This document shows, in pieces, positions 1 through 64,000 of a DNA stretch of 64,000 nucleotides; position 1 is the stretch's first letter; each line of letters starts with the position of its first letter. The DNA is from Squalus acanthias. Lineage: Eukaryota. Under the pieces are notes generated by a model, which had not been told where the DNA came from, searched no databases, and worked only from the letters and a program-made list of their open reading frames with translations. The DNA lies in assembly GCA_030390025.1 (NCBI GenBank), contig CM059431.1:101558001-101622000 (forward strand), in the 5' to 3' direction. Position numbers and translations under genes: made by a program.

Positions 1-94
1 GCCAGGATTCTATAGGGTAATGAGCACATCTTGTACTATAATCACGCATGTAGGTGACATTGTTAATTTTCTTCATGATGTTGTTTGTAACGAT

Positions 95-522
95 CAGGAA
101 AGATTGAACAGGCGGGGGCTCTTTTCTCTGGAAAAGAGAAGGCTGAGGGGTGACCTGATAGAGGGTCTTTAAAATTACGAAGGGGTTCGATAGGGTAGAC
201 GTAGAGAAGATGTTTCCACTTGTGGGGGAGACCAGAACTAGGGGCCATCAATATAAGATAGTCACTAATAGATCCAACAGGGAATTCAGGAGAAACTTCT
301 TTACCCAGAGAGTGGTGAGAATGTGGAGCTCGCTCCCACAGGGAGTGGTTGAGGCGAACAGCATAGATAGATTTAAGGGGAAGCTGGATAAACACACGAG
401 GGGGGAAAGGAATCGAAGGATCTGCTGGTTGGGTGAGATGGAGTAGGGTTCGAGGAGGCTCCTGTGGAGTATAAACACTGGCATGGGCTGAATGGCCTGT
501 TTCTGTGCTGTACGTTCTATGT
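95..522 (+). mobile_element. CR1 3' fragment
   Basis: LEKRRLRGDL...TRGH...[12 protein letters not shown] plus 3' hairpin and ttctatg tail. Confidence 0.88.
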
Positions 523-1497
523 GGCATTCCTGAGCAACTGTAAGTGTTATCTTTTATCTTATTATTGGCTTGGTGCCCAGCCAACCTGCGTAGGACAGCA
601 ATGCAGTTTCCCAATCGCGGAATCTGTGCAGGTATTCTGCACGGCAGTTTAAACAACCGCACAAGCTGAGAGGGGAGAACTGCTTATTGAAATGCCTCTA
701 CCTGCACAGATGGCACGTACCTCAACCAGCTGTGTGTGGGAGCTTGCTGTGCACAAATTGGCTGCCACGTTTCCTACATTACAACAGTGACTACACTTGG
801 GGGGTGGGGGGAAAGTGCTTCATTGGCTGTAAAGCGCTTTGGGACGTCCTGAGGTGGTGAAAGGCGCTATATAAATGCAAGTTTTTTCTTTGATTGACTC
901 AAGTCACCGGTCCCTGTGATGGGTGAGTTTGCTGCAGGATGAAGCCTTTCCCACCCATCCAGTTTAGGTAATAACAGTTCATGTGCGGTCCAATGTTTAC
1001 CCAACTGATTAAATGTTATACAGGACTCCTCAGAATAACCCTGTAGGCAAGATTATTTTTAAATATATGTTAGAATGTCCTTGAATGAACTAGAGGTTCC
1101 CTTTGTGGGGCTTGCTCTACTTATCCACCAGTTTCAATAATGTTTTATTGGTATGTTGAAAAAAAAATTCTCTGCCTTTTTATATCCCTCCATGGCCCTA
1201 TCTCTGTAACCTCCTCCAGCCCTACAACCCTCCGAGATCTCTGCGCTCCTCCAATTCTGGCCTCTTGCGCATCCCCCGATTTTCATCGCTCCACCATTGG
1301 AGCATATAATCCAGGCTGACCCTCCCAGTGCAGTACTGAGGGAGTGCTGCACTGTCGGAGGAGCCGTCTTTCGGATGAGACATTAAACCGAGGCCCCGTG
1401 AAAGATGCTGCAGAAATGCGAGTCTTCAGGACAGAAGCTGAGAGAAACAGGTTTTAAAAAGTTGAACATATTAATCGGTATAATTATAAAAGACATT

Positions 1498-2263
1498 GGG
1501 CCAACATTTGCGATCGAAGACTTCCTGCGGGGTGGACGACGCCGAACTGCAAAATGTCTACGAATTTATCTGGTGACCCGGGAGGAATGGCGGCTTGTGA
1601 TCCTGGGCCTCTCCGGGTCCGCACGGACTGAGCCCCGGGTATCCCAGGGGCGCAGGCGGTTCGTAGGCGCTCCTGGGATCACGTGGGCCGGCCCAACCAA
1701 TGGAAGAAGGGAAAATCCCCATTCAACCTTTTGACAGGTCCGTACCGACAGAACTGTCTAAAGTATGAATGGGGATCACCTAAAAAAAAAATACACCAAC
1801 ACATGAAATAAAAAAATTTTAAATTACATATTTGAAATTAATTAAACTGCCATTTAATTAAATATTTTAAACAAAAATGTAATCTTTTGAAAAAAAAATT
1901 AAATGCTTTTATGGGGCTAAAAATAAACTTACCTTTTTTGAAGTGTTTTTAATTTATAAACGAGTTATCAAATTTAATTTTTCTATTTTTTAAAACTCTT
2001 AAGCAAGCCTTATGCCTGCTTTTACCAGGCGTAAGAATTTGACGGGCATTCAGTGGGCGGAAGTTGGGCAAATAGCGCAGCTCTCCACCCGCGGAGGCAC
2101 CTTTCTTGGGCAGGCAGAGGGTCTGTCAAGAGAATTCTTGACCGATCGCAAGTGCCGGTTTTCAGCACGTGCGCTTCGCGTGCTCTGAGACCGCCACTTG
2201 CGCGGCCCCTACAGGCGCGGATGCATTTCGTCCGCACCCGTAGGGGGTCGCAAAATGCGGCCC
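1498..2263. mobile_element. Non-autonomous TIR element (PIF/Harbinger-like MITE)
   Basis: Ends gggccaacatttgcga / tcgcaaaatgcggccc, GC-rich subterminal regions and an AT-rich core; shares internal motifs with 13781-14477. Confidence 0.65.
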
Positions 2264-2559
2264 ATCTTCTTCCCATTAATTGATGAATTTATGGGTTTTC
2301 TAGCTATTGAGAATGACTAGTTTGTTTTCAGCCACTAGATGGCAGGCTTTATTTAATGGTTATTGATGTTTGCAGGAAAATAGGAGTGTTTTCTATTGGC
2401 TGCTGCTGGCGAAAGTGGATTTTGTGACATTTCAGAGCGATGTTTCATTTGGCAATTTTGAAGTGTGAATAAAAGGCTCCCAGAATTTGTTTTATGCACA
2501 TACTGCTTGTGCTGTCTCGATAATCTGAGGACCTGACTTCGGAAGAGTAAAGTAATAAA

Positions 2560-3228
2560 TGACGACTTGTGCGTTTCACAGCCTCCGGGCATCCCAGAGC
2601 GCTTTACAGCCAATGAAGTACTTTTTGACGTGCAGTCACTGTTGTAATGTAGGAAACGTGGCACACAATTTGCCCACAGCAAGCTCCCACAAACAGTAAT
2701 GTGATAATAGCCAGATAATCTGTTTTAGATAAATATTGACCAGGACACCGGGGATAACTCCCCTGCTCTTCTTTGAAATAATGTCATGGGATCTTTACGT
2801 CCACCTGAGAGGGCAGACGGAGCCTCGGTTTAACGTCTCATCCGAAAGACAACACATCCGACAGTGCGGCGCTCCCTCAGTACTGCCCCTCCGACAGTGC
2901 GGCGCTCCCTCAGTACTGCCCCTCCGACAGTGCGGCGCTCCCTCAGTACCGCCCCTCCGACAGTGCGGCGCTCCCTCAGTACCGCCCCTCCGACAGTGCG
3001 GCGCTCCCTCAGTACCGACCCTCCGACAATGCGGCTGCTCCCTCAGTACCGACCCTCCGACAGTGCGGTGCTCCCTCAGTACTGCCCCTCCGACAATGCG
3101 GCGCTCCCTCAGTACTGCACTGGGAGTGTTAGCCCAGATTATGTGCTCAGGTCTCTGGAGCGGGACTTGAACCCACAACCTTCTGACTCAGGGGAGAGCG
3201 TGCTGCCCACTGAGCCACGGCTGATGCC
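2560..3228 (-). mobile_element. Same SINE containing a 33-bp array (2858-3117, 8 units)
   Basis: Head, array, body and tail are all present. Confidence 0.87.
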
Positions 3229-3489
3229 ATGAAAGGATATCTGTTATGTTTTGGAGCCTTTTTTCGCTATAGCGTTAAGTATTTCAACTTCTGTGTTTAG
3301 ATTACGGGTATGTGAGTTCCTAGTTCCTCACAGTCTCCAGTGTATCTTTTACTGGCCCTGATATCTAGATAAGTTTGTGATAATGTGCCCAGGATAATGA
3401 ACAGGAAACCTTTCTACGAGTTGCTTTAGCTACTGGATCTATCCTGTCTGCAATGAATATTCTCCTGTGTTGAAAAAGTGGCAGAAAAG

Positions 3490-3806
3490 CACAACCTTCC
3501 CACTGGCAGGAGGGTCGGTAACCAGAGGACACAGATTTACGATAATTGGCAAAAAGAACCAGAGGGGGATGAGGAGAATGTTTTTCACGCAGCGAGTTGT
3601 TGTGATCTGGAATGCGCTGCCTGAAAGGGCGGTGGAAGCAGATTCAATAGTAACTTTCAAAAGGGAATTTGATAAATACTTGAAAAGGAAAAAATTTGCA
3701 GGGCTATGGGGAAAGAGCAGGGGGAGTGGGACTAATTGGAGAGCTCTTTCAAAGAGCCGGCACAGGCACGATGGGCCGAATGGCCCCCTTCTGTGCTGTA
3801 CGATTC
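3490..3806 (+). mobile_element. CR1 3' fragment (second subfamily)
   Basis: FPLAGGSVTRGH...FFTQRVVVIWNALP. Confidence 0.85.
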
Positions 3807-4139
3807 TCGGCAAGACCTCATTTTAGACTTTAATGGGCAAATTTATTGAACAACATTTGAATATAAAAGACATAAATTAGAATTATACGCTAACCAGTTC
3901 CACAGACGGAAACATTAAATGGTTGCAATCCACATACTCAGCTATTCATTTGTAATTAGCTTTTTATATATTTAGTATCTTTATCTTGCATTCTTTCCCA
4001 TTTGTGGGAGTGAGGGGACTGAACATTTTTCTTGGGAGGCCGACCAAACGTGACATAACTGTGAGTTGAGCATCTCAGCCGGCTTAATTACCCCTAGCAC
4101 ATTTGCCAAAAGTTGTTGGTTTTAATTAACTTGTCAGGT

Positions 4140-4715
4140 GAGAAAGACTGAACAGGCTGGGGCTCTTTCTCTAGAGAAGAGAAGGCTGAGGGGTGACCTG
4201 ATCGAGGTCTTTAAAATTATGAAGGGGTTTGATAGGGTAGACACAGAGAAGACGTTTCCACTTGTGGGGGAGACCAGAACTAGGGGCCATAAATATAAGA
4301 TAGTCACTAATAAATCCAATAGGGAATTCAGGAGAAACTTCTTTCCCCAGAGAGTGGTGAGAATGTGGAACTCGCTACCACAGGGAGTGGTTGAGGGGAA
4401 TAGCAGAGATGCATTTAAGGGGAAGCTGGATAAACACATGAGGGAGAAAGGAATAGATGGATAAATACCTGAAGGAAAAAAAATTGCAGGGATTTGGGGA
4501 AAGAGCAGGGGGGAGTGGGACTATCTGGATCGCTCTTCGACAGAGCCGGCACAGACTCGATGGGCCGAATGGCCTCCCTCTGTGCCGCACTGTTCTACGA
4601 TATGCTGACAGGGTGAGATGAAGAGGGGTGGGAGGAGGCTCGTGTGGAGCATAAACACCGGCACCGACCAGTTGGGCCGAATGGCCTGTTTCTGCGCTGT
4701 AAAACTCTACGGAAT
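4140..4715 (+). mobile_element. CR1 3' fragment with another CR1 tail nested at about 4458-4600
   Basis: ORF 4138-4464; the 3' UTR is interrupted by a second-subfamily tail. Confidence 0.85.
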
Positions 4716-5057
4716 TCAAAAGTTGTGCACATAACTCAACAAATAACAAAAGGGGGAGGGGGTGGGGGGGGAGGCGGAGGGAGAGGCAGAATTGTGCGGA
4801 AGAGGTTTGGCGGCCTATTATACGGCCCGCTCCATTTTTCTTTTCCGTTGATTTTTTACTATGTTAAAGGCGCTGTATCAATGTAAGTTGTTGACTTCAA
4901 TGGGAAGGGAAATTGGGCCGGGTCTATGACGGGAGGCCGAGAGCGACCGACTGGTTAGTGCCCCCGCCAGAGTTGAATTTTACCCCAAATATCTGTTTCT
5001 GTTTGAAGGTGGCTTGGCCCGACTTTCAAGAATTCTGTCACTTTTGAGATGGCCACA

Positions 5058-5059
5058 TC

Positions 5060-5090
<31 letters not shown>

Positions 5091-5101
5091 GCAGCAGCAA
5101 C
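5058..5101. repeat. (CAA)n(CAG)n microsatellite, the L2 tail on the minus strand
   Basis: Adjoins cttgcatttatacagcgcc. Confidence 0.85.
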
Positions 5102-6230
5102 TTGCATTTATACAGCGCCTTTAACGTAGTAAAACGTCCCAAGGCGCTTCACAGGAGCGATTATCAGACAAAATTTGACACCGAGCCACAGAAGGAGATA
5201 TTAGGACAGGTGACCGAAAGCTTGGTCAAAGAGGGAGGTTTTAGGGAGGAGAGAGAGGTGGAGAGGTTTCGGGAGGGAATTCCAGAGCTTGGGGCCCAGG
5301 CACCAGAAGCCACGGCCGCCAGTGATGGGGCGATTATAATCGGGGATGCTCAAGAGGCCAGAATTGGAGGAGTGCCAAGATCTGGGAGGGTGGTCGGGCA
5401 GGAGGAGGCTCCAGAGATCGGGAACATTTGTTTCGAAGCTGGGAACAGGACGTTGACTGCTGTGGGTCGGCATGAAGCTCTTGGGCAGGATATTCTGCTA
5501 TTTCACTCGACTTCAGGCAGCTCTTGTGAACATTCTTAATTTAAAAAAAGAAATTTATCAGCGCTGAGGGAATAAGATCGAATTAACTTTCAACGTGTCT
5601 TCCACTATTTGAGGTGCCGTCTTTGTGGTGAACTTGAGCTGCCACCTTGCCAAGTTGTAACCGTTTCGAGCATTTTTATTTTCTGTTGTGTTTGTTTTGC
5701 TTTGGTTGGCGAGTCGACTACCCGTTGCGCTTCTTGTCTCTCTGCCTCTCGCCACGAGAGATCTCGATACAAGTTGCTTTCTGCACCGGTTTTTCAGTTT
5801 GTTTCCCCCCCGCCCCCCACCCCCCTCGTCTTTTAACTGATCGGTTCTGTTGCGTTGCAAGAACAATGGGAAGTGCACATCTATATCCTGCACAGGCCAG
5901 TGGGATGTGTGTACTTGGCTCTGGCAGTCTGGCCTGCAGTGCGCTGGGATTGCTGTTCCTCTTGGCAAGACCTTGATAAATTTCCTCTGTGAAAATGCCA
6001 AAGTTTACCAAAATGTTCCATTGAATACAAAAACAATCACGCACTTCAGACACCCGCTTTGCTTTCTCACTGATTATTACTGAAGGTTCCTGACTTGCCA
6101 GGCTCGGTTTAATTTCCTCATTCTAAGTAATGCTGAAGCCAGGCCCCTGTGATGTCAGTTCACGTTAAATTGCTTACACATTCATGAACGTTAAGAGATG
6201 AGGAGGGAAATTGACATACTGATAAATTGA

Positions 6231-7045
6231 GTCAGCCGTGGCTCAGTGGGCAGCACTCTCGTCCGAGTCAGAAGGTTCTGTGGTTCAAGTCCCACTCCAG
6301 AGACATGAGCACAAAAATCTAGACTGACACTCCCAGTGCAGTACTGAGGGAGTGCCGCACTGTCGGAGGGGCAGTACTGAGGGAGCGCCGCACTGTCGGA
6401 GGGGCAGTACTGAGGGAGCGCCGCACTGTCGGAGGGGCAGTACTGAGGGAGTGCCGCACTGTCGGAGGGGCAGTACTGAGGGAGTGCCGCACTGTCGGAG
6501 GGGCAGTACTGAGGGAGCGCCGCACTGTCGGAGGGGCAGTACTGAGGGAGCGCCGCATTGTCGGAGGGGCAGTACTGAGGGAGCGCCGCACTGTCGGAGG
6601 GGCAGTACTGAGGGAGTGCTGCACTGTCGGAGGGGCAGTACTGAGGGAGCGCCGCACTGTCGGAGGGGCAGTACTGAGGGAGCGCCGCACTGTCGGAGGG
6701 GCAGTACTGAGGGAGAGCCGCACTGTCGGAGATGCCGTCTTTCAGCTGAGACATTAAACCGAGGCCCCCGTCTGCTCTCTCGGGTGGGTGTAAAAGATCC
6801 TGTGGCACTATTCTGAAGAAGAGCAGGGGAGTCCTGGGCCAATATTTATCTTTTAACCAATACCTAAAATCAGATGATCTGGTCGTTATAATATTGCTGT
6901 TTGTAGGATCTTTCTGTACATAAATTGGCTGCTGCGTTTCCTACATTACAACAGTGACTACACTCCAAAAAAAAGTACTTCATTTGCTGTAAAGCGCTTT
7001 GGGACGTCCGGTGGTCGTGAAAGGAGCTGTAGAAATGCCAGTTGT
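6231..7045 (+). mobile_element. Same SINE containing a 33-bp array (6339-6730, about 12 units)
   Basis: Unit gcagtactgagggagcgccgcactgtcggaggg. Confidence 0.9.
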
Positions 7046-9929
7046 TTCGGCCACCTTGGATTCATTGTTCGTAACTCCCGACTCGGTCCCCTCCGTTCCT
7101 CGATCTCACTCCCCACATTTCAAACGCCTTCTCCAAATCAATCTATTACTGTCACCTCTCCTCACCCTCACCTGAAGGCTCCGCTCCCACACTCTGTCTA
7201 TTCTGTGAAGCACCTTTAGGCATTTTGTTTTTTTACATTAATAGTGCTTTGTAAATAAACACTGTTGCTGCCGTTTATTTCATTCGGGGGCAGGACTTGA
7301 AAGAAAATATTCACGGTATTTCCCCCTCTCTGCTTTTATCCATTTTTTGTGAAAAAATTTGGAATTTTGCGGCATTGTTTCAAAGCAATGCCTTGAAAGG
7401 CTTGGCTTAACTTAACGATATTCTCTGCAATGTTTATTCAAATAAATTATAGGCCTTAAAATCTGCCGTTCAAGTCTCCGTCTCTCAGACAGCCTCTTGT
7501 TAGATGGACGGAGCTCCTCCTTGCTGCCTGGAGTAGTCGCACAGTTTAAAAGTTTTGCAGCTTTGCTACTGCGGGAAAATCGCAACACGGATTCACAGGA
7601 ATGTATCGACAAAGAAACGAAGCGAAAGAATCAACTTTTTATTTCTGGAACGCCTTTCGTGACCTCGGGACGTCCCAAAGCGTTTTACAGCCAATGAAGT
7701 ACATTTTTTGGAGTGTGTGGTCACTGTTGTAATGTAGGGAAACGCGGCAGCCAATATGCGCACAGCAAGCTCCCACACACAGCAATGTGATAAATGACCG
7801 GATCACATCTGCCTTTGGGAAATGGGATCTTTTGCGTCCACCCTGAGAGGGCAGACGGAGCCTCGGTTTTAACGTCTCATCCGTACGACGGCACCTCCGA
7901 CAGTGCTGCGCTCCCTCGGTACATAAATCTAGGCTTACACTCCCAGTACAGTGCTGAGGGAGTGCTGCACTGTCAGAGGTGCCGTCTTTCGGATGAGATG
8001 TTAAACCGAGGCCCCTCAGGTGGACGTAAAAGATCCCACGGCACTATTTTGAAGAAGAGCAGGGGAGTTCTCCCCGGTGTCCTGGTCAACATTTATCCCT
8101 CAATCAACATAACAAACAGATTATCTGGTCATTATCACATTGCTGTTTGTGGGAGCTTGCTGTGCGCAAATTGGCTGCCGTGCTTCCCACATTACAACTT
8201 CACTTCAAAAGTACTTCATTGGCTGTAAAGCACTTTGGGACGTCCGGTGGTCGTGAAAGGCGCTATATAAATGCAAGTCTGTCTTTTCTTTTGGGTGTGC
8301 GAGCACTATTCGAGATAGCCCTGTCTAGAAGTCTTGGGCTAGCCTTGGAAACCCTGATCAGCGCACAGACAAATGAGAAGGGAGGCCAGGAAGTTTTTCT
8401 TTTTCTTTTACTGCACCTGGATTTTGTGCTCAAGCCTGTGGAGTGGGGCTTGAACCCACAACCTCCTGACTCCGAGGTGAGTGAGCGAGCGAGCGTGCTA
8501 CTCACTGAGCCACGGCTAACACCTTGTACTGGGCTCGCCAAGACGTGGAACAGGTCTGTCTTGCGTGACTAATGTGGCTTCTTCAAGCGCAACGGGAGAA
8601 ATGGCAGAAATCCCCCAGCACGTCGTTCAGTTAACTGTTTTCTCTCAATTGCAGGTCCTGAATCTTATTTGAGGAGGCTAATTGTTGCTGAATGTAATGG
8701 AATGTGGGGGATGGAGTGTTTACTTTGTACATTCCTCCACCTTTTTAACATTAACAGGGGCACGGGTTTACACAGCTGTCCTACTACAAAAGAATTTTTT
8801 GTTAAGTTTGTTATCACTGATTACAGCGATGATGGGAAATGACCCTGCAAACCACAGTAACATGAAGTTTTCAGTTAAGTGGGAGGAAATAACTTTCTCA
8901 ACTGCGAGTTTAGGAGGATTAAAGTAGCAGCTCCCCTTTTCCCTCTGCTCCGTTCCCCGTGCCAATTTGAAATTTGGTTTCGAACTTCACGGAATACTGC
9001 TTCTCCCTCGCATTGTTGCAGCGTGCACCTCTTTTCCAAGCGTCAGTTTGATTTTGGTGGGTGCCATTTCATTTGTTTGTGAGGCTCACTAAACGTTTGA
9101 TTTTAAAATTTTCATCCTTGTTTTCAAATCCCTCCGTGGCCTCGCCCCCTCCTCCCTATCTCTGTAACCTCCTCCAGCCACACAACCCTCCCAGATTTCT
9201 ATTTTGAAGAAGAGCAGGGGGAGTTCTCCCCGGTGTCCTGGGGCCAATATTTATTCCTCAACCAACATCACTAAAACAGATTATCTGGTCATTAGCACAT
9301 TGCTGTTTGTGGTGCGCAATTTGGCTGCCGCGCTCCACCATTGGCGGCCGTGCCTTCAGCTGCCTGGGCCCCAAGCTCTGGAATTCCCTGCCTAAACCTC
9401 TCCGCCTCTCTCTCCTTTTTAAGACGCTCCTTAAAACCCACCTCTTTGACCAAGCTTTTGGTCACTTGTCCTAATATCTCCTTACGTGACTTAGTGTCAA
9501 ATTTTGTTTGATAAACGCTCCTGTGAAGCGCCTTGGGACGTTTTACTACGTTAAAGGCGCTGTATAAATATTGTTGATTTCTGAGATTGTCCGGCTGGTC
9601 AGCATGATGCATCGCCACTATTCGCACCTGGCTGGATCCCTATCATGGCCACAGCAGCCCGGAAAGTATTTGATTAACTTTGTCTCTACTTATCCCTATC
9701 ACTCCTGCCCTCCACTCTATCACAGACGTTCTCCTTTGTTCATTTCTCCCCACCTTTCCCTGGTTCTGTCTCAGCTTAATAACCGTTATCTTCCAGTTCT
9801 GACGAAGGGTCACAGACCTGAAACGTTGACTCTGTTTCTCTCTCCACAGATGCTGCCTGACCTGCTGAGTCTTTCCCAGCATTTCCTTTTTTTATTTCCA
9901 ATAACCCTTATCCCCATTTATCTGAATTA

Positions 9930-10515
9930 TTGGTTAGACCACACTTGAGTACTGTGCACAGTTCTAGTCTCCGTATTGCAAAAAAGGATATAGAGGCACT
10001 GGAGATAGTTACAAGGATGATACTAGAGCTAAGAGGTTACAGCTATCAGCAAAGACAGAACAGGCGGGGGCTCTTTTCTCTGGAAAAGAGAAGGCTGAGG
10101 GGCGACTTGATGGAGGTCTTTAAAATTATGAAAGGGTTAGACACAGAGAGAGTGTTTCCACTTGCGGGGGAGTTTGATAGGGTAGATGTAGAGAAGATGT
10201 TTCCACTTGTGGGGGAGACCAGAACTAGAGGCCATAAATATAAGATAGTCAATAATAAATTCAATAGGGAATTCAGGAGAAACTTCTTTACCCAGAGAGT
10301 GGTGAGAATGTGGAACTCGCTACCACAGGGAGTGGTTGAGGCAAATAGCAGAGATGCATTTAAGGGGAAATTAGATAAACACATGAGGGAGAAAGGAATA
10401 GAAGGATATGCTGATGGGGTGAGATGAAGAGGGCTGGGAGGAGGCTGGTGTGGAGCATAAACACCGGCACCGACCAGTTGGGCCGAATGGCCTGTTTCTG
10501 TGCTGTACATTCTGG
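9930..10515 (+). mobile_element. CR1 3' fragment with a short internal tandem duplication
   Basis: VRPHL...; 'ERVFPLAGE' is followed by 'EKMFPLVGE'. Confidence 0.87.
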
Positions 10516-10969
10516 GTAACCCATTTATCATCGATCCAATCAGACATTTATCTGGTTCTTGTTCTGAAACGGTTGCTTTTTGCTGTTACATTGAAATGCC
10601 ACAAAGCCAAACTCAGCTGTGCAGTAAAGCGTGTACAATACCTGAGAGAGTATTGTTGGTTGTTCTGGGGTTCAGTGAGCCACAGAGTGCAGCTGTGATT
10701 TAATTCCTCCAATTGGTCACCTACTACTTGCAGCCTGACTAGTTGGTTTTACTGGGGTTTATCGGTCGGGATATCCCAGCATTATGGCACGCAATACTCG
10801 TATATCATAGAGGTAACCCTGTAGATTATCGGTCTATAAAATCTGCAAAATGAAAACAACATGCACGCACAGATTACACAGCTAACCTTTACAGACTTGA
10901 TAAGAATCAAAATGTCTTTCAATAATGTACAAACTTAAATTAAAAATACAAGACAACTAGAATAATCAT

Positions 10970-11335
10970 AAGCTTAAGGGGTGATCAAATCGAGGTGTTT
11001 AAGATGATTCAAGGATTCGATAGGGTAGAGAGAGAGAAACTATTTCCTCTGGTGGGGGGAGTCCAGAACAAGGGGGCATCGCCTTAAAATTAGAGCCAGG
11101 CCGTTCAGGGGTGATGTCAGGAAGCACTTCTTCACACAAAGGGTAGTGGAAATCTGGAACTCTCTCCCCCAAAAAAGCTGTTGAGGCTGGGGGTCAATTG
11201 TAAATTTCCAAACTGAGATTGATCGATTTTTGTTGGGTAAAGGGTATTAAGGGTTACGGAACTTGGCGGGTAGATAGGGAGTTAAGGTACAGATCAGCCA
11301 TGATCTGACTGAATGGCCTCCTCCTGTTCCTATTT
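10970..11335 (+). mobile_element. CR1 3' fragment (third subfamily)
   Basis: Similar to the copies at 20272-20675 (-), 33650-33905 (-), 60190-60690 (-) and 63335-63783 (-). Confidence 0.82.
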
Positions 11336-11804
11336 TCTGATAACCATAACACTGATAGACTAACAAAGTGGGTTGAAAATCACAGGCAGTTTATCAAAGA
11401 CATGACACAGTCTTTGATAAACCGGCACAGACACGATGGGCCGAATGGTCTCCTTCTGTGCTGTAAATTTCTATGATTCTATGATCAAAGAGTCAGGATT
11501 CTCAGGGAAGATCTGGAACATATTTTATTAATTAGTAAGCTGCTCTGTAACTCCAATAGTTAAAATATAATTATCTCACCAATTTTACAAGAGCACAGCC
11601 AGTTTCCCGCGGGGGGGGGGAACTGCCTTGGTCACCAAATGGCCCATTATGTTGTGACATTAGCATATTGTACGAAAGCTCTGTATCGTGCGGGTTCTCC
11701 CCGAGATTCTCTTTCAGCTCGGATTGTGTGCAGGGTACAGCCACCAGAGGGGAGACAAGAATTTAATTAGAAAAAAGGCAGAGTCAGCATGTGCACTTCT
11801 TGCC

Positions 11805-12232
11805 CATAAGAATTAGGGGCAGGAGTCGACCATTCGGCCCCTCGAGCCTGCTCCGCCATTCAATAAGATCATGGCTGATCTGATCTTGGCTTCAACTCCA
11901 CTTTCCCGCCGCTCCCCGTAACCCTTGACTCCCCTGTAGCTCAAATATCTGTCTATCTCCGCCTTGAATATATTCAATGACCCAGCCTCCACAGCTCTCT
12001 GGGGTAGAGAATTCCAAAGATTCACGACCCTCTGAGAGAAGAAATTCCCCCTCATCTCAGTCTTAAATGTGTGACCCCCCTTATCCTGAAAATATGCCCC
12101 CTAGTTCTAGATTCACCCACGAGGGGAAAGATCCTCTCTGCATCTACCCTGTCGAGCCCCCTCAGAATCTTATGTGTTTCAATAAGATCCCCTCTCATTC
12201 TTCTAAACGCCAATGAGTATAGGCCCAACCTG
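11805..12232 (-). mobile_element. CR1 3' fragment
   Basis: RGNFFSQRVVNLWNSLPQ plus 3' hairpin. Confidence 0.85.
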
Positions 12233-13780
12233 ATAGGCCCATCTCTGATAGGCCAGCAGTATTGGCAAAGGCCTGGTAACAGGTTTATTTCTCTACCTTA
12301 ATCAGGACTAGAACACTGGTGCAGAAAAATTGAATCTTGCCAACAGTGCACGTTGCATTTTAAATGCATCTATAGCAAAAAAAAAAACACATCTTGTGCT
12401 TTTCCAATTGCTCAAATTGCATGTGATTCACTCAAATACGGACAAGTAGGAAATGTTACCAGTTGCCCATGTTGTTTCACACCCTACTATCTACCTCGAC
12501 ATCCAAACTGGGAGGATGGAAGGAAATGTTCTCTGGTATACTTAGTGTTTTCAGAGAGAAGAATTCATTTGAGAAAATTCTGGATCTAAGTGACTATTCT
12601 CATGCTCTCTGGGCCGGCCTCCTACCAAACACCCTCCATAAAGTTCAGCTGATCTGAAGCTCGGCTGCCCCGTGTCCTAACTCGCACCGAGTCCCGTTCA
12701 CCCATCAGCTCCTGTGCTCGCTGACCTGCATTGGCTCCCAGTCCGGTAACACTTCGATTTTATATATATAAAAAAAAATTCTCATCCTTGTTTTCAAATC
12801 CTCGCCCCGTCCCTATCTGTGGAACCTCTTCCAGCCCTACAACTCTCCGGGATCTCTGCGCTCCTCCAATTCTGGCCTCTTGAGCATCCCCGATTTTCAT
12901 CACTCCACCATTGGCGGCTGTGCCTTCAGCTGCCTGGGCCCCAAGCTCTGGAATTCCCTCCCTAAACCTCTCCGCCTCTCTCTCTGCTCCTTTTTTAAGA
13001 CGCTCCTTAAAACCCACCTCTTTGACCAAGCTTTTGGTCACCTGTCTCCTTATGTAGGTGGGTGTCAAATTTTGCCTGGTAACCTTGGGATATTTTATTA
13101 CGTTGAAGGCGCTCTATAAATGCAAGTTGTTGTTTTACACTCCTAATATAGAGTGGTCGAAGCAAAACCCTGGAATAATTGAAGAAGTAATTGGATGCTG
13201 CAGTGGCCAGGGTGGGGTGGCAGGGGAGCGACTCTTGGGCCAATGTGGGTGTATGAGCTGAAATGGGCCAACTGGCCTCCCTCATATATGATTATCTTGT
13301 GAACTGAAAAATGAGGCTCACCAACTTTAAAAGTGACTTTCAAGTGGGATCGAGTAGCACGATCGCGCACGACACCACCGAGTGAAGCCAACACTGAACC
13401 TTCAGGCATATTCAAGACCTGAAATCAGATCTACTGGGAAAGATACCCTGAAAAGTTTAATATAAAGAAATGAGTTGCAACACGAAATACCCAGATATTA
13501 AATGAAAATTATCCTGGATTTTGATAGCTCGGAAACGTTGAGAGAAATTTAATCTGAAATGAAACTGGGAGAAGTGTCAAAATGGGTCTGAGGGAAATGT
13601 GGCACAAACCAGACTAAAGGACAAAGCTGGTTCGTAACCAGACCCAACCGAGTTGGAACCGTGGTATAGAAGCCGGAGAGGGGAGAAGGAGGATGGAGGA
13701 AGCGTAGAAAGATTTTTGTAGAATGATAATGCAACTTGCCCAATTCGTGGCTGTTTCCCCCCCCCCCCCACAAATCCCTC

Positions 13781-14477
13781 GGCCCGGATTTTGCGCCGTC
13801 ATAAGTCCTCGGAATGGCCCCGCAAGTTCCGTTGATTCCGCACGCGCGAAAACCCGCGAATTGCGATCTGTCAAATTTCGCACTGACGGATCCTTCGCGT
13901 CTGCGACCCAGTCACTTTCGCCGGCGCGGAGTCGGGGCTGCTTGTCCCAGTGAATGCCCACCGAACCCTTACGCCCGGTGAAAGCAGGCGCAGGGCCGCC
14001 TTTTACCAGCATAAGGGTTAAAATAAATGTCAAAATAACATTTTAAAAATGATTAAAACATAGATATACACTTAAAATTAGGTGAGGTAAATTTTGGCCC
14101 GTTTTTAAAATGTTTACATTTATTTTGCAAAAAATTAATTTTTTATTTTAAATGCTTAATTCAGGGTTCTTTTAATTAATTTTGAACGTGGGAACTTTTA
14201 TTTTTATTTAAGTGGTGTGAGTTCTTACTTCTTTGGGGATTTCTAGTGTGCTTATGGGGATTCCGCACGTAAATGGAATCCCCCATTAACATCAGGGGAA
14301 TCCTGTGGTTTACCAGGCCCACGCGATACCAGGGACGCTTGCGAACTGCGTGCGTCTCGCCGCAGGCCCAGGACCTGAAGAGATTGAAGCTCCGGAGACA
14401 CCAGGTACATTCGGATTTTTTTTTTCGGTTCGGAGATGTATTCTTCTGGTACGCCTCCCAACCGCAAGTTCAGGGCC
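13781..14477. mobile_element. Related non-autonomous TIR element, opposite orientation
   Basis: ggcccggattttgcg / cgcaagttcagggcc ends; cttacgcccggtgaaagcaggc matches the reverse complement of 2012-2034. Confidence 0.65.
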
Positions 14478-14669
14478 ATTGTCACCCCCCCGAGACAGCT
14501 GGTTTGAAAGGATATGAATCGGCATCATGATTTAAAAAAAAAAAATTGCAAAATATTTTAATTTGCAAAGACTGGTAACTCGGACATCTAGAGTAAAGTA
14601 TTCTGATGCTAATAAACCTGTTATGGTGTTGATGTGTACATCGTGTGATGGATTAGAGACAGTATGAAA

Positions 14670-15553
14670 GAAAGAACTTGCATTTATATAGCGCCGTTTC
14701 ACGACCTCAGGCATCCCAAAGTGCTTTACAGCCAATTAGGATTGTAGTCACTGTTGCAGTGTAGGAATCTCAGCAGCCAATTTGCGCACAGCAAGCTCCC
14801 ACAAACAGCAATGTGATAATGACCAGGTAATCTGTTTTTCGTGATGTTGATTGAGGGATAAATATTGGCCAGGACACCGGGGAGAACTCCCCTGCTCTTC
14901 TTCGAAATGGTGTCATGGGATCTTTTACGTCCACCTGAGAGAGCAGACGGGACCATGGTTTTACGTCTCATCCGAAAGATGGCACCTCTGACAGTGCAGC
15001 GCTCCCTCGGTACTGCCCCTCTGACAGTGCGGCGCTCCCTCGGTACTGCCCCTCCGACAGTGCGGCGCTTACTCAGTACTGCCCCTCCGACAGTGCGGCG
15101 CTCCCTCAGTACTGCCCCTCCGACAGTGCGGCGCTCCCTCAGTACTGCCCCTCCGACAGTGCGGCGCTCCCTCAGTACTGCCCCTCCGACAGTGCGGCGC
15201 TCCCTCAGTACTGCCCCTCCGACAGTGCGGCGCTCCCTCAGTACTGCCCCTCCGACAGTGCGGCGCTCCCTCAGTACTGCCCCTCCGACAGTGCGGCGCT
15301 CCCTCAGTACTGCCCCTCCGACAGTGCGGCGCTCCCTCAGTACTGCCCCTCCGACAGTGCGGCGCCCCCTCAGTACTGCCCCTCCGACAGTGCGGCGCCC
15401 CCTCAGTACTGCCCCTCCGACAGTGCGGCGCTCCCTCAGTACTGCACTGGAGTGTCAGCCTAGATTTTTGTGCTTAAGTCTCTGGAGTGGGACTTGAACC
15501 CACAACCTTCTGACTCAGAGGCGAGAGTGCTGCCCACTGAGCCACAGCTGACA
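14670..15553 (-). mobile_element. Same SINE containing a 33-bp array (14987-15445, about 14 units)
   Basis: Complete SINE with a homogeneous array. Confidence 0.9.
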
Positions 15554-15749
15554 CAGGATGCCAGTAAAAAGAACCGCCGGTTGTATAGGGAGCAAAATTT
15601 CTCAGTAAGGTGCTGCATATGGACAAAGAGGGAAAGAACTGCTTTTCAACTGTTTTGTTTTGAAAGTTTTCACCAGAATATAATTGCAGCAAGGGATGGA
15701 TATTGGAGACAGACCGACACCATTAAAATATCTATTTATAGTTACGCTG

Positions 15750-16015
15750 CTTGGCCATGTGGGTACAGTCACCGCCTGGGCTGGTGTGACCAGCGGGTCA
15801 CAGGTTCGCTCACCGCTCTGATCATAGCCTCGGTAACACAGTTAAGATGCCATAATTGACCGAAGCACCCCTAGATTAAGGAGGGGATGAGTTCCCTATC
15901 CAGAGACCCTTATAGAAAGTAGAACTCGGGTGAGAGAAGAATTGGGCTTGGGTGTGACATCGTCCTTGACAGAATAACCTGCCAACAATCACTGTCTCTA
16001 TTCACACATGGAGAA
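15750..16015 (+). mobile_element. Probable ancient SINE remnant
   Basis: Degenerate B-box-like ggttcgctc; loose similarity to 28370-28570 (+) and 29430-29622 (-). Confidence 0.35.
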
Positions 16016-16295
16016 TATGGGCCCCGATTATTTTCCATCGCTCCACCGTTGGCGGCCGTAAGCTCTGGAACTCCCTCCCTAAACCTCTCCGCCTCTCCAA
16101 CTCTCTCTCCCCTCCTTTAAGTCACTCCTTAAAACCTTCCTCTTTGTCCAAGCTTTTGGTCTCCTGTCCTAATATCTTCTGACGTGGCTCGGTATCAAAT
16201 TTGTCTGATAATCGCTCCTGTGAAGCGCCTTGGGACGTTTTACTAATTTAAAGGCGCTATATAAAGGCAAGTTGTGGTTGTACTTGAGTGAAGTA

Positions 16296-16584
16296 TGATG
16301 TGGAGATGCTGGTGTTGGACTGGGGTGGACAAAAATGAGAAGTCGCACAGCACCAGATTATAGTCCAACAGTTTTTATTTGAAATCACGAGCTTTCGGAG
16401 CGCTGCTCCTTCGTCAGGTGAAGTGAAGGAATACAAATCAGCAAAGCTACACATTGTTCTCTGTCTATATATGCTTTGCTGATCTTTATTCCTTCACTTC
16501 ACCTGACGAAGGAGCAGCGCTCCGAAAGCTCGTGATTTCAAATAAAACTGTTGGACTATAACCTGGTGTTGTGCGACTTCTAAT
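16296..16584. mobile_element. Fold-back Penelope-derived mini-element, copy 1; hammerhead motifs at 16385-16421 (-) and 16499-16535 (+)
   Basis: About 110-bp inverted arms; 12-bp TSD ttgagtgaagta at 16284-16295 and 16585-16596. Confidence 0.88.
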
Positions 16585-18349
16585 TTGAGTGAAGTAGCAA
16601 AGGATAGCCGGTGTCTAAAATGAATACATTTTTAACGATCTGTTTGAACTAAAGTGCTTCATTTATAAGCAATCTACGGCAACTAATTTGAACAAAACCC
16701 ATCCTTGTAATTTGGGAATGGGGGTGTTGCGATGGTTGTGTGTGAGTGTCCTTGTGTGCTGAAATAGCTTTGTAGATATTCGTTATCTGGGTGAGCTCCT
16801 TGGAGGATAAGCTTGTTTCTTGAGTTGGGGCGAGTGAGCAGGAGCAGTTTGTGCGAGATTTGTAGCCTTGGGAATGTGCTGTCAGAACTCAACTATTCAG
16901 CTGTTAAGTTCATATTGCACATATGTGCTTTATCACTTTTTTTGCTTTTTATACGCAAGTGCTTAAACATGCACTGATGATCTCTGGCGCTTCCAGCTGG
17001 GGCTCTCAGTCCATGCTCGTTGTGAATGGCACAGGTCTGTCCAGAGCCTTGTGACTGTTGAATAAATTACTGCCAGATCTTTTTAGTCAAAGACTGGGAA
17101 AAATATTAGCAAGGCCACGTGCCAAGCAACTAGTCAGAAAATGAATCTTTTTCCAACGCACTGGGTCTGATTTCCATTCAAGTGTCAGCCGTGGCTCAGT
17201 GGGCAGCACTCTCGCCTCTGAGTCAGAAGGTTGTGGGTTCAAGTCCCACTCCAGAATCTAGACTGAACACTCCCAGCGCAGTACTGAGGGAGTGCTGCAC
17301 TGTTGGAGGTGCCGTCTTTCGGATGAGATGTTAAGCCGAGGTCTCGTCTGCTCTCGAAGGTGGACGTAAAAAAATCCCATGTTTCGAAGAAGAGCAGGGG
17401 AGTTCTCCCTGGAGTCTTGGTCAATATTTATCCCTCAATCAACATCACTAAAAAAACAGATTATCGGGTCATCGTCACATTGCTGTTTGTGGGAGCTTGC
17501 TGTGCGTAAAATGGCTGCTGCGTTTCCTACATTACAACAGAAAATACACTTCAAAAAGTACTTTAATTGGTTGTTAAGCACTTTAGGACTTGAGCCGACA
17601 GCCTTCTGATTTGAAAGCGAGCGTGCTACCCACTGAGCCACGGCCCGCACTTGGGTAGGTGAATTTAATTAGAATTAATGGGTTGTTGCTTAAAAGGAAT
17701 GATGGGGAAAAGGAAACATTTTGCCTCTTATTAAAGTGCTCCCCTTTGAGGTTTTGGAATTGATTTCCGTTGAGAGTGGGCTTTCTGTACAATGTCAACT
17801 GAATGTGGCTGGGGAGTAAGTGCTATGATGCAATTGTCTAATCATGTATGGAAAGAACGAACAAGTCCCACCAGATTATTGGTATTATGCTGTAGATTTG
17901 CGGTTGTATAACAGTGTGTGCCGTAAGCAACCTTCTTTCACTAAACCTCTACAAGGAAGGATTTATTGCACACCATTAATTTTAAAAGGTTATAAAGTAG
18001 TTGGGGAAGCGTAGACCATAGACTTTTTGATAATTCAATGTTCTAGGAATCAACTACACAGGATTTTTTTTTGATTTTGAAATACGACTAAAGTCTTTAA
18101 GAGGTAATGAACTGAAGGCTTGAGGGAAGCCAATATGAGTGGCTGATGTGTGTGGCAAGTGTACAAGAAGCAAGTGTTCTTGGTTATGTTGCAGTCTGAA
18201 GTTATAAAATTAGTGCATTGAAGTCCATTCTCAATTGTTTTATAACACACGCAATGTCTTTTTCTGTAAGTCCCGTCAATTGTCTATACCGTAAGATTTA
18301 AAACTGAGATCTGTCTGTCAGGCCGTCCCAATGTGCCTCGGGTATCTGT

Positions 18350-19070
18350 CCATTTCTGTTCCAACGAAGCTCAACGTAAGCTCGAGGAACAGCACCTCAT
18401 CTTTCTATTATGTGGTGATGCCGGTGTTGGACTGGGGTGGACAAATGTGAGAAGTCGCACAACACCAGGTTATAGTCCAACAGTTTTATTTGAAATCACC
18501 AAGCTTTCGGAGCGCTGCTCCTTCATCACCTGACGAAGGAGCAGCGCTCCGAAAGCTTGTGATTTCAAATAAAACTGTTGGATTATAACCTGGTGTTGTG
18601 CGACATCTTTCTATTAGGCACTTTACAGCCTTCTGGACTTAACATCGAGTTCAACAATTTCAGACTATAAATTGGCCCCTGTAGTTCTTTCTTTTTGTTT
18701 CTCTTGTTTCCTCACATGGTAGCTGTTAATGTTGCTGCCATCATCATTCACACATCATCTAGAGCCATCTTTTGTTTCTTAACTTGTCCCATTACCATCT
18801 CCTTTTGCCTCGCACCATCATCCCTTTTGTCAGTCAATCTCTCCGGCCTTCCATCCCATCACAGACCTTCCCTTTGTTCTTTCCTCCCCTCCTCCCTGCC
18901 CCTGCTTATAATTCTCTCCTCTCTAACCTTTTCCAGTTCTGACGAAGGGTCCCCGACTGGAAACGTTAACTCTGTTTCTCTCTCCACGGATGCTGCCTGA
19001 CCTACTGTGTGTTTCCAGCGTTCTGTGTCTTTATTTCAGATTTCCAGCACCCGCGGGATTTTGCTGTTGT
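18350..19070 (+). mobile_element. Penelope-like 3' end (same family), interrupted at 18411-18603
   Basis: EAQRKLEEQHLIF...LGTLQPSGLNIEFNNFR matches the C-terminus of the 23680 ORF; hammerhead-like motif at 18934-18971. Confidence 0.88.
18411..18603. mobile_element. Fold-back mini-element, copy 2; hammerhead motif at 18526-18562 (+)
   Basis: 13-bp TSD catctttctatta at 18398-18410 and 18604-18616; the arms meet with almost no loop. Confidence 0.88.
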
Positions 19071-19292
19071 ATTGTCCATTTCTCTGTATTCTATATTTAT
19101 GCTGATTCACGAGTATTATTATTTTTGTTGTGTGCCAAGCTTAAAACAAAAAGTGATGCCACTGTTTTTTTGTTCGAATGCTGACGCTGTTGTCCTGAGG
19201 TGAGAAACGGGACCTGTGTTTGCAGAGGGTCCCAACACACACCAATTTTAAAAGAACTGAACAAAGGTGAAAAGTTTGTTTGAAGATTGTGT

Positions 19293-19857
19293 TACATAGA
19301 AACATAGAAGATAGGAGCAGGAGTAGGCCATTCGGCCCCTCGAGCCTGCTCCGCCATTCAATGAGATCATGGCTGATCATCCAAATTCAGTACCCTGTCC
19401 CTGCCTTCTCCCCTTATCCCTTGATCCCTTTAGCCTTAAGAAATATATCGAACTCCTTCTTGAATATATTTAATGAATTGGCCTCAACTGCCTTCTGTGG
19501 TAGAGAATTCCACAGGTTCACCACTCTCTGGGTGAAGAAATTCCTCCTCATCTCAGTCCGAAATGGCTTACCCCTTATCCTTAGACTGTGACCCCTGGTT
19601 CTGGACTCCCCCGCCATCGGGAACATCCTTCCTGCATCTAGTCTGTCTAGTCCTGTTAGAATTTTATAAGTTTCAATGAGATCACCTTTCATTCTTCTAA
19701 ACTCTAGCGAATACAAGCCCAATCGTCCCAATCTCTCTTTATACGTCATTCCTGCCATCCCAGGTATCAGTCTGGTGAATCTTCGCTGCACTCCCTCCAT
19801 GGCAAGAACATCCTTCCTCAGATAAGGTGACCAAAACTGCACACAATACTCAAGGTG
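19293..19857 (-). mobile_element. CR1 3' fragment
   Basis: QFWSPYLRKDVLAMEGVQRRFTRLIPG; very close to 41340-41862. Confidence 0.9.
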
Positions 19858-20965
19858 TTACTAATTTCTTTTTTTTCTCGTGAGAAATGTGTCTTTGAAA
19901 TTATAACTAATCTAACCTGAAAAACCTGATTTTTTGTGTGTGTTGGTGGGTGGCGGGGGGAAGTTGAAGTGGAAACTGATGGGAGGCAAGATTACATTGA
20001 AGCAATTAGTTGGAGAGGGGCATTGGAGGAGGATGGTGTGGGCGAGCAGGTCAAGGGCTGCAGAGAGGTGTACAATTTGTATCGTAGGATTGGTAAAGGT
20101 GTGGCCAAGAGGTACCCATCGAAGAGCTGGCATCAGTCACCTGAGCAATGAGTTTATCTAACCTAGTGAAGGAAAACAGACTGAGGGGGAATTTCATTTG
20201 CGTTTCAAGATCTTTAAGTTAGCAACCAGTTGCACCCCGAGAAAGTGGCGCTGAGAGTTACAATGAGATGGCATGGGAACAGGAGGAGGCCGTCAGCCCC
20301 TCAAGCCTGTTCCGCCATTCAATTAGATCGCGGCTGATCTGTATCTTAACTCCATCTCCCCACCTTGGTTCCGTAACCCTTAATACCCTTGCCCAACAAA
20401 AATCTATCGCTCGCAGTTTAGAAGTTTTCAATTGACCCCCCAGCCTCAACAGCTTTTCGGGGGAGAGAGTTCCAGATTTCCACCACCCTTTGTGTGAAGA
20501 AGTTCTTCCTGACGTCACCCCTGAACGGCCTGGCTCTAATTTTAAGGTGATGCCCCCTTGTTCTGGGCTACTCCCCACCAGAGGAAATAGTTTCTCTCTC
20601 GATCTACTCTATCAAGCTCTTTAATCAACTTAAGCACCTCGGTTAGATCACCATTTAATCTCCTATACTCGAGGAATGGATCAGATATAACTCTTTCACA
20701 TACAAGGTGACAAATGTTTGAAGAGGAGGGCAATGGAATTTGATAACATTAATAATTTTTAAGAGGGAGTTGGACAGATATTTGGTGAGAAAATCAATTG
20801 AGGGATAGAGGTAGTGAACTGTGCATAATGTTTTTAACCCTGAGACTGGGAAGGTGGAGTGAAATGGATTTTTCTCACCTCGTACATCCCTCTGGGAAAG
20901 ATAATTGTCCACAGTGAAGGACGGCAAAGCACGGGCTTATTCAACTGCAGTTCTCCCGTACACTT

Positions 20966-21343
20966 TCCCTCCCCCACCCCAAACACTCGCTCCCTCCCCC
21001 ACCCCAAACACTCGCTCCCTCCCCCACCTCAAGCACTCGCTCCCTCCCCCACCCCAAACACTCGCTCCCTCCCCCACCTCAAGCACTCGCTCCCTCCCCC
21101 ACCCCAAACACTCGCTCCCTCCCCCACCCCAAGCACTCCCTCCCCCACCCACCCCAAACACTCGCTCCCCCCACCTCAAACACTCCCTCCCCTACCCCAA
21201 ACACTCGCTCCCTCCCCCACCCCAAACACTCGCTCCCTCCCCCACCTCAAACACTCCCTCCCTCCCCACCCCACACACTCGCTCCCTCCCCCACCCCACT
21301 CACTCTCTCCCTCCCCCACCCCACTCACTCGCTCCCTCCCCCA
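20966..21343. repeat. C-rich minisatellite, about 25-bp unit ccctcccccaccccaaacactcgct, about 15 units
   Basis: Direct inspection; it merges into a LINE fragment at about 21335. Confidence 0.9.
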
Positions 21344-22811
21344 CCGGCGTACCGTGGCTGCAGTGTGTACCATCTACAACATGCACTGCAGCAACTCGCC
21401 AAGGCTTCTTCGGCAGCACCTCCCAAACCCGCGACCTCTTCCACCTAGAAGGACAAGGGCAGCAGGCGCATGGGAACACCACCACCTCCAGGTTCTCCTC
21501 CAAGTCACACACCATCCTGACTTGGAAGTATATCGCCGATCCTTCATCGTCGCTGGGTCAAAATCCTGGAACTCCCTCCCTAACAGCACTGTGGGAGTAC
21601 CTTCACCACACGGACTGCAGCGGTTCAAGAAGGCGGCTCACCACCACCTTCTCAAGGGCAACTGGGGATGGGCAATAAATGCTAGCCTTGCCAGTGACGC
21701 CCACATCCCATAAACGAATTTAAAAAAAAAAGTACAGGTTAAGTTGCACCAATGGAAAAATAGTTTGCCGGACTATAATCCAGGCCCGGGATTGTACTTT
21801 TCATTTTCGGATGTAAGCGCAAAGTTGTACTTGTGTTTTTAAAGGGAGAGCATCTGTAAACTAAAACCACGAAGGGAGATTTGGGTGACTTAATGAATTT
21901 TTGTTGAACAGAACTCTGCATTGTCCTGTCTTGAGATGGCAGTGGCCAGATGTTGCGTAGTGAAACAATGATGCACTGTTCTCGCCTTGACTTGTCTTTT
22001 TAAAAAAATCTGTAAATGGACAGTAGCATGTGTCATGGCATGTAAAAGTTACCTGGAAAAATCATAGAAAACTCAAATCTGCACTGAGACACAAACGGAC
22101 AGTTGTTTAGGCAGAAGGCGAGGATGGTAATTTTTAGCAGGTGGCTTTGGGCCGAGTTCTCGACGGGGGAAGTATTGCGTTGGTCTGTATAAACACTGAT
22201 TATTTATTGACCGGATACGTCCTTGAATGTTATATTACTTCATGTACTTTGTTCCAACAAAAAACATCTCCAGTTTCCCCTCTACTACCTGGATGAATTT
22301 ATTTATTTTTTCATCATGTGATGTGGGCAAGGCCAGCATTTATTGCCCATCCCTAATTGCCCTCGAGAAGGTGGTGGTGAGCCGCTGCCTTGAACCGCTG
22401 CAGTCCGTGTGGTGAAGGTGCTCCCACAGTGCTGTTAGGGAGGGAGTTCCAGGATTTTGACCCAGCGACGATGAAGGATCAGCTGATATACTTCCAAGTC
22501 AGCATGGTGTGTGTGACTTGGAGGGGAACTTGGAGGTGGTGGTGTTCCCATGCGCCTGCTGCACTTGTCCTTCTAGGTGGAAGAGGTCGCGGGTTTGGGA
22601 GGTGTTGTCGAAGAAGCCTTGGCGAGTTGCTGCAGTGCATCTTGTAGAATATACCTCATCCCTTCCTTCCTTTTAAGATAGACTGGCAACACTTTTCTCA
22701 AAAAAAAATATAAGAAGTAACCAGGCATTCTGAAACAACACACAAACGTTTAAAACAAGATAGCTCTTCGGGTACAATGTGAGTAGGTCATGCTTGATCC
22801 TTCTGGTGTTG

Positions 22812-23228
22812 GGCTTGGCTCAGTGGGCAGCACCCTCGCCTCTGAGTCAGAAGGTTGTGGGTTCAAGTCCCACTCCAGAGACTTGAGCACATAAAGCTAG
22901 GCTGACACTCCAGTGCAGTGCTGAGGGAGTGCTGCACTGTCGGAGGTGCCGTCTTTCGAATGAGACATTAAACGAGGCCCCGTCTGCTCTCTCAGGTGGA
23001 CGTAAAAGATCCCATGGCAGTATTTCGAAGAAGAGCAGCAGAAGTGTCCTGGGCAACATTTATTCCTCAACCAATATCGCAAAAAAATCCCCAGACAGTT
23101 TGATTATTTATCTCTTCGCTGTTTTGTGGGATCTTGCTGTCCGTAAATTGGCTGTCACGTTTGCTACAATCCAGCAGTATCTCCACGCCAAATATACTTC
23201 ATTGTCTGTGAAGCGCTTTGGGATGTCC
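22812..23228 (+). mobile_element. tRNA-headed SINE with L2-type tail (resembles DeuSINE/SacSINE1), array-free copy
   Basis: A box tggctcagtgg and B box ggttcaagtcc, central domain, tail aagcgctttggga. Other array-free copies at 17182-17560 (+), 27790-28250 (-) and 48733-48935 (-), plus many tail fragments. Confidence 0.85.
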
Positions 23229-23289
23229 TTCGATCAGGAAATCTTAGATCGTGGTATCTTTTAAAAACACTGGGAAAAAGGAAAGTAAG

Positions 23290-24470
23290 ATTGTCAATAT
23301 GCAAAATAACAGAAAACGCTGGAAAAACTAAGCAGGCCAGGCAGCATCCGTGGAGAGAGAAACAGAGTTAACGTTTCAGGTCGAAGACCTTTCGTCAGAA
23401 CTGGAAAAAGCAGGAAATGAAATAGATTTAAAGCAAGGATAAAGCTGGGAAAAGGGGGAGGGGATGAAAGAACAAAAGGAGAGATTAAGAGACATTGAGA
23501 GACATTAAGAGATGATCAAGGCAAGAGGAGGTGTTAATGTGACAGATTGAGGCTAAATGAAGTGTGAAATGCACTGGCAGAATGAAGGACAGCTGCCAGC
23601 TTCTGGGAGGAAAAAAAAAGGGGGGGCCAAACAAAAGGGTGGATGAAAAAATAAAATATAAATGTGATAGGGGCTGAGGTTATGATCTAAAATTGTTGAA
23701 CTCGATATTGAGTCCAGAGGGCTGTAAAGTGCCTAAACGAAAGATGAGCTGCTGTTCCTCGAGCTTACGCTGAGCTTCCGTGGAACAGTGTAATAGGCCG
23801 AGGACGGTGAGGTCAGAGTGGGAGTGGAGCGGAGAATTAAAGTGACAGGCCACCGGGAGCTCGGGGTCCCCCTTACGGACTGAACGGAGGTGTTCCGCAA
23901 AGGGGTCACCCAATCTGCGTTTGGTCTCCCCAATGTAGAGGAGACCACATCGTGAGCAGCGAATACAGTATACTAAATTGCAGGAAGTACAAGTAAATCG
24001 CTGTTTCACCTGGAAGGGGTGTTTGGGGCCCTGGACAGTGGGACGAGGGGAGGTATAAGGGCATGTGTTGCATCTCCTGCGCTTGCATGGGAAGGTGCCG
24101 GGCGAAGGGGAAGGGGTGCTGGGGGTGGTAGAGGAGTGGACTAGGTGGTCGCGGAGGGAGCGGTCCCTGCGGAATGCTGAAAGGGGAGGTGAGGGGAAGA
24201 TGCGTTTGGTGGTGGGATCACGCTGGAGGTGGCGGAAATGGCGGAGGATGATCCGTTGAATGTGGAGGCTGGTGGGGTGAAAGGTGAGGACAAGGGGAAC
24301 TCTATCGTGGTTCCGGGAGGGAGGGGCAGGGGTGAGGGCAGAAGTGCGGGAGATAGAATGGACACGGTCGAGGGCCGTGTCGACCACAGTAGAGGGGAAT
24401 CCTCGGTTGAGGAAAAAGGAAGACATGTCGGAAGCACTGGTATGGAAGGTGGCATCGTCAGAGCAGATGC
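23290..24470 (-). mobile_element. Penelope-like element 3' part: RT thumb/linker + GIY-YIG endonuclease + hammerhead-bearing end
   Basis: ORF 23680-24426: FLNRGFP...CKRRRCNTC...NLVYCIRCSRCGLLYIGETKRRL...GLN. CTGACGA...GAAACGTT motif at 23366-23402 (-). Confidence 0.92.
23366..23402 (-). ncRNA. Minimal type-I hammerhead ribozyme motif (family A)
   Basis: AGTT-CTGACGA-A-AGGTC-ttc-GACCT-GAAA-CG-TT-AACT: stem I, conserved core, stem II and palindromic AACGTT stem III. Confidence 0.8.
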
Positions 24471-24869
24471 ATTGTCAATATGCAGTTTGACTTGCACACC
24501 CATCGACTTGCTAAACCATGGAATACTTGAGAGAGAATTCACTGCAATAGCATCGGTCGATGCTGGTCTATTACATAGAATTACATAGAATGTACAGCAC
24601 AGAAACAGGCCATTTGGCCCATCTGGTCCGTGCCGGTGTTTATGTTCCACACCAGCCTCCTCCCACCCCTCTTCATCTCACCCCATCAGCATATCCTTCT
24701 ATTCTCTTCTCCCTCATGTGTTTATCTAGCTTCCCCATAAATGTATCTACGCTATTCGCCTGAGCCACTCTCTGTGGTAGCGAGTTCCACATTCTCACCA
24801 CTCTCTGGGTAAAGAAGTTTCTCCTGAATTCCCTATTGAATTTATTAGTGACTATCTTATATTTATGGC

Positions 24870-25027
24870 CAATGTTCCCTGTAATTTTTCTTTGGCCCTG
24901 CGCGGACCCTTTAAGGGGCTGCGTGGGCCATTCCAAATACTGCGCATGCAGGTTTTTTTACATTGAAAAGCCGGCTGCGCAAGTTCGCAGGAGCGTTGCG
25001 TGGCCGCGCACCTTACAAGGAACACTG
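24870..25027. mobile_element. hAT-like MITE inserted in a CR1 3' fragment (24571-25090, -)
   Basis: TIRs caatgttccctgtaa / ttacaaggaacactg; 8-bp TSD tttatggc / tatatggc. Confidence 0.75.
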
Positions 25028-25089
25028 TATATGGCCCCTAGGTTTGGTCTCCCCCACAAGTGGAAACATCATCTCTCTGTCTACCCTAT

Positions 25090-25838
25090 CTACCAGACTG
25101 TTCACAACCTTGGTGTCATATTTGACCCTGAAATGAGCTTCCGACCACACATCCACAGCATAACTAAGACCGCCTATTTCCACCTCCATAACATCGCCCG
25201 TCTCCGCCCTTGCCTCAGCTCATCCGCTGCTGAAACCCTCATTCATGCCTTTGTTACCTCTGGACTTGACTATTCCAACACACCCCTGGCTGGCCTCCCA
25301 CATTCTACCCTACGTAAACTTGAGGTCATCCAAAACTCGGCTGCCCATGTCCTAACTCGCACCAAGTCCCGTTCACCCATCACCCCAGTGCTCGCTGACC
25401 TACATTGGCTCCCGGTTAAGCAACACCTCGATTTCAAAATTCTCATCCTTGTTTTCAAATCCCTCCATAGACTCACCCCTCCCTATCTCTGTAATCTCCT
25501 CCAGCCCCACAACCCCCCGGAGATATCAGCGCTACTCTAATTCTGCCCTCTTGAGCATCCCTGATTATAATCGCTCAACCATTGGCGGCCGTGCCTTCTG
25601 TTGCCTGGGCCCTAAGCTCTGGAATTCCCTGCCTAAACCTCTCCGTCTCTCTACCTCTCTCTCCTCCTTTAAGACGCTCCTTAAAACCTACCTCTTTGAC
25701 CAAGCTTTGGTCACCTGCTCTCAGTTCTCCTTATGTGGATCATTGTCAAATTTTTTCATCTTAAAATACTCCTGTGCAGCGCCTTGGGATGTTTTACTAC
25801 GTTAAAGGCGCTATATAAATACAAGTTGTTGTTGTTGT
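25090..25838 (+). mobile_element. L2-type LINE 3' fragment
   Basis: NLGVIFDPEMSF...LIHAFVTSGLDYSN...ITPVLADLHWLPV; tail aaaggcgctatataaatacaag(ttg)n. Other pieces at about 1170-1300, 5100-5420 (-), 9090-9575, 12590-13135, 16020-16280, 34930-35090 (-), 50625-51090 (-) and 53025-53357 (-). Confidence 0.9.
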
Positions 25839-25948
25839 TATCAAAACCTTAAATAATTGTAAAGACCTCTGTTGGGTCACCCCTCAGCCTTCACTCTCCT
25901 GAAATGCTGCGGACTGCTGGTGGACTAATAGATTGTTGCAATTGAGGG

Positions 25949-26071
25949 ATGTGTGTGTGTGTGTGTGTGTCGGCCATGTAGGCAACTGGGCTTTCCTTTC
26001 GCAGCGAGCACATTCTCCGAGACTGCTTGATGGCAAATATTTTGCTGGCAATCACTGGCGAAGGTGTGTCT

Positions 26072-26112
<41 letters not shown>

Positions 26113-26334
26113 CTTGAAGCTGGCCGGCTCGCATTCAGCCGTGACCGCAGGTTGTGATGGTTTAGCCGCCAAGATATTTTTTTCTAATCTTTCCTCTTGA
26201 CTTTGGCCCAGGTTTTGCTCCGATACACTGTGTTGGCGTTCACAGAATCACACAAGCACAGAAGGAGGCCATTTGCCCCATCGTGAAAGGGCGGTGGATC
26301 CAGATTCAATAGTAACTTACAAAAGGGGAATTGG

Positions 26335-26370
<36 letters not shown>
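25949..26370. repeat. Cluster of (GT)n, (CT)n and (AT)n microsatellites
   Basis: At 25949-25970, 26074-26109 and 26335-26370. Confidence 0.85.
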
Positions 26371-26371
<1 letters not shown>

Positions 26372-29300
26372 GGGGAACAAAATTGCAGGGCTCTGGGGAA
26401 AGAGCAGGGGGAGTGGGACTAATAGGATAGCTCTTTTAAAGAGCCGGCATGGGCCGAAGGGCCTCCTCCTGTGCTGTAAGATTCTATGATCTCCCTTCAC
26501 TTTGTGTGCAATAAGTTTTCCAGCTGTCAAGCTGCCTCGTCACCTGAGCAACAGTGAAAGCCTGCAAAATGTGGAAACATAGTGAGATAGTCTGGAATGA
26601 TTTGAGGTATGAGGCTGGGCGCACGTCAACAAGTCTTTTTATCTAGATTGAATTTTGAAGCGTTACGGGATGAATTGCTATTCCGTACCGTGACACCGCA
26701 GGACCGCGCAATATTTCAGGACTCGTGGAAAGAAGCTACTTTCTTCACGAGAGTTTCATGCCCTGAAATAATTTATGCAGCTGAACGCTATATATAGGTT
26801 AGGCTTCAGGTTTCCGCGAAAAATCGTTTGCACAATCTCTTCCACGAACCAGCGCAATGGCGCAGCGTAATAGAAGGTAGTAAATTCTATTTCTTTTCTT
26901 TTCCATTAACAAGTATTCCCTGCTGTGTTGAAGAGCGGTAACGTGATGCAGTTTGATTTAATTGGGCTGAAAATGGGCTCATCACCAAAAAAAATAAACA
27001 TTTCTAATCGGGGTGTCCAGTCCACCACCTGTGAGTGACCTGATTTAAAATGACTGAACATGACTTTAAAAAAAGCCATTTGATAATGTAACTGGTGGAC
27101 ACGAGTAAATTCTGAGTGAATTAAATCTTCTTTGACCTGAAAAAGCTTTAAGAACGAGCCGACCGGCGCCCGTGCGCCTCAGGCAATGAGCGCGATTTGA
27201 AGAGCCTCCCCGAACCGGTGGACACTCGCGTTGTCGACCGGGGTCGGGGGGCGGGGCCTGATTCGGCGCGAATCGAATCTCGAACCAGCCTAACGGCTCC
27301 CCCCCCCGGAAAACACAGGCACAAGTGGTTTTGGGCGTAACTCACCTACGTTGAACATTCTCCGATCTTTTGCACTGGATCGCGCTGATGTAACGAGTGG
27401 AAACTCGACCCCCCGATGCTATACGGCACTGAAGGAACTTGAACTCCCTTTCAAACCTGTTTTTAAAAAAAAAAAAATCTGACCCTTTTCGGTAATGCAC
27501 TTCCCAGTGTGGAACAGATTTTTTTTTAGAGTTAGCTGGTTTTGACGCGGTTTTATGTCTGCTTTGTGTAATTTTTTTTTTAAAGTGGTCAGGAGGGGAA
27601 TGTACAGCATGAGTACATAAAGGTGGAGTCAACATCGACCTCGAGCGACAAGTTAAGAGGCAGATGGAAACCTTGGACTAAGTTGTTGTTGTTTGACCAA
27701 GCTTTTGGTCACCTGTCCTAATATCTCCTTATGTGGCTCGCTGTCAGATTTTTGTCTTATAACGCGCCTGTGGAAAAAGAAGAAAAAAAGAAAGACTTGC
27801 ATTTATATAGCGCATTACACGACCACCGGACGTCCCAAAGCGTTTTACAGCCAATGAAGTACTTTTGAAGTGTAGTCACTGTTGTAATGTAGAAAACACG
27901 GCAGCCAATCTGTACACAGCAAGGTCCCACAAAGAGCAATGTCTTAATGATCAGATCAAATTTTTTTTTAGGGATGTTGATTGAGGGATAAATATTGGGT
28001 AGGACACCGAGGAGAACTCCCCCTGCTCTTCTTCGAAATAGTGGCCGTGGGATCTTTGATGTCCACCCGACAGAACAGTCGGGGCCTCTGTTTGACGTCT
28101 CATCCCGAACGACGGCACCTCCGACAGTGCAGCACTCCCTCAGCACTGCACTGGGAGTGTCGGCCTAGATTTTAGTGCTGGAGTGGGACTTGAACTCACA
28201 GACTTCTGACTCGGGCGAGGATGCTGCCAGCTGAGCCACGGCTGACACTTTTTGAAGAGCTTTGGGAAGTTTTACTGCATTAAAGGCGCTATATGAATGC
28301 AAGTTGTGCTGACGTCGCGTCTCGAGATTGTTGTAAAAAAGACCCCAATGCAGGATAGACGAGGGAGCTTCGATCGCAGTTCAGATTCTGTTAACTGACC
28401 TCTGATTGGGTACTAAAATTTGCCTCAACGCGCCTGGGCGTCCCACTTCGAATTGCCGCTGCTGCTGCGCGACTCCTTTTCTGGAAAGTGCTCTTTGTGG
28501 ATACCAGCTGACAGATGTGATGCCGCCTGTAGTTGAATAGCAGTTGACGCTTGCTGTGTCGGATCATGCAGGATCAGTGGTCACTTCGGTGAGGCGCTGG
28601 AGAGCGGGTAACACGTGCGGCGTGACACCCGCTGTCATTCAGGAGCGGAGATAGAAACGTCGGAAGGGAATCAATGCAACCATCAAAGTGAGATCACTGC
28701 AGCTTGTTAAATCCACCAATATGCCAGAATCATTACACACACTCTCCTGCCGTACACTGTAGCCTTGAACCATCATCGCTAGGGGAAAAAAAATGAACAC
28801 ATTTCTGGCAAGAAAAATCTGAAGTTTACTTTACTACAGGAAAAACATCTGCATTCTCATTCCTGACCTCCTCCCAGTTCCATCATCGATCTTGTTGACT
28901 CCTCCAGTGAGCATCATTCTGTACAGACCATTTCCTCGCAAAGTAGTTAACCTATGAAGCTGCAAAGATCGGAGTAAAGGTGCCTTACGGCGTGGCTTTA
29001 CACTGACTAGCACTCTGATACCTGCCGCAAAAGGCAATTCTGCATGCGTGAGCCCAGCACTAATGAGTACCGGCAGACTGTGCAACCGTGATGGTATCTC
29101 GGCCTATCTCTGTCCTCACACACAGCATCTGCACGCACACACTCTCCTGCGGGCGCATGGGAACACCACCACCTGCAAGTTCCCCTCCCAGTCACGCACA
29201 CCATCCTGACTTGGAAGTATATCGGCCGATCCTTCATCGTCGCTGGGTCAAAATCCTGGAACTCCCTCCCTAACAGCACTGTGGGAGTACCTTCACCACA

Positions 29301-30545
29301 CGGACTGCAGCGGTTCAAGAAGGCGTTTCACCACCACCTTCTCGAGGGCAATTAGGGATGGGCAATAAATGCTGGCCTTGCCAGTGACGTCCAATCCCAG
29401 GAACGAATTAAAAAAAATCTCAGTGCATAGCAATCAGCAGCAATTACCCTGGCTGTTGGTTTTCCAAACCATCCTGGAGAGCAGGAGGGATAATTGCCGT
29501 GCTTTCAGTGCTGTCTTGGCACAGTTCAACTCTTCAGCAGAGACCAGAGATTGAACCTGGGTGTTTCCTGATCATTATGGTGCATCACCACCCCTACATA
29601 GTGCTCTCGCCCTCTGAACTATTGTAGGGGGTGGGGGAGAGGCGACCTTCTTCAGTTTTCTAACGAGAGATTTACTGTGCAAAATTTGGGTCATTGATCA
29701 AGCACTTGGTATGGATGGAATGGAACCCAAGGTTTCTCACTGCCTTCAGGGCCAGTATTTGGACTCTTCTGCCTGTCACTGTATTTAAATAGTGGTCAAA
29801 GATATGCCACTGTAATTCACTGAAAATGTGTTTGTTTGGCGGTCTGTTCTATATTTAACTTTCTGAGGTTGGTAAGGGTGTCATTTCAGTCTTGGTTTGT
29901 GAAGCTGGTTATTTGTGACGTCAATCTCCAGTGCATTTCTTGTGTCATATTGGCCGTGAATGATGCTGGTGAATTTACAGAATGCTGACTGTCATCCAGA
30001 ACTGCCCGATCGAAGGTCTTCGGCACACCTCAGACACAGCACCAATTTACGTCGAGTGTAGGTTCTTGGGGTTTGGCCCACAGGTAGTTAAAGATCACTT
30101 GGAACATCAACAGTTTGGCTGCAAAATCTGGGCCAGTAAAAACGATGTACTTCCGTGTTGGTATTGGAAGCTCAGAGCAGAGGCGGCGTATCAAGAACCC
30201 AGTGTGTAGCAGTACAGTAACCAGCGCGCGCATCCACTGATCTGACAGACTGGCATCGCTCATCCATTGCTAAATCTACTGGCTTCACGGCTTGCAGACA
30301 AGTGTCAATGCTGGATCGCGCGTAGAGAAACGCACATCCTTCATCGTATAAACCGTTCACCACCAGTTAGGTGAGTGGCAGCGTACGACAAGTGTCATCC
30401 GACATAGACTTGCAATACTGGCTGGCGGTGGATATTTTTGGGATCCAATTTCAATAACCAGAGTCATTGAATATTAACAGAAGGGGAAAAGATTTCTCAG
30501 CAAGACTGAGGTTTAACTTCCTGGGATCTACAACTAAAAATATAT

Positions 30546-31205
30546 GGGGCCAGATCTCGCTGGAGTGGGGCATCTTGCGCCGTACCCCATTACTGAGACT
30601 TTTTTTCCCTCACTCGTCTCTCAAATTTTTCGCACTGTAACTTGCTGGCAGTGTGAGCTGGTAACGGCAACAGGGCATCTGGGACCTCGGTCAACGACGG
30701 GACCAACAGTCTATCTCCTTAACCACTGAGAGTACAGGATTGAGAAAGAAACAGAGGAACGGCAGAGAAAGAAATCGGGTGAATTAGAGTCAAATCAGGT
30801 ACAGAAAGAGAGGGAAAGAACAATTTACCAGCTGCAGGAATGAGACTCCACAGTTTCAGTTGTTCCCTTCCCGGGCCGGAGAGGTTGAGCGGCATTGCAG
30901 GGACAGAAATCTCCTCATTAAAAGGGTCCTTACGCCGTTAAGTACCAGCCCTAACTTTCCACGGCGAGTTTAACGGGTAATTAATGCGCAAATGCAGCGA
31001 TTTCCTGAAACTCGCAGGGAGGTCGAGGGCGAGCTGCCGTTTTCGCGAGGCTAACGGGTGGAGCGGCGCAAATCGCCCGGCAACTCGTGGCGATTCGCAA
31101 CTCATGGGGGAATCTCTCCCTCGCCACAAGTTGCCGGACGGTTCACACGTCAATAACGGCGAGCGCCATTAAACGCATCGTTACTTTGGCAACAAAATCT
31201 GGCCC
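30546..31205. mobile_element. Non-autonomous TIR element, same GGGCC-type ends
   Basis: ggggccagatctcgc / caacaaaatctggccc. Confidence 0.6.
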
Positions 31206-31894
31206 ATACTATAATGAATAAGAAAAATAGTTAGAGGGGGAGGGGCAAGAGAGGGATACCTTCAATAGTTCAGCCAATGTAAATTGACTCATTTCCAGTC
31301 ATTTGTTATTGCCAGATTCACAAATCTCAGCCGACTTTGAAACAAAAATTAAGTTTTTATTTTTCAGAATAAACCTCCGCCTTTTAACTTTGCGTAGTTT
31401 TGAGATGATGAACGATCTCCAGTGACCTCTGTGTGCAAGGCACACTGCTGCCATATGAACTGCTGTCAAGGGAGCAGAATCATAGCTGCACCACCCATGA
31501 TGATGCACGAGATCCGAAGCTACGAGTTCAGAACAAGTTGACTTTATTTTGGTCGCTGTGTCTTTTCAGCCATCAATCTACCAAATGCACAGAACGTTTG
31601 GATACATAGAGTTCCATGAAAAGGGTGCAGAGCGGAGCTTAAAACTGTTGACCTATTATAATTTATCAAGCTCGCTAACTGTTTTTAAAAATCTAATTGA
31701 AAATCAAAACTAACTCCGAGTGCACTTTATACCAGTTCATTATCGTTCACGCCCAAATTTAATTTGTGTTGGTTAATGTTTTTTTTTGCACATCTGTTGG
31801 TCATTGAAAGTCCCTGGAAAAATTCCACATAGAATCCCGCCGGAATATTACTCAACATCCATTATATCTGTTAACCATTCCGAGTACTTTAGTC

Positions 31895-33032
31895 CAGTAC
31901 TGAGGGAGCGCCGCACTGTCGGAAGGGCGGTACTGAGGGAGCGCTGCACTGTCGGAGGGGCAGTACTGAGGGAGCGCTGCACTGTCGGAGGGGCAGTACT
32001 GAGGGAGCGTCGCACTGTCGGAGGGGCAGTACTAAGGGAGTGCTGCACTGTCGGAGGGGCAGTACTGAGGGAGCGCCGCACTGTCGGAGGGGCAGTACTG
32101 AGGGAGCACTGCACTGTCGGAGGGGCAGTACTGAGGGAGCACTGCACTGTCGGAGGGGCAGTACTGAGGGAGCACCGCACTGTCGGAGGGGCAGTACTGA
32201 GGGAGCGCCGCACTGTCGGAGGGGCAGTACTGAGGGAGCGCCGCACTGTCGGAGGGGCAGTACTGAGGGAGCGCCGCACTGTCGGAGGGGCAGTACTGAG
32301 GGAGCGCCGCACTGTCGGAGGGGCAGTACTGAGGGAATGCGCCTCACTGTCGGAGGGGCAGTACTGAGGGCGTGCTGCACTGTCGGAGGGGCAGTACTGA
32401 GGGAATGCGCCGCACTGTCGGAGGGGCAGTACTGAGGGAGCGCCGCACTGTCGGAGGGGCAGTACTGAGGGAGCGCCGCACTGTCGGAGGGGCAGTACTG
32501 AGGGAGCGCTGCACTGTCGGAGGGGCAGTACTGAGGGAGTTCCGCACTGTCAGAGGTGCCATCTTTCAGATGAGACGTTAAACCGAGGCCCCGTCTGCGC
32601 GCTCAGGTGGACGTAAGAGGTTCCACGGCCACCATTCTGAAGAAGAGCAGGGGAGTTCTCCCCGGTGTCCTGGGCTAATATTTATCCAAGGGAATGAACA
32701 ACCTTAAAATTAGAGCTGGGACTGTTCAGGGGTGAGATCAGGAAGCACCATTTTGAGAGGCCATGATCTTCACCTCCAGGTTCAACACTAAATGTAAAGC
32801 TCATTAAACTTAAGGTGTCACTCGACAACCTGGTGCTTTCCCTCAACCAACATAACAAAAACACATTATCTGGTCATTATCACATTGCTGTCCGTGGGAG
32901 CTTGCTGTGCGCAAATTGGCTGCCTCGTTTCCCACATTACAGCAGTGACTACACTTTGAAAAAAGCACTTCATTGGCTACAAAGCGCTTTGGGACATCCT
33001 GAGGTCGTGAAAGGCGCTATAGAAATGCAAGT
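31895..33032 (+). mobile_element. Headless SINE starting inside a 33-bp array (31895-32553, about 20 units)
   Basis: The array runs directly into the SINE body; extra sequence is inserted at about 32690-32835. Confidence 0.87.
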
Positions 33033-34277
33033 TCTGGGAACAACGTTTGCTGTGATTAACAGAGTGTAGTTCTTGTTCATTCAGCATTGTAGGAGTTTTA
33101 AAAAATGGATTTGAACCCGAGCAGTACGAGGTGTTGCAGTTGAGCTGTGCTCCTTCCAATAAATAAGAAGTGACTGCACAGCAAACCTGTTTGCCTAAAC
33201 TAATTGTAGCCATTTCAATCGTTCTGTTGTTAACCATTCATTTCATTTGTAGGTTTTCTGGTACTGACTGTGTAGTGGGCTGGTTGGAATGTGCACTGGA
33301 ATGAATCGTCAAAGGGCAAACATTAATTCACAGAAGGTTGTGACCAGTACATGTACATCATCTAATGAGCCAAAGCATTCAAAGGCTCCAATTATGGGTG
33401 TTTTTCAACAAAAATAAAGTGTTCTCGATGCAGGCGACGCTCGCTTGACCGCATTCACTGGCCGTCCCGAGCTGCCCTGAGAAAATGGTGGTGGGCCGCC
33501 TTGAACTGCTCCCCCGCCCCCCCCCCCCCCCCCCCCCCCACACCTTGCGTTGATGGATTTCCCACAGTGGTGCGAGGGAGGGAATTCCAGGACGCTGACC
33601 CCACAATTCGCCCGAAGAAAATTAGCAGCTCAGACATGCGGACTTGGGAAGATAGGATCAGGAGTTGGCCATTCGGCCCCTCGAGCCTGTCCAGCCATTC
33701 AATTCGATCATGGCTGATCTGTATCTTAACCCCAGTTACCCGCCTTGATTCCATAGTCCTCAATACCCGTGCCCAACAAAAATCTATCAATCTATGTTTT
33801 GAAATTTTCAATTGATTTCGCCCCCCGCCCCCGAGCCTCAACAGCTTTTAGTGGGGGAGAGTTCCAGATTTCCACTACTCTTTGTGTGAAGAAGTGCTTC
33901 CTAAAACTTTACCTGCTGACTTCAAGCTCAAGAGATCTGCTCTTCGAATCTTGAAATGGGCCATCCCACATCAGTGCTGGTTGGTCACAGCAGGTCGAAT
34001 CTTGACAGGGAGAGAGGCTGGGCATTGGTCTGAGGGAGTAGACTATCAGGACTCGGAGCCTATCAGGCAGAGGGCTCCCTGAAAGGACCATCCATGACCA
34101 GGAACTTGGTCGTTGCCTCAGTTTCAACCTAGGAAAAGTTGCCCAATACCCCGAGTAGATAGAAGGTCAGCTTCGTGGCGGTTGACCTCATTCGTGAAGG
34201 TAATATTGAGTAAAATTAGAAACAACAACTTGTATTTTTACAGAAGAAAAACACTGTGGATGCTGGAGATCTGAAAT

Positions 34278-34806
34278 AGAGTCATACAGCACAGAAAGAG
34301 GCCCTTTGGCCCATCGTGTCCACGCCGGCCATCAAGCCCTGTCTATTCTAATCCCATTTTCCAGCACTTGGTCCGTAGCCTTGTATGCTATGGCGTTTCA
34401 AGTGCTCATCTAAATGCTTCTTGAATGTTGTGAGGGTTCCTGCCTCTACCACCCTTTCAGGCAGTGAGTTCCAGATTCCAACCACCCCCTGGGTGAAAAA
34501 GTTTTTCCTCAAACCCCCTCTAAACCTCCTGCCCCTTACCTTGAAACTATGCCCCCTGGTTATTGACCCCTCTACTAAGGGGAAAAATTCCTTTCTATCT
34601 ACCCAATCTATGCCCCTCATAATTTTTTACACCTCGATCAGGTCCCCCCTCAGCCTTCTCTGCTCCAAGGAAAATAACCCCAGCCTGTCCAGTCTCTCTT
34701 CATAGCTGAAGCGCTCCAGCCCAGGTAACATCCTGGTGAATCTCCTCTGCACCCTCTCCAATGCAATCACATCCTTCCTATAGTGTGGCGACCAGAACTG
34801 CACACA
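34278..34806 (-). mobile_element. CR1 3' fragment inserted into a Penelope end
   Basis: ORF 34348-34620. The Penelope tail 'gatgctggagatctgaaata|...|gaaatgctggaaacactcagc' is split around it. Confidence 0.85.
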
Positions 34807-35377
34807 GGAAATGCTGGAAACACTCAGCAGGTCAGGCAGCGTCCGTGGAGAGAGAGAAACAGAGTCAACGTTTCAGGTCGATGATCTTTTGTCAGAACTC
34901 ATTTGGTTACGCCACACTTAAGAGTGCCACAACAACAACAACTTGCATTTATATAGCGCCTTTAACGTAGCAAAACGTCCCAAGGCGCTTCACAGGAGCG
35001 TCATCAAACAAAATTTGACACCGAGCCACAAAAGGAGATATTAAGACAGGTGACCAAAAGCTTGGTGAAAGATGTAGGTTTTGAGAAGCGTCAAAACCAA
35101 TTCTGGAGAGTTTTGACAGGAGTGCAGAAGGTAAGTTTGAGTCGATAATGTACAGATAATTTTCCATTCATGTATTTGGGAAACTCATGAATGAACTGAA
35201 AGCCCAATCTTCGGAGTGTGACTGTATTAAATAACGGGTTGTATACATTGGATATTCCTGTATTTGTGGAGTCTGAGGTGAAATCCAGGGGCTGCAAGCT
35301 ATGTAAGTGACACTTGTCAATGTTTTGTAAACCAATCGATCCTTTAATATGAAAAGTCTTCCCTCTGCATGCATTTC

Positions 35378-35732
35378 CTGATAGAGGTCATGAAGGGGTT
35401 TGATTGGGTAGACCGAGAGAAGATGTTTTCACTTGTGGGAGAGACTAAAAGTTAGGGGACAATAAATATACGATAGTCACTAATAAATCCAATCGGGAGT
35501 TCAGGAGAAATTTCTTTACCCAGAGAGTGCCGAGAATGTGGAACTCGCTACCACAGGGAGTGGTTGAGGCGAACGGCAGAGATGGCTTTAAGGGAAACAC
35601 ACGAGGGAGAAAGGAATAGAACGATATGCTGATGAAGTTAGATGAAGAGGGGTGGGAGGAGGCTCGTGTGGAGCATAAACATCGGCACACTTGGGTCGAA
35701 TGGCCTGTTTCTGTGCTGTAAATATTATGTAA
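35378..35732 (+). mobile_element. CR1 3' fragment
   Basis: Same family as 95-522. Confidence 0.83.
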
Positions 35733-36852
35733 CGGTTAGGGTATAAATTGTTTTTAAATCATCATCATCTCTGAGAGCAGTTCTTCAGGGTGTAGTTTTT
35801 TTATTGTCCACTTCAATTATGCCTTTATGTCTGTTCTGTGTAGTTGAATGAGAACAATCAAGAGCAAAAAATTTAATTTTTTTTCCCCATAAGTATTTGT
35901 GACCTATTCTTGGAACCATACTTTATGTTCTTCTCCATCAGGAGCGAATGGCTTGGCTTATTGAAAGGTTCAGGCGTGTATCCCCATTGCAAAATATCGA
36001 AGCAACAACTTTACATGTCTAGTTTTATTGAATCTAAGTTAATGAAAAGTATTGTCGGAGGATTTTGGCCATACATATAACTTTATAATTCACTGTCAGG
36101 CAGCAAGAAATGATTGCAGTACCATATCCGCAAAGGAACAATCAAGCAAGAGGCGAGAACCTTGAAGGCTGCTGCTGGAGGTGAAGCTGAGGATAAGCCG
36201 AGAATAGTTGGTATACACAATAACTATTGGAAACTTGTTGCCACAGGGAGTGGTTGAGGTGAATAGCAGAGATGCATTTAAGGGGAAGATAGATAAACAC
36301 ATGAGGGAGAAAGGAATAGAAGGATATGCAGATAGGGTGAGATGAAGAAGGGCGGGAGGAGGCTCGTGTAGAGCATAAACACCGGCATGGACCAGTCGGG
36401 CCGAATGGCCTGTTTCTGTGCTGCACATTCTATGTAATTCTACGTAATAGACCAGCATCGACCGATGCTATTGTGATGAATTCTCTCTCAAGTATTCCGT
36501 GGTTTCGCAAGCCGATGAGTGTGCAAGTCAAACCGCCTATTGACAATCTTATTTTCCTTTATCTCAGCATCTTTAAAAGATACCATGATTGAACATGTCA
36601 TGATCTAAGGACATCCCAAAGCCCTTCACAGGCAAGGAAGTATATTCGGCAGCTGGATAATGTTGTAACGGAGGAAAACGCAGCAGCCAATTTGCGCGCA
36701 ACCAAGGTTCCACAAATCAGCGGCGAGATAAATAACCAGATCATCTGGGGGTTATGTTTGGTGATATTGGTTGAGGGATGAATGTTGTTACTGTGCTGTA
36801 CGTTCTATCTATCAAAATGAATATTTTCTTGACTTGTTCAGCAGAATGTTCT

Positions 36853-37899
36853 GATGGTTGTGGTGGTTGAAGGTGAATCATCACAGCCCCAGGACATCGC
36901 TGCAGGAGTTCCTCAGGGCAGTGTCCTCGGCCCAACCATCTTCAGCTGCTTCATCAATGACCTTCCCTCCAACATAAGGTCTGAAATGGGGATGTTCGCT
37001 GATGACTGCACAGTGTCCAGTGCCATTCGCAACTCCTCAGATAATGAAGCAGTCCACGCCCGCATGCAACAAGACCTGGACGACGTGCAGGCTTGGGCTG
37101 ATAAGTGGCAGGTAACATTCGCGCCACAGAAGTGCCAGGCAATGACCATCTCCAACAAGCGAGAGTCTAACCACCTCCCCTTGACATTCAACGGCATTAC
37201 CATCGCCGAATCCCCCACCATCAACATCCTGGGGGTCACCATTGACCAGAAACTTAACTGGACCAGCCACATAAATACTGTGGCAACAAGAGCAGGTCAG
37301 AGGTTAGGTATTCTGCGGCGAGTGTCTCACCTCCTGACTCCCCAAAGCCTTTCCACCATCTACAAGGCACAAGTAAGGAGTGTGATGGAATATTCTCCAC
37401 TTGCCTGGATGAGTGCAGCTGCAACAACACTCAAGAAGCTCGACACAATCCAGGACAAAGCAGCCCGCTTGATTGGCACCCCATCCACCACCTTAAACGT
37501 TCACTCCCTCCACCACCGGCGCACCGTGGCTGCAGTGTGTACCATCTACAAGATGCACTGCAGCAACTCGCCAAGGCTTCTTCGACAGCACCTCCCAAAC
37601 CCGCGACCTCTTCCACCTAGAAGGACAAGGACAGCAGGCGCATGGGAACACCACCACCTCCAAGTTCCCCTCCAAGTCACACCATCCTGACTTGGAAGTA
37701 TATCGCCGATCCTTCATCATCGCTGGGTCAAAATCCTGGAACTCCCTCCCTAACAGCACTGTGGGAGCACCTTCACCACACGGACTGCAGTGGTTCAAGA
37801 AGGCGGCTCATCACCACCTTCTCAAGGGCAACTAGGGATGGGCAATAAATGCTGGCATTGCCAGCGACGCCCACATCCCATAAATGAATTTAAAAAAAA
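36853..37899 (+). mobile_element. Non-LTR LINE 3' part (CR1/L2 group, distinct family); RT C-terminal half
   Basis: GVPQGSVLGP...FADD...WQVTFAPQKCQ; ends gggatgggcaataaatgctggc...cccacatccc-A-rich. Shorter copies at 21335-21730 (+), 22310-22648 (-), 29148-29418 (+), 33430-33600 (-) and 61130-61393 (-). Confidence 0.88.
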
Positions 37900-37939
37900 G
37901 CAACATGTCCAACTCTAACTAAAATAATCCACACAGACT

Positions 37940-38830
37940 TTGGTATCAATGAAACTGAGGTTCTAAAGAAGCTTGAAGGGCTCTATCAGCAAGTCCTCAA
38001 GGACTGCTGGCATCTATCTCAAGAGTATTGAATGACTCTGGATGAAATTTGTGAATGGCTGAGTGGTTATGAGAGATTGGAACTAAGAGAAAGAGGATAA
38101 ATGAAATCCAGGCATTGCAGACCTATCAATCTACCATCAGCACCTGGAGTCGATCATCAGCAGTCATGTTTGAGGAGTATCTGGAAGGGAATAATTTAAT
38201 AAATACAAGCCAACATCGCTTAAGAACAGGATGTTTCTATCTGACAAATCTTGATGTTTTGTTTGAGGAAATTATATCCCAGTAGACACAGGAAAACCAT
38301 ATGACCTGGCATACTTGGATTTCCCATAAACCTTCAATAAAGTTCCGAGCAAAAGGTTGCTACCGAAACTGAAATCCTGAAGAATTCAAGGAAAAAAGCA
38401 GGGCTTGAATAGAGAATGAGCTGAGGGAAAGAGAACCGGCGGATACTTGCCAGGGGAATGATGTCAGGATGGGTGAAGTACTGAGTAGAGTGCACTCTAG
38501 TTCAGTGCTGGAATCTTACTGTTCCTAATCTACATGAAAGATGCAGATAAAGAAATCCAATGCAAACTGTAGACGATATTTAAGCAGCTTGGGATGTAAA
38601 AAAGCAATTAAATAAAATCTGCCATTTGGCCAAATCAACGGCGGGTGAAATTCAATACAGAGAAGTGCAACATGTAACATGTTGAGGACACAGAGAAGTG
38701 AATGTTGCAGATGTACAATGGAGAGTGTTGAAATGGTCATCAGAAAGTGGCCTGGGTGTTGTATGAAATCCCTGTATTGTCGCAATAAGCAAAGCCAATA
38801 GAGTGCTTAATTAAAATGCTAGGTCAGTTG
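37940..38830 (+). pseudogene. Old, heavily decayed CR1 RT remnant
   Basis: Relics of RPISLT, CLTNL and YLDF..FNKVP motifs with many stops and frameshifts. Confidence 0.7.
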
Positions 38831-38835
38831 AATAT

Positions 38836-39595
38836 GAAACATAGAAAAATAGGAGCAGGAGTCGGCCATTCGGCCCTTCGAGCCTGCTCCGCCATTCAAT
38901 ATGATCATGGCTGATCCACTATCTCAATACCATATTCCCGCTCTCTCCCTATACCCCTTGATGCCTTTTGTGTCTAGAAATCTATCTATCTCCTTCTTAA
39001 ATATATTCAGTGACTTGGCCTCCACAGCCTTCTGTGGTAGAGAATTCCACAGGTTCACCACCCTCTGAGTGAAGAAATTTCTCCTCATCTCAGTCCTAAA
39101 TGTCCTACCCCGTAACCTGAGACTGTGACCCCTCGTTCTAGACCCCCCAGCCAGGGGAAACATCCTCCCTGCATCCAGTCTGTCTAGCCCTGTCAGAATT
39201 TTATATGTTTCAATGAGATCCCCTCTCATTCTTCTAAACTCTAGTGAATACAGGCCTAGTCGACCCAATCTCTCCTCATACAACAGTCCTGCCATCCCAG
39301 GAATCAGTCTGGTGAACCTTCGGTGCACTCCCTCTGTGGCAAGTATATCCTTCCTTATGTAAGGAGACCAAAACTGCACACAGTGCTCCAGGTGTGGTCT
39401 CACCAAGGCCCTGTATAACTGTAGTAAGACATCCTTGCTCCTGTACTCAAATCCTCTTGCAATGAAGACCAACATACCATTTGACTTCCTAACTGCTTGC
39501 TGCACCTGCATGCTTGCTTTCAGTGATTGGTGTACAAGGACACCCAGGTCCCTTTGTACATCAGCATTTCCCAATTTAGCACCATTTAAATAATA
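38836..39595 (-). mobile_element. CR1 LINE 3' part (continuation of 43721-45715)
   Basis: YLNGAKLGNADVQRDLGVLVH...[16 protein letters not shown], followed by the CR1 3' hairpin and tail. Confidence 0.9.
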
Positions 39596-41862
39596 AAGTG
39601 GGGCGGAGGGATCATAATATGATAGAATTCTTCATTAAGATGGAGAGTGAAGTAGTAGTTGACTCAGAGACTAGGGTTCTGAATTTAAATAAAGGAAACT
39701 ATGATGGTATGAGGCGCGAGTTGGCTAGGATGGATTGGGGAATGTTACTTAAAGAGTTGACAGTGGATAGGCAATGGCAAACATTTAAAGATCGCATGGA
39801 TGAACTACAGAATTTGTTCATCCTTGTTTGGCATAAAAATAAAACAAAAAAGGTGACTCAACCGTGGCTAACAAGGGAAATTAGGGATAGCATAAGATCC
39901 AAGGAGAGGACATATAAATTGGCCAGAAAAAGCAGCAAACCTGAGGATTGGGAGCAGTTTAGGATTCAGCAAAGGAGGACAAAGGGATTAATTAAGAGGG
40001 GGGGAAATAGAATATGAGAGTAAGCTTGCAGGGAACATAAAAACTGACTGTAAAAGCTTCTATAGATATGTGAAGAGATAAAGATTGGTGAAGTCAAGCA
40101 TAGGTCCCTTGCAGTCAGAATCAGGGGGATTTATAATGGGGAACAAAGAAATGGCAGCCCAATTAAATACATACTTTGGTTCTGTCTTCACAAAGGAGGA
40201 CACAAATAAATTCCCAGAGATGTCGGGGAACATAGGGTCTAATGAGAGGGAGGAACTGAATGAAATCAGTATTTGTAGGGAAATGGTGTTCGGGAAATTG
40301 ACGGGATTGAAGGCCGATAAATCCCCAGGGCCTGATAATCTACATCCTAGGGTACTTAAGGAAGTGGCCTTAGAAATAGTAGATGCATTGCTGGTCATCT
40401 TCCAAAATTCTATAGACTCTGGAACGGTTCCCATGGATTGGAGGGTAGCTAATGTAACCCCACTATTTAAAAAAGGTGGTAGAGAGAAAACGGGGAATTA
40501 TAGACCGGTAAGCCTGACATCGGTAGTGGGGAAAATGCTAGAGTCCATTATAAAAGATGTAATAGCAGAGCACTTGGAAAACAGTGACAAGATCGGACAA
40601 AGTCAACATGGATTTACAAAAGGTAAATCATGCTTGACTAATCTACTGGAAATTTTTGAGGATGTAACTGGTAGGATAGATAAGGGAGAACCAGTGGATT
40701 TGGACTTTCAGAAGGCTTTTGATAAGGTCCCGCATAAGAGATTAGCGTGCAAAGTTAAAGCACATGGGATTGGGGGTAAGGTACTGACTTGGATTGAAAA
40801 CTGGTTGGCAGACAGGAAGCAAAGAGTTGGAATAAACGGGTCTTTTTCCGAGTGGCAGGCAGTGACTAGTGGTGTACCGCAGGGATCGGTGCTAGGACCC
40901 CAGTTATTCACAATATATATTAATGATCTAGACGAGGGAACTAGATGTAATATCTCCAAGTTTGCAGACGACACAAAGCTGGGTGGGCGTGTGTGCTGTG
41001 AGGAGGATGCAGAGAAACTCCAGTATGATTTGGACAGGTTGGGTGATTGGGCAGATGCATGGCAGATGCAGTATAATGTGGATAAATGCGAGGTTATCCA
41101 CTTTGGCAAAAACAGGAAGACAGATTATTATCTGAACGGCAATAGATTGGGAAAAGGGGAAGTGCAACGAGATCTGGGTGTCCTTGTGCACCAGTCGCTG
41201 AAGGTAAGCATGCAGGTGCAGCAGGCGGTTAAGAAGGCAAATGGTATGTTGGCCTTCATAGCGAGAGGATTCGAGTACAGGAGCAAGGATGTCTTGCTGC
41301 AGTTATACAGGGCCTTGGTGCGACCACACCTTGAGTATTATGTGCAGTTTTGGTCGCCTTATCTGAGGAAGGATGTTCTTGCCATGGAGGGAGTGCAGCG
41401 AAGATTTACCAGACTGATACCTGGGATGGCAGGAATGACTTATGAAGAGAGATTGGGTCGATTCGGCTTATATTCGCTAGAGTTTAGAAGAATGAGAGGG
41501 GATCTCATTGAAACTTATAAAATTCTAACAGGACTAGACAGAGTAGATGCAGGAAGGCTGTTCCCGATGGCGGGGGAGTCCAGAACCAGGGGTCACAGTC
41601 TAAGGATAAGGGGTAAGTCATTTAGGACTGAGATGAGGAGGAATTTCTTCACCCAGAGAGTGGTGAACCTGTGGAATTCTCTACCACAGAAGGCAGTTGA
41701 GGCCAATTCATTAAATATATTCAAGAAGGAGTTAGATATATTTCTTAAGGCTAAGGGGATCAAGGGATATGAGGAGAAGGCAGGTACAGGGTACTGAGTT
41801 TGGCCGATCAGCCATGATTGCATTGAATGGTGGAGCAGGCTCGAGGGGCCGAATGGCCTACT
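39596..41862 (+). mobile_element. CR1 LINE, 5'-truncated, pseudogenised ORF2 (middle layer of nest; tail resumes at 43703-43720)
   Basis: ORFs 39598-40017 and 40085-41797 are joined by a frameshift near the G-run at about 40000. RT motifs are present; 'GEPVD-LDFQKAF' lacks the VVY seen in the sister copy. Confidence 0.93.
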
Positions 41863-43702
41863 ACATAAGAACATAAGAAATAGGAGCAGGAGTAGGCCAA
41901 TTGGCCCCTCGAGCCTGCTCCGCCATTCAATAAGATCATGGCTGATCTGATCCTAACCGCCAATCTACTATCTATCACAGAACCATCTCCTGCATCTAAC
42001 AGAATTGCACACACAAAATAGGAGCAGAATCAGGCTACACAGTCCCTGGGCCCGCTCCACTACCCACAGGGCCATGACCGATCCGAACCTAGACTCATGT
42101 CCAAATTCCTGCCCGCTCCCCGTAACCCTTAATGCCCTTTACTTCTAGGAAACTGTCTATTTCTGTTTTAAATTTAATTAATGTTGTAGCTTCTACAGCT
42201 TTTTGTGGCAGCATATTCCATGGACCTACCACCCTCTGAGTGAAGTAGTTCCTCCTCATCTCAGTTTTGAAAGAGCAGCCCCTCATTCTAAGACTATGTC
42301 CCCTAGTTCTCGTCTCACCCGTCATCGGGAACATCCTCCCCGCATCCACCCGATCCAACCCCTTCACAATCTTATATGTTTCAATAAGATCGCCTCTCAT
42401 TCTTCTGAACTCCAATGAGTAGAGTCCCAATCTACCCAACCTCTCCTCATATGACCACCCCCTCATCCCCGGGATTAACCGAGTGAACCTTTTTTGCACT
42501 GCCTCGAGAGCAAGGATGTCTTTCCTTAAGTAAGGACACCAAAACTGTATGCAGTATTCCAGGTGCGGTCTCACCAATACCTTGTACAACTGAAGCAATA
42601 CCTCCCTATTTTTATATTCTATCCCCCTAGCAATGAAAGCCAACATTCCATTTGCCTTCTTAATCACTTGCTGCACCTGCATACTAACCTTTTGAGTTTT
42701 GTGCACCAGGACCCCCAGATCCCTTTGCACTTCAGTACTCTCCAGTTTCTTGCCATTAAGATAATAAATTGCTCTAGGATTTTTCCTGCCAAAGTGCATC
42801 ACCTCACACTTTCCAGTGTTGTATTCCATCTGCCAAATCTCTGCCCACTTACTTAGCCTGTCTATGTCCCCTTGCAGGTTTTTTATGTCCTCCTCACTCA
42901 CTACTTTCCCTCCCATCTTAGTATCATCTGCAAATTTTGATATGTTACACTTGGTCCCTTCCTCCAAATCGTTAATATAGATTGTAAAGAGTTGGGGACC
43001 CAGCACTGACCCCTGTGGAACACCACTAGTTACTGATTGCCAGTCTGAGAATGAACCATTTATCCCAACTCTTTGCTTTCTGTTAGATAGCCAATCCTCT
43101 ATCCATGCCAGAATATTACCCCCAATCCCGTGATTTTTTACCTTAAGCAATAATCTTTTGTGTGGCACCTTGTCAAATGCCTTTTGGAAGTCTAAATACA
43201 CTACGTCCACTGGTTCCCCTTTATCCACTCTATATGTTACTTCCTCAAAGAACTCCAGCAAATTTGTCAAACATGACTTCCCCTTCGTAAAACCATGCTG
43301 ACTTTGTCCTATTAAATTATGATTATCCAAATGTCCTGTTACTGTTTCCTTAATAATGGACTCCAAAATTTTACCTACCACAGATGTTAGGCTAACCGGT
43401 CTATAGTTACCAGCCTTCTGTCTACTGCCCTTTTTAAATAAGGGTGTTACATTAGCAGTTTTCCAGTCTGCTGGGACCTTAGCGGAATCCAGGGAGTTTT
43501 GAAAAATTATTACCAATGCATCTACAATCCCTACCGCCACTTCCTTCAAAACTCTAGGATGTAAGCCATCAGGTCCAGGTGATTTATCCGCCTTGAGTCC
43601 CATTATTTTACCGAGTACCACTTCCTTAGTGATTTTGATCGTGTTTAGCTCCTCTCCCCCTATAGCCCCCTGTTTGTCCAGTGTTGGGATATTCTTAGTG
43701 TC
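41863..43702 (-). mobile_element. CR1 LINE 3' part with open 508-aa RT frame (inner layer of nest)
   Basis: ORF 42095-43621 with DFQKAFDKVPH, GVPQGSVLGP and FADDTK; tail repeat at 41863-41880. Confidence 0.93.
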
Positions 43703-43720
43703 CCCTATCTTCTATGTTTC

Positions 43721-45715
43721 TAATACTCTACCTTTCTGTTTTTCCTACCGAAGTGGATAACTTCACATTTATCCACGTTTCCTGCATCTGCCATGTATTT
43801 GGCCACTCACTCAACTTGTCTCAATCGCCTTGAAGCCTCTTTGCATCCTCCTCACAACTCACAATCCCACCTAGTTTCGTGTCGTCAGCAAACTTGGAAA
43901 TATTACATTTGGTTCCTTCATCCAAATCATTGATATATATTGTGAATAGCTAGGGCCCAAGCACTGATCCCTGTGGTACCCCATTAGTCACCGCCTGCCA
44001 CCCCGAAAAAGACCCATTTATTCCTACTCTCTGTTTCCTGTCTGTTAACCAATTTTCAATCCATGCCGGTATATTACCCCCAATCCCATGTGCTTTCATT
44101 TTGTACATCTAACCTCTTATGTGGGACTTTGTCAAAGGCCTTCTGAAAATCCAAATACACCACATCCACTGGTTCACCCTTATCTATTCTACCAGTTACA
44201 TCCTCAAAAAAACTCCAGTAGGTTTGTCAAACACGATTTCCATTTCATAAATCCATGTTGACTTTGTCTAATCCCGTTGATATTTTCTAAGTGTTCTGTT
44301 ATGACCTCCTTTATAATAGACTAGCATTTTTCCCCACTACTAATGTTAGTCTAACCTGTCTGTAGTTCCCTGTTTTCTTTCTCCCTCCTTTTTTAAATAG
44401 TGGGGTTACATTTGTCACCCTCCAATCTGCAGGAACTGTTCCATAATCTATAGAATTTTGGAAGATGACAACCAATGCATCCACTAATTCCATGGCTACC
44501 TCTTTTAGTACTCTGGGATGCAGATTATCAGGCCCTGGGGATTTATCAGCTTTCAGTCACATTAATTTCTCCAGCACTACTGTTTTTACTAACACTAATT
44601 TCCTTTAATTCCTCCTGCTCACCAGACCCTTGGCTCCCTCGCATTTCTGGGAAGTTATTTGTGTCCTCTTCCGTGAAGACAGAACCAAAGTATTTGTTTA
44701 ATTGCTCTGCAATTTCCTTGTTATCAATTATAAATTCTCCCATTTCTGACTGTAAGGGACCTACATTTGTCTTCACTAATCTTTTTCTTTTTACATACTT
44801 GTTGAAGCTTTTACAATCCGCTTTTATGTTCCTTGCAAGTTTACTCTCATACTCTATTTTTCCCCTCTGAATCAATCTCTTGGACCTTTTTTGCTGAACT
44901 CTAAACTGCTCCCAATCCTCGGGCTTGCTACTTTTTCTAGCAACTTTATATGACTCCTCTTTGGATCTAATACTATCCTTAATTTCTTTTGTTAGCCATG
45001 GTTGGGCCGCTTTTCCTTTTGTGTTTTTGCGCCAGGAAGGAATGTATAACTGTAGCAATTCATGCATTCGTTCCTTAAATGTTAGCCATTGCCTATCCAC
45101 CGTCATGCCTTTTAATGAAGCTCCCCAATCTATCATAGCCAACTCACTCCTCATACCATCGTAGTTTCCTTTGTTTAGATTTAGGACCCTAGTTTCGGAT
45201 TGGACTTCTTCACTTTCCATCTTAATGAAGAATTCTATCATGTTATGGTCACTCTTCCCTAAAGGACCCCGCACAACAAGATTATTAATTAACCTCTTCT
45301 CATTGCACAATAGCCTGTTCCCTAGTTGGCTCCTCAACATACTGGTCTAAAAAACCATCTCATACACACTCCAGGAATTCATCCTCCACAGTATTATTGC
45401 TAATTTGGTTTGGCCAGTCTATATGTAGATTAAAGTCACCCATGATTACTGTAGTACCCTTGTTACATGCATCTCTAATTCACTGTTTGATGCCGTCCCC
45501 TACATTACCACTACTGTTTGGAGGCTTGTAGACAACTCCCACCAATGTTTTCTGCCTTTGATGCTTCTGAGCTCCACCCACTCTGATTCTACATCTTGAT
45601 TTTCTGAGCCAATATCCTTTCTCACTATTGCTCTGATTTCATCCTTTACTAACCAGGCCACCCCACCTCCTTTTCCTTTTCGCCTGTCCTTCCTAAATAT
45701 CAAATATCCTTGAAT
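43721..45715 (-). mobile_element. CR1 LINE 5' part, degraded APE+RT (outer layer of nest)
   Basis: Fragmented ORFs (FRKDRRKGKGGGVA, GKSDHNMIEF, NYRQVRLT). It ends at KCEVIHFGRKNRKVEY and continues at 39595. Confidence 0.9.
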
Positions 45716-45834
45716 TGCAAGTTGTCACACTAAAACTGTACCATGTGCAAAGCACACTTTAAACACTATTTAGTTTTAGTCACGAAGGCATCATGGATGC
45801 ACCTGGTCCTACCCTCGTATCACTTTTTTAAAAT

Positions 45835-46226
45835 TTGTTCACTGGATGCGGACGTTGCCGGCAAGGCCAGCATTTATTGCCCATCCCTAATCGCCCCTGA
45901 GAAGGTAGTGGCGAGCCGCCGCCTTGAATACAACCGAGTGACTCGCTCGGCAATTTCAGAGGGCAGTTAAGAGTCAACCACATTGCTGTGGGTCTGGAGT
46001 CACATATCGGCCAGACCGGGTAAGGGCGGCAGATTTCCTTCTCTAAAGGACATTAGTGAACCAGATGGGTTTTTATAACAATCTGGTAGCTTCATGGTCA
46101 CCATTACTGATACTGGCTTTTTATTCCAGATTTATTTAACTGAATTTAAATTCCCCAGTGGTGAGATTTGAATTCGCGTCTCCAGATCATTAGTCCAGTA
46201 AACATAACCACTATGCTACCGTACCC
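45835..46226 (-). mobile_element. Second tRNA-headed SINE family; tail shared with the 36853-37899 LINE
   Basis: Minus strand: ggtagcatagtggtt A-box-like and gaattcaaatc B-box-like, central ctggttcactaatgtcctttag...gactccagacccacagcaatgtggttgactc, tail tagggatgggcaataaatgctggccttgcc. Confidence 0.75.
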
Positions 46227-46307
46227 GTTAATGCTTTTGCATAAAGGAACACTGGATGCAGATTAGGAATCGGGATCCTGGCTGATTTTATTTCTTTCCT
46301 CCCTCGA

Positions 46308-47297
46308 TGTCAGCTGTGGCTCAGTGAGTAGCACTCTCGCATCTGAGTCAGAAGGTTGTGGAGTTCAAGGCTCCACTTCAGAGAGACTGAGCACAGAATG
46401 GAGACTGACACTCCCAGTGCAGTACTGAGGGAGCGCCGCACTGTCAGAGGGGCAGTACTGAGGGAGTGCTGCACTGTCAGAGGGGCAGTACTGAGGGAGT
46501 GCCGCACTGTCAGAGGGGCAGTACTGAGGGAGCGCCGCACTGTCGGAGGGGCAGTACTGAGGGAGCGCTGCACTGTCAGAGGGTCAGTACTGAGGGAGCG
46601 CTGCACTGACGGAGGAGCAGTACTGAGGGAGTGCCGCACTGTCAGAGGGGCAGTACTGAGAGAGTGCTGCACTGTCGGAGGGGCAGTACTGAGGGAGTGC
46701 CGCACTGTCGGAGGGGCAGTACTGAGGGAGCGCCGCACTGTCGGAGGGGCAGTACTGAGGGAGCGCCGCACTGTCGGAGGGGCAGTACTGAGGGAGCGCC
46801 GCACTGTCGGAGGGGCAGTACTGAGGGAGCGCTCCACTGTCGGAGGGGCAGTACTGAGGGAGCGCCGCACTGTCGGAGGGTCAGTACTGAGGGAGTGCTG
46901 CACTGTCGGAGGGGCAGTACTGAGGGAGTGCTGCACTGTCGGAGGGGCAGTACTGAGGGAGCGCTGCACTGTCGGAGGGGCAGTACTGAGGGAGTGCTGC
47001 ACTGTCGGAGGGGCAGTACTGAGGGAGCGCTGCACTGTCGGAGGGGCAGTACTGAGGGAGCGCTGCACTGTCGGAGGGGCCGTCCTTCAGATGAGACGTG
47101 AAACCAGGTCTGCCCCCTCGGGTGGACGCGAAAGATCTGCTGACACTTTCCAAAGCAGGGCAGGGGAGTTCTGCCCGGTGTCTTGGACCAACACGTATCC
47201 CTCGACCAACATCACTAAAAACAGATTATCTGGCCATTATCATAATACTGTTTGTGGGAGCTTGCTGTGCGCAGATTGGCTGCCAACGCTTACAACT
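46308..47297 (+). mobile_element. Same SINE containing a 33-bp array (46420-47079, about 20 units)
   Basis: Head, array and body are present. Confidence 0.9.
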
Positions 47298-48065
47298 CCA
47301 GGGGGTGTAGAGAATGGGGCAGGAAGTCGGAGCACCTTTTATTGCCTCACTTTGTACTTGGCGACTGGTGCAACACCAACTTTTCTTCAGAAGCCAGTAC
47401 GGCCATGTTCTTGAAGTCGGCTGTCTCTGGCACCGAGCCTATCCTGAAGACGCCTCACGAAATTTCACCCCTAAAATTGCAAGAGATTGTAGGAGATTTT
47501 GTTTCTGTCTGGCCAACAAAAAGAAAAAAAGGAAATTCTGCTCAATTTCCCACAGAGACATGAAAGAGATAATTGGGACTCTAAGAACCAGAGTGCTATA
47601 ATTAAAACTAAGCTGCAGTGTATTGGAGTGCTGGGATTAGGACTCAGTATAGCGACGGTCCCGTGGGTTTTTTTTTCCAGTTACAGTATTTCCCTGGAGA
47701 ATTGATGTGCCGCTCCTTCATTCAGTGTTTATGTGAAGGTGCACTCCCATCCCTTAATGCACTGTGGTTAATGAGATGTACCGATGTGATTTTCAGTATT
47801 TAATTCTAGTTCATGCTTCGCTGTGCATGGCGTAGTGATGATAAAAACATTTATAGAAAATGTTTGAGTGTTGTATAGTGATGTTGCAAAATAATTGAGA
47901 GGTGGGAAAGACGGAGACTAATTTTACAGCAACATTACTGCAAAATGTTGTACTACCTTGCTTTCACGCGATATAGCTTCTGTTCTTCTTGTAAAGCTAC
48001 CCATGTGCTTTTATTTGTTTGATCAAGTTGACATGACCAGTTATGCAATAAACCATAATCTGCAG

Positions 48066-48732
48066 TGAGTCAGAAGATCCTGGGTTCAAGTCCCGCTCCA
48101 GAGACTTGAGCACAGAAATCTAGGTTGACACTCCAGTGCAGTACTGAGGGAGCGCCGCACTGTCGGAGGGGCAGTACTGAGGGAGCGCTGCACTGTCGGA
48201 GGGGCAGTACTGAGGGAGCGCTGCACTGTCGGAGGGGCGGTACTGAGGGAGTGCCGCACTGTCGGAGGGGCGGTACTGAGGGAGCACCGCACTGTCGGAG
48301 GGGCAGTACTGAGGGAGCGCTGCACTGTCGGAGGGGCGGTACTGAGGGAGTGCCGCACTGTCGGAGGGGCGGTACTGAGGGAGCACCGCACTGTCAGAGG
48401 GGCAGTACTGAGGGTGCGCCGCATTGTCAGAGGTGCCGTCTTTTGGCTGAAACGTTAAACCGAGGCCCCATCTGCCCCCTCAGATGGATGTAAAAGATGC
48501 CACCGCACTATTGGCTGGATGAGCAGGGGAGTTCTCCTCGGGGTCCGATCCAATATCTATTCCTCAACATCACTTTAAAAAAACGAGAAACATTATTTCA
48601 TTGCTGTTTGTGGGAGCTTGCTGTGTGTAAATTGGCTGCTGCGTTTCCCACATTACAAACAGTGACGATACTTCAGAAGTACTTGGTTGGCCGCGAAGCG
48701 CTTTGGGACGTCGTGCGATCGTGAAAGGCGCT
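48066..48732 (+). mobile_element. Same SINE containing a 33-bp array (48139-48433, about 9 units)
   Basis: Partial head, array, body and tail. Confidence 0.88.
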
Positions 48733-49148
48733 CACCCGAGAGGGCAGACGGGGGGGGGGTCTCTGTTTAACGCCTTATCAGAAAGACGGCACCTCCGACA
48801 GTGCGGCGCTCCCTCAGCGCTGCACTGGCGTGTCGGCCTGGATTTTGTGCTCCAGTCTCAGGAGTGGGGGGACCGTGAACCCACAAGCTTCGGACTCGGG
48901 AGGCGAGAGTGCGGCCCGCTGAGCCACGGCTGACGCTGTCCTTGGCGGCTGAACCGCCATGGTGGCGGGAGCGGCGGCCCTGAAACCCCTCTTTCCTGAT
49001 CACTATCCCGTCACAGCTTTAAGCGTGGCTAATGGCAGTAAGCGTTTTCTGCTCACACGTACCATTCTCTAATTCTTGTTATAATTCCGAAACGTTTTAA
49101 GTATATCGTACACACGCGTTTGCTGTAGTTGTGTTTTTAAAATTGATG

Positions 49149-49437
49149 CGGAGATGCCGGTGTTGGACTGGGGTGGACAAAAATGAGAAGTCGCACAACA
49201 CCAGGTTATAGTCCAACAGTTTTATTTAAAATTACGAGCTTTCGGAGCTGCTGCCCCTTCGTCAGGTACAGGTACATTGAGTACACTGCACTATTGGCTG
49301 GATGAGCAGGGGAGTTCTCCTCGGGGTCCGATCCAATATACACTGTACCTGTACCTGACTAAGGAGCAGCCGCTCCGAAAGCTCGTAATTTTAAATAAAA
49401 CTGTTGGACTATAACCTGGTGTTGTGCGACTTCTCAC
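49149..49437. mobile_element. Fold-back mini-element, copy 3, with captured sequence in the loop
   Basis: 14-bp TSD ttttaaaattgatg at 49135-49148 and 49438-49451. Confidence 0.88.
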
Positions 49438-50293
49438 TTTTAAAATTGATGTTGAGGATTCATGTAATATTTTGGGGGGTTTATTTTGGACGAGCTCCTT
49501 GTCCTGGACAGTAGTGGTCCTTTCCGGATGTTTCAGCATGCCTGACTGGTTGGTTTTCTGGAGAAGGCTTTTGTTTTGAAGGTGGTGTTAAGAGCGATTT
49601 AAAAAAAAAAAACCCCCACTAAGTTGCTGCCGGTGATGCTTTAAGTGGCAGCTGCAGATTATTTCCATGCTCCTCAGTTTCCTTCGGCCCGGTTTCCAAG
49701 CGTGTCCCGGTGGGACCTCGAGTAACGAATCACCGTGCCTTCAGATCAGCAAAATAGACGGGAGGCAGCGTGTATCTCGGCACTGAAGATACTGCAAAGC
49801 CTACCGGGAGATTGGAGCCTCGCAGCTATCGAACTGAAACAGGGGGGCAGGAACCAGCGACAGCAGTGCTTCAGCTCGATCTCCGTCAGACCGTGAATCT
49901 CGTTGCCTCCCGGAAGATGACCCTGTGTTGTGAACGAATATAGTTTTCATCTTTAATTTGATGCTTGCCATCGTATCTTTATACTCCTGGAAGAAAGCCC
50001 TGGGCTTGCAATTCCAACAGTGTTTTCGTGCTGCAGTGTTGGCTGTGTGATTTAAAAAAAAAAAAAAAAAAATTCTGCAGCCTTTTAACTCCCTTGTGAT
50101 GTTTTCTCGGAGATGTGTTGCTGTTCACCGCTAAAGGGGAAGACAGGAGAGCGGTGCAGTTATTGTGTGGGGTGGGTTCCCCGAGGGGAGGAGGATGCTG
50201 AGCGTGGTGCCGCTGACCTTTATTCGGAACGGTAGCAGTCTAACGTCCCCATGGAAGCAGAACGATCGATGAGCACCTCTGCACACAAGTGGA

Positions 50294-50455
50294 ATGGGCT
50301 GCACTGCCAGTATCATTCTGTTCGAAGGTTTGAGGACCATTGTCGCAAGGAACTGCAGTTATATTTGCAAACAGCAGACTGAGCAAGCATCTTTTGAAGA
50401 TGCAGTGCAGAATGTGGCTAGTGAGGAGACGAAGAAGCCAGTCTATTCAGCTCTG
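50294..50455 (+). CDS. Candidate (alternative) first coding exon of an unidentified host gene; MGCTAS... N-terminus, 54 codons
   Basis: Strong Kozak context ggaATGG, M-G-C-x-x-S acylation motif, protein-like composition, phase-0 donor CTG|gtaaag, inside a ~1.2-kb island free of recognisable repeats. Confidence 0.55.
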
Positions 50456-51252
50456 GTAAAGACTCCCATTTTATTTCTACTGTGTGTGTGTGTTCAGAAG
50501 AGACGTTCATTTATTTTGGTTACTCCTGTGTTTGAATGCTGCGTGTCGCCCGTGTGCATCTGCAGAATGTTATAACCTTACTCAAATTCACCTTTAACGT
50601 TGTGGAAATCAATCCGTTCTCTCCAACAACAACAACAACTTGCATTTATATAGCGCCGTTAATGCAGTAAAACGTCCCAAGGCGCTTCACAGGAGCGATT
50701 GATTATCAAACAAAATTTCATACCGATGGCAGATGGGTAGGTTTTAAGGAGCGTCTTAAAGGAGGAGAGAGAGGCGGAGAGGTTTAGGGAGGGAATTACA
50801 GAGCTCGGGGACCCAGGCAGCTGAAGGCACGGCCGCCAGTGCTGGAGCCATTAAAATCAGGGATGCTCTAGAGGCCAGAATCGGAGGAACGCAGATATAT
50901 CGGAGAGTTGTGGGGCTGGAAGAGGTTACAGAGATAGGGAGGGGGGAGGCCTTGGAGGGATTTGAAAACAAGGATGAGAATTTTAAAATCGAGGCGTTGC
51001 TTAACCGGGAGCCAATGTAGGTCAGCGAGCACAGGGGTGATGGGCGAACGGGACTTGGTGCGAGTTAGGACACGGGCAGCCGAGTTTTAGATACATGCAC
51101 TCTTGCCAAATATTGTGACTGGCTATGCGGTCTCATTATCATAGAATGATATAGCACAGAAGGAGGCCATTTGGCCTCTTTGGTCGAGCTGTTCAATTAA
51201 TCCCACCCCCTTGCTATTTCCCCATAGCCCTGTAAAGTTTTTCCTTTCAATT

Positions 51253-51605
51253 ATTTTTACATCCACCCGAGAGAGCAGATGGGGCCTCGGTTTAACGTCT
51301 CATCTGAAAGGTGGCACCTCCAGACAGTGCTGCACTCCCTCAGTGTGGCGCTCACTCAGTACTGCCCCCGACAGTGCGGCGCTCCCTCAGTACTGCCCCT
51401 CCGACAGTGCAGCGCTCCCTCAGTACTGCCCCTCCGACAGTGCAGCGCTCCCTCAGTACTGCCCCTCCGACAGTGCGGTGCTCCCTCAGTACTGCGCTGG
51501 GAGTGTCAGCCTGGATTTTTGTGCGCCAGTCTCTGGAGTGGGACTTGAACCCACAACCTTCTGACTCTGAGGCGAGGGTGCTGTCCACTGAGCCACAGCT
51601 GGCAC
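51253..51605 (-). mobile_element. Same SINE containing a short degenerate 33-bp array (about 5 units)
   Basis: Head at 51540-51605. Confidence 0.82.
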
Positions 51606-52169
51606 AGTGCTGTGCTGGAAGGTAGCTGGAGTAGGCTGCGAATCACTGCCCTCTGCTATTTCTAATTTTGGAAATGTTTAAACAGATGTTTATTTTTCTG
51701 AACAATATGGACTGTCAATATGCAATGTATGCAGCTTTACATAGCACTGCACAGGCACCTTTCCATTGTCAAAATGTCATGAATGTTAAAAATAGCAGTC
51801 ACTGCCGGAATCCGTTTATAAAAAAAAAAAAAATAATAATAAATAAATCCGAAGCTCTCTATAAGCTTTGAGTTATAATTTTGTTTGGTTATGTTTTAGA
51901 TAAATAGGATATCCCTTATTATGTTAAGTGTCCATTTAAATTTAAAAAATGTATCTAAGCAGATCTTCCTTCTCCACACTATTTTGGGCACAGACCTAAC
52001 AATTCTTAGTTTGAATTCCGACTTAATACGGTCTCTATCTATCTCATCATCTCTCTGTCTCTCCCTCTCTCTCACACTCACCACTGATCAGGCTTAACGC
52101 GACTGCAACTCATATCAGATTTACGCTATTTGGTTTTACTGGTAAGTTAACTGTGTGGGAAAGAAGGTT

Positions 52170-52785
52170 AGAAACATAGAAACATAGAAAAATAGGAGCA
52201 GGAGTCGGCCATTCGGCCCTTCGAGCCTGCTCCGCCATTCAATATGATCATGGCTGATCCTCTATCTCAATACCATATTCCCGCTCTCTCTCCATACCCC
52301 TTGAAGCCTTTTGTGTCTAGAAATCTATCTATCTCTTTCTTAAATATATTCTGTGACTGGGCCTCCACAGCCTTCTGTGGTAGAGAATTCCACAGGTTCA
52401 CCACCCTTTGAGTGAAGAAATTTCTCCTCCTCTCAGTCCTAATTGTCCTACCCCGTATTCTGAGACTGTGATCCCTCATTATAGACCCCCCCTGCCAGGG
52501 GAAACATCCTCCCTGCATCCAGTCTGTCTAGTCCTGTCAGAATTTTATACGTTTCAATGAGATCCCCTCTCATTCTTCTAAACTCTAGTGAATACAGGCC
52601 TAGTCGACCCAATCTCTCCTCATACGACAGTCCTGCCATCCCAGAAATCAGTCTGGTGAACCTTCGCTGCACTCCCTCTATGGCAAGTATATCCTTTCTT
52701 GGGTAAGGAGACCAAAACTGCGCACAGTACTCCAGGTGTGCTCTCACCAAGGCCCTGTATAACTGTAGTATGACATCCTTGCTCC
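52170..52785 (-). mobile_element. CR1 3' fragment
   Basis: VRAHLEYCAQFWSP...; close to 38836-39440. Confidence 0.88.
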
Positions 52786-53526
52786 AGCAGAAGCTACTTA
52801 GTTAAATATTTACACCCACTGTCCCTCCCTATTGTCATAATTTCTCTTAAGATGCGACTGGGCCTTGACTCAACTTTCACAGTTTTTGATGCTTTACGCT
52901 GTATGACGCAATGTAATCGAAGTGTCATGCGCACCTTGTAAAGGCCAAAATGCTATGGATCAAGTGATAGTGGGGTGGTGGGCGTATTGTAACTTAAGTG
53001 TCAGCTTGTTTCGATTACTTTCCCCACAACAACTTGCATTTATACAACGTCTTTAACGTAGTAAAACGTCCCGCGGCGCTTCATGGGAGTGTTATCAGAC
53101 AAGATTTGCCAGCGAGCCACATTGGGAGATATTCGGACAGGTGACCAAAAGCTTGGTTGAAGAGGTAGGTTTCAAGGAGAGTCTTCAAGGAGGAGAGAGA
53201 GGCAGAGAGGTTTAGGGAGGGAATTCCAGAGCTTGTGGCCCAGGCAGCTGAAGGCACGGCTGCCAAATGTGGAGCGATGAAAATCGGGGGATGCGCAAGA
53301 GGCCAGAATTGGAGGAGCGCAGAGATCTGGGAGGGTTGTAGGGCTGGAGGAGGTTATATTAGCAATTGCTGCCATTCACTTTATACGTTGCCTGCACCCA
53401 ACCTCTGCTGCATGCTGGAAGTTTTATGTTTCATTTTCACACCCTGTCTGTGAACAATCACTTGTCACCATAATGGGGAGGGAGAGTAGCCCGTGTGAGC
53501 TAAAAACTAGTGTTTGTATTTGAGGT

Positions 53527-54055
53527 TCATAGAATCGTACAGCACAGAAGGAGGCCATTCGGCCCATCGTGCCTGTGCCGGCTCTTTGAAAGAGCTCTCC
53601 AATTAGTCCCACTCCCCCCGCTCTTTCTCCATAGCCCTGCAAATTTTTCTCCCTCAAGTATTTATCCAATTCCCTTTTGAAAGTTACTGTTGAATCTGCT
53701 TCCATCACTCTTTCAGGCAGTGCATTCCAGATCACAACAACTCGCTGCGTAAAAATTTTTCTCCTCACCTCCCCTCTGGTTCTTTTGCCAATTACCTTAA
53801 ATCTGTGTCCTCTGGTTACCGACCCTCCTGCCACTGGAAACAGTTTCTCCCTATGTTGCTCTAACAAAACCCTTCACGATTTTGAACGCCTCTATTAAAT
53901 CTTCCCATAACCTTCTCTGCTCTAAAGAGAACAATCCCAGCTTCTCCAGTCTCTCCACGTAACTGAAGTCCCTCATCCCTGGTTACCATTCTAGTAAATC
54001 TCCACTGCAACCCTCTCCAAGGCCTAGACATCCTTCCTGAAGCATGGTGCCCAGA
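53527..54055 (-). mobile_element. CR1 3' fragment
   Basis: REKLFPVAGGSVTRGHRFKV...WNALP. Confidence 0.85.
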
Positions 54056-54310
54056 AATAGCCCTGCAAATTTTAATTTTCCAGTATCTAGCCAATTGCCA
54101 TTTTGAAAGTTAGTCGTAAGTAATGCCGCTTTTAAAAAAAATTATCAATCCAGTTTTGATCCATTTTACTTGTACAACAGTGAGAAGCAATTGCATTTAA
54201 AAAAAAAAGAAACTCCTGAAATAAAAACAGAAAGTGCTGGAAATACTCAGCAGGTCAGGCAGCGTCTGTGGAGAGAGAGAGAAACAGAGAGTCAATGTTT
54301 CGGGTCGAGG

Positions 54311-54455
54311 GAATGCTCCCTCTGAGCCGCGCAGTCATGGGAAAGGCCCCCGCGCAGGTCGCTCACCCCCACCGGCTTTTCCATTGTGATGCGCAAAAAT
54401 GTGAAGAGGCGGCGCAGTAAACAATAACCCGCTGCGCGGCGTACAGGGAACATTG
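54311..54455. mobile_element. Related hAT-like MITE
   Basis: gaatgctccct..gccgcgcag / ctgcgcggc..agggaacattg; no clear TSD. Confidence 0.6.
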
Positions 54456-54784
54456 CTCAGCAGGTCAGCCAGCATCCGTGGAGAGAGAAGCCGAGTTCAC
54501 GGTTCAGGTCAATGACCTTTCGTCAGAACTCCTTCAATTATAGTTTTAAAATGCTCCGCTACAAATATTTGTAGCTGCTTATTGCAATGAAGGGGTTGCC
54601 TCATTTTGAATCTCTCATTACCCTAATTACGGTGCCAATTATCATATCTTATTATAATACAGATCATAACCTCTGCCCCCATTTTTTCGGACGGTAGCTG
54701 TTCCTAACATTACAACAGTGACCGCACTTCAAGAAGTACTTCATTGACTGTAAAGCGCTTTGGGAGGTCCACAGGTCGTGAAAG

Positions 54785-57700
54785 AACATAGAACATAGAA
54801 CATAGAACAGTACAGCACAGTACAGGCCCTTCGGCCCTCGATGTTGTGCCGAGCATTTTCCGAGACCAAGATCAAGCTATCACACTCTCTATCACTCTGT
54901 TGTGCTGCATGTGCTTATCCAATAATCGCTTGAAAGTTCCTAAAGTGTCCGACTCCACTATCACAGCAGGCAGTCCATTCCACACCCCAACCACTCTCTG
55001 AGTAAAGAATCTACCTCGGACATCCCTTCTATATCTCCCCCCATGCACCTTATAGTTATGCCCCCTTGTAACAGCTGCCTCTACCCGAGGAAATAGTCTC
55101 TGAACATCCACTCTATCTATCCCCCTCATCATCTTATAAACCTCTATTAAGTCGCCTCTCATCCTCCTCCGCTCTAAAGAGAAAAGCCCCAACTCCCTCA
55201 ATCTTTCCTCATAAGACCTCCCCCCCAAACCAGGCAGCATCCTGGTAAATCTCCTTTGCACTCTTTCCAATGCTTCCACGTCCTTCCTATAGTGAGGTGA
55301 CCAGAACTGCACACAATATTCCAAATGTGGTCTCACCAAGGTCCTGTACTGTTGCAGCTTAACCTCACGGTTCTTAAACTCAAACCCTCTGTTAATAAAC
55401 GCCAACACACCATAGGCCTTCTTTACTGCTCTATCCACTTGAGTGGCAACCTTCAGAGATCTGTGGATATGAACCCCCAGATCCCTCTGCTCCTCCACGT
55501 TCCTCAGAACCCTGCCGTTGACCCTGTAATCCTTATTGACATTTGCCCTACCAAAATGAATCACCTCGCACTTATCAGGGTTAAATTCCATCTGCCATTT
55601 TTCGGCCCAGCTCTGCATCCTATCAATGTCTCTTTGCAGCCTACAACTGCCCTCCACCTCATCCACTACTCCACCAATCTTGGTGTCATCAGCAAATTTA
55701 CTGATCCACCCTTCAGTCCCCTCCTCCAAGTCATTGATAAAAATCACAAACAGCAGAGGACCCAGCACCGACCCCTGTGGCACACCGCTGGTAACTGGTC
55801 TCCAGTCCGAAAATGTTCCATCCACCACCACCCTCTGCCTTCTATGAGATAGCCAGTTACTTATCCAATCGGCCAAATTTCCCTCTATCCCACAACTCCT
55901 TACTTTCTTCATGAGACGACCATGGGGAACCTTATCAAACGCCTTACTAAAATCCATGTATACGACATCAACTGCTCTACCTTCATCTACACACTTAGTT
56001 ACCTCCTCAAAGAATTCAATCAAATTTGTTAGGCAAGACTTACCCTTCACGAATCCGTGTTGACTATCCCTGATTAAGTTGCCCCTTTCTAAATGGTCAT
56101 AAATCCTATCCCTCAGGACCTTTTCCATTATCTTACCAACCACCGAAGTAAGACTAACCGGCCTATAATTACCAGGGTCATTCCTATTTCCTTTCTTGAA
56201 GAGAGGAACAACATTCGCCACTCTCCAGTCCTCTGGCACCATTCCCGTGGACAGTGAGGACCCAAAGATCAAAACCAGAGGCTCTGCAATCTCCTCCCTT
56301 GCCTCCCAAAGAATCCTAGGATATATCCCATCTGGCCCAGGGGACTTATCGACCCTCAGGTTCTTCAAAATTGCTAAAACATCTTCCCTCAGAACATCTA
56401 CCACCTCCAGCCTATCCACCTTAATCACACTCTCATCCTCAAAAACATGGCCCCTCTCCTTGGTGAACACTGACGAAAAGTATTCATTCATCACCTCTCC
56501 TATCTCTTCTGACTCCATGCACAAGTTCCCACTACTGTCCTTGACCGGCCCTACCCTCACCCTGGTCATTCTTTTATTTCTCACATAAGAGTAAAAAGCC
56601 TTGGGGTTTTTCTTGATCCGACCCGCCAAGGACTTCTCATGCCCCCTCCTAGCTCTCCTCAGCTCTTTTTTTAGCTCATTCCTTGCTACCTTGTACCCCT
56701 CAATCGACCCAACTGAACCTTGTTTTCTCATCCTTACATACGCTTCCTTTTTCCTCTTGACTAGACATTCAACCTCTTTTGTGAACCATGGTTCTCTCAC
56801 TCGGCCATTTCCTCCCTGCCTGACAGGGACATACCTATCAAGGACACGCAATAATTGCTCCATGAAAAAGCTCCACTTTTCGTTTGTGCCTTTCCCTGAT
56901 AGTTTCTGTTCCCATCTTATACTCCCTAATTCTTGCCTAATCGCATCATAATTACCCCTCCCCCAATTATAAACCCTGCCCTGCCGTATGGCCCTATCCC
57001 TCTCCATTGCAATAGTGAAAGTTACCGAATTGTGGTCACTCTCTCCAAAGTGCTCTCCCACATACAAATCAAACACTTGGCCCGGTTCATTACCCAGTAC
57101 CAAATCCAACGTGGCCCCACCTCTTGTCGGCCTATCCACATATTGTGTCAGGAAACCCTCCTGCACACACTGTGCAAAAACTATCCCATCCGAACTGTTT
57201 GACCTATAAAGGTTCCAATCAATATTTGGAAAGTTGAAGTCACCCATGACAACTACTCTGTGACCTCCACACCTATTCATAATCTGCTTTGCAATTTCTT
57301 CCTCCACATCTTTATTACTATTTGGGGGCCTGTAGAAAACTCCTAACAACGTGACCGCTCCTTTCCTATTCCTTACTTCAGCCCATATTACCTCAGACGG
57401 CAGATCCCCCTCGAACTGCCTTTCTGCCGCTGTTAAACTATCCTTGATTAACAATGCTACTCCTCCACCTTTCTTACCAACTTCCCTACTCTTACTGAAA
57501 CATCTATACCCCGGAACCTCCAACAACCATTCCTGTCCCTGTTCTAACCATGTCTCCGTAATGGCCACCACATCGTAGTCCCAAGTACCAATCCACGCTC
57601 CAAGTTCTCCTACCTTATTCCGGATGCTCCTTGCATTGAAGTAGACACACTTCAAGCCATCTTCCTGTCTGCCGGTACATTCCTGCGACCTTGATACCCT

Positions 57701-57785
57701 CCTCAGTACCTCCCTACACTCACCACTGGCTCGTGGACTACAGCCCTTTTTCCCATCCCCCTGACAAATTAGTTTAAACCCCCCC
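54785..57785 (-). mobile_element. Young 5'-truncated CR1 LINE inserted into a SINE 3' tail
   Basis: (TTCTATG)n-type tail at 54785-54808 on the minus strand. The SINE tail 'gtcgtgaaag|gtgctatagaaatgcaa' is split around it, with gaaag at both 54780-54784 and 57786-57790. Confidence 0.92.
54872..57785 (-). CDS. CR1-clade LINE ORF2 (apurinic endonuclease + reverse transcriptase), uninterrupted frame
   Basis: 927-aa ORF with APE motifs (YFNARS, AITETWL, GDFNFPNIDW, SDHN) and RT motifs (DFSKAFDKVPH, GVPQGSVLGP, FADDTK). The listed start at 57655 is TTG; the frame stays open upstream to the 5' truncation point at about 57785. Confidence 0.95.
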
Positions 57786-58229
57786 GAAAGGTGCTATAGA
57801 AATGCAAATCTTTCTGTTTTTTCTTTTTACTTACAAAGCTTGGTACACATCCCTGGGCATTAAAGAAACCCGCGTGTCGGTGAATACACAAGAACACCAT
57901 CAGATCAACGGATCATAAATTATGTTAATTTCAGATTTAGGACTGCTTTATGTCACTTTGCTAATTTCGTACTGAATGAATAATAACGAATCAAAAATTT
58001 AAAATAAAATTGACGTGAATTGTTACAAACAATAATTGGGACAATATTTTAAAAGCGCATGAATTTTTAACATCCCTTATCTCAACAAAGGAAGTGATAT
58101 TTTGAAATAACAACAGAAAACGCTGGAAAAACTCAGCAGGCCAAGCAGCATCCGTGGAGAGAGAAACAGAGTCAACGTTTCAGGTCGAAGACCTTTCGTC
58201 AGAAGTGATATTTTGACCTCTTCGAGACC

Positions 58230-58548
58230 CATCCTTTGTTTCTTTACTTGTCCCATTACCATCTCCTTTTACCTCGCACCATCATCCCTTTTGTCATTTA
58301 ATCTCTCCTGCCTTCCACCCTATCACAGACCTTCCCTGTTGTTCTTTCCTCCCCTCCCCGCTTTCCCTGCCTCTGTTCTTTCTTAAAACCTGTTACATCT
58401 CCAACTTTTTCCAGTTCTGACGATAGCTCTTTGACCTGAAACGTTAACTCCCTTTCTCTCTCCGCGGATGCTGCCTGACCCGCCGAGCGTTTCCAGCATT
58501 TTCCTGTTTTTATTTCTGATTTCCAGCATGCGCAGTGTTTTGCTTTTG
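58230..58548 (+). mobile_element. Penelope-like terminal repeat fragment
   Basis: Matches 18765-19070. Other fragments at 9700-9900 (+), 34245-34900 (-), 54215-54530 (-) and 58106-58201 (-). Confidence 0.82.
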
Positions 58549-59259
58549 TACGCTGCCGATTATGTTCAGTTTAGTCCATTGGGAGTCGACTCTGTGGCTC
58601 TCTGCATCACACCTTTTAACCAGGACGTCAAATTAACCAGATCACATTACAAGTCTGATGCATGTAAAAGGAAAGAAAGACTTGCATTTCTGTAGCGCCT
58701 TTCACGCCCTCGGGATGTCCCACAGTGCTTTACAGGCAATCGAGCACTTTTTTGAAGCGAAGTCACTGTTGTAATGTAGGAAAAGTTGTTGCCAATTTGC
58801 GCACAGCAAGCTCCCTTATGTAGGGAGATGCACGCTCTCTTGTATCTCCCGACATAATGCTACCCTTTGTTGACTTTGAGCCAAACATCAATCCAACCTA
58901 ATTTTTGCCGTCTATCCCACGAGCGTGCATCTTGTGAATCATTCTGTTGTGTGTAAACAGCATCAGATGCCTTTCTGAAGTCCAGGTAAATAACAGCTGC
59001 TGCCTCACCCTTTATTCATCTCAGGATTTTACAGTACGGAAGGAAGCCATTATAGATTCTGCCTCTTCCATTGTTTCTGGTAGGGCAGTCCAGGGCGTTC
59101 TCATAACCTCCATCTTTTGTTCTTCTGACCATCTTAAATTTGTTTCCCACATTACAACAGTGACTCCACTTCAAAAGTACTTCATTGGTTGTAAAGCGCT
59201 TTGAGACGTCCTGAGGTTGTGAAAGGCGCTATAGAAATGCAAGTCTTTCTTTCTTTCTT

Positions 59260-59790
59260 TCTGTCCATTACTCACCGCCTCAGTGACCGGTGAAAATAAG
59301 TTTTTCAGATTTACTTTTATCATAACCTCATAACTTTGTAAACTTCTATTAGATCTCCTCTTCAGCTTGCTTACTCCGAGAAAGAGAGCCTCTTCATGGC
59401 CTTGGCATCCTTTACGACACAAGACCCCCCAACGCTGCACACAATCCGCACACTACCCTCCGATTTGTAGAGGTTTAGCATTGCGTCTTACCTTTTATAC
59501 ACTGTACCTTACTTAAAAAACGGAGGATCTCATATCTTTTTATCGGCTTGTCCTCCCAATTTGTGTATATGAAACTCTTAAGTCTCTTTCTTCCTTGAAA
59601 ACTTTTACCATTTATTGCGTATTTCCTCTCATTCTTCCTTCCAAAATATATCAACTCAAATTTTGCTGCTTAAGTTTTCATCGGACGTCTATCTGCCTAA
59701 TTTGCTAACTTGCCTATGTCGTCTTCACAGTTAATGATGCTCCTTGATTTGTTTCATCTGCAAATTTTGGTACTGTGCCCCCATACCGAG
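59260..59790 (-). pseudogene. Old decayed CR1 3' remnant
   Basis: Degenerate match to KFADD and LEKRRL..DLIEV regions. Confidence 0.55.
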
Positions 59791-61919
59791 AACATTTTAA
59801 TTTATTTCTCTCTCAAATTGATATCTCTAGCTCTCTCTCTCTCTCTCTAACAGTGACTGTACTTCAAAAAAAGTACTTAATTGCCTGTAAATCGCTCTGG
59901 AACGTTCTGAGGTTGTCAAAGGCGCTATATAACTGCAAGTTCTTTCTTTAACTTCCATATCTAAGGAGGTTTGTGCTGTATTATTTCCTCTCTGACTTCC
60001 CTTAGCATTCAAGGGTGCATGACATCAGGGGCTGGTGGATTTGCCAGTTCAGTTCCGCTAATTCTCTTTAGCTGCAGTTATCCCATACATTACTCCGCCT
60101 CCTCCTCTTGTTCCCTTTCACTCCCACTGCCACACTCTTCTGTGGAAACTAAAGTCAAGTACTTTGTGTTATATTTTCACCGTTCTTTATAGGAACACAG
60201 GGACAGGAGGAGGCCATTCAGCCCCTCGAGCCTGTTCCGCCATTCAGTGAGATCATGGCTGATCTGTGACCTAACTCCATATACCCGTATCCCTTAATAC
60301 CTTTGGTTAACAAAAATCTATCGATCTCTGATTTAAAATTAACAATTGATCTTGCATCAACTACCATTTGCGGAAGAGAGTTCCAAACTTCTACCTCCCT
60401 TTGTGTTTCCTAATTTCACTCCTGAAAGGTCTGGCTCTAATTTTTAGACTATGCCCCCTCGTCCGAGACTCCCCAACCAGCGGAAATAGTTTCTCTCTAT
60501 CTACCCCATCAGTTCCCCTTAATATCTTGAAAACTTGGATCAAATCACCAGTTGACCTTCTAAATTCCAGGGAATACAACCCTAGTTTGTGTAATCTTGC
60601 TTTGTAATTTAACCCTCAGAGTCCGGGTTTCATTCTGGTAAACCTACGCTGCGCTGCCTCCAAGGCCAATATATCCTTCCTCAGGCGTGGTGCCTCTCTC
60701 GGCACAGGGATCCCTTTCCCCCTCCCTTTGGATGATAAAAACGATCACAGAATAATGACTCTGCTGCTTTCTTGACCTCAACCACCACCTCCCTGCTGAA
60801 CTGGACAATAATCCAGATCCTTGTGTTCCTGATGTACCTAAAGAAGGCTTTACAATTGTCCTTTTATATATTTTCAGTTGTATTATGCAAAGTTTTAGTT
60901 GATTTTTATTTCTCTCCTCGGGCATGTTGGTGCCTGGGGACGAGTGGTTCCATTGAGCACCAACAACTCGTGTGTGACCATTCTTCATGGGTGAAGCTTG
61001 ACAGTGATATTGTCAGCAGATTGTTTGATGGGGCATTGCATCCCATCCCAATCCCCTTCTCAACTGACCAATGTAAATGCATAAGCCATTAAATAGTGGT
61101 TAGGGCTGTAAAACTCTACCTTTTTAAAAATTCATTCTTGGGATGTGGGCGTCGCTGGCAAGGCCAGCATTTATTGCCCATCCCGAGTTGCCCTCGAGAA
61201 GGTGGTGGTGAGCCGCCGCCTTGAACCGCTGCAGTCCGTGTGGTGAAGGTGCTCCCACAGTGCTGTTAGGGAGGGAGTTCCAGGATTTTGACCCGGCGAC
61301 GATGAAGGATCGGCGATATACTTCTAAGTCAGGATGGTGTGTGACTTGGAGGGGAACTGGGAGGTGGTGGTGTTCCCATGCGCCTGCTGCCCTTGCGTAG
61401 TTGGTGCTGGAGGTTAAGGCAAATCTTTGCTCCTTGTTTCTCCTCGCTGCTTTGATTTTGAAACCTGGTTTGTGCTAATATACTTGATCGGAGCCAGAGT
61501 TGGTAACATACAGTCGGGCACTTTGTCACAGGACGGCAGAAAAAACTGGCCAGGATTCTCAACTCTGATGGTACACAGTAACCCCTGGTGTAAACCTGAG
61601 AGTATGTGGACATCATGAGAGGAAGGATGAGATGCGGCTGTTACACTCACTGCTGACCTGCTTGGGTAGGTTGTCCAAATTGCACTTCTGATGTGTCTCT
61701 GCCATCAGGAGTGCACGTCAGGAATTTAGGCACGGGGGGGGGGTGGGGTCAGTGGGCACTCATTAGGCTTTCCTGCATTATGACGGTGACTACATTTCAA
61801 AAGTACTTCATTGGCTGTAAAGCGCTTTGGGACGTCCTGAAGTCGTGAAAGAAGCTATATAAATGCAAATTGTTCATTGGTTTCCTTCCTTTCTTGCGAA
61901 GACAGAACCTTCTGAATCT

Positions 61920-62210
61920 CCTGTGCCTCCCGTGTGTGTGACTCCGGAAGGAATCTGAGGATTACCGTCCTTGAGATGTGTTAATCTGGCGTCTAACTCC
62001 TTCAACTTGCTCTGCACAATCTCAAATGTGCTTCTAACTGTCTCATTGGTTCCAACATGGACTGTGACTTTTGGGTGCTCTCTCTTCCCCCTCCCAAAAT
62101 GTTTGTTCTGTGACATCCTTCACCCTGGTACCATGGTGACAACATACTGTTTGGGAGTCCTGGTCGTGACTGCAAAAAAGTCCACAAACTCTGTTCCCTC
62201 GCCACAAATT
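61920..62210 (-). pseudogene. Decayed CR1 ORF1 (SGNH esterase-like) fragment
   Basis: VCCHHGTRVKDV and VTVHVGTNE resemble the CR1 ORF1 motifs VCCLPGARVxDV and VHVGTND. A VVAVGDSTVKG block lies at about 63210-63245 (-). Confidence 0.65.
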
Positions 62211-63203
62211 CCATCCCTCTCCCTGTCCTCTGTCTCCAGCTGAACCATGATGTGGAGATGCCGGTGATGGACTGGGGTGGACAAATGTGAGAAGTCGCAC
62301 AACACCAGGTTATAGTCCAACAGCTTTATTTGAAATCACAAGCTTTCGGAGCGCTGCTCCTTCGTCAGGTGAAGTGAAGAGATGCATCTCTCCACTTCAC
62401 CTGACGAAGGAGCAGCTGCTCCGAAAGCTTGTGATTTCAAATAAAGCTGTTGGACTATAACCTGGTGTTGTGCGACTTCTCACATTTGTCCAGCTGAACC
62501 AGACAGTTTGCAACCTTGCCGTCCTATTTGACCCAGAGCTGAGCTTCCGACCCCATAGTCTTAATATCACAAAGACGACCAACTTCCATCCCCGTAACAT
62601 GGCCCGTCTCCACCTCTCCCTCAGCCCACCAGCTGCTGAAACCCTCTTCACGCTTTTGCTACGTTCAGATTCAACTATTCCAACGCTCTCTCGGCCGGAC
62701 TCCTGTTCTCCACCCTCCGTCAACTTGAGCTCATCCAAAACCCTGCTCCCCGTATCCTAGCTCGCACCAAGTCCCGTTCGCCCATCACCCCTGTGCTCGC
62801 TGACCTACATTGGTTCCTGGTCCAACAATGCCTCTATGTTAAAATTCTCATCCTTGTCTTCAAATCCCTCCACGGCCTCGCCCCCTCCCTATCTCTGTAA
62901 CCTCCTCCAGGCTTACAACACTCCGAGAACTTTGCGATCCGCCAACTCTGGCCGCTTGTACATACCCTACCTTTGGTGGCCGTGCCTTCAGCCGTCTGGT
63001 CCCTAAGCTCTGGAACTCCCTCACTTAAACCTCTCTTGTCTTTTAAGATCCTTCTTAAAACCTACCTCTTTGACCAAGCCTTTAGTTGCTCCTCCTAATA
63101 TCTCCTCCTTCAGCTCGATGTCAATTTTTGTCTGCTTACGCTCCTGTGAAGTGCCTTTCCGCTGATTTCTGATGATAAAGTCGCTATAGAAATGCAAGTT
63201 GTT
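62210..63203 (+). mobile_element. L2-type LINE 3' fragment interrupted by a fold-back Penelope-like insert
   Basis: LNQTVCNLAVLFDPELSFRPH...; same tail as 25090-25838. Confidence 0.85.
62248..62488. mobile_element. Fold-back mini-element, copy 4; hammerhead motifs at 62336-62372 (-) and 62397-62434 (+)
   Basis: 13-bp TSD tccagctgaacca at 62235-62247 and 62489-62501; the centre is itself palindromic (agagatgcatctct). Confidence 0.88.
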
Positions 63204-64000
63204 GATCCCTTGACAGTAGAATCTCCCACTGCAACCACTCTCTTCTTCATCCAGTGTACCTGCCTCCCAACTCCTGGGGGACACTTTGGCTCCACAGCAC
63301 CACAATGTCGTGCAGGACCATAGCAACTCAGCAGTAGGGACAGGAGGAGGTCATTCAGCCCCTCGAGCCTGCTCCGCCATTCAATGAGATCACGGCTGAT
63401 CTGTATCTTAACTCCAGCTACCCGCCTGGGTTCCGTAACCCTTAATAGTCTTAACTAACAAAAATCTTATCAATCTCAATATTGAAATTTTTAATTGACC
63501 CCCAGCCTCGACAGCATTTTCAGCGAGAGAGTTCCAGATTTCCACTACCCTTTGTGTGAAGAAGTGCTTCCTGACATCACCCCTGAACGGCCTGGCTCTA
63601 ATTTTAAGGTGATGCCCCCTTGTTCTGTACTCCCCCCACCAGAGGAAATAGTTTCTCTCGATCTACCCTGTCAAGTTCTTTAATCATCTTAAACACCTCA
63701 ATTAGATCACCCCTTAATCTTCTACACCCATGGGAATACAAGCCTAGTCTATGCAACCTGTCCTCGTAATTTAACCCTTTCAGACCACTCTTCTCTGAGT
63801 CACTGTCGACTTCAGTGTTGGCTGGCCTTAAGTATTGCACAGTTCCAGTAACTCGGGTGGGCTCTGCATGCGAGAGTCCTGCCTCCCTCTTTTACCCCGG
63901 CAGGTAGTCACTTGCAACTTGCTGTACCCTTTCCTGGGGGGGTTCTGAACTGTCTTAGCACCGTCTCTGGGGGCGATCGCATGCAAAACTAACGAGGGTT

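What the first reader, a model, noticed from the sequence alone, without database searches (positions are those of the whole stretch)
16284..16596. TSD-flanked fold-back mini-elements carrying hammerhead ribozyme motifs on both strands (4 copies in 64 kb)
Seen: four 190-290 bp inserts (16296-16584, 18411-18603, 49149-49437, 62248-62488), each flanked by its own 12-14 bp TSD. Each has the same ~40-bp unpaired leader followed by long inverted arms. The arms carry TCAC-CTGACGA-A-GGAGC-loop-GCTCC-GAAA-GC-T(C/T)-GTGA. Copies 1 and 4 have an intact motif on both strands; copies 2 and 3 have one damaged arm. Established: Penelope-like elements carry minimal type-I hammerheads with a palindromic stem III that work as dimers, and they often have inverted partial terminal repeats. 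An extra A after A9 occurs in the CChMVd hammerhead. Inference: these ORF-less units are either a self-propagating non-autonomous ribozyme retroelement or a recurrent fold-back product of insertion. The different centre in every copy favours de novo fold-back at each insertion. Any transcript would contain a ribozyme plus its own antisense strand, forming a long dsRNA hairpin.
Basis: partly seen in the sequence, partly recalled or inferred. Interest (0 to 1): 0.8.

Follow-up and report, generated by a model that had tools for sequence, protein, structure and literature searches.

The report
Truncated fold-back Penelope retrotransposon copies
The four hairpin-shaped inserts are the usual dead-on-arrival tail-end copies left by a very abundant Penelope-like jumping gene of this shark-type genome, each carrying that element's small hammerhead ribozyme motif, so they are an ordinary example of a known kind.

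Summary
Four inserts of 195-291 bp, each flanked by an 11-13 bp target-site duplication (TSD), share a constant left end, inverted arms and a minimal type-I hammerhead motif.

They are not a new ORF-less element. The arms are the last 100-150 nt of a young, very abundant Penelope-like element (PLE). Longer copies run from an RT / CxxC-linker / GIY-YIG-like ORF through about 300 nt of 3'UTR to the same hammerhead and the same end.

The "leader" is the published 30-40 bp PLE tail, here 34 nt. A head-to-head inverted 5'-truncated copy, a tail on one arm and palindromes at the junction are all published PLE features. So is the motif: an extra base after A9, G10.1-C11.1 and a palindromic AGCU.

In a tail-blind sample, 17 of 31 insertions were fold-backs of 293-2538 bp. 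All 17 had exactly one tail, and the untailed arm was longer in 15.

The centres are made anew at each insertion. Copy 3 carries 56 nt copied from 0.8 kb upstream. The recurrent perfect palindrome of copy 4 sits on a templated TGCA, and its 72-nt arm occurs 2,575 times in the genome.

Self-cleavage was not tested.

The scan reached the same reading before, in this genome and in another.

The parts
16284..16295 (.). Copy 1, left target-site duplication TTGAGTGAAGTA
   Evidence: Exact 12-bp repeat of 16585-16596.
16296..16584 (-). Copy 1: 289-bp fold-back PLE insertion. The tail-bearing short arm is on the left. The longer untailed arm is on the right and continues through the "loop".
   Evidence: BLAST to the ORF-linked reference L048: left arm covers reference 1528-1642 plus the tail, right arm covers 1501-1641. 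The centre matches parent sequence found at many loci.
16385..16421 (-). Copy 1 minimal hammerhead, tail-bearing arm
   Evidence: Strict descriptor hit: TCAC CTGACGA A GGAGC AGC GCTCC GAAA GC TC GTGA.
16499..16535 (+). Copy 1 minimal hammerhead, untailed arm
   Evidence: Strict descriptor hit.
16585..16596 (.). Copy 1, right target-site duplication
18410..18604 (-). Copy 2: 195-bp fold-back. The junction lies inside the hammerhead core of the left arm. The TSD ATCTTTCTATT lies at 18399-18409 and 18605-18615.
   Evidence: The right-arm hammerhead at 18526-18562 is intact. The left arm reads GTGATGA at the core.
49147..49437 (-). Copy 3: 291-bp fold-back. The TSD TTTTAAAATTGA lies at 49135-49146 and 49438-49449.
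49284..49339 (+). Templated filler in the centre of copy 3
   Evidence: 98% identical over 56 nt to window 48501-48556 on the same strand, about 0.8 kb upstream. Other genomic copies of that repeat are only 82-87% alike.
62235..62247 (.). Copy 4, left target-site duplication TCCAGCTGAACCA
   Evidence: Repeated at 62489-62501.
62248..62488 (-). Copy 4: 241-bp near-perfect palindrome centred on TGCA, with hammerhead motifs at 62336-62372 (-) and 62397-62434 (+).
62248..62281 (-). The 34-nt PLE tail of copy 4: the extension from the inner to the outer end.
   Evidence: It is the unpaired 3' tail of the hairpin fold. The same tail ends 46 arms in the loci held.

Best explanation
Each insert is a dead-on-arrival product of one insertion event of an endonuclease-positive Penelope-like element (PLE). 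The same ORF-linked 3' end is very abundant in this genome.

Shown:
- The arms are the 3' end of an element whose ORF carries RT, a CxxC linker and a GIY-YIG-like endonuclease.
- The hammerhead lies about 300 nt after the stop codon.
- Copies end at one of two places: an inner end about 60 nt after the predicted cleavage site, or an outer end 34 nt further on (the tail).
- In a fold-back, one arm ends at the inner site and the other at the outer site. The arms lie head to head, and a TSD of mostly 12-13 bp flanks the whole insert.

Inferred, following the published in-vitro behaviour of the anole element PAc (both target strands are nicked and extended, and reverse transcription starts at two adjacent internal sites):
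- Two cDNAs are primed from the two target strands and grow towards each other.
- They are joined by a template switch or by end joining at 0-5 nt of microhomology.
- Sometimes the join carries 5-17 nt of filler, or locally templated DNA.

The hammerheads are passengers of the copied 3'UTR. In a transcript of a fold-back, the single sense motif would be locked in a hairpin of about 100 bp. No tandem partner is present for the dimer that the palindromic AGCU helix III requires.
For: Parent element.
- The 660-bp arm of L047 begins inside an ORF.
- L048:3-1247 is an open frame of 415 aa and L072:5120-6499 one of 460 aa. They carry YIDD, CHGNLCKTCQ and YLIRC...WYIGETMQTLRQRMNGHR.
- Pfam RVT_1 scores 30.5 bits against a cut-off of 29.6 on the L072 frame.
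- The C-terminus aligns with a Pfam-positive GIY-YIG ORF at 38% identity, E 5e-10.
- The 3'UTR with the hammerhead and the end is read directly.

Abundance.
- The 87-aa endonuclease fragment gives 49,591 first-look candidates. All 150 that were scored are 98-100% identical, with open frames of up to 863 aa.

Architecture.
- 33 fold-backs have an exact TSD. The lengths are 8 bp (1), 9 bp (1), 10 bp (2), 11 bp (3), 12 bp (10), 13 bp (12) and 14 bp (4).
- The tail-blind sample is the 30 loci found with a tail-free query. Its 31 insertions are 17 fold-backs of 293-2538 bp, 5 singles with a TSD and 9 unresolved.
- All 17 fold-backs have exactly one tail. The untailed arm is longer in 15 of 17, two-sided binomial p = 0.002.
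- In the first 100 rows of a genome-wide 25-mer search (7,466 matches), I read 26 pairs within 5 kb. All are (-,+), that is head to head. None is (+,-).

Centres made anew.
- Centres differ between copies.
- The "loop" of copy 1 is continued parent sequence.
- The centre of copy 3 holds 56 nt copied from 0.8 kb upstream.

Literature (passages read).
- PMC8557442: an inverted 5'-truncated copy at the 5' end, and a 30-40 bp tail at one end.
- PMC3846280: a 31-bp tail on one of the inverted pLTRs, palindromes at the junction, and a head-to-head arrangement.
- PMC11167929: both strands are extended, and the two RT start sites delimit the tail.
Against:
- Pfam's GIY-YIG model did not reach E <= 0.01 on the two long frames. 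That domain therefore rests on a pairwise alignment and on the motif.
- The tail-bearing arm is the longer one in 2 of 17 fold-backs (L052, L055). Any strictly ordered model must allow exceptions.
- A few one-arm variants are shared between independent copies of the copy-4 form. One of them is not at a CpG (L006 and L011). A GTAT centre variant occurs at several sites. This leaves some room for whole-unit copying.
- No RNA data could be used, so transcription and cleavage are untested.
Confidence: 0.85

Rival explanations
1. The 241-bp perfect palindrome (the copy-4 form) is a self-propagating non-autonomous hairpin element. Its whole fold-back would be transcribed, trimmed to the stem and copied as a unit by the PLE machinery.
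For: - The same centre, GAAGAGATGCATCTCTTC, is found at 12 sites with different flanks among 30 loci, and at 13 of the 50 listed places in an exhaustive pattern search.
- A few one-arm variants are shared by independent copies: L006/L011 at a non-CpG site, and L010/L022 and L011/L012 at CpG sites.
Against: - The exact 72-nt arm of this form, with all its diagnostic bases and the TGCA, occurs 2,575 times in the genome. Almost all of these lie outside such palindromes. TGCATCTC... arms number 5,932.
- A second subfamily, TGCATTTC (422 arms), yields its own TGCA-centred perfect palindrome at 4 sites. So the junction follows the template's palindrome rather than descent.
- The untailed ends of these copies scatter over about 9 nt, like the independently initiated ends of other fold-backs.
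- The arms are symmetric in consensus.
Confidence: 0.12
2. They are animal non-LTR retrozymes: tandem hammerhead repeats that spread through circular RNA.
For: A 2026 preprint (10.64898/2026.07.22.740005; abstract and passages read) derives retrozymes from PLE pLTRs and reports them in one chondrichthyan.
Against: - The copies are dispersed, inverted pairs with their own TSDs. They are not head-to-tail arrays.
- I read no same-strand pair closer than 3 kb in the first 100 rows.
- The arms are collinear with an ORF-bearing element.
Confidence: 0.02
3. They are fold-back DNA transposons (MITEs), or hairpin RNA genes of the miRNA type.
For: They have long inverted arms and flanking duplications. 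With relaxed thresholds, Rfam gives sub-threshold matches to long plant miRNA hairpins, for example MIR821 at 130.7 bits against a gathering score of 249.
Against: - TSD length varies from 8 to 14 bp.
- One end carries a 34-nt extension that the other end lacks.
- Arm length runs from about 90 nt to 2.4 kb, as expected for 5' truncation.
- The arms are the 3' end of an RT-encoding element.
- The Rfam matches cover any perfect hairpin and lie far below threshold.
Confidence: 0.01

Closest known systems
Insertion units of endonuclease-positive Penelope-like elements (Penelope/Poseidon, Neptune): pLTR, adjacent inverted 5'-truncated copy, optional 30-40 bp tail (Evgen'ev & Arkhipova 2005 as cited in PMC8557442; PMC3846280; PMC8557442)
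   Same: - A head-to-head inverted 5'-truncated copy.
- A tail of 34 nt on one arm only.
- Short TSDs of variable length.
- Palindromes, microhomology or captured DNA at the junction.
- An RT plus C-terminal GIY-YIG-like ORF with a CxxC-type linker.
- A hammerhead near the 3' end.
   Different: - Here the products are extreme truncations of 195-291 bp with no ORF, and they are very numerous.
- The direct pLTR arrangement of a full-length copy was not seen, because no more genome sequence could be fetched.
- Two regularities are counts I did not find stated in the passages read: exactly one tail in 17 of 17 fold-backs, and the untailed arm longer in 15 of 17.
Minimal hammerhead ribozymes of metazoan PLEs (Cervera & de la Pena 2014, PMC4209133; first two of four parts of the text read)
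   Same: - The CUGANGA...GAAA core.
- An unpaired base between A9 and G10.1.
- The G10.1-C11.1 pair.
- A 4-bp helix I.
- Palindromic 15.2-16.2 (AGCU), which implies action as a dimer.
- Location in the PLE terminal region.
- Pairs of motifs on opposite strands 100-700 bp apart are mentioned there.
   Different: This is a specific sequence family of this genome. Cleavage was not assayed here. The paper reports only low in-vitro activity for such motifs.
PAc, the Poseidon element of Anolis carolinensis, characterised in vitro (Frangieh et al. 2024, PMC11167929; main text read)
   Same: - Two adjacent internal RT start sites whose spacing equals the tail.
- An AC-rich initiation region.
- Both target strands are cleaved and extended, which fits inverted products.
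- The hammerhead lies roughly 90 nt upstream of the outer start site (about 94 nt here).
   Different: - In PAc the hammerhead overlaps the ORF start and the start sites lie inside the ORF. Here all three frames are closed right after the motif, which lies about 300 nt downstream of the stop codon.
- No biochemistry exists for this family.

Membership tests
Metazoan PLE minimal hammerhead (min-HHR) | Catalytic core CUGANGA ... GAAA with a U-H cleavage site | tested here: met
   5 strict hits in the window, against 0 in the reversed and shuffled controls. 107 relaxed hits in 342,964 bases held, against 0 in reversed controls.
Metazoan PLE minimal hammerhead (min-HHR) | [quoted passage not shown] | tested here: met
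   All 44 distinct motifs carry A after CUGANGA. Pair 13/26 of the alignment is G-C in 30, G-U in 8 and A-U in 6.
Metazoan PLE minimal hammerhead (min-HHR) | Palindromic 15.2-16.2 (dimer-type helix III) and a short helix I | tested here: met
   AGCU in family 1 and ACGU in family 2. Helix I has 4 bp. Between the two families, 8 of 11 pairs change on both sides. The rows were picked with a descriptor that demands pairing, so only the between-family changes carry weight.
Metazoan PLE minimal hammerhead (min-HHR) | Self-cleavage | not testable with these tools
No run on record as RNA was listed, and all listed runs are kept as contigs, which cannot show RNA ends.
Rfam hammerhead families | Match to a curated covariance model | tested here: not met
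   0 matches at gathering score in the window. No hammerhead family at E <= 10 on 16250-16650. Whether Rfam holds a model of the minimal PLE type was not checked.
Endonuclease-positive Penelope-like element | [quoted passage not shown] | tested here: inconclusive
   RVT_1 scores 30.5 bits against a cut-off of 29.6 on L072, but 23.2 bits, below the cut-off, on L048. Pfam GIY-YIG does not reach E <= 0.01 on these frames. The C-terminus aligns with a Pfam-positive GIY-YIG ORF (E 5e-10; 36.2 bits) and shows the YIGET...R...H motif. Only the C-terminal 415-460 aa were read.
Endonuclease-positive Penelope-like element | An inverted 5'-truncated copy next to the 5' end, giving a head-to-head repeat | tested here: met
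   17 of 31 insertions in the tail-blind sample. 26 of 26 close pairs are (-,+) in the first 100 rows.
Endonuclease-positive Penelope-like element | A 30-40 bp tail at one end only | tested here: met
   A 34-nt tail. Exactly one tail in 17 of 17 tail-blind fold-backs and in all 4 window copies.
Endonuclease-positive Penelope-like element | Direct pseudo-LTRs from a partial tandem arrangement | not tested
Non-LTR retrozyme | Head-to-tail tandem repeats of the hammerhead unit | tested here: not met
   The four window copies are single inverted pairs with their own TSDs. No same-strand pair closer than 3 kb in the first 100 rows.
MITE / fold-back DNA transposon | Symmetric terminal inverted repeats with a TSD of fixed length | tested here: not met
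   A one-sided 34-nt extension, TSDs of 8-14 bp, and arms that equal the 3' end of a retroelement.

The most novel reading that the evidence does not exclude
The genomic record of this family points to an ordered two-strand insertion on a single RNA.
- One reverse transcriptase starts at the inner site on one target strand and runs ahead.
- A second starts 34 nt further 3', at the outer site, on the other target strand and trails behind.
- The trailing cDNA then switches onto the first cDNA, preferably at short palindromes such as TGCA.

This would explain three things: why every fold-back has exactly one tail, why the tailed arm is usually the shorter one, and why perfect palindromes recur. 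It would give a concrete, testable model for the still unresolved later steps of Penelope-like element integration.
Probability: 0.3. Interest if true: 0.5.

Novelty: new member of a known kind. Interest (0 to 1): 0.22.

Why it matters
It matters little as a discovery. The inserts are a textbook by-product of Penelope-like element insertion, and the ribozyme class was described in 2014.

The value lies in numbers. This genome holds thousands of young, barely decayed insertion products of one family. Their ends, tails, junctions and fillers can be tabulated as a natural record of how these elements integrate, a mechanism that is only partly reconstituted in vitro.

The many perfect hairpins could also be sources of double-stranded RNA against the family. 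That was not examined here.

Tried and rejected
- Rfam gave no hammerhead match, either at gathering score or at E <= 10 on copy 1. The miRNA-family matches are generic hairpin matches far below threshold.
- Walking upstream with DNA failed. L047:985-1200 found nothing, not even itself, because very common words are skipped. A protein query worked instead.
- Pfam GIY-YIG over the genome returned a single locus, an ORF of another PLE family (L073).
- RNA evidence: no RNA holder was listed. All 24 runs are kept as contigs of uncertain kind. Contigs cannot show RNA ends, so I laid no reads.
- Unit propagation of the copy-4 form was my working idea. I dropped it to a minor rival.
- I considered a run-off model: a short RNA with a fixed 5' end, for instance from the TATATAT-20 nt-TTCACT motif just upstream of the hammerhead. 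It is left untested. Short-arm ends cluster 10-30 nt upstream of the core (9 of 17), but they do not coincide with one point.
- Repbase and Dfam were not available. I did not open the supplements of PMC4209133 and PMC8557442, which hold motif lists and consensus libraries. This exact family may already be catalogued there.

Full report
**Observation**

The four inserts exist as described. Each begins on the + strand with TGATG(T/C)GGAGATGCCGGTG.... It continues into an arm, then a centre that differs from copy to copy, then the inverted arm.

The inverted arm stops 31-37 nt short of mirroring the left end. A direct repeat flanks each insert:
- 12 bp in copy 1;
- 11 bp in copy 2;
- 12 bp in copy 3 (the 12-bp repeat read);
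- 13 bp in copy 4.

Chance does not explain these features:
- The leader 23-mer occurs 4 times, all on the + strand, with 0 expected.
- An arm 23-mer occurs 8 times, 4 per strand, with 0 expected.
- A hammerhead-shaped pattern occurs 7 times against 0.31 expected. Two of these seven belong to another family.
- A strict minimal-hammerhead descriptor gives 5 hits in the window, 0 in the reversed window and 0 in 50 shuffles.

**What the arms are**

The window lies in a 3.71-Gb assembly. The central part of copy 1 matched many loci over the stretch just upstream of the hammerhead, so the "loop" of copy 1 is continued parent sequence.

Longer arms from those loci run into an open reading frame. L048:3-1247 is open for 415 aa and L072:5120-6499 for 460 aa. 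These frames contain YIDD, a CHGNLCKTCQ linker and YLIRC...WYIGETMQTLRQRMNGHR.

Domain evidence is as follows:
- Pfam RVT_1 reaches 30.5 bits (cut-off 29.6) on the L072 frame and 23.2 bits on the L048 frame.
- Pfam GIY-YIG does not reach E <= 0.01 on either frame.
- The C-terminus aligns at 38% identity (E 5e-10) with an ORF that does match Pfam GIY-YIG.

In L048 the layout reads as follows:
- The stop codon is followed by about 300 nt of 3'UTR.
- The hammerhead comes next.
- The copy ends about 60 nt after the predicted cleavage site, without a tail.

The 87-aa C-terminal fragment finds 49,591 first-look candidates in the genome. All 150 scored candidates are 98-100% identical, with open frames of up to 863 aa. 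So the parent is a young, very abundant, endonuclease-positive Penelope-like element (PLE).

**The leader is the PLE tail**

Copies end either at an inner site (TTCTCA plus 2-6 nt) or 34 nt further on, at ...GGCATCTCC(G/A)CATCA. As RNA, copy 4 folds into a 102-bp hairpin with exactly this 34-nt free 3' end.

The literature describes these features (passages read):
[quoted passage not shown] - PMC11167929 (main text read): the anole element extends both target strands and starts reverse transcription at two adjacent internal sites whose spacing is the tail. Hammerhead mutants still insert.

**How general the fold-back is**

The 30 loci reached with a tail-free query (one duplicate locus dropped) hold 31 insertions:
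- 17 are fold-backs of 293-2538 bp.
- 5 are single 5'-truncated copies with a TSD. One of them, L066, has an internal inverted piece.
- 9 could not be resolved within the locus.

All 17 fold-backs have exactly one tail. If each arm chose its end independently and evenly, the chance of this would be 0.5^17. The untailed arm is the longer one in 15 of 17 (two-sided binomial p = 0.002). The exceptions are L052 and L055.

By the BLAST coordinates, the junctions show 0-5 nt of overlap in 10 fold-backs and 5-17 nt of filler in 6.

I examined 46 tail-bearing arms, dropping ten loci that share the flanks of L006 and six that repeat another locus or the window. The result:
- 33 belong to a fold-back with an exact TSD: 8 bp (1), 9 bp (1), 10 bp (2), 11 bp (3), 12 bp (10), 13 bp (12), 14 bp (4).
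- 7 were paired with an inverted arm but had no exact TSD. One of these, in L060, is a chance pairing of a single copy with a distant arm.
- 6 had no partner detected.

Genome-wide, a 25-mer spanning the 5' side of the hammerhead occurs 7,466 times. In the first 100 rows I read 26 pairs within 5 kb. All are (-,+), none (+,-).

**Are the small units copied as units?**

At first it seemed so. Copy 4 has near-full-length matches at 90-99% identity. Twelve sites with different flanks share its centre. Further counts argue against unit copying:
- The consensus is a perfect palindrome centred on TGCA.
- TGCATCTCTTCACTTCACCTGA is ordinary arm sequence, with 5,932 matches.
- The exact 72-nt arm of copy 4, with all its diagnostic bases, occurs 2,575 times. 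Almost all of these lie outside such palindromes.
- A pattern that allows any 20-nt centre finds only 53 places. Thirteen of the 50 listed carry the copy-4 centre, and four of those lie in one duplicated segment.
- A smaller subfamily, TGCATTTC (422 matches), has its own TGCA-centred perfect palindrome at 4 places.
- The untailed ends of these copies scatter over about 9 nt, like those of other fold-backs.

The simplest reading is a recurrent junction at a 4-nt palindrome of the template. This agrees with the palindromes at inverted junctions noted in PMC3846280.

Some evidence points the other way. A few one-arm variants are shared between independent copies, one of them not at a CpG. A GTAT centre variant occurs at several places. 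I therefore keep unit copying as a rival at about 0.1.

The centre of copy 3 is direct evidence for a junction made on the spot. It holds 56 nt that are 98% identical to window 48501-48556 on the same strand. Other genomic copies of that repeat are only 82-87% alike.

**The ribozyme motif**

The motif reads UCAC-CUGACGA-A-GGAGC-AGC-GCUCC-GAAA-GC-U(C/U)-GUGA. It has the four features that PMC4209133 lists for PLE minimal hammerheads (first two of four parts read):
- consensus families with compensatory changes;
- a G10.1-C11.1 pair;
- palindromic 15.2-16.2.

That paper also mentions pairs of motifs 100-700 bp apart on opposite strands, and low in-vitro activity.

In the 343 kb held, a relaxed descriptor finds 107 motifs (44 distinct) and none in reversed controls. 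They fall into two families. These differ on both sides at 8 of 11 pairs: all four of helix I, three of helix II, and the palindromic pair. The rows were selected for pairing, so only the between-family changes count as evidence.

No Rfam model matches. Cleavage is untested.

In a fold-back transcript the single sense motif would be buried in the hairpin, and there is no tandem partner for a dimer. So in these copies the motif is best seen as a passenger.

**Verdict**

This is a known kind of thing in a new family. The counts of tails, arm lengths and junctions may be useful to those working on how these elements integrate.

Two earlier notes of this scan reached the same reading. One concerns this genome and one concerns another genome. 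They are not independent evidence.

Noticed in passing
window 9795-9831 (+), 58170-58206 (-), 23366-23402 (-): A second minimal-hammerhead family: helix II (A/G)GGUC/GACCU, helix III ACGU, helix I AGUU/(A/G)ACU. The motif at 23366 lies about 300 nt downstream of an endonuclease-like frame at 23707-23934 (-), which is 40% identical to the family-1 endonuclease. A second PLE family therefore has the same layout.
   Followed up: partly
window 48501-48556: The source of the 56-nt filler in copy 3. It is itself part of a dispersed repeat, with 8 other matches at 82-87% identity.
   Followed up: partly
L006-L009, L013-L016, L019-L021 (each about 3.2 kb): One 234-bp fold-back sits inside a segment of at least 3.2 kb. 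That segment is present at 11 loci at 94-96% identity. It is a segmental duplication or a large repeat that carried the insert along.
   Followed up: no
L048:1521-1553; window 16466-16498: TATATAT lies 20 nt upstream of TTCACT, just 5' of the hammerhead. It resembles the TATA box plus TCACT initiator, 20 bp apart, described for a rotifer Penelope pLTR (PMC3846280). Promoter activity was not tested.
   Followed up: no
L066:6069-6373: A 302-bp insertion with a 12-bp TSD. Its inverted piece lacks its own 3' end (reference 1475-1569 only), a junction type different from the usual fold-back.
   Followed up: no
L045 and L068, tail region: Tails with internal deletions...TTTGTCC-AACACCGG... and ...CCAACACCGCATCA.
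   Followed up: no
runs X1-X24: Parts of the 3'UTR query are held by runs labelled as several different organisms (shares of words 0.36-0.57). The family, or close relatives of it, may therefore occur in related species. No reads were laid.
   Followed up: no

What the first reader, a model, noticed from the sequence alone, without database searches (positions are those of the whole stretch)
57655..57785. Candidate -1 ribosomal frameshift joining CR1 ORF1 to an AUG-less ORF2
Seen (minus strand): ...GGT TTA AAC TAA TTT GTC..., with the heptamer U_UUA_AAC (57772-57778) immediately before a UAA stop and an overlapping G_GGU_UUA. The -1 frame (TTT AAA CTA ATT TGT...; FKLICQGDGKK...EDGLKCVYFN) is open and continuous with the 927-aa ORF2. 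The first in-frame AUG of ORF2 is about 125 codons into the endonuclease, after essential motifs. Established: U_UUA_AAC is the coronavirus slippery site, and from memory CR1 ORF1s commonly end in G/A-L-N-stop. Inference: ORF2 may be made as an ORF1-ORF2 fusion, retrovirus-style, rather than by reinitiation. Caveats: ORF1 is truncated here so its frame is assumed, and I see no clear stimulator 5-9 nt downstream (only G-tracts and a possible GGCT/AGCC + CCAC/GTGG pseudoknot about 26 nt away).
Basis: partly seen in the sequence, partly recalled or inferred. Interest (0 to 1): 0.72.

Follow-up and report, generated by a model that had tools for sequence, protein, structure and literature searches.

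The report
Slippery site joining CR1 LINE genes
A jumping gene of the CR1 type keeps a classic ribosome-slipping sequence exactly at the end of its first gene, so its second gene (endonuclease plus reverse transcriptase) is most likely made as a fusion by a one-base backward slip, which would answer how such elements express that gene.

Summary
On the minus strand, TTTAAAC (57778-57772) abuts a TAA. The -1 frame runs open for 968 codons through endonuclease and reverse transcriptase. The first Met comes only at residue 172.

One correction: the window copy is a dead, 5'-truncated LINE inserted into a SINE, so the sequence upstream of 57785 is not ORF1.

Full-length copies elsewhere in the genome confirm the assumed frame. 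A 308-aa esterase-type ORF1 ends GGT TTA AAC TAA.

Evidence for a frameshift site:
- Six diverged CR1 families in this genome and two unrelated metagenome contigs keep NNT TTA AAC plus a stop, with ORF2 in the -1 frame. A third contig has T TTT TTA one codon before the stop.
- Synonymous positions are fixed.
- The 524 linker codons between heptamer and endonuclease hold 0 stops in the ORF2 frame, against 45 and 60 in the other two frames.
- Five of the nine lineages have no AUG in the linker.
- Of 93 diverse ORF1 homologues, 45 end in LN and 9 in QGN.

No conserved downstream structure was found, only an invariant G-run about 10 nt downstream.

Best reading: programmed -1 frameshift giving an ORF1-ORF2 fusion (about 0.7). 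It is untested at the bench. I found no paper describing this for CR1. This scan noted a similar junction before, in another genome (e1-7350016).

The parts
57772..57778 (-). Slippery heptamer U_UUA_AAC, in phase with the ORF1 frame of full-length copies
   Evidence: The same heptamer in the same phase occurs in 6 families of this genome and in contigs L093 and L096.
57769..57771 (-). ORF1 stop codon (TAA) directly after the heptamer
   Evidence: The stop is adjacent in 8 of 8 TTTAAAC lineages: TAA in 5, TAG in 3.
57779..57785 (-). G7 run, the only remnant of ORF1 in this copy (codons ..GG GGG GG of CGG GGG GGT). Its length varies between copies.
   Evidence: L076 has G6 and L087 has one extra G, which gives an in-frame fusion. 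The related family E shows runs of 11 and 16 G (L079, L081).
57757..57761 (-). G5 run starting 10 nt after the heptamer. It is the only downstream feature shared by all lineages.
   Evidence: a run of 4 or more G starts after a spacer of 8-11 nt in 8 of 8 TTTAAAC lineages, and the spacer is exactly 10 nt in 6 of them.
57641..57771 (-). Linker of the ORF2 frame between the heptamer and the first endonuclease motif. It is open and holds no Met.
   Evidence: Across 9 lineages the linker totals 524 codons, with 0 stops in the ORF2 frame against 45 and 60 in the other two frames.
54872..57778 (-). ORF2 from FKL to the stop (968 codons plus TGA at 54874-54872): AP-endonuclease and reverse transcriptase
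57278..57280 (-). First ATG of the ORF2 frame (residue 172), downstream of the catalytic N and E motifs of the endonuclease
54784..54871 (-). 3' UTR ending in a (TGTTCTA)n microsatellite tail (54812-54784), with no poly-A
57786..57789 (-). Left copy of the TTTC target duplication, or microhomology (full-length LINE copies also read TTC before the G run)
54780..54783 (-). Right copy of the TTTC target duplication
57786..57815 (-). 5' part of the SINE copy into which the LINE inserted. This is not ORF1.
   Evidence: alignment with the SINE copies at 59260-59120 and 59960-59830.
54690..54783 (-). 3' part of the same interrupted SINE copy

Best explanation
The element is a CR1-group LINE. Full-length copies carry a 308-aa ORF1 (Cys-rich N-terminus, a region I read as coiled coil without a prediction, SGNH esterase) and an ORF2 (AP-endonuclease plus reverse transcriptase) in the -1 frame.

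Proposed mechanism (inferred, not shown):
- ORF2 has no start codon of its own before its catalytic motifs.
- Ribosomes translating ORF1 reach U_UUA_AAC, the last two codons before the stop.
- Most ribosomes terminate and give ORF1p.
- A minority slip back one base, with tRNA-Leu and tRNA-Asn re-pairing on UUU and AAA. They then read CUA and continue through an open linker of 44-89 codons into the endonuclease.
- The product would be an ORF1p-ORF2p fusion of about 1,270 residues, as in retroviral Gag-Pol.

Shown here: the sequence layout, its phase, its conservation at synonymous sites, the open linker and the missing AUG.
Inferred: the slip itself, the fusion protein, its yield, and any stimulating role of the adjacent stop or of the G-run 10 nt downstream.

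The window copy is 5'-truncated and cannot do this. It only preserves the signal.
For: 1. Frame confirmed.
- The junction query found 976 first-look candidates. 40 were scored, all 100% identical.
- 23 of the 29 other loci fetched continue upstream for at least 120 nt as ORF1.
- 8 of those 29 keep an ORF1 frame open for at least 312 codons, ending GGT TTA AAC TAA.
- ORF1 is esterase-type: Pfam PF13472, E 3.7e-13, and PDB 4c1b (ZfL2-1 ORF1p), E 5e-29.

2. Conservation at DNA level.
- Six families in this genome read GGT, GCT, GAT, CAT, GGT and GGT followed by TTA AAC plus TAA or TAG, with ORF2 in -1.
- Metagenome contigs L093 (GCT TTA AAC TAG) and L096 (TGT TTA AAC TAG) do the same.
- L141 has T_TTT_TTA one codon before the stop.
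- So 9 of 9 esterase-ORF1 lineages with DNA in hand carry an in-phase canonical heptamer 0-1 codon from the ORF1 stop.

3. Synonymous sites.
- Background use in these ORF1s is TTA 14 of 109 Leu codons, AAC 22 of 40 Asn codons, and NNT 26 of 116.
- At the junction all three are fixed, while the residue before Leu changes (G, A, D, H, C).

4. The ORF2 frame opens at the heptamer.
- A stop in that frame lies 0-5 codons upstream in 8 of 9 lineages.
- The linker has 0 stops in 524 codons, against 45 and 60 in the other frames.
- 5 of 9 lineages have no Met in the linker.
- No ATG lies in the 37-codon overlap of family A.

5. Protein level.
- Of the best 150 ORF1 representatives, 93 have the last esterase block plus a complete tail (2,671 hits at E<=1e-3).
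- Of those 93, 62 end in N, 45 in LN and 10 in GN, 9 of them QGN.
- The residue before LN can take an NNU codon in 44 of 45.
- LN, QGN and KN fit U_UUA_AAC, G_GGA_AAC and A_AAA_AAC. These are three of the four heptamers named as most shifty on mammalian ribosomes (PMC5009743, passage seen).

6. LN-enders come from turtles, a snake, Anolis, a frog and a sawshark.

7. Contigs of three organism codes span the junction with 0-1 differences and show no indel or splice joint.
Against: - No stimulatory structure. The 132 nt downstream fold no better than shuffles (z +0.48), and no helix is shared by the families.
- Some lineages do have a Met in the linker: B at codon 17, C at codons 4 and 19, F at codon 45, and L093 three of them.
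- The ORF2 relatives P0003 (89% identity) and P0004 (69%) were called from a Met 13-30 residues before the endonuclease. AUG-dependent starts therefore cannot be excluded for those.
- Family C (one copy, L049) has UAAUG, a known stop-restart motif.
- 31 of the 93 ORF1 representatives do not end in N. Among them is the DGLHP (ZfL2-1-like) group.
- One LN-ender has E before LN, which cannot end in U.
- Of 25 metagenome LINE loci with ORF2 in -1, 10 show no canonical in-phase heptamer.
- There is no protein, reporter or ribosome-profiling evidence.
Confidence: 0.7

Rival explanations
1. Termination-coupled reinitiation or non-AUG initiation. Ribosomes finish ORF1 at the stop, and some restart in the -1 frame close by (as in SART1's UAAUG or human L1's AUG-independent ORF2 translation). 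ORF2p would then be a separate protein.
For: - The stop codon always abuts the site, in 8 of 8 TTTAAAC lineages.
- Family C reads UAAUG, and L093 has an ATG two codons after the stop.
- The codon after CUA is the near-cognate AUU in families A and B.
- The open linker fits any start near the stop.
- The review PMC3894237 (passages seen) describes SART1's UAAUG coupling and calls ORF2 initiation an open question.
Against: - The position after the stop is not conserved as a start-like codon: AUU, AUU, AUG, GUA, ACU, AAG, GGU, GGU.
- Reinitiation does not explain why the last two ORF1 codons and the wobble base before them are fixed as a canonical X_XXY_YYZ heptamer.
- Nor does it explain why other lineages carry other classic heptamers in the same phase.
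Confidence: 0.17
2. Length changes in the G-run just upstream, in DNA copies or by polymerase slippage, put ORF1 and ORF2 in one frame. Only such variants make ORF2p.
For: - The G-run length varies between copies (G6, G7, G8 in family A/E copies; G11 and G16 in family E).
- L087 is an in-frame fusion open for more than 300 aa.
- An NCBI model from Hypanus sabinus joins esterase and endonuclease through ...GG-FKL....
Against: - Families B, C and D and contigs L093 and L096 have no G-run before the heptamer yet keep the heptamer.
- Contigs of 3 runs show no insertion or deletion at the site, although contigs drop rare variants.
Confidence: 0.05
3. The heptamer is kept for another reason, such as the ORF1p C-terminus or an RNA or DNA signal. 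ORF2 would be expressed from another RNA or from AUG-bearing variants.
For: - The tail from the last esterase block to the stop is 26 aa in 37 of 93 homologues, so the C-terminus is structurally constrained.
- Some lineages do have an AUG in the linker.
Against: - A protein constraint does not fix synonymous bases.
- 5 of 9 lineages have no AUG before the endonuclease motifs.
- No splice joint was seen.
Confidence: 0.05

Closest known systems
Retroviral and coronaviral -1 programmed frameshifting (Gag-Pol; ORF1a/1b at U_UUA_AAC)
   Same: Same heptamer, same phase rule and an overlapping -1 ORF encoding the polymerase. A minority fusion product is expected. U_UUA_AAC is listed among the most shifty sites on mammalian ribosomes (PMC5009743, passage seen).
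   Different: - No pseudoknot or stable stem 5-9 nt downstream could be shown.
- The 0-frame stop abuts the site.
- The element is a non-LTR retrotransposon.
Luteovirus and dianthovirus frameshift sites with the 0-frame stop directly after the heptamer (BYDV, RCNMV). The adjacency of the stop is recalled from memory and comes from no call.
   Same: A slippery heptamer immediately followed by the upstream ORF's stop. The polymerase is made as a fusion.
   Different: Those viruses use an adjacent stem-loop that pairs with a site 4 kb downstream (PMC5009743, passage seen). No such pairing was looked for over the whole element here.
Dictyostelium TRE5-A and TRE3-A LINEs
   Same: These are APE-type LINEs stated to require a -1 frameshift for ORF2 translation (review PMC5911963, passage seen).
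   Different: They belong to a different LINE lineage and host. I did not see their slip site. CR1 is not mentioned there.
SART1 (UAAUG coupling) and human L1 (unconventional termination/reinitiation)
   Same: A bicistronic LINE RNA in which ORF2 depends on ribosomes that have translated ORF1. SART1 is described in PMC3894237 (passage seen). The L1 mechanism is recalled.
   Different: Those mechanisms give a separate ORF2p and need no slippery heptamer. Here UAAUG occurs in only 1 of 9 lineages.
Protein-stimulated frameshifting of arteriviruses and cardioviruses (recalled, from no call)
   Same: The downstream element lies further away (about 11-14 nt) than a classical stimulator and need not be a stable fold. 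The invariant G-run here starts 8-11 nt downstream.
   Different: No binding factor is known or tested here. The motif is G-rich, not C-rich or a stem-loop.

Membership tests
Programmed -1 ribosomal frameshift site (X_XXY_YYZ type) | Slippery heptamer in phase with the upstream (0) frame | tested here: met
   GG[T TTA AAC] in the ORF1 frame of full-length copies. The same phase holds in 9 of 9 esterase-ORF1 lineages.
Programmed -1 ribosomal frameshift site (X_XXY_YYZ type) | Downstream ORF in the -1 frame, open from the site, with no start of its own | tested here: met
   0 stops in 524 linker codons. No Met in the linker in 5 of 9 lineages. In the window copy the first Met is residue 172.
Programmed -1 ribosomal frameshift site (X_XXY_YYZ type) | Conservation of the heptamer at synonymous positions across relatives | tested here: met
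   TTA, AAC and NNT are fixed, against backgrounds of 14/109, 22/40 and 26/116. 45 of 93 protein homologues end in LN.
Programmed -1 ribosomal frameshift site (X_XXY_YYZ type) | Stimulatory RNA structure 5-9 nt downstream | tested here: not met
   Fold z +0.48. No shared helix or G-quadruplex pattern. Only a G-run at +9 to +12. Pseudoknots and long-range pairings were not searched exhaustively.
Programmed -1 ribosomal frameshift site (X_XXY_YYZ type) | Trans-frame protein or measured frameshift efficiency | not testable with these tools
   No proteomic, reporter or ribosome-profiling data were available.
CR1-group LINE | ORF2 with AP-endonuclease and reverse transcriptase | tested here: met
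   Pfam PF03372 at 51-254 and PF00078 at 535-774.
CR1-group LINE | Esterase-type ORF1 in full-length copies | tested here: met
   PF13472, E 3.7e-13. PDB 4c1b, E 5e-29. PMC13343379 (passage seen) states that esterase ORF1 is the only ORF1 type identified in CR1 and L2.
CR1-group LINE | 3' end with short tandem repeats instead of poly-A; frequent 5' truncation | tested here: met
   (TGTTCTA)n at 54812-54784. Copies are truncated at different points.
CR1-group LINE | Placement within canonical CR1 (not L2, Rex1 or Zenon) on a reverse-transcriptase tree | not tested
   No named reference sequences were in hand. The assignment within the group rests on the features above.
Termination-reinitiation (UAAUG type) | Start codon overlapping or next to the upstream stop | tested here: not met
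   An AUG overlaps the stop only in L049. The position holds AUU, AUU, GUA, ACU, AAG, GGU and GGU in the other seven TTTAAAC lineages.

The most novel reading that the evidence does not exclude
A -1 frameshift at one of the most slip-prone heptamers, set against the ORF1 stop, is the ancestral and general way in which esterase-ORF1 CR1 LINEs of vertebrates (and relatives in other animals) make ORF2p, as an ORF1p-ORF2p fusion. It is driven not by a pseudoknot but by the invariant G-run about 10 nt downstream, acting through a bound factor. That factor could be ORF1p itself, which would set the ORF1p to fusion ratio by feedback.
Probability: 0.15. Interest if true: 0.9.

Novelty: new member of a known kind. 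Interest (0 to 1): 0.72.

Why it matters
How LINEs translate ORF2 from a bicistronic RNA is still called an open question (PMC3894237, passage seen). The known answers (L1, SART1) give a separate ORF2p.

CR1-group elements cover 22-34% of elasmobranch genomes and are the dominant retrotransposon in most vertebrates (PMC13343379, passages and abstract seen).

If they use a Gag-Pol-like frameshift, then:
- ORF1p and ORF2p are made in a fixed ratio.
- The enzyme is physically tied to the ORF1p assembly on its own RNA, a simple route to cis-preference.
- Annotation pipelines that demand an AUG will mis-call ORF2.

The claim is directly testable with a short reporter and one junction peptide.

Tried and rejected
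- G-quadruplex: a four-tract G2 pattern is found in A, E, F and L093 but not in B, C or D, so it is not general.
- A C-rich partner for the G-run: none within -300 to +500 nt in most families.
I switched to an ORF2 alignment.
- Viral contigs gave only 5 distant RT hits at 25-28% identity, of no use.
- Genome contigs with a reptile/frog ORF1 alignment found nothing, so no DNA of amniote CR1 junctions was seen.
- A search of the genome with a QGN-type ORF1 (P0049) found no close relative (best 40-43% identity), so G_GGA_AAC could not be checked at DNA level.
- Sequencing runs were available only as contigs. They show presence and continuity across the junction, not expression level, strand or rare slipped forms. 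A 189-nt contig in one metatranscriptome (X19, depth 4.5) does not show transcription.
- Paper searches that found no description of a slippery site at a CR1 ORF1/ORF2 junction.
- Kapitonov and Jurka 2003 is not held. The original CR1 descriptions in subscription journals could not be read, so prior mention there cannot be excluded.
Full report
**What is in the window**

On the minus strand the sequence reads ...TTTC GGGGGGG TTTAAAC TAA TTTGTCA GGGGG..., with the heptamer at 57778-57772 and the TAA at 57771-57769. The frame that reads TTT AAA CTA is open from 57793 to the TGA at 54874-54872, a stretch of 973 codons. It encodes an AP-endonuclease (Pfam PF03372, residues 51-254, E 8.7e-22) and a reverse transcriptase (PF00078, residues 535-774, E 5.5e-37). 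Its first Met is residue 172. That is after the YFNARS and ITETW motifs and just before GDFNF.

The copy in the window has no ORF1.
- Aligning the flanks with two SINE copies elsewhere in the window (59260-59120 and 59960-59830) shows that the DNA left of 57786 is the first 30 or so bases of such a SINE.
- The rest of that SINE resumes at 54783, right after the LINE's (TGTTCTA)n tail.
- TTTC is present on both sides.
- The TAG that closes the ORF2 frame at 57796-57794 belongs to the SINE.

The window copy is thus a LINE of about 3.0 kb, 5'-truncated, that begins 4-7 bases before the heptamer. By itself it could not show in which frame ORF1 lies.

**Full-length copies**
- A 231-base query across the junction found at least 976 candidates in the 3.7-Gb genome. 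The 40 that were scored are all 100% identical.
- Of the 29 fetched loci other than the window's own, 23 continue upstream for at least 120 bases with one common sequence. The other 6 are truncated at six different points.
- In 8 of the 29 the upstream frame stays open for 312-316 codons.
- It gives a 308-residue protein with a Cys-rich N-terminus, a heptad-like region that I read as coiled coil without a prediction, and an SGNH esterase (GDS ... GTND ... DGLH).
- The esterase matches Pfam PF13472 at E 3.7e-13 and the solved esterase of zebrafish ZfL2-1 ORF1p (4c1b) at E 5e-29.
- In these copies the ORF2 frame is open for 37 codons upstream of the heptamer and holds no ATG there. One copy, L004, has a Met by substitution.

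**Is the heptamer conserved?**

Searching the genome with more distant endonuclease and ORF1 proteins brought in other CR1 families.

| Family | Loci | ORF1 end | Source |
|---|---|---|---|
| B | L031-L060 | ...RAVERALN, GCT TTA AAC TAA | |
| C | L049, one copy | GAT TTA AAC TAA | |
| D | L061-L075, L088, L089 | ...AVREHLN, CAT TTA AAC TAG | |
| E | 8 loci | ...TVGGGLN, GGT TTA AAC TAA | |
| F | L083, L085 | ...AVGEGLN, GGT TTA AAC TAA | |

- In family B's set of 30 loci, 27 show TTTAAAC at the junction (26 of family B plus L049, family C). The endonuclease N-terminus is about 50% identical to family A.
- In family D, all 12 loci carry the heptamer and 11 of the 12 have the endonuclease in -1.
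- In every family ORF2 is in the -1 frame. Exceptions are single copies with indels (L070, L076, L079, L081, L091).
- A scan of metagenome contigs with an ORF2 alignment gave 80 loci. Three of them carry an esterase-type ORF1 end:
  - L093: GCT TTA AAC TAG.
  - L096: TGT TTA AAC TAG.
  - L141: TCT TTT TTA GGA TAA, which is U_UUU_UUA one codon before the stop.
  - All three have ORF2 in -1, and the ORF2 frame opens 0-1 codon before the heptamer.
- So 9 of 9 lineages for which I could read DNA have a canonical heptamer in the right phase at the ORF1 stop.

**Synonymous sites**

In the ORF1s of these families TTA is used for 14 of 109 Leu codons, AAC for 22 of 40 Asn codons, and the T-ending codon for 26 of 116 of the residues that precede the Leu. 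At the junction all three choices are fixed. The residue before Leu changes (Gly, Ala, Asp, His, Cys) but its third base stays T. A constraint on the ORF1p C-terminus alone would not give this. A constraint on U_UUA_AAC does.

**The linker**

Between the heptamer and the first endonuclease motif lie 38-89 codons. They are too diverged to align between families. Summed over the nine lineages, these 524 codons contain 0 stops in the ORF2 frame, against 45 and 60 in the other two frames. In 8 of 9 lineages the ORF2 frame is closed by a stop 0-5 codons before the heptamer. The open frame therefore begins at the heptamer and nowhere else. Five lineages (A, D, E, L096, L141) have no Met anywhere in the linker. 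Ribosomes must enter the ORF2 frame within a few codons of the ORF1 stop, without an AUG.

**Protein-level breadth**
- A full HMMER search of 1.84 billion representatives with ORF1 gave 2,671 hits at E<=1e-3.
- Of the best 150, 93 contain the last esterase block and a tail of 18-45 residues to their C-terminus.
- Of those 93, 62 end in Asn, 45 in Leu-Asn and 10 in Gly-Asn (9 of them Gln-Gly-Asn). Three end in Glu-Asn and 1 in Lys-Asn. The tail is exactly 26 residues in 37.
- The residue before Leu-Asn can be encoded by an NNU codon in 44 of 45. The exception is a sawshark protein ending EELN.
- Several non-conforming tails look like read-through of a lost stop (...LQGNL, ...SLNC, ...NLNWI).
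- LN-enders carry names from turtles (Macrochelys, Chelydra), a snake (Erythrolamprus), Anolis, a frog (Ranitomeya) and a sawshark (Pristiophorus).
- Leu-Asn, Gln-Gly-Asn and Lys-Asn are what U_UUA_AAC, G_GGA_AAC and A_AAA_AAC encode in phase. The review by Atkins and co-workers names exactly these, with G_GGU_UUU, as the most shifty heptamers on mammalian ribosomes (PMC5009743, passage seen). The codons behind the QGN, KN and amniote LN endings were not seen, so that link is an inference.
- Not all esterase ORF1s fit. The DGLHP group, to which the ZfL2-1 protein belongs, ends otherwise.

**Downstream signals**
- The 132 bases after the heptamer fold no better than shuffled sequence (z +0.48).
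- The minimum-energy folds of the seven TTTAAAC lineages folded (A-F and L093) share no helix.
- A small 3-bp hairpin is seen only in C, D and F, and a four-tract G2 pattern only in A, E, F and L093.
- The strand is C-poor, and no partner for the G-run was found.
- The one shared feature is a run of 4-7 G that starts after a spacer of 8-11 bases, and of exactly 10 bases in 6 of 8 lineages.
- In the ORF2 frame it reads (Q/G/K)-G, with the Gly codon always GGG.
- One family has CAA instead of CAG for the Gln. This hints that the peptide FKLxxQG is also constrained, which again implies translation in this frame from the heptamer on.
- Whether the G-run or the adjacent stop stimulates slippage is open.

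**Mechanism and rivals**

The best-supported reading is a programmed -1 frameshift that gives a minority ORF1p-ORF2p fusion. I put it at about 0.7, because the slip itself has not been observed and the classical stimulator is missing.

- Main rival (about 0.17): termination followed by reinitiation or a non-AUG start next to the stop. It explains the adjacent stop and the open linker, and family C even reads UAAUG. It does not explain the fixed heptamer and wobble base, nor the different classic heptamers in other lineages. The codon after the stop is also not conserved as start-like.
- A change of G-run length in DNA or RNA could fuse the frames. L087 does so, and a Hypanus sabinus gene model named 'hydroxyacid oxidase 2 isoform X1' reads ...SAARGG-FKLDVQGAG.... 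But five lineages have no G-run before the heptamer.
- Contigs of three organism codes cross the junction with 0-1 differences and no indel or joint. Contigs cannot exclude rare forms.

**Comparison with what is known**
- I found no paper in the held library that describes a slippery site or a frameshift at a CR1 ORF1/ORF2 junction (searches).
- A 2026 survey of CR1-group elements does not use the words frameshift, overlap or start codon (PMC13343379, term search).
- The structure paper on the esterase and a paper on Jockey-superfamily ORF1s do not mention it either.
- The 2016 frameshifting review mentions only HeT-A and TART among non-LTR elements.
- A review states that the Dictyostelium LINEs TRE5-A and TRE3-A need a -1 frameshift for ORF2 (PMC5911963, passage seen). 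The three Glu-Asn endings in my set would fit that heptamer.
- The original CR1 papers of the 1990s and Kapitonov and Jurka 2003 could not be read, so an earlier remark in print cannot be excluded.
- I file the finding as a new member of a known kind: retroelement -1 frameshifting, here in the CR1 group of LINEs.

**Verdict**
- The window copy itself is a dead relic that merely preserves the signal.
- Interest is 0.72. The claim bears on an open question, applies to the dominant retrotransposon group of many vertebrates, and can be tested with a short reporter and one peptide.

Noticed in passing
L098, L102, L106, L117-L121, L125, L137, L142 (metagenome contigs): Other CR1-like LINEs, whose upstream ORF did not match my simple pattern for esterase motifs, also place ORF2 in -1. 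Of 31 loci with an ORF1 of 80 aa or more near the ORF2 start, 25 are -1 and 6 are +1. A_AAA_AAC lies in the right phase in 11 of the 25 and never in a wrong phase. In these, ORF1 runs on for 6-140 codons after the heptamer, a Gag-Pol-like overlap. 10 of the 25 have no canonical heptamer.
   Followed up: partly
L014:1200-1900 laid on runs X1, X5, X9: Family A is nearly identical in public runs carrying seven different organism codes (18 runs hold 0.87-0.92 of the sampled words). Contigs of three codes differ at 0-1 of 395-701 bases. Either the host species are close and evolve slowly, or the family spread recently.
   Followed up: no
P0158: An NCBI gene model of Hypanus sabinus named 'hydroxyacid oxidase 2 isoform X1' is in fact a CR1 esterase ORF1 joined to the endonuclease through ...GG-FKL.... 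This is an annotation artefact that happens to mimic the predicted trans-frame product.
   Followed up: no
L049: This copy combines a family-F-like ORF1 end and junction with a family-B-like linker and endonuclease, and it reads UAAUG at the stop. It may be a recombinant lineage that has gained a stop-restart motif.
   Followed up: no
L076, L079, L081, L087: The G-run before the heptamer is a length-variable homopolymer (6 to 16 G). It breaks or fuses the two frames in individual copies.
   Followed up: partly
window 58195-58100, 54530-54455, 54310-54215 (minus strand): Three copies of another short repeat (...GACCTGAAACGTTGACTCT..TCTCTCCACGGATGCTGC..CCTGCTGAGT...) lie around the LINE. It is probably a further SINE or MITE family and was not examined.
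   Followed up: no
window 59960-59830, 59260-59120, about 58700 (reverse orientation): Several copies of the SINE that was hit by the LINE insertion (5' end ...CTTGCATTTCTATAGCGCCTTTC...) lie nearby, so the region is a nest of repeats.
   Followed up: partly
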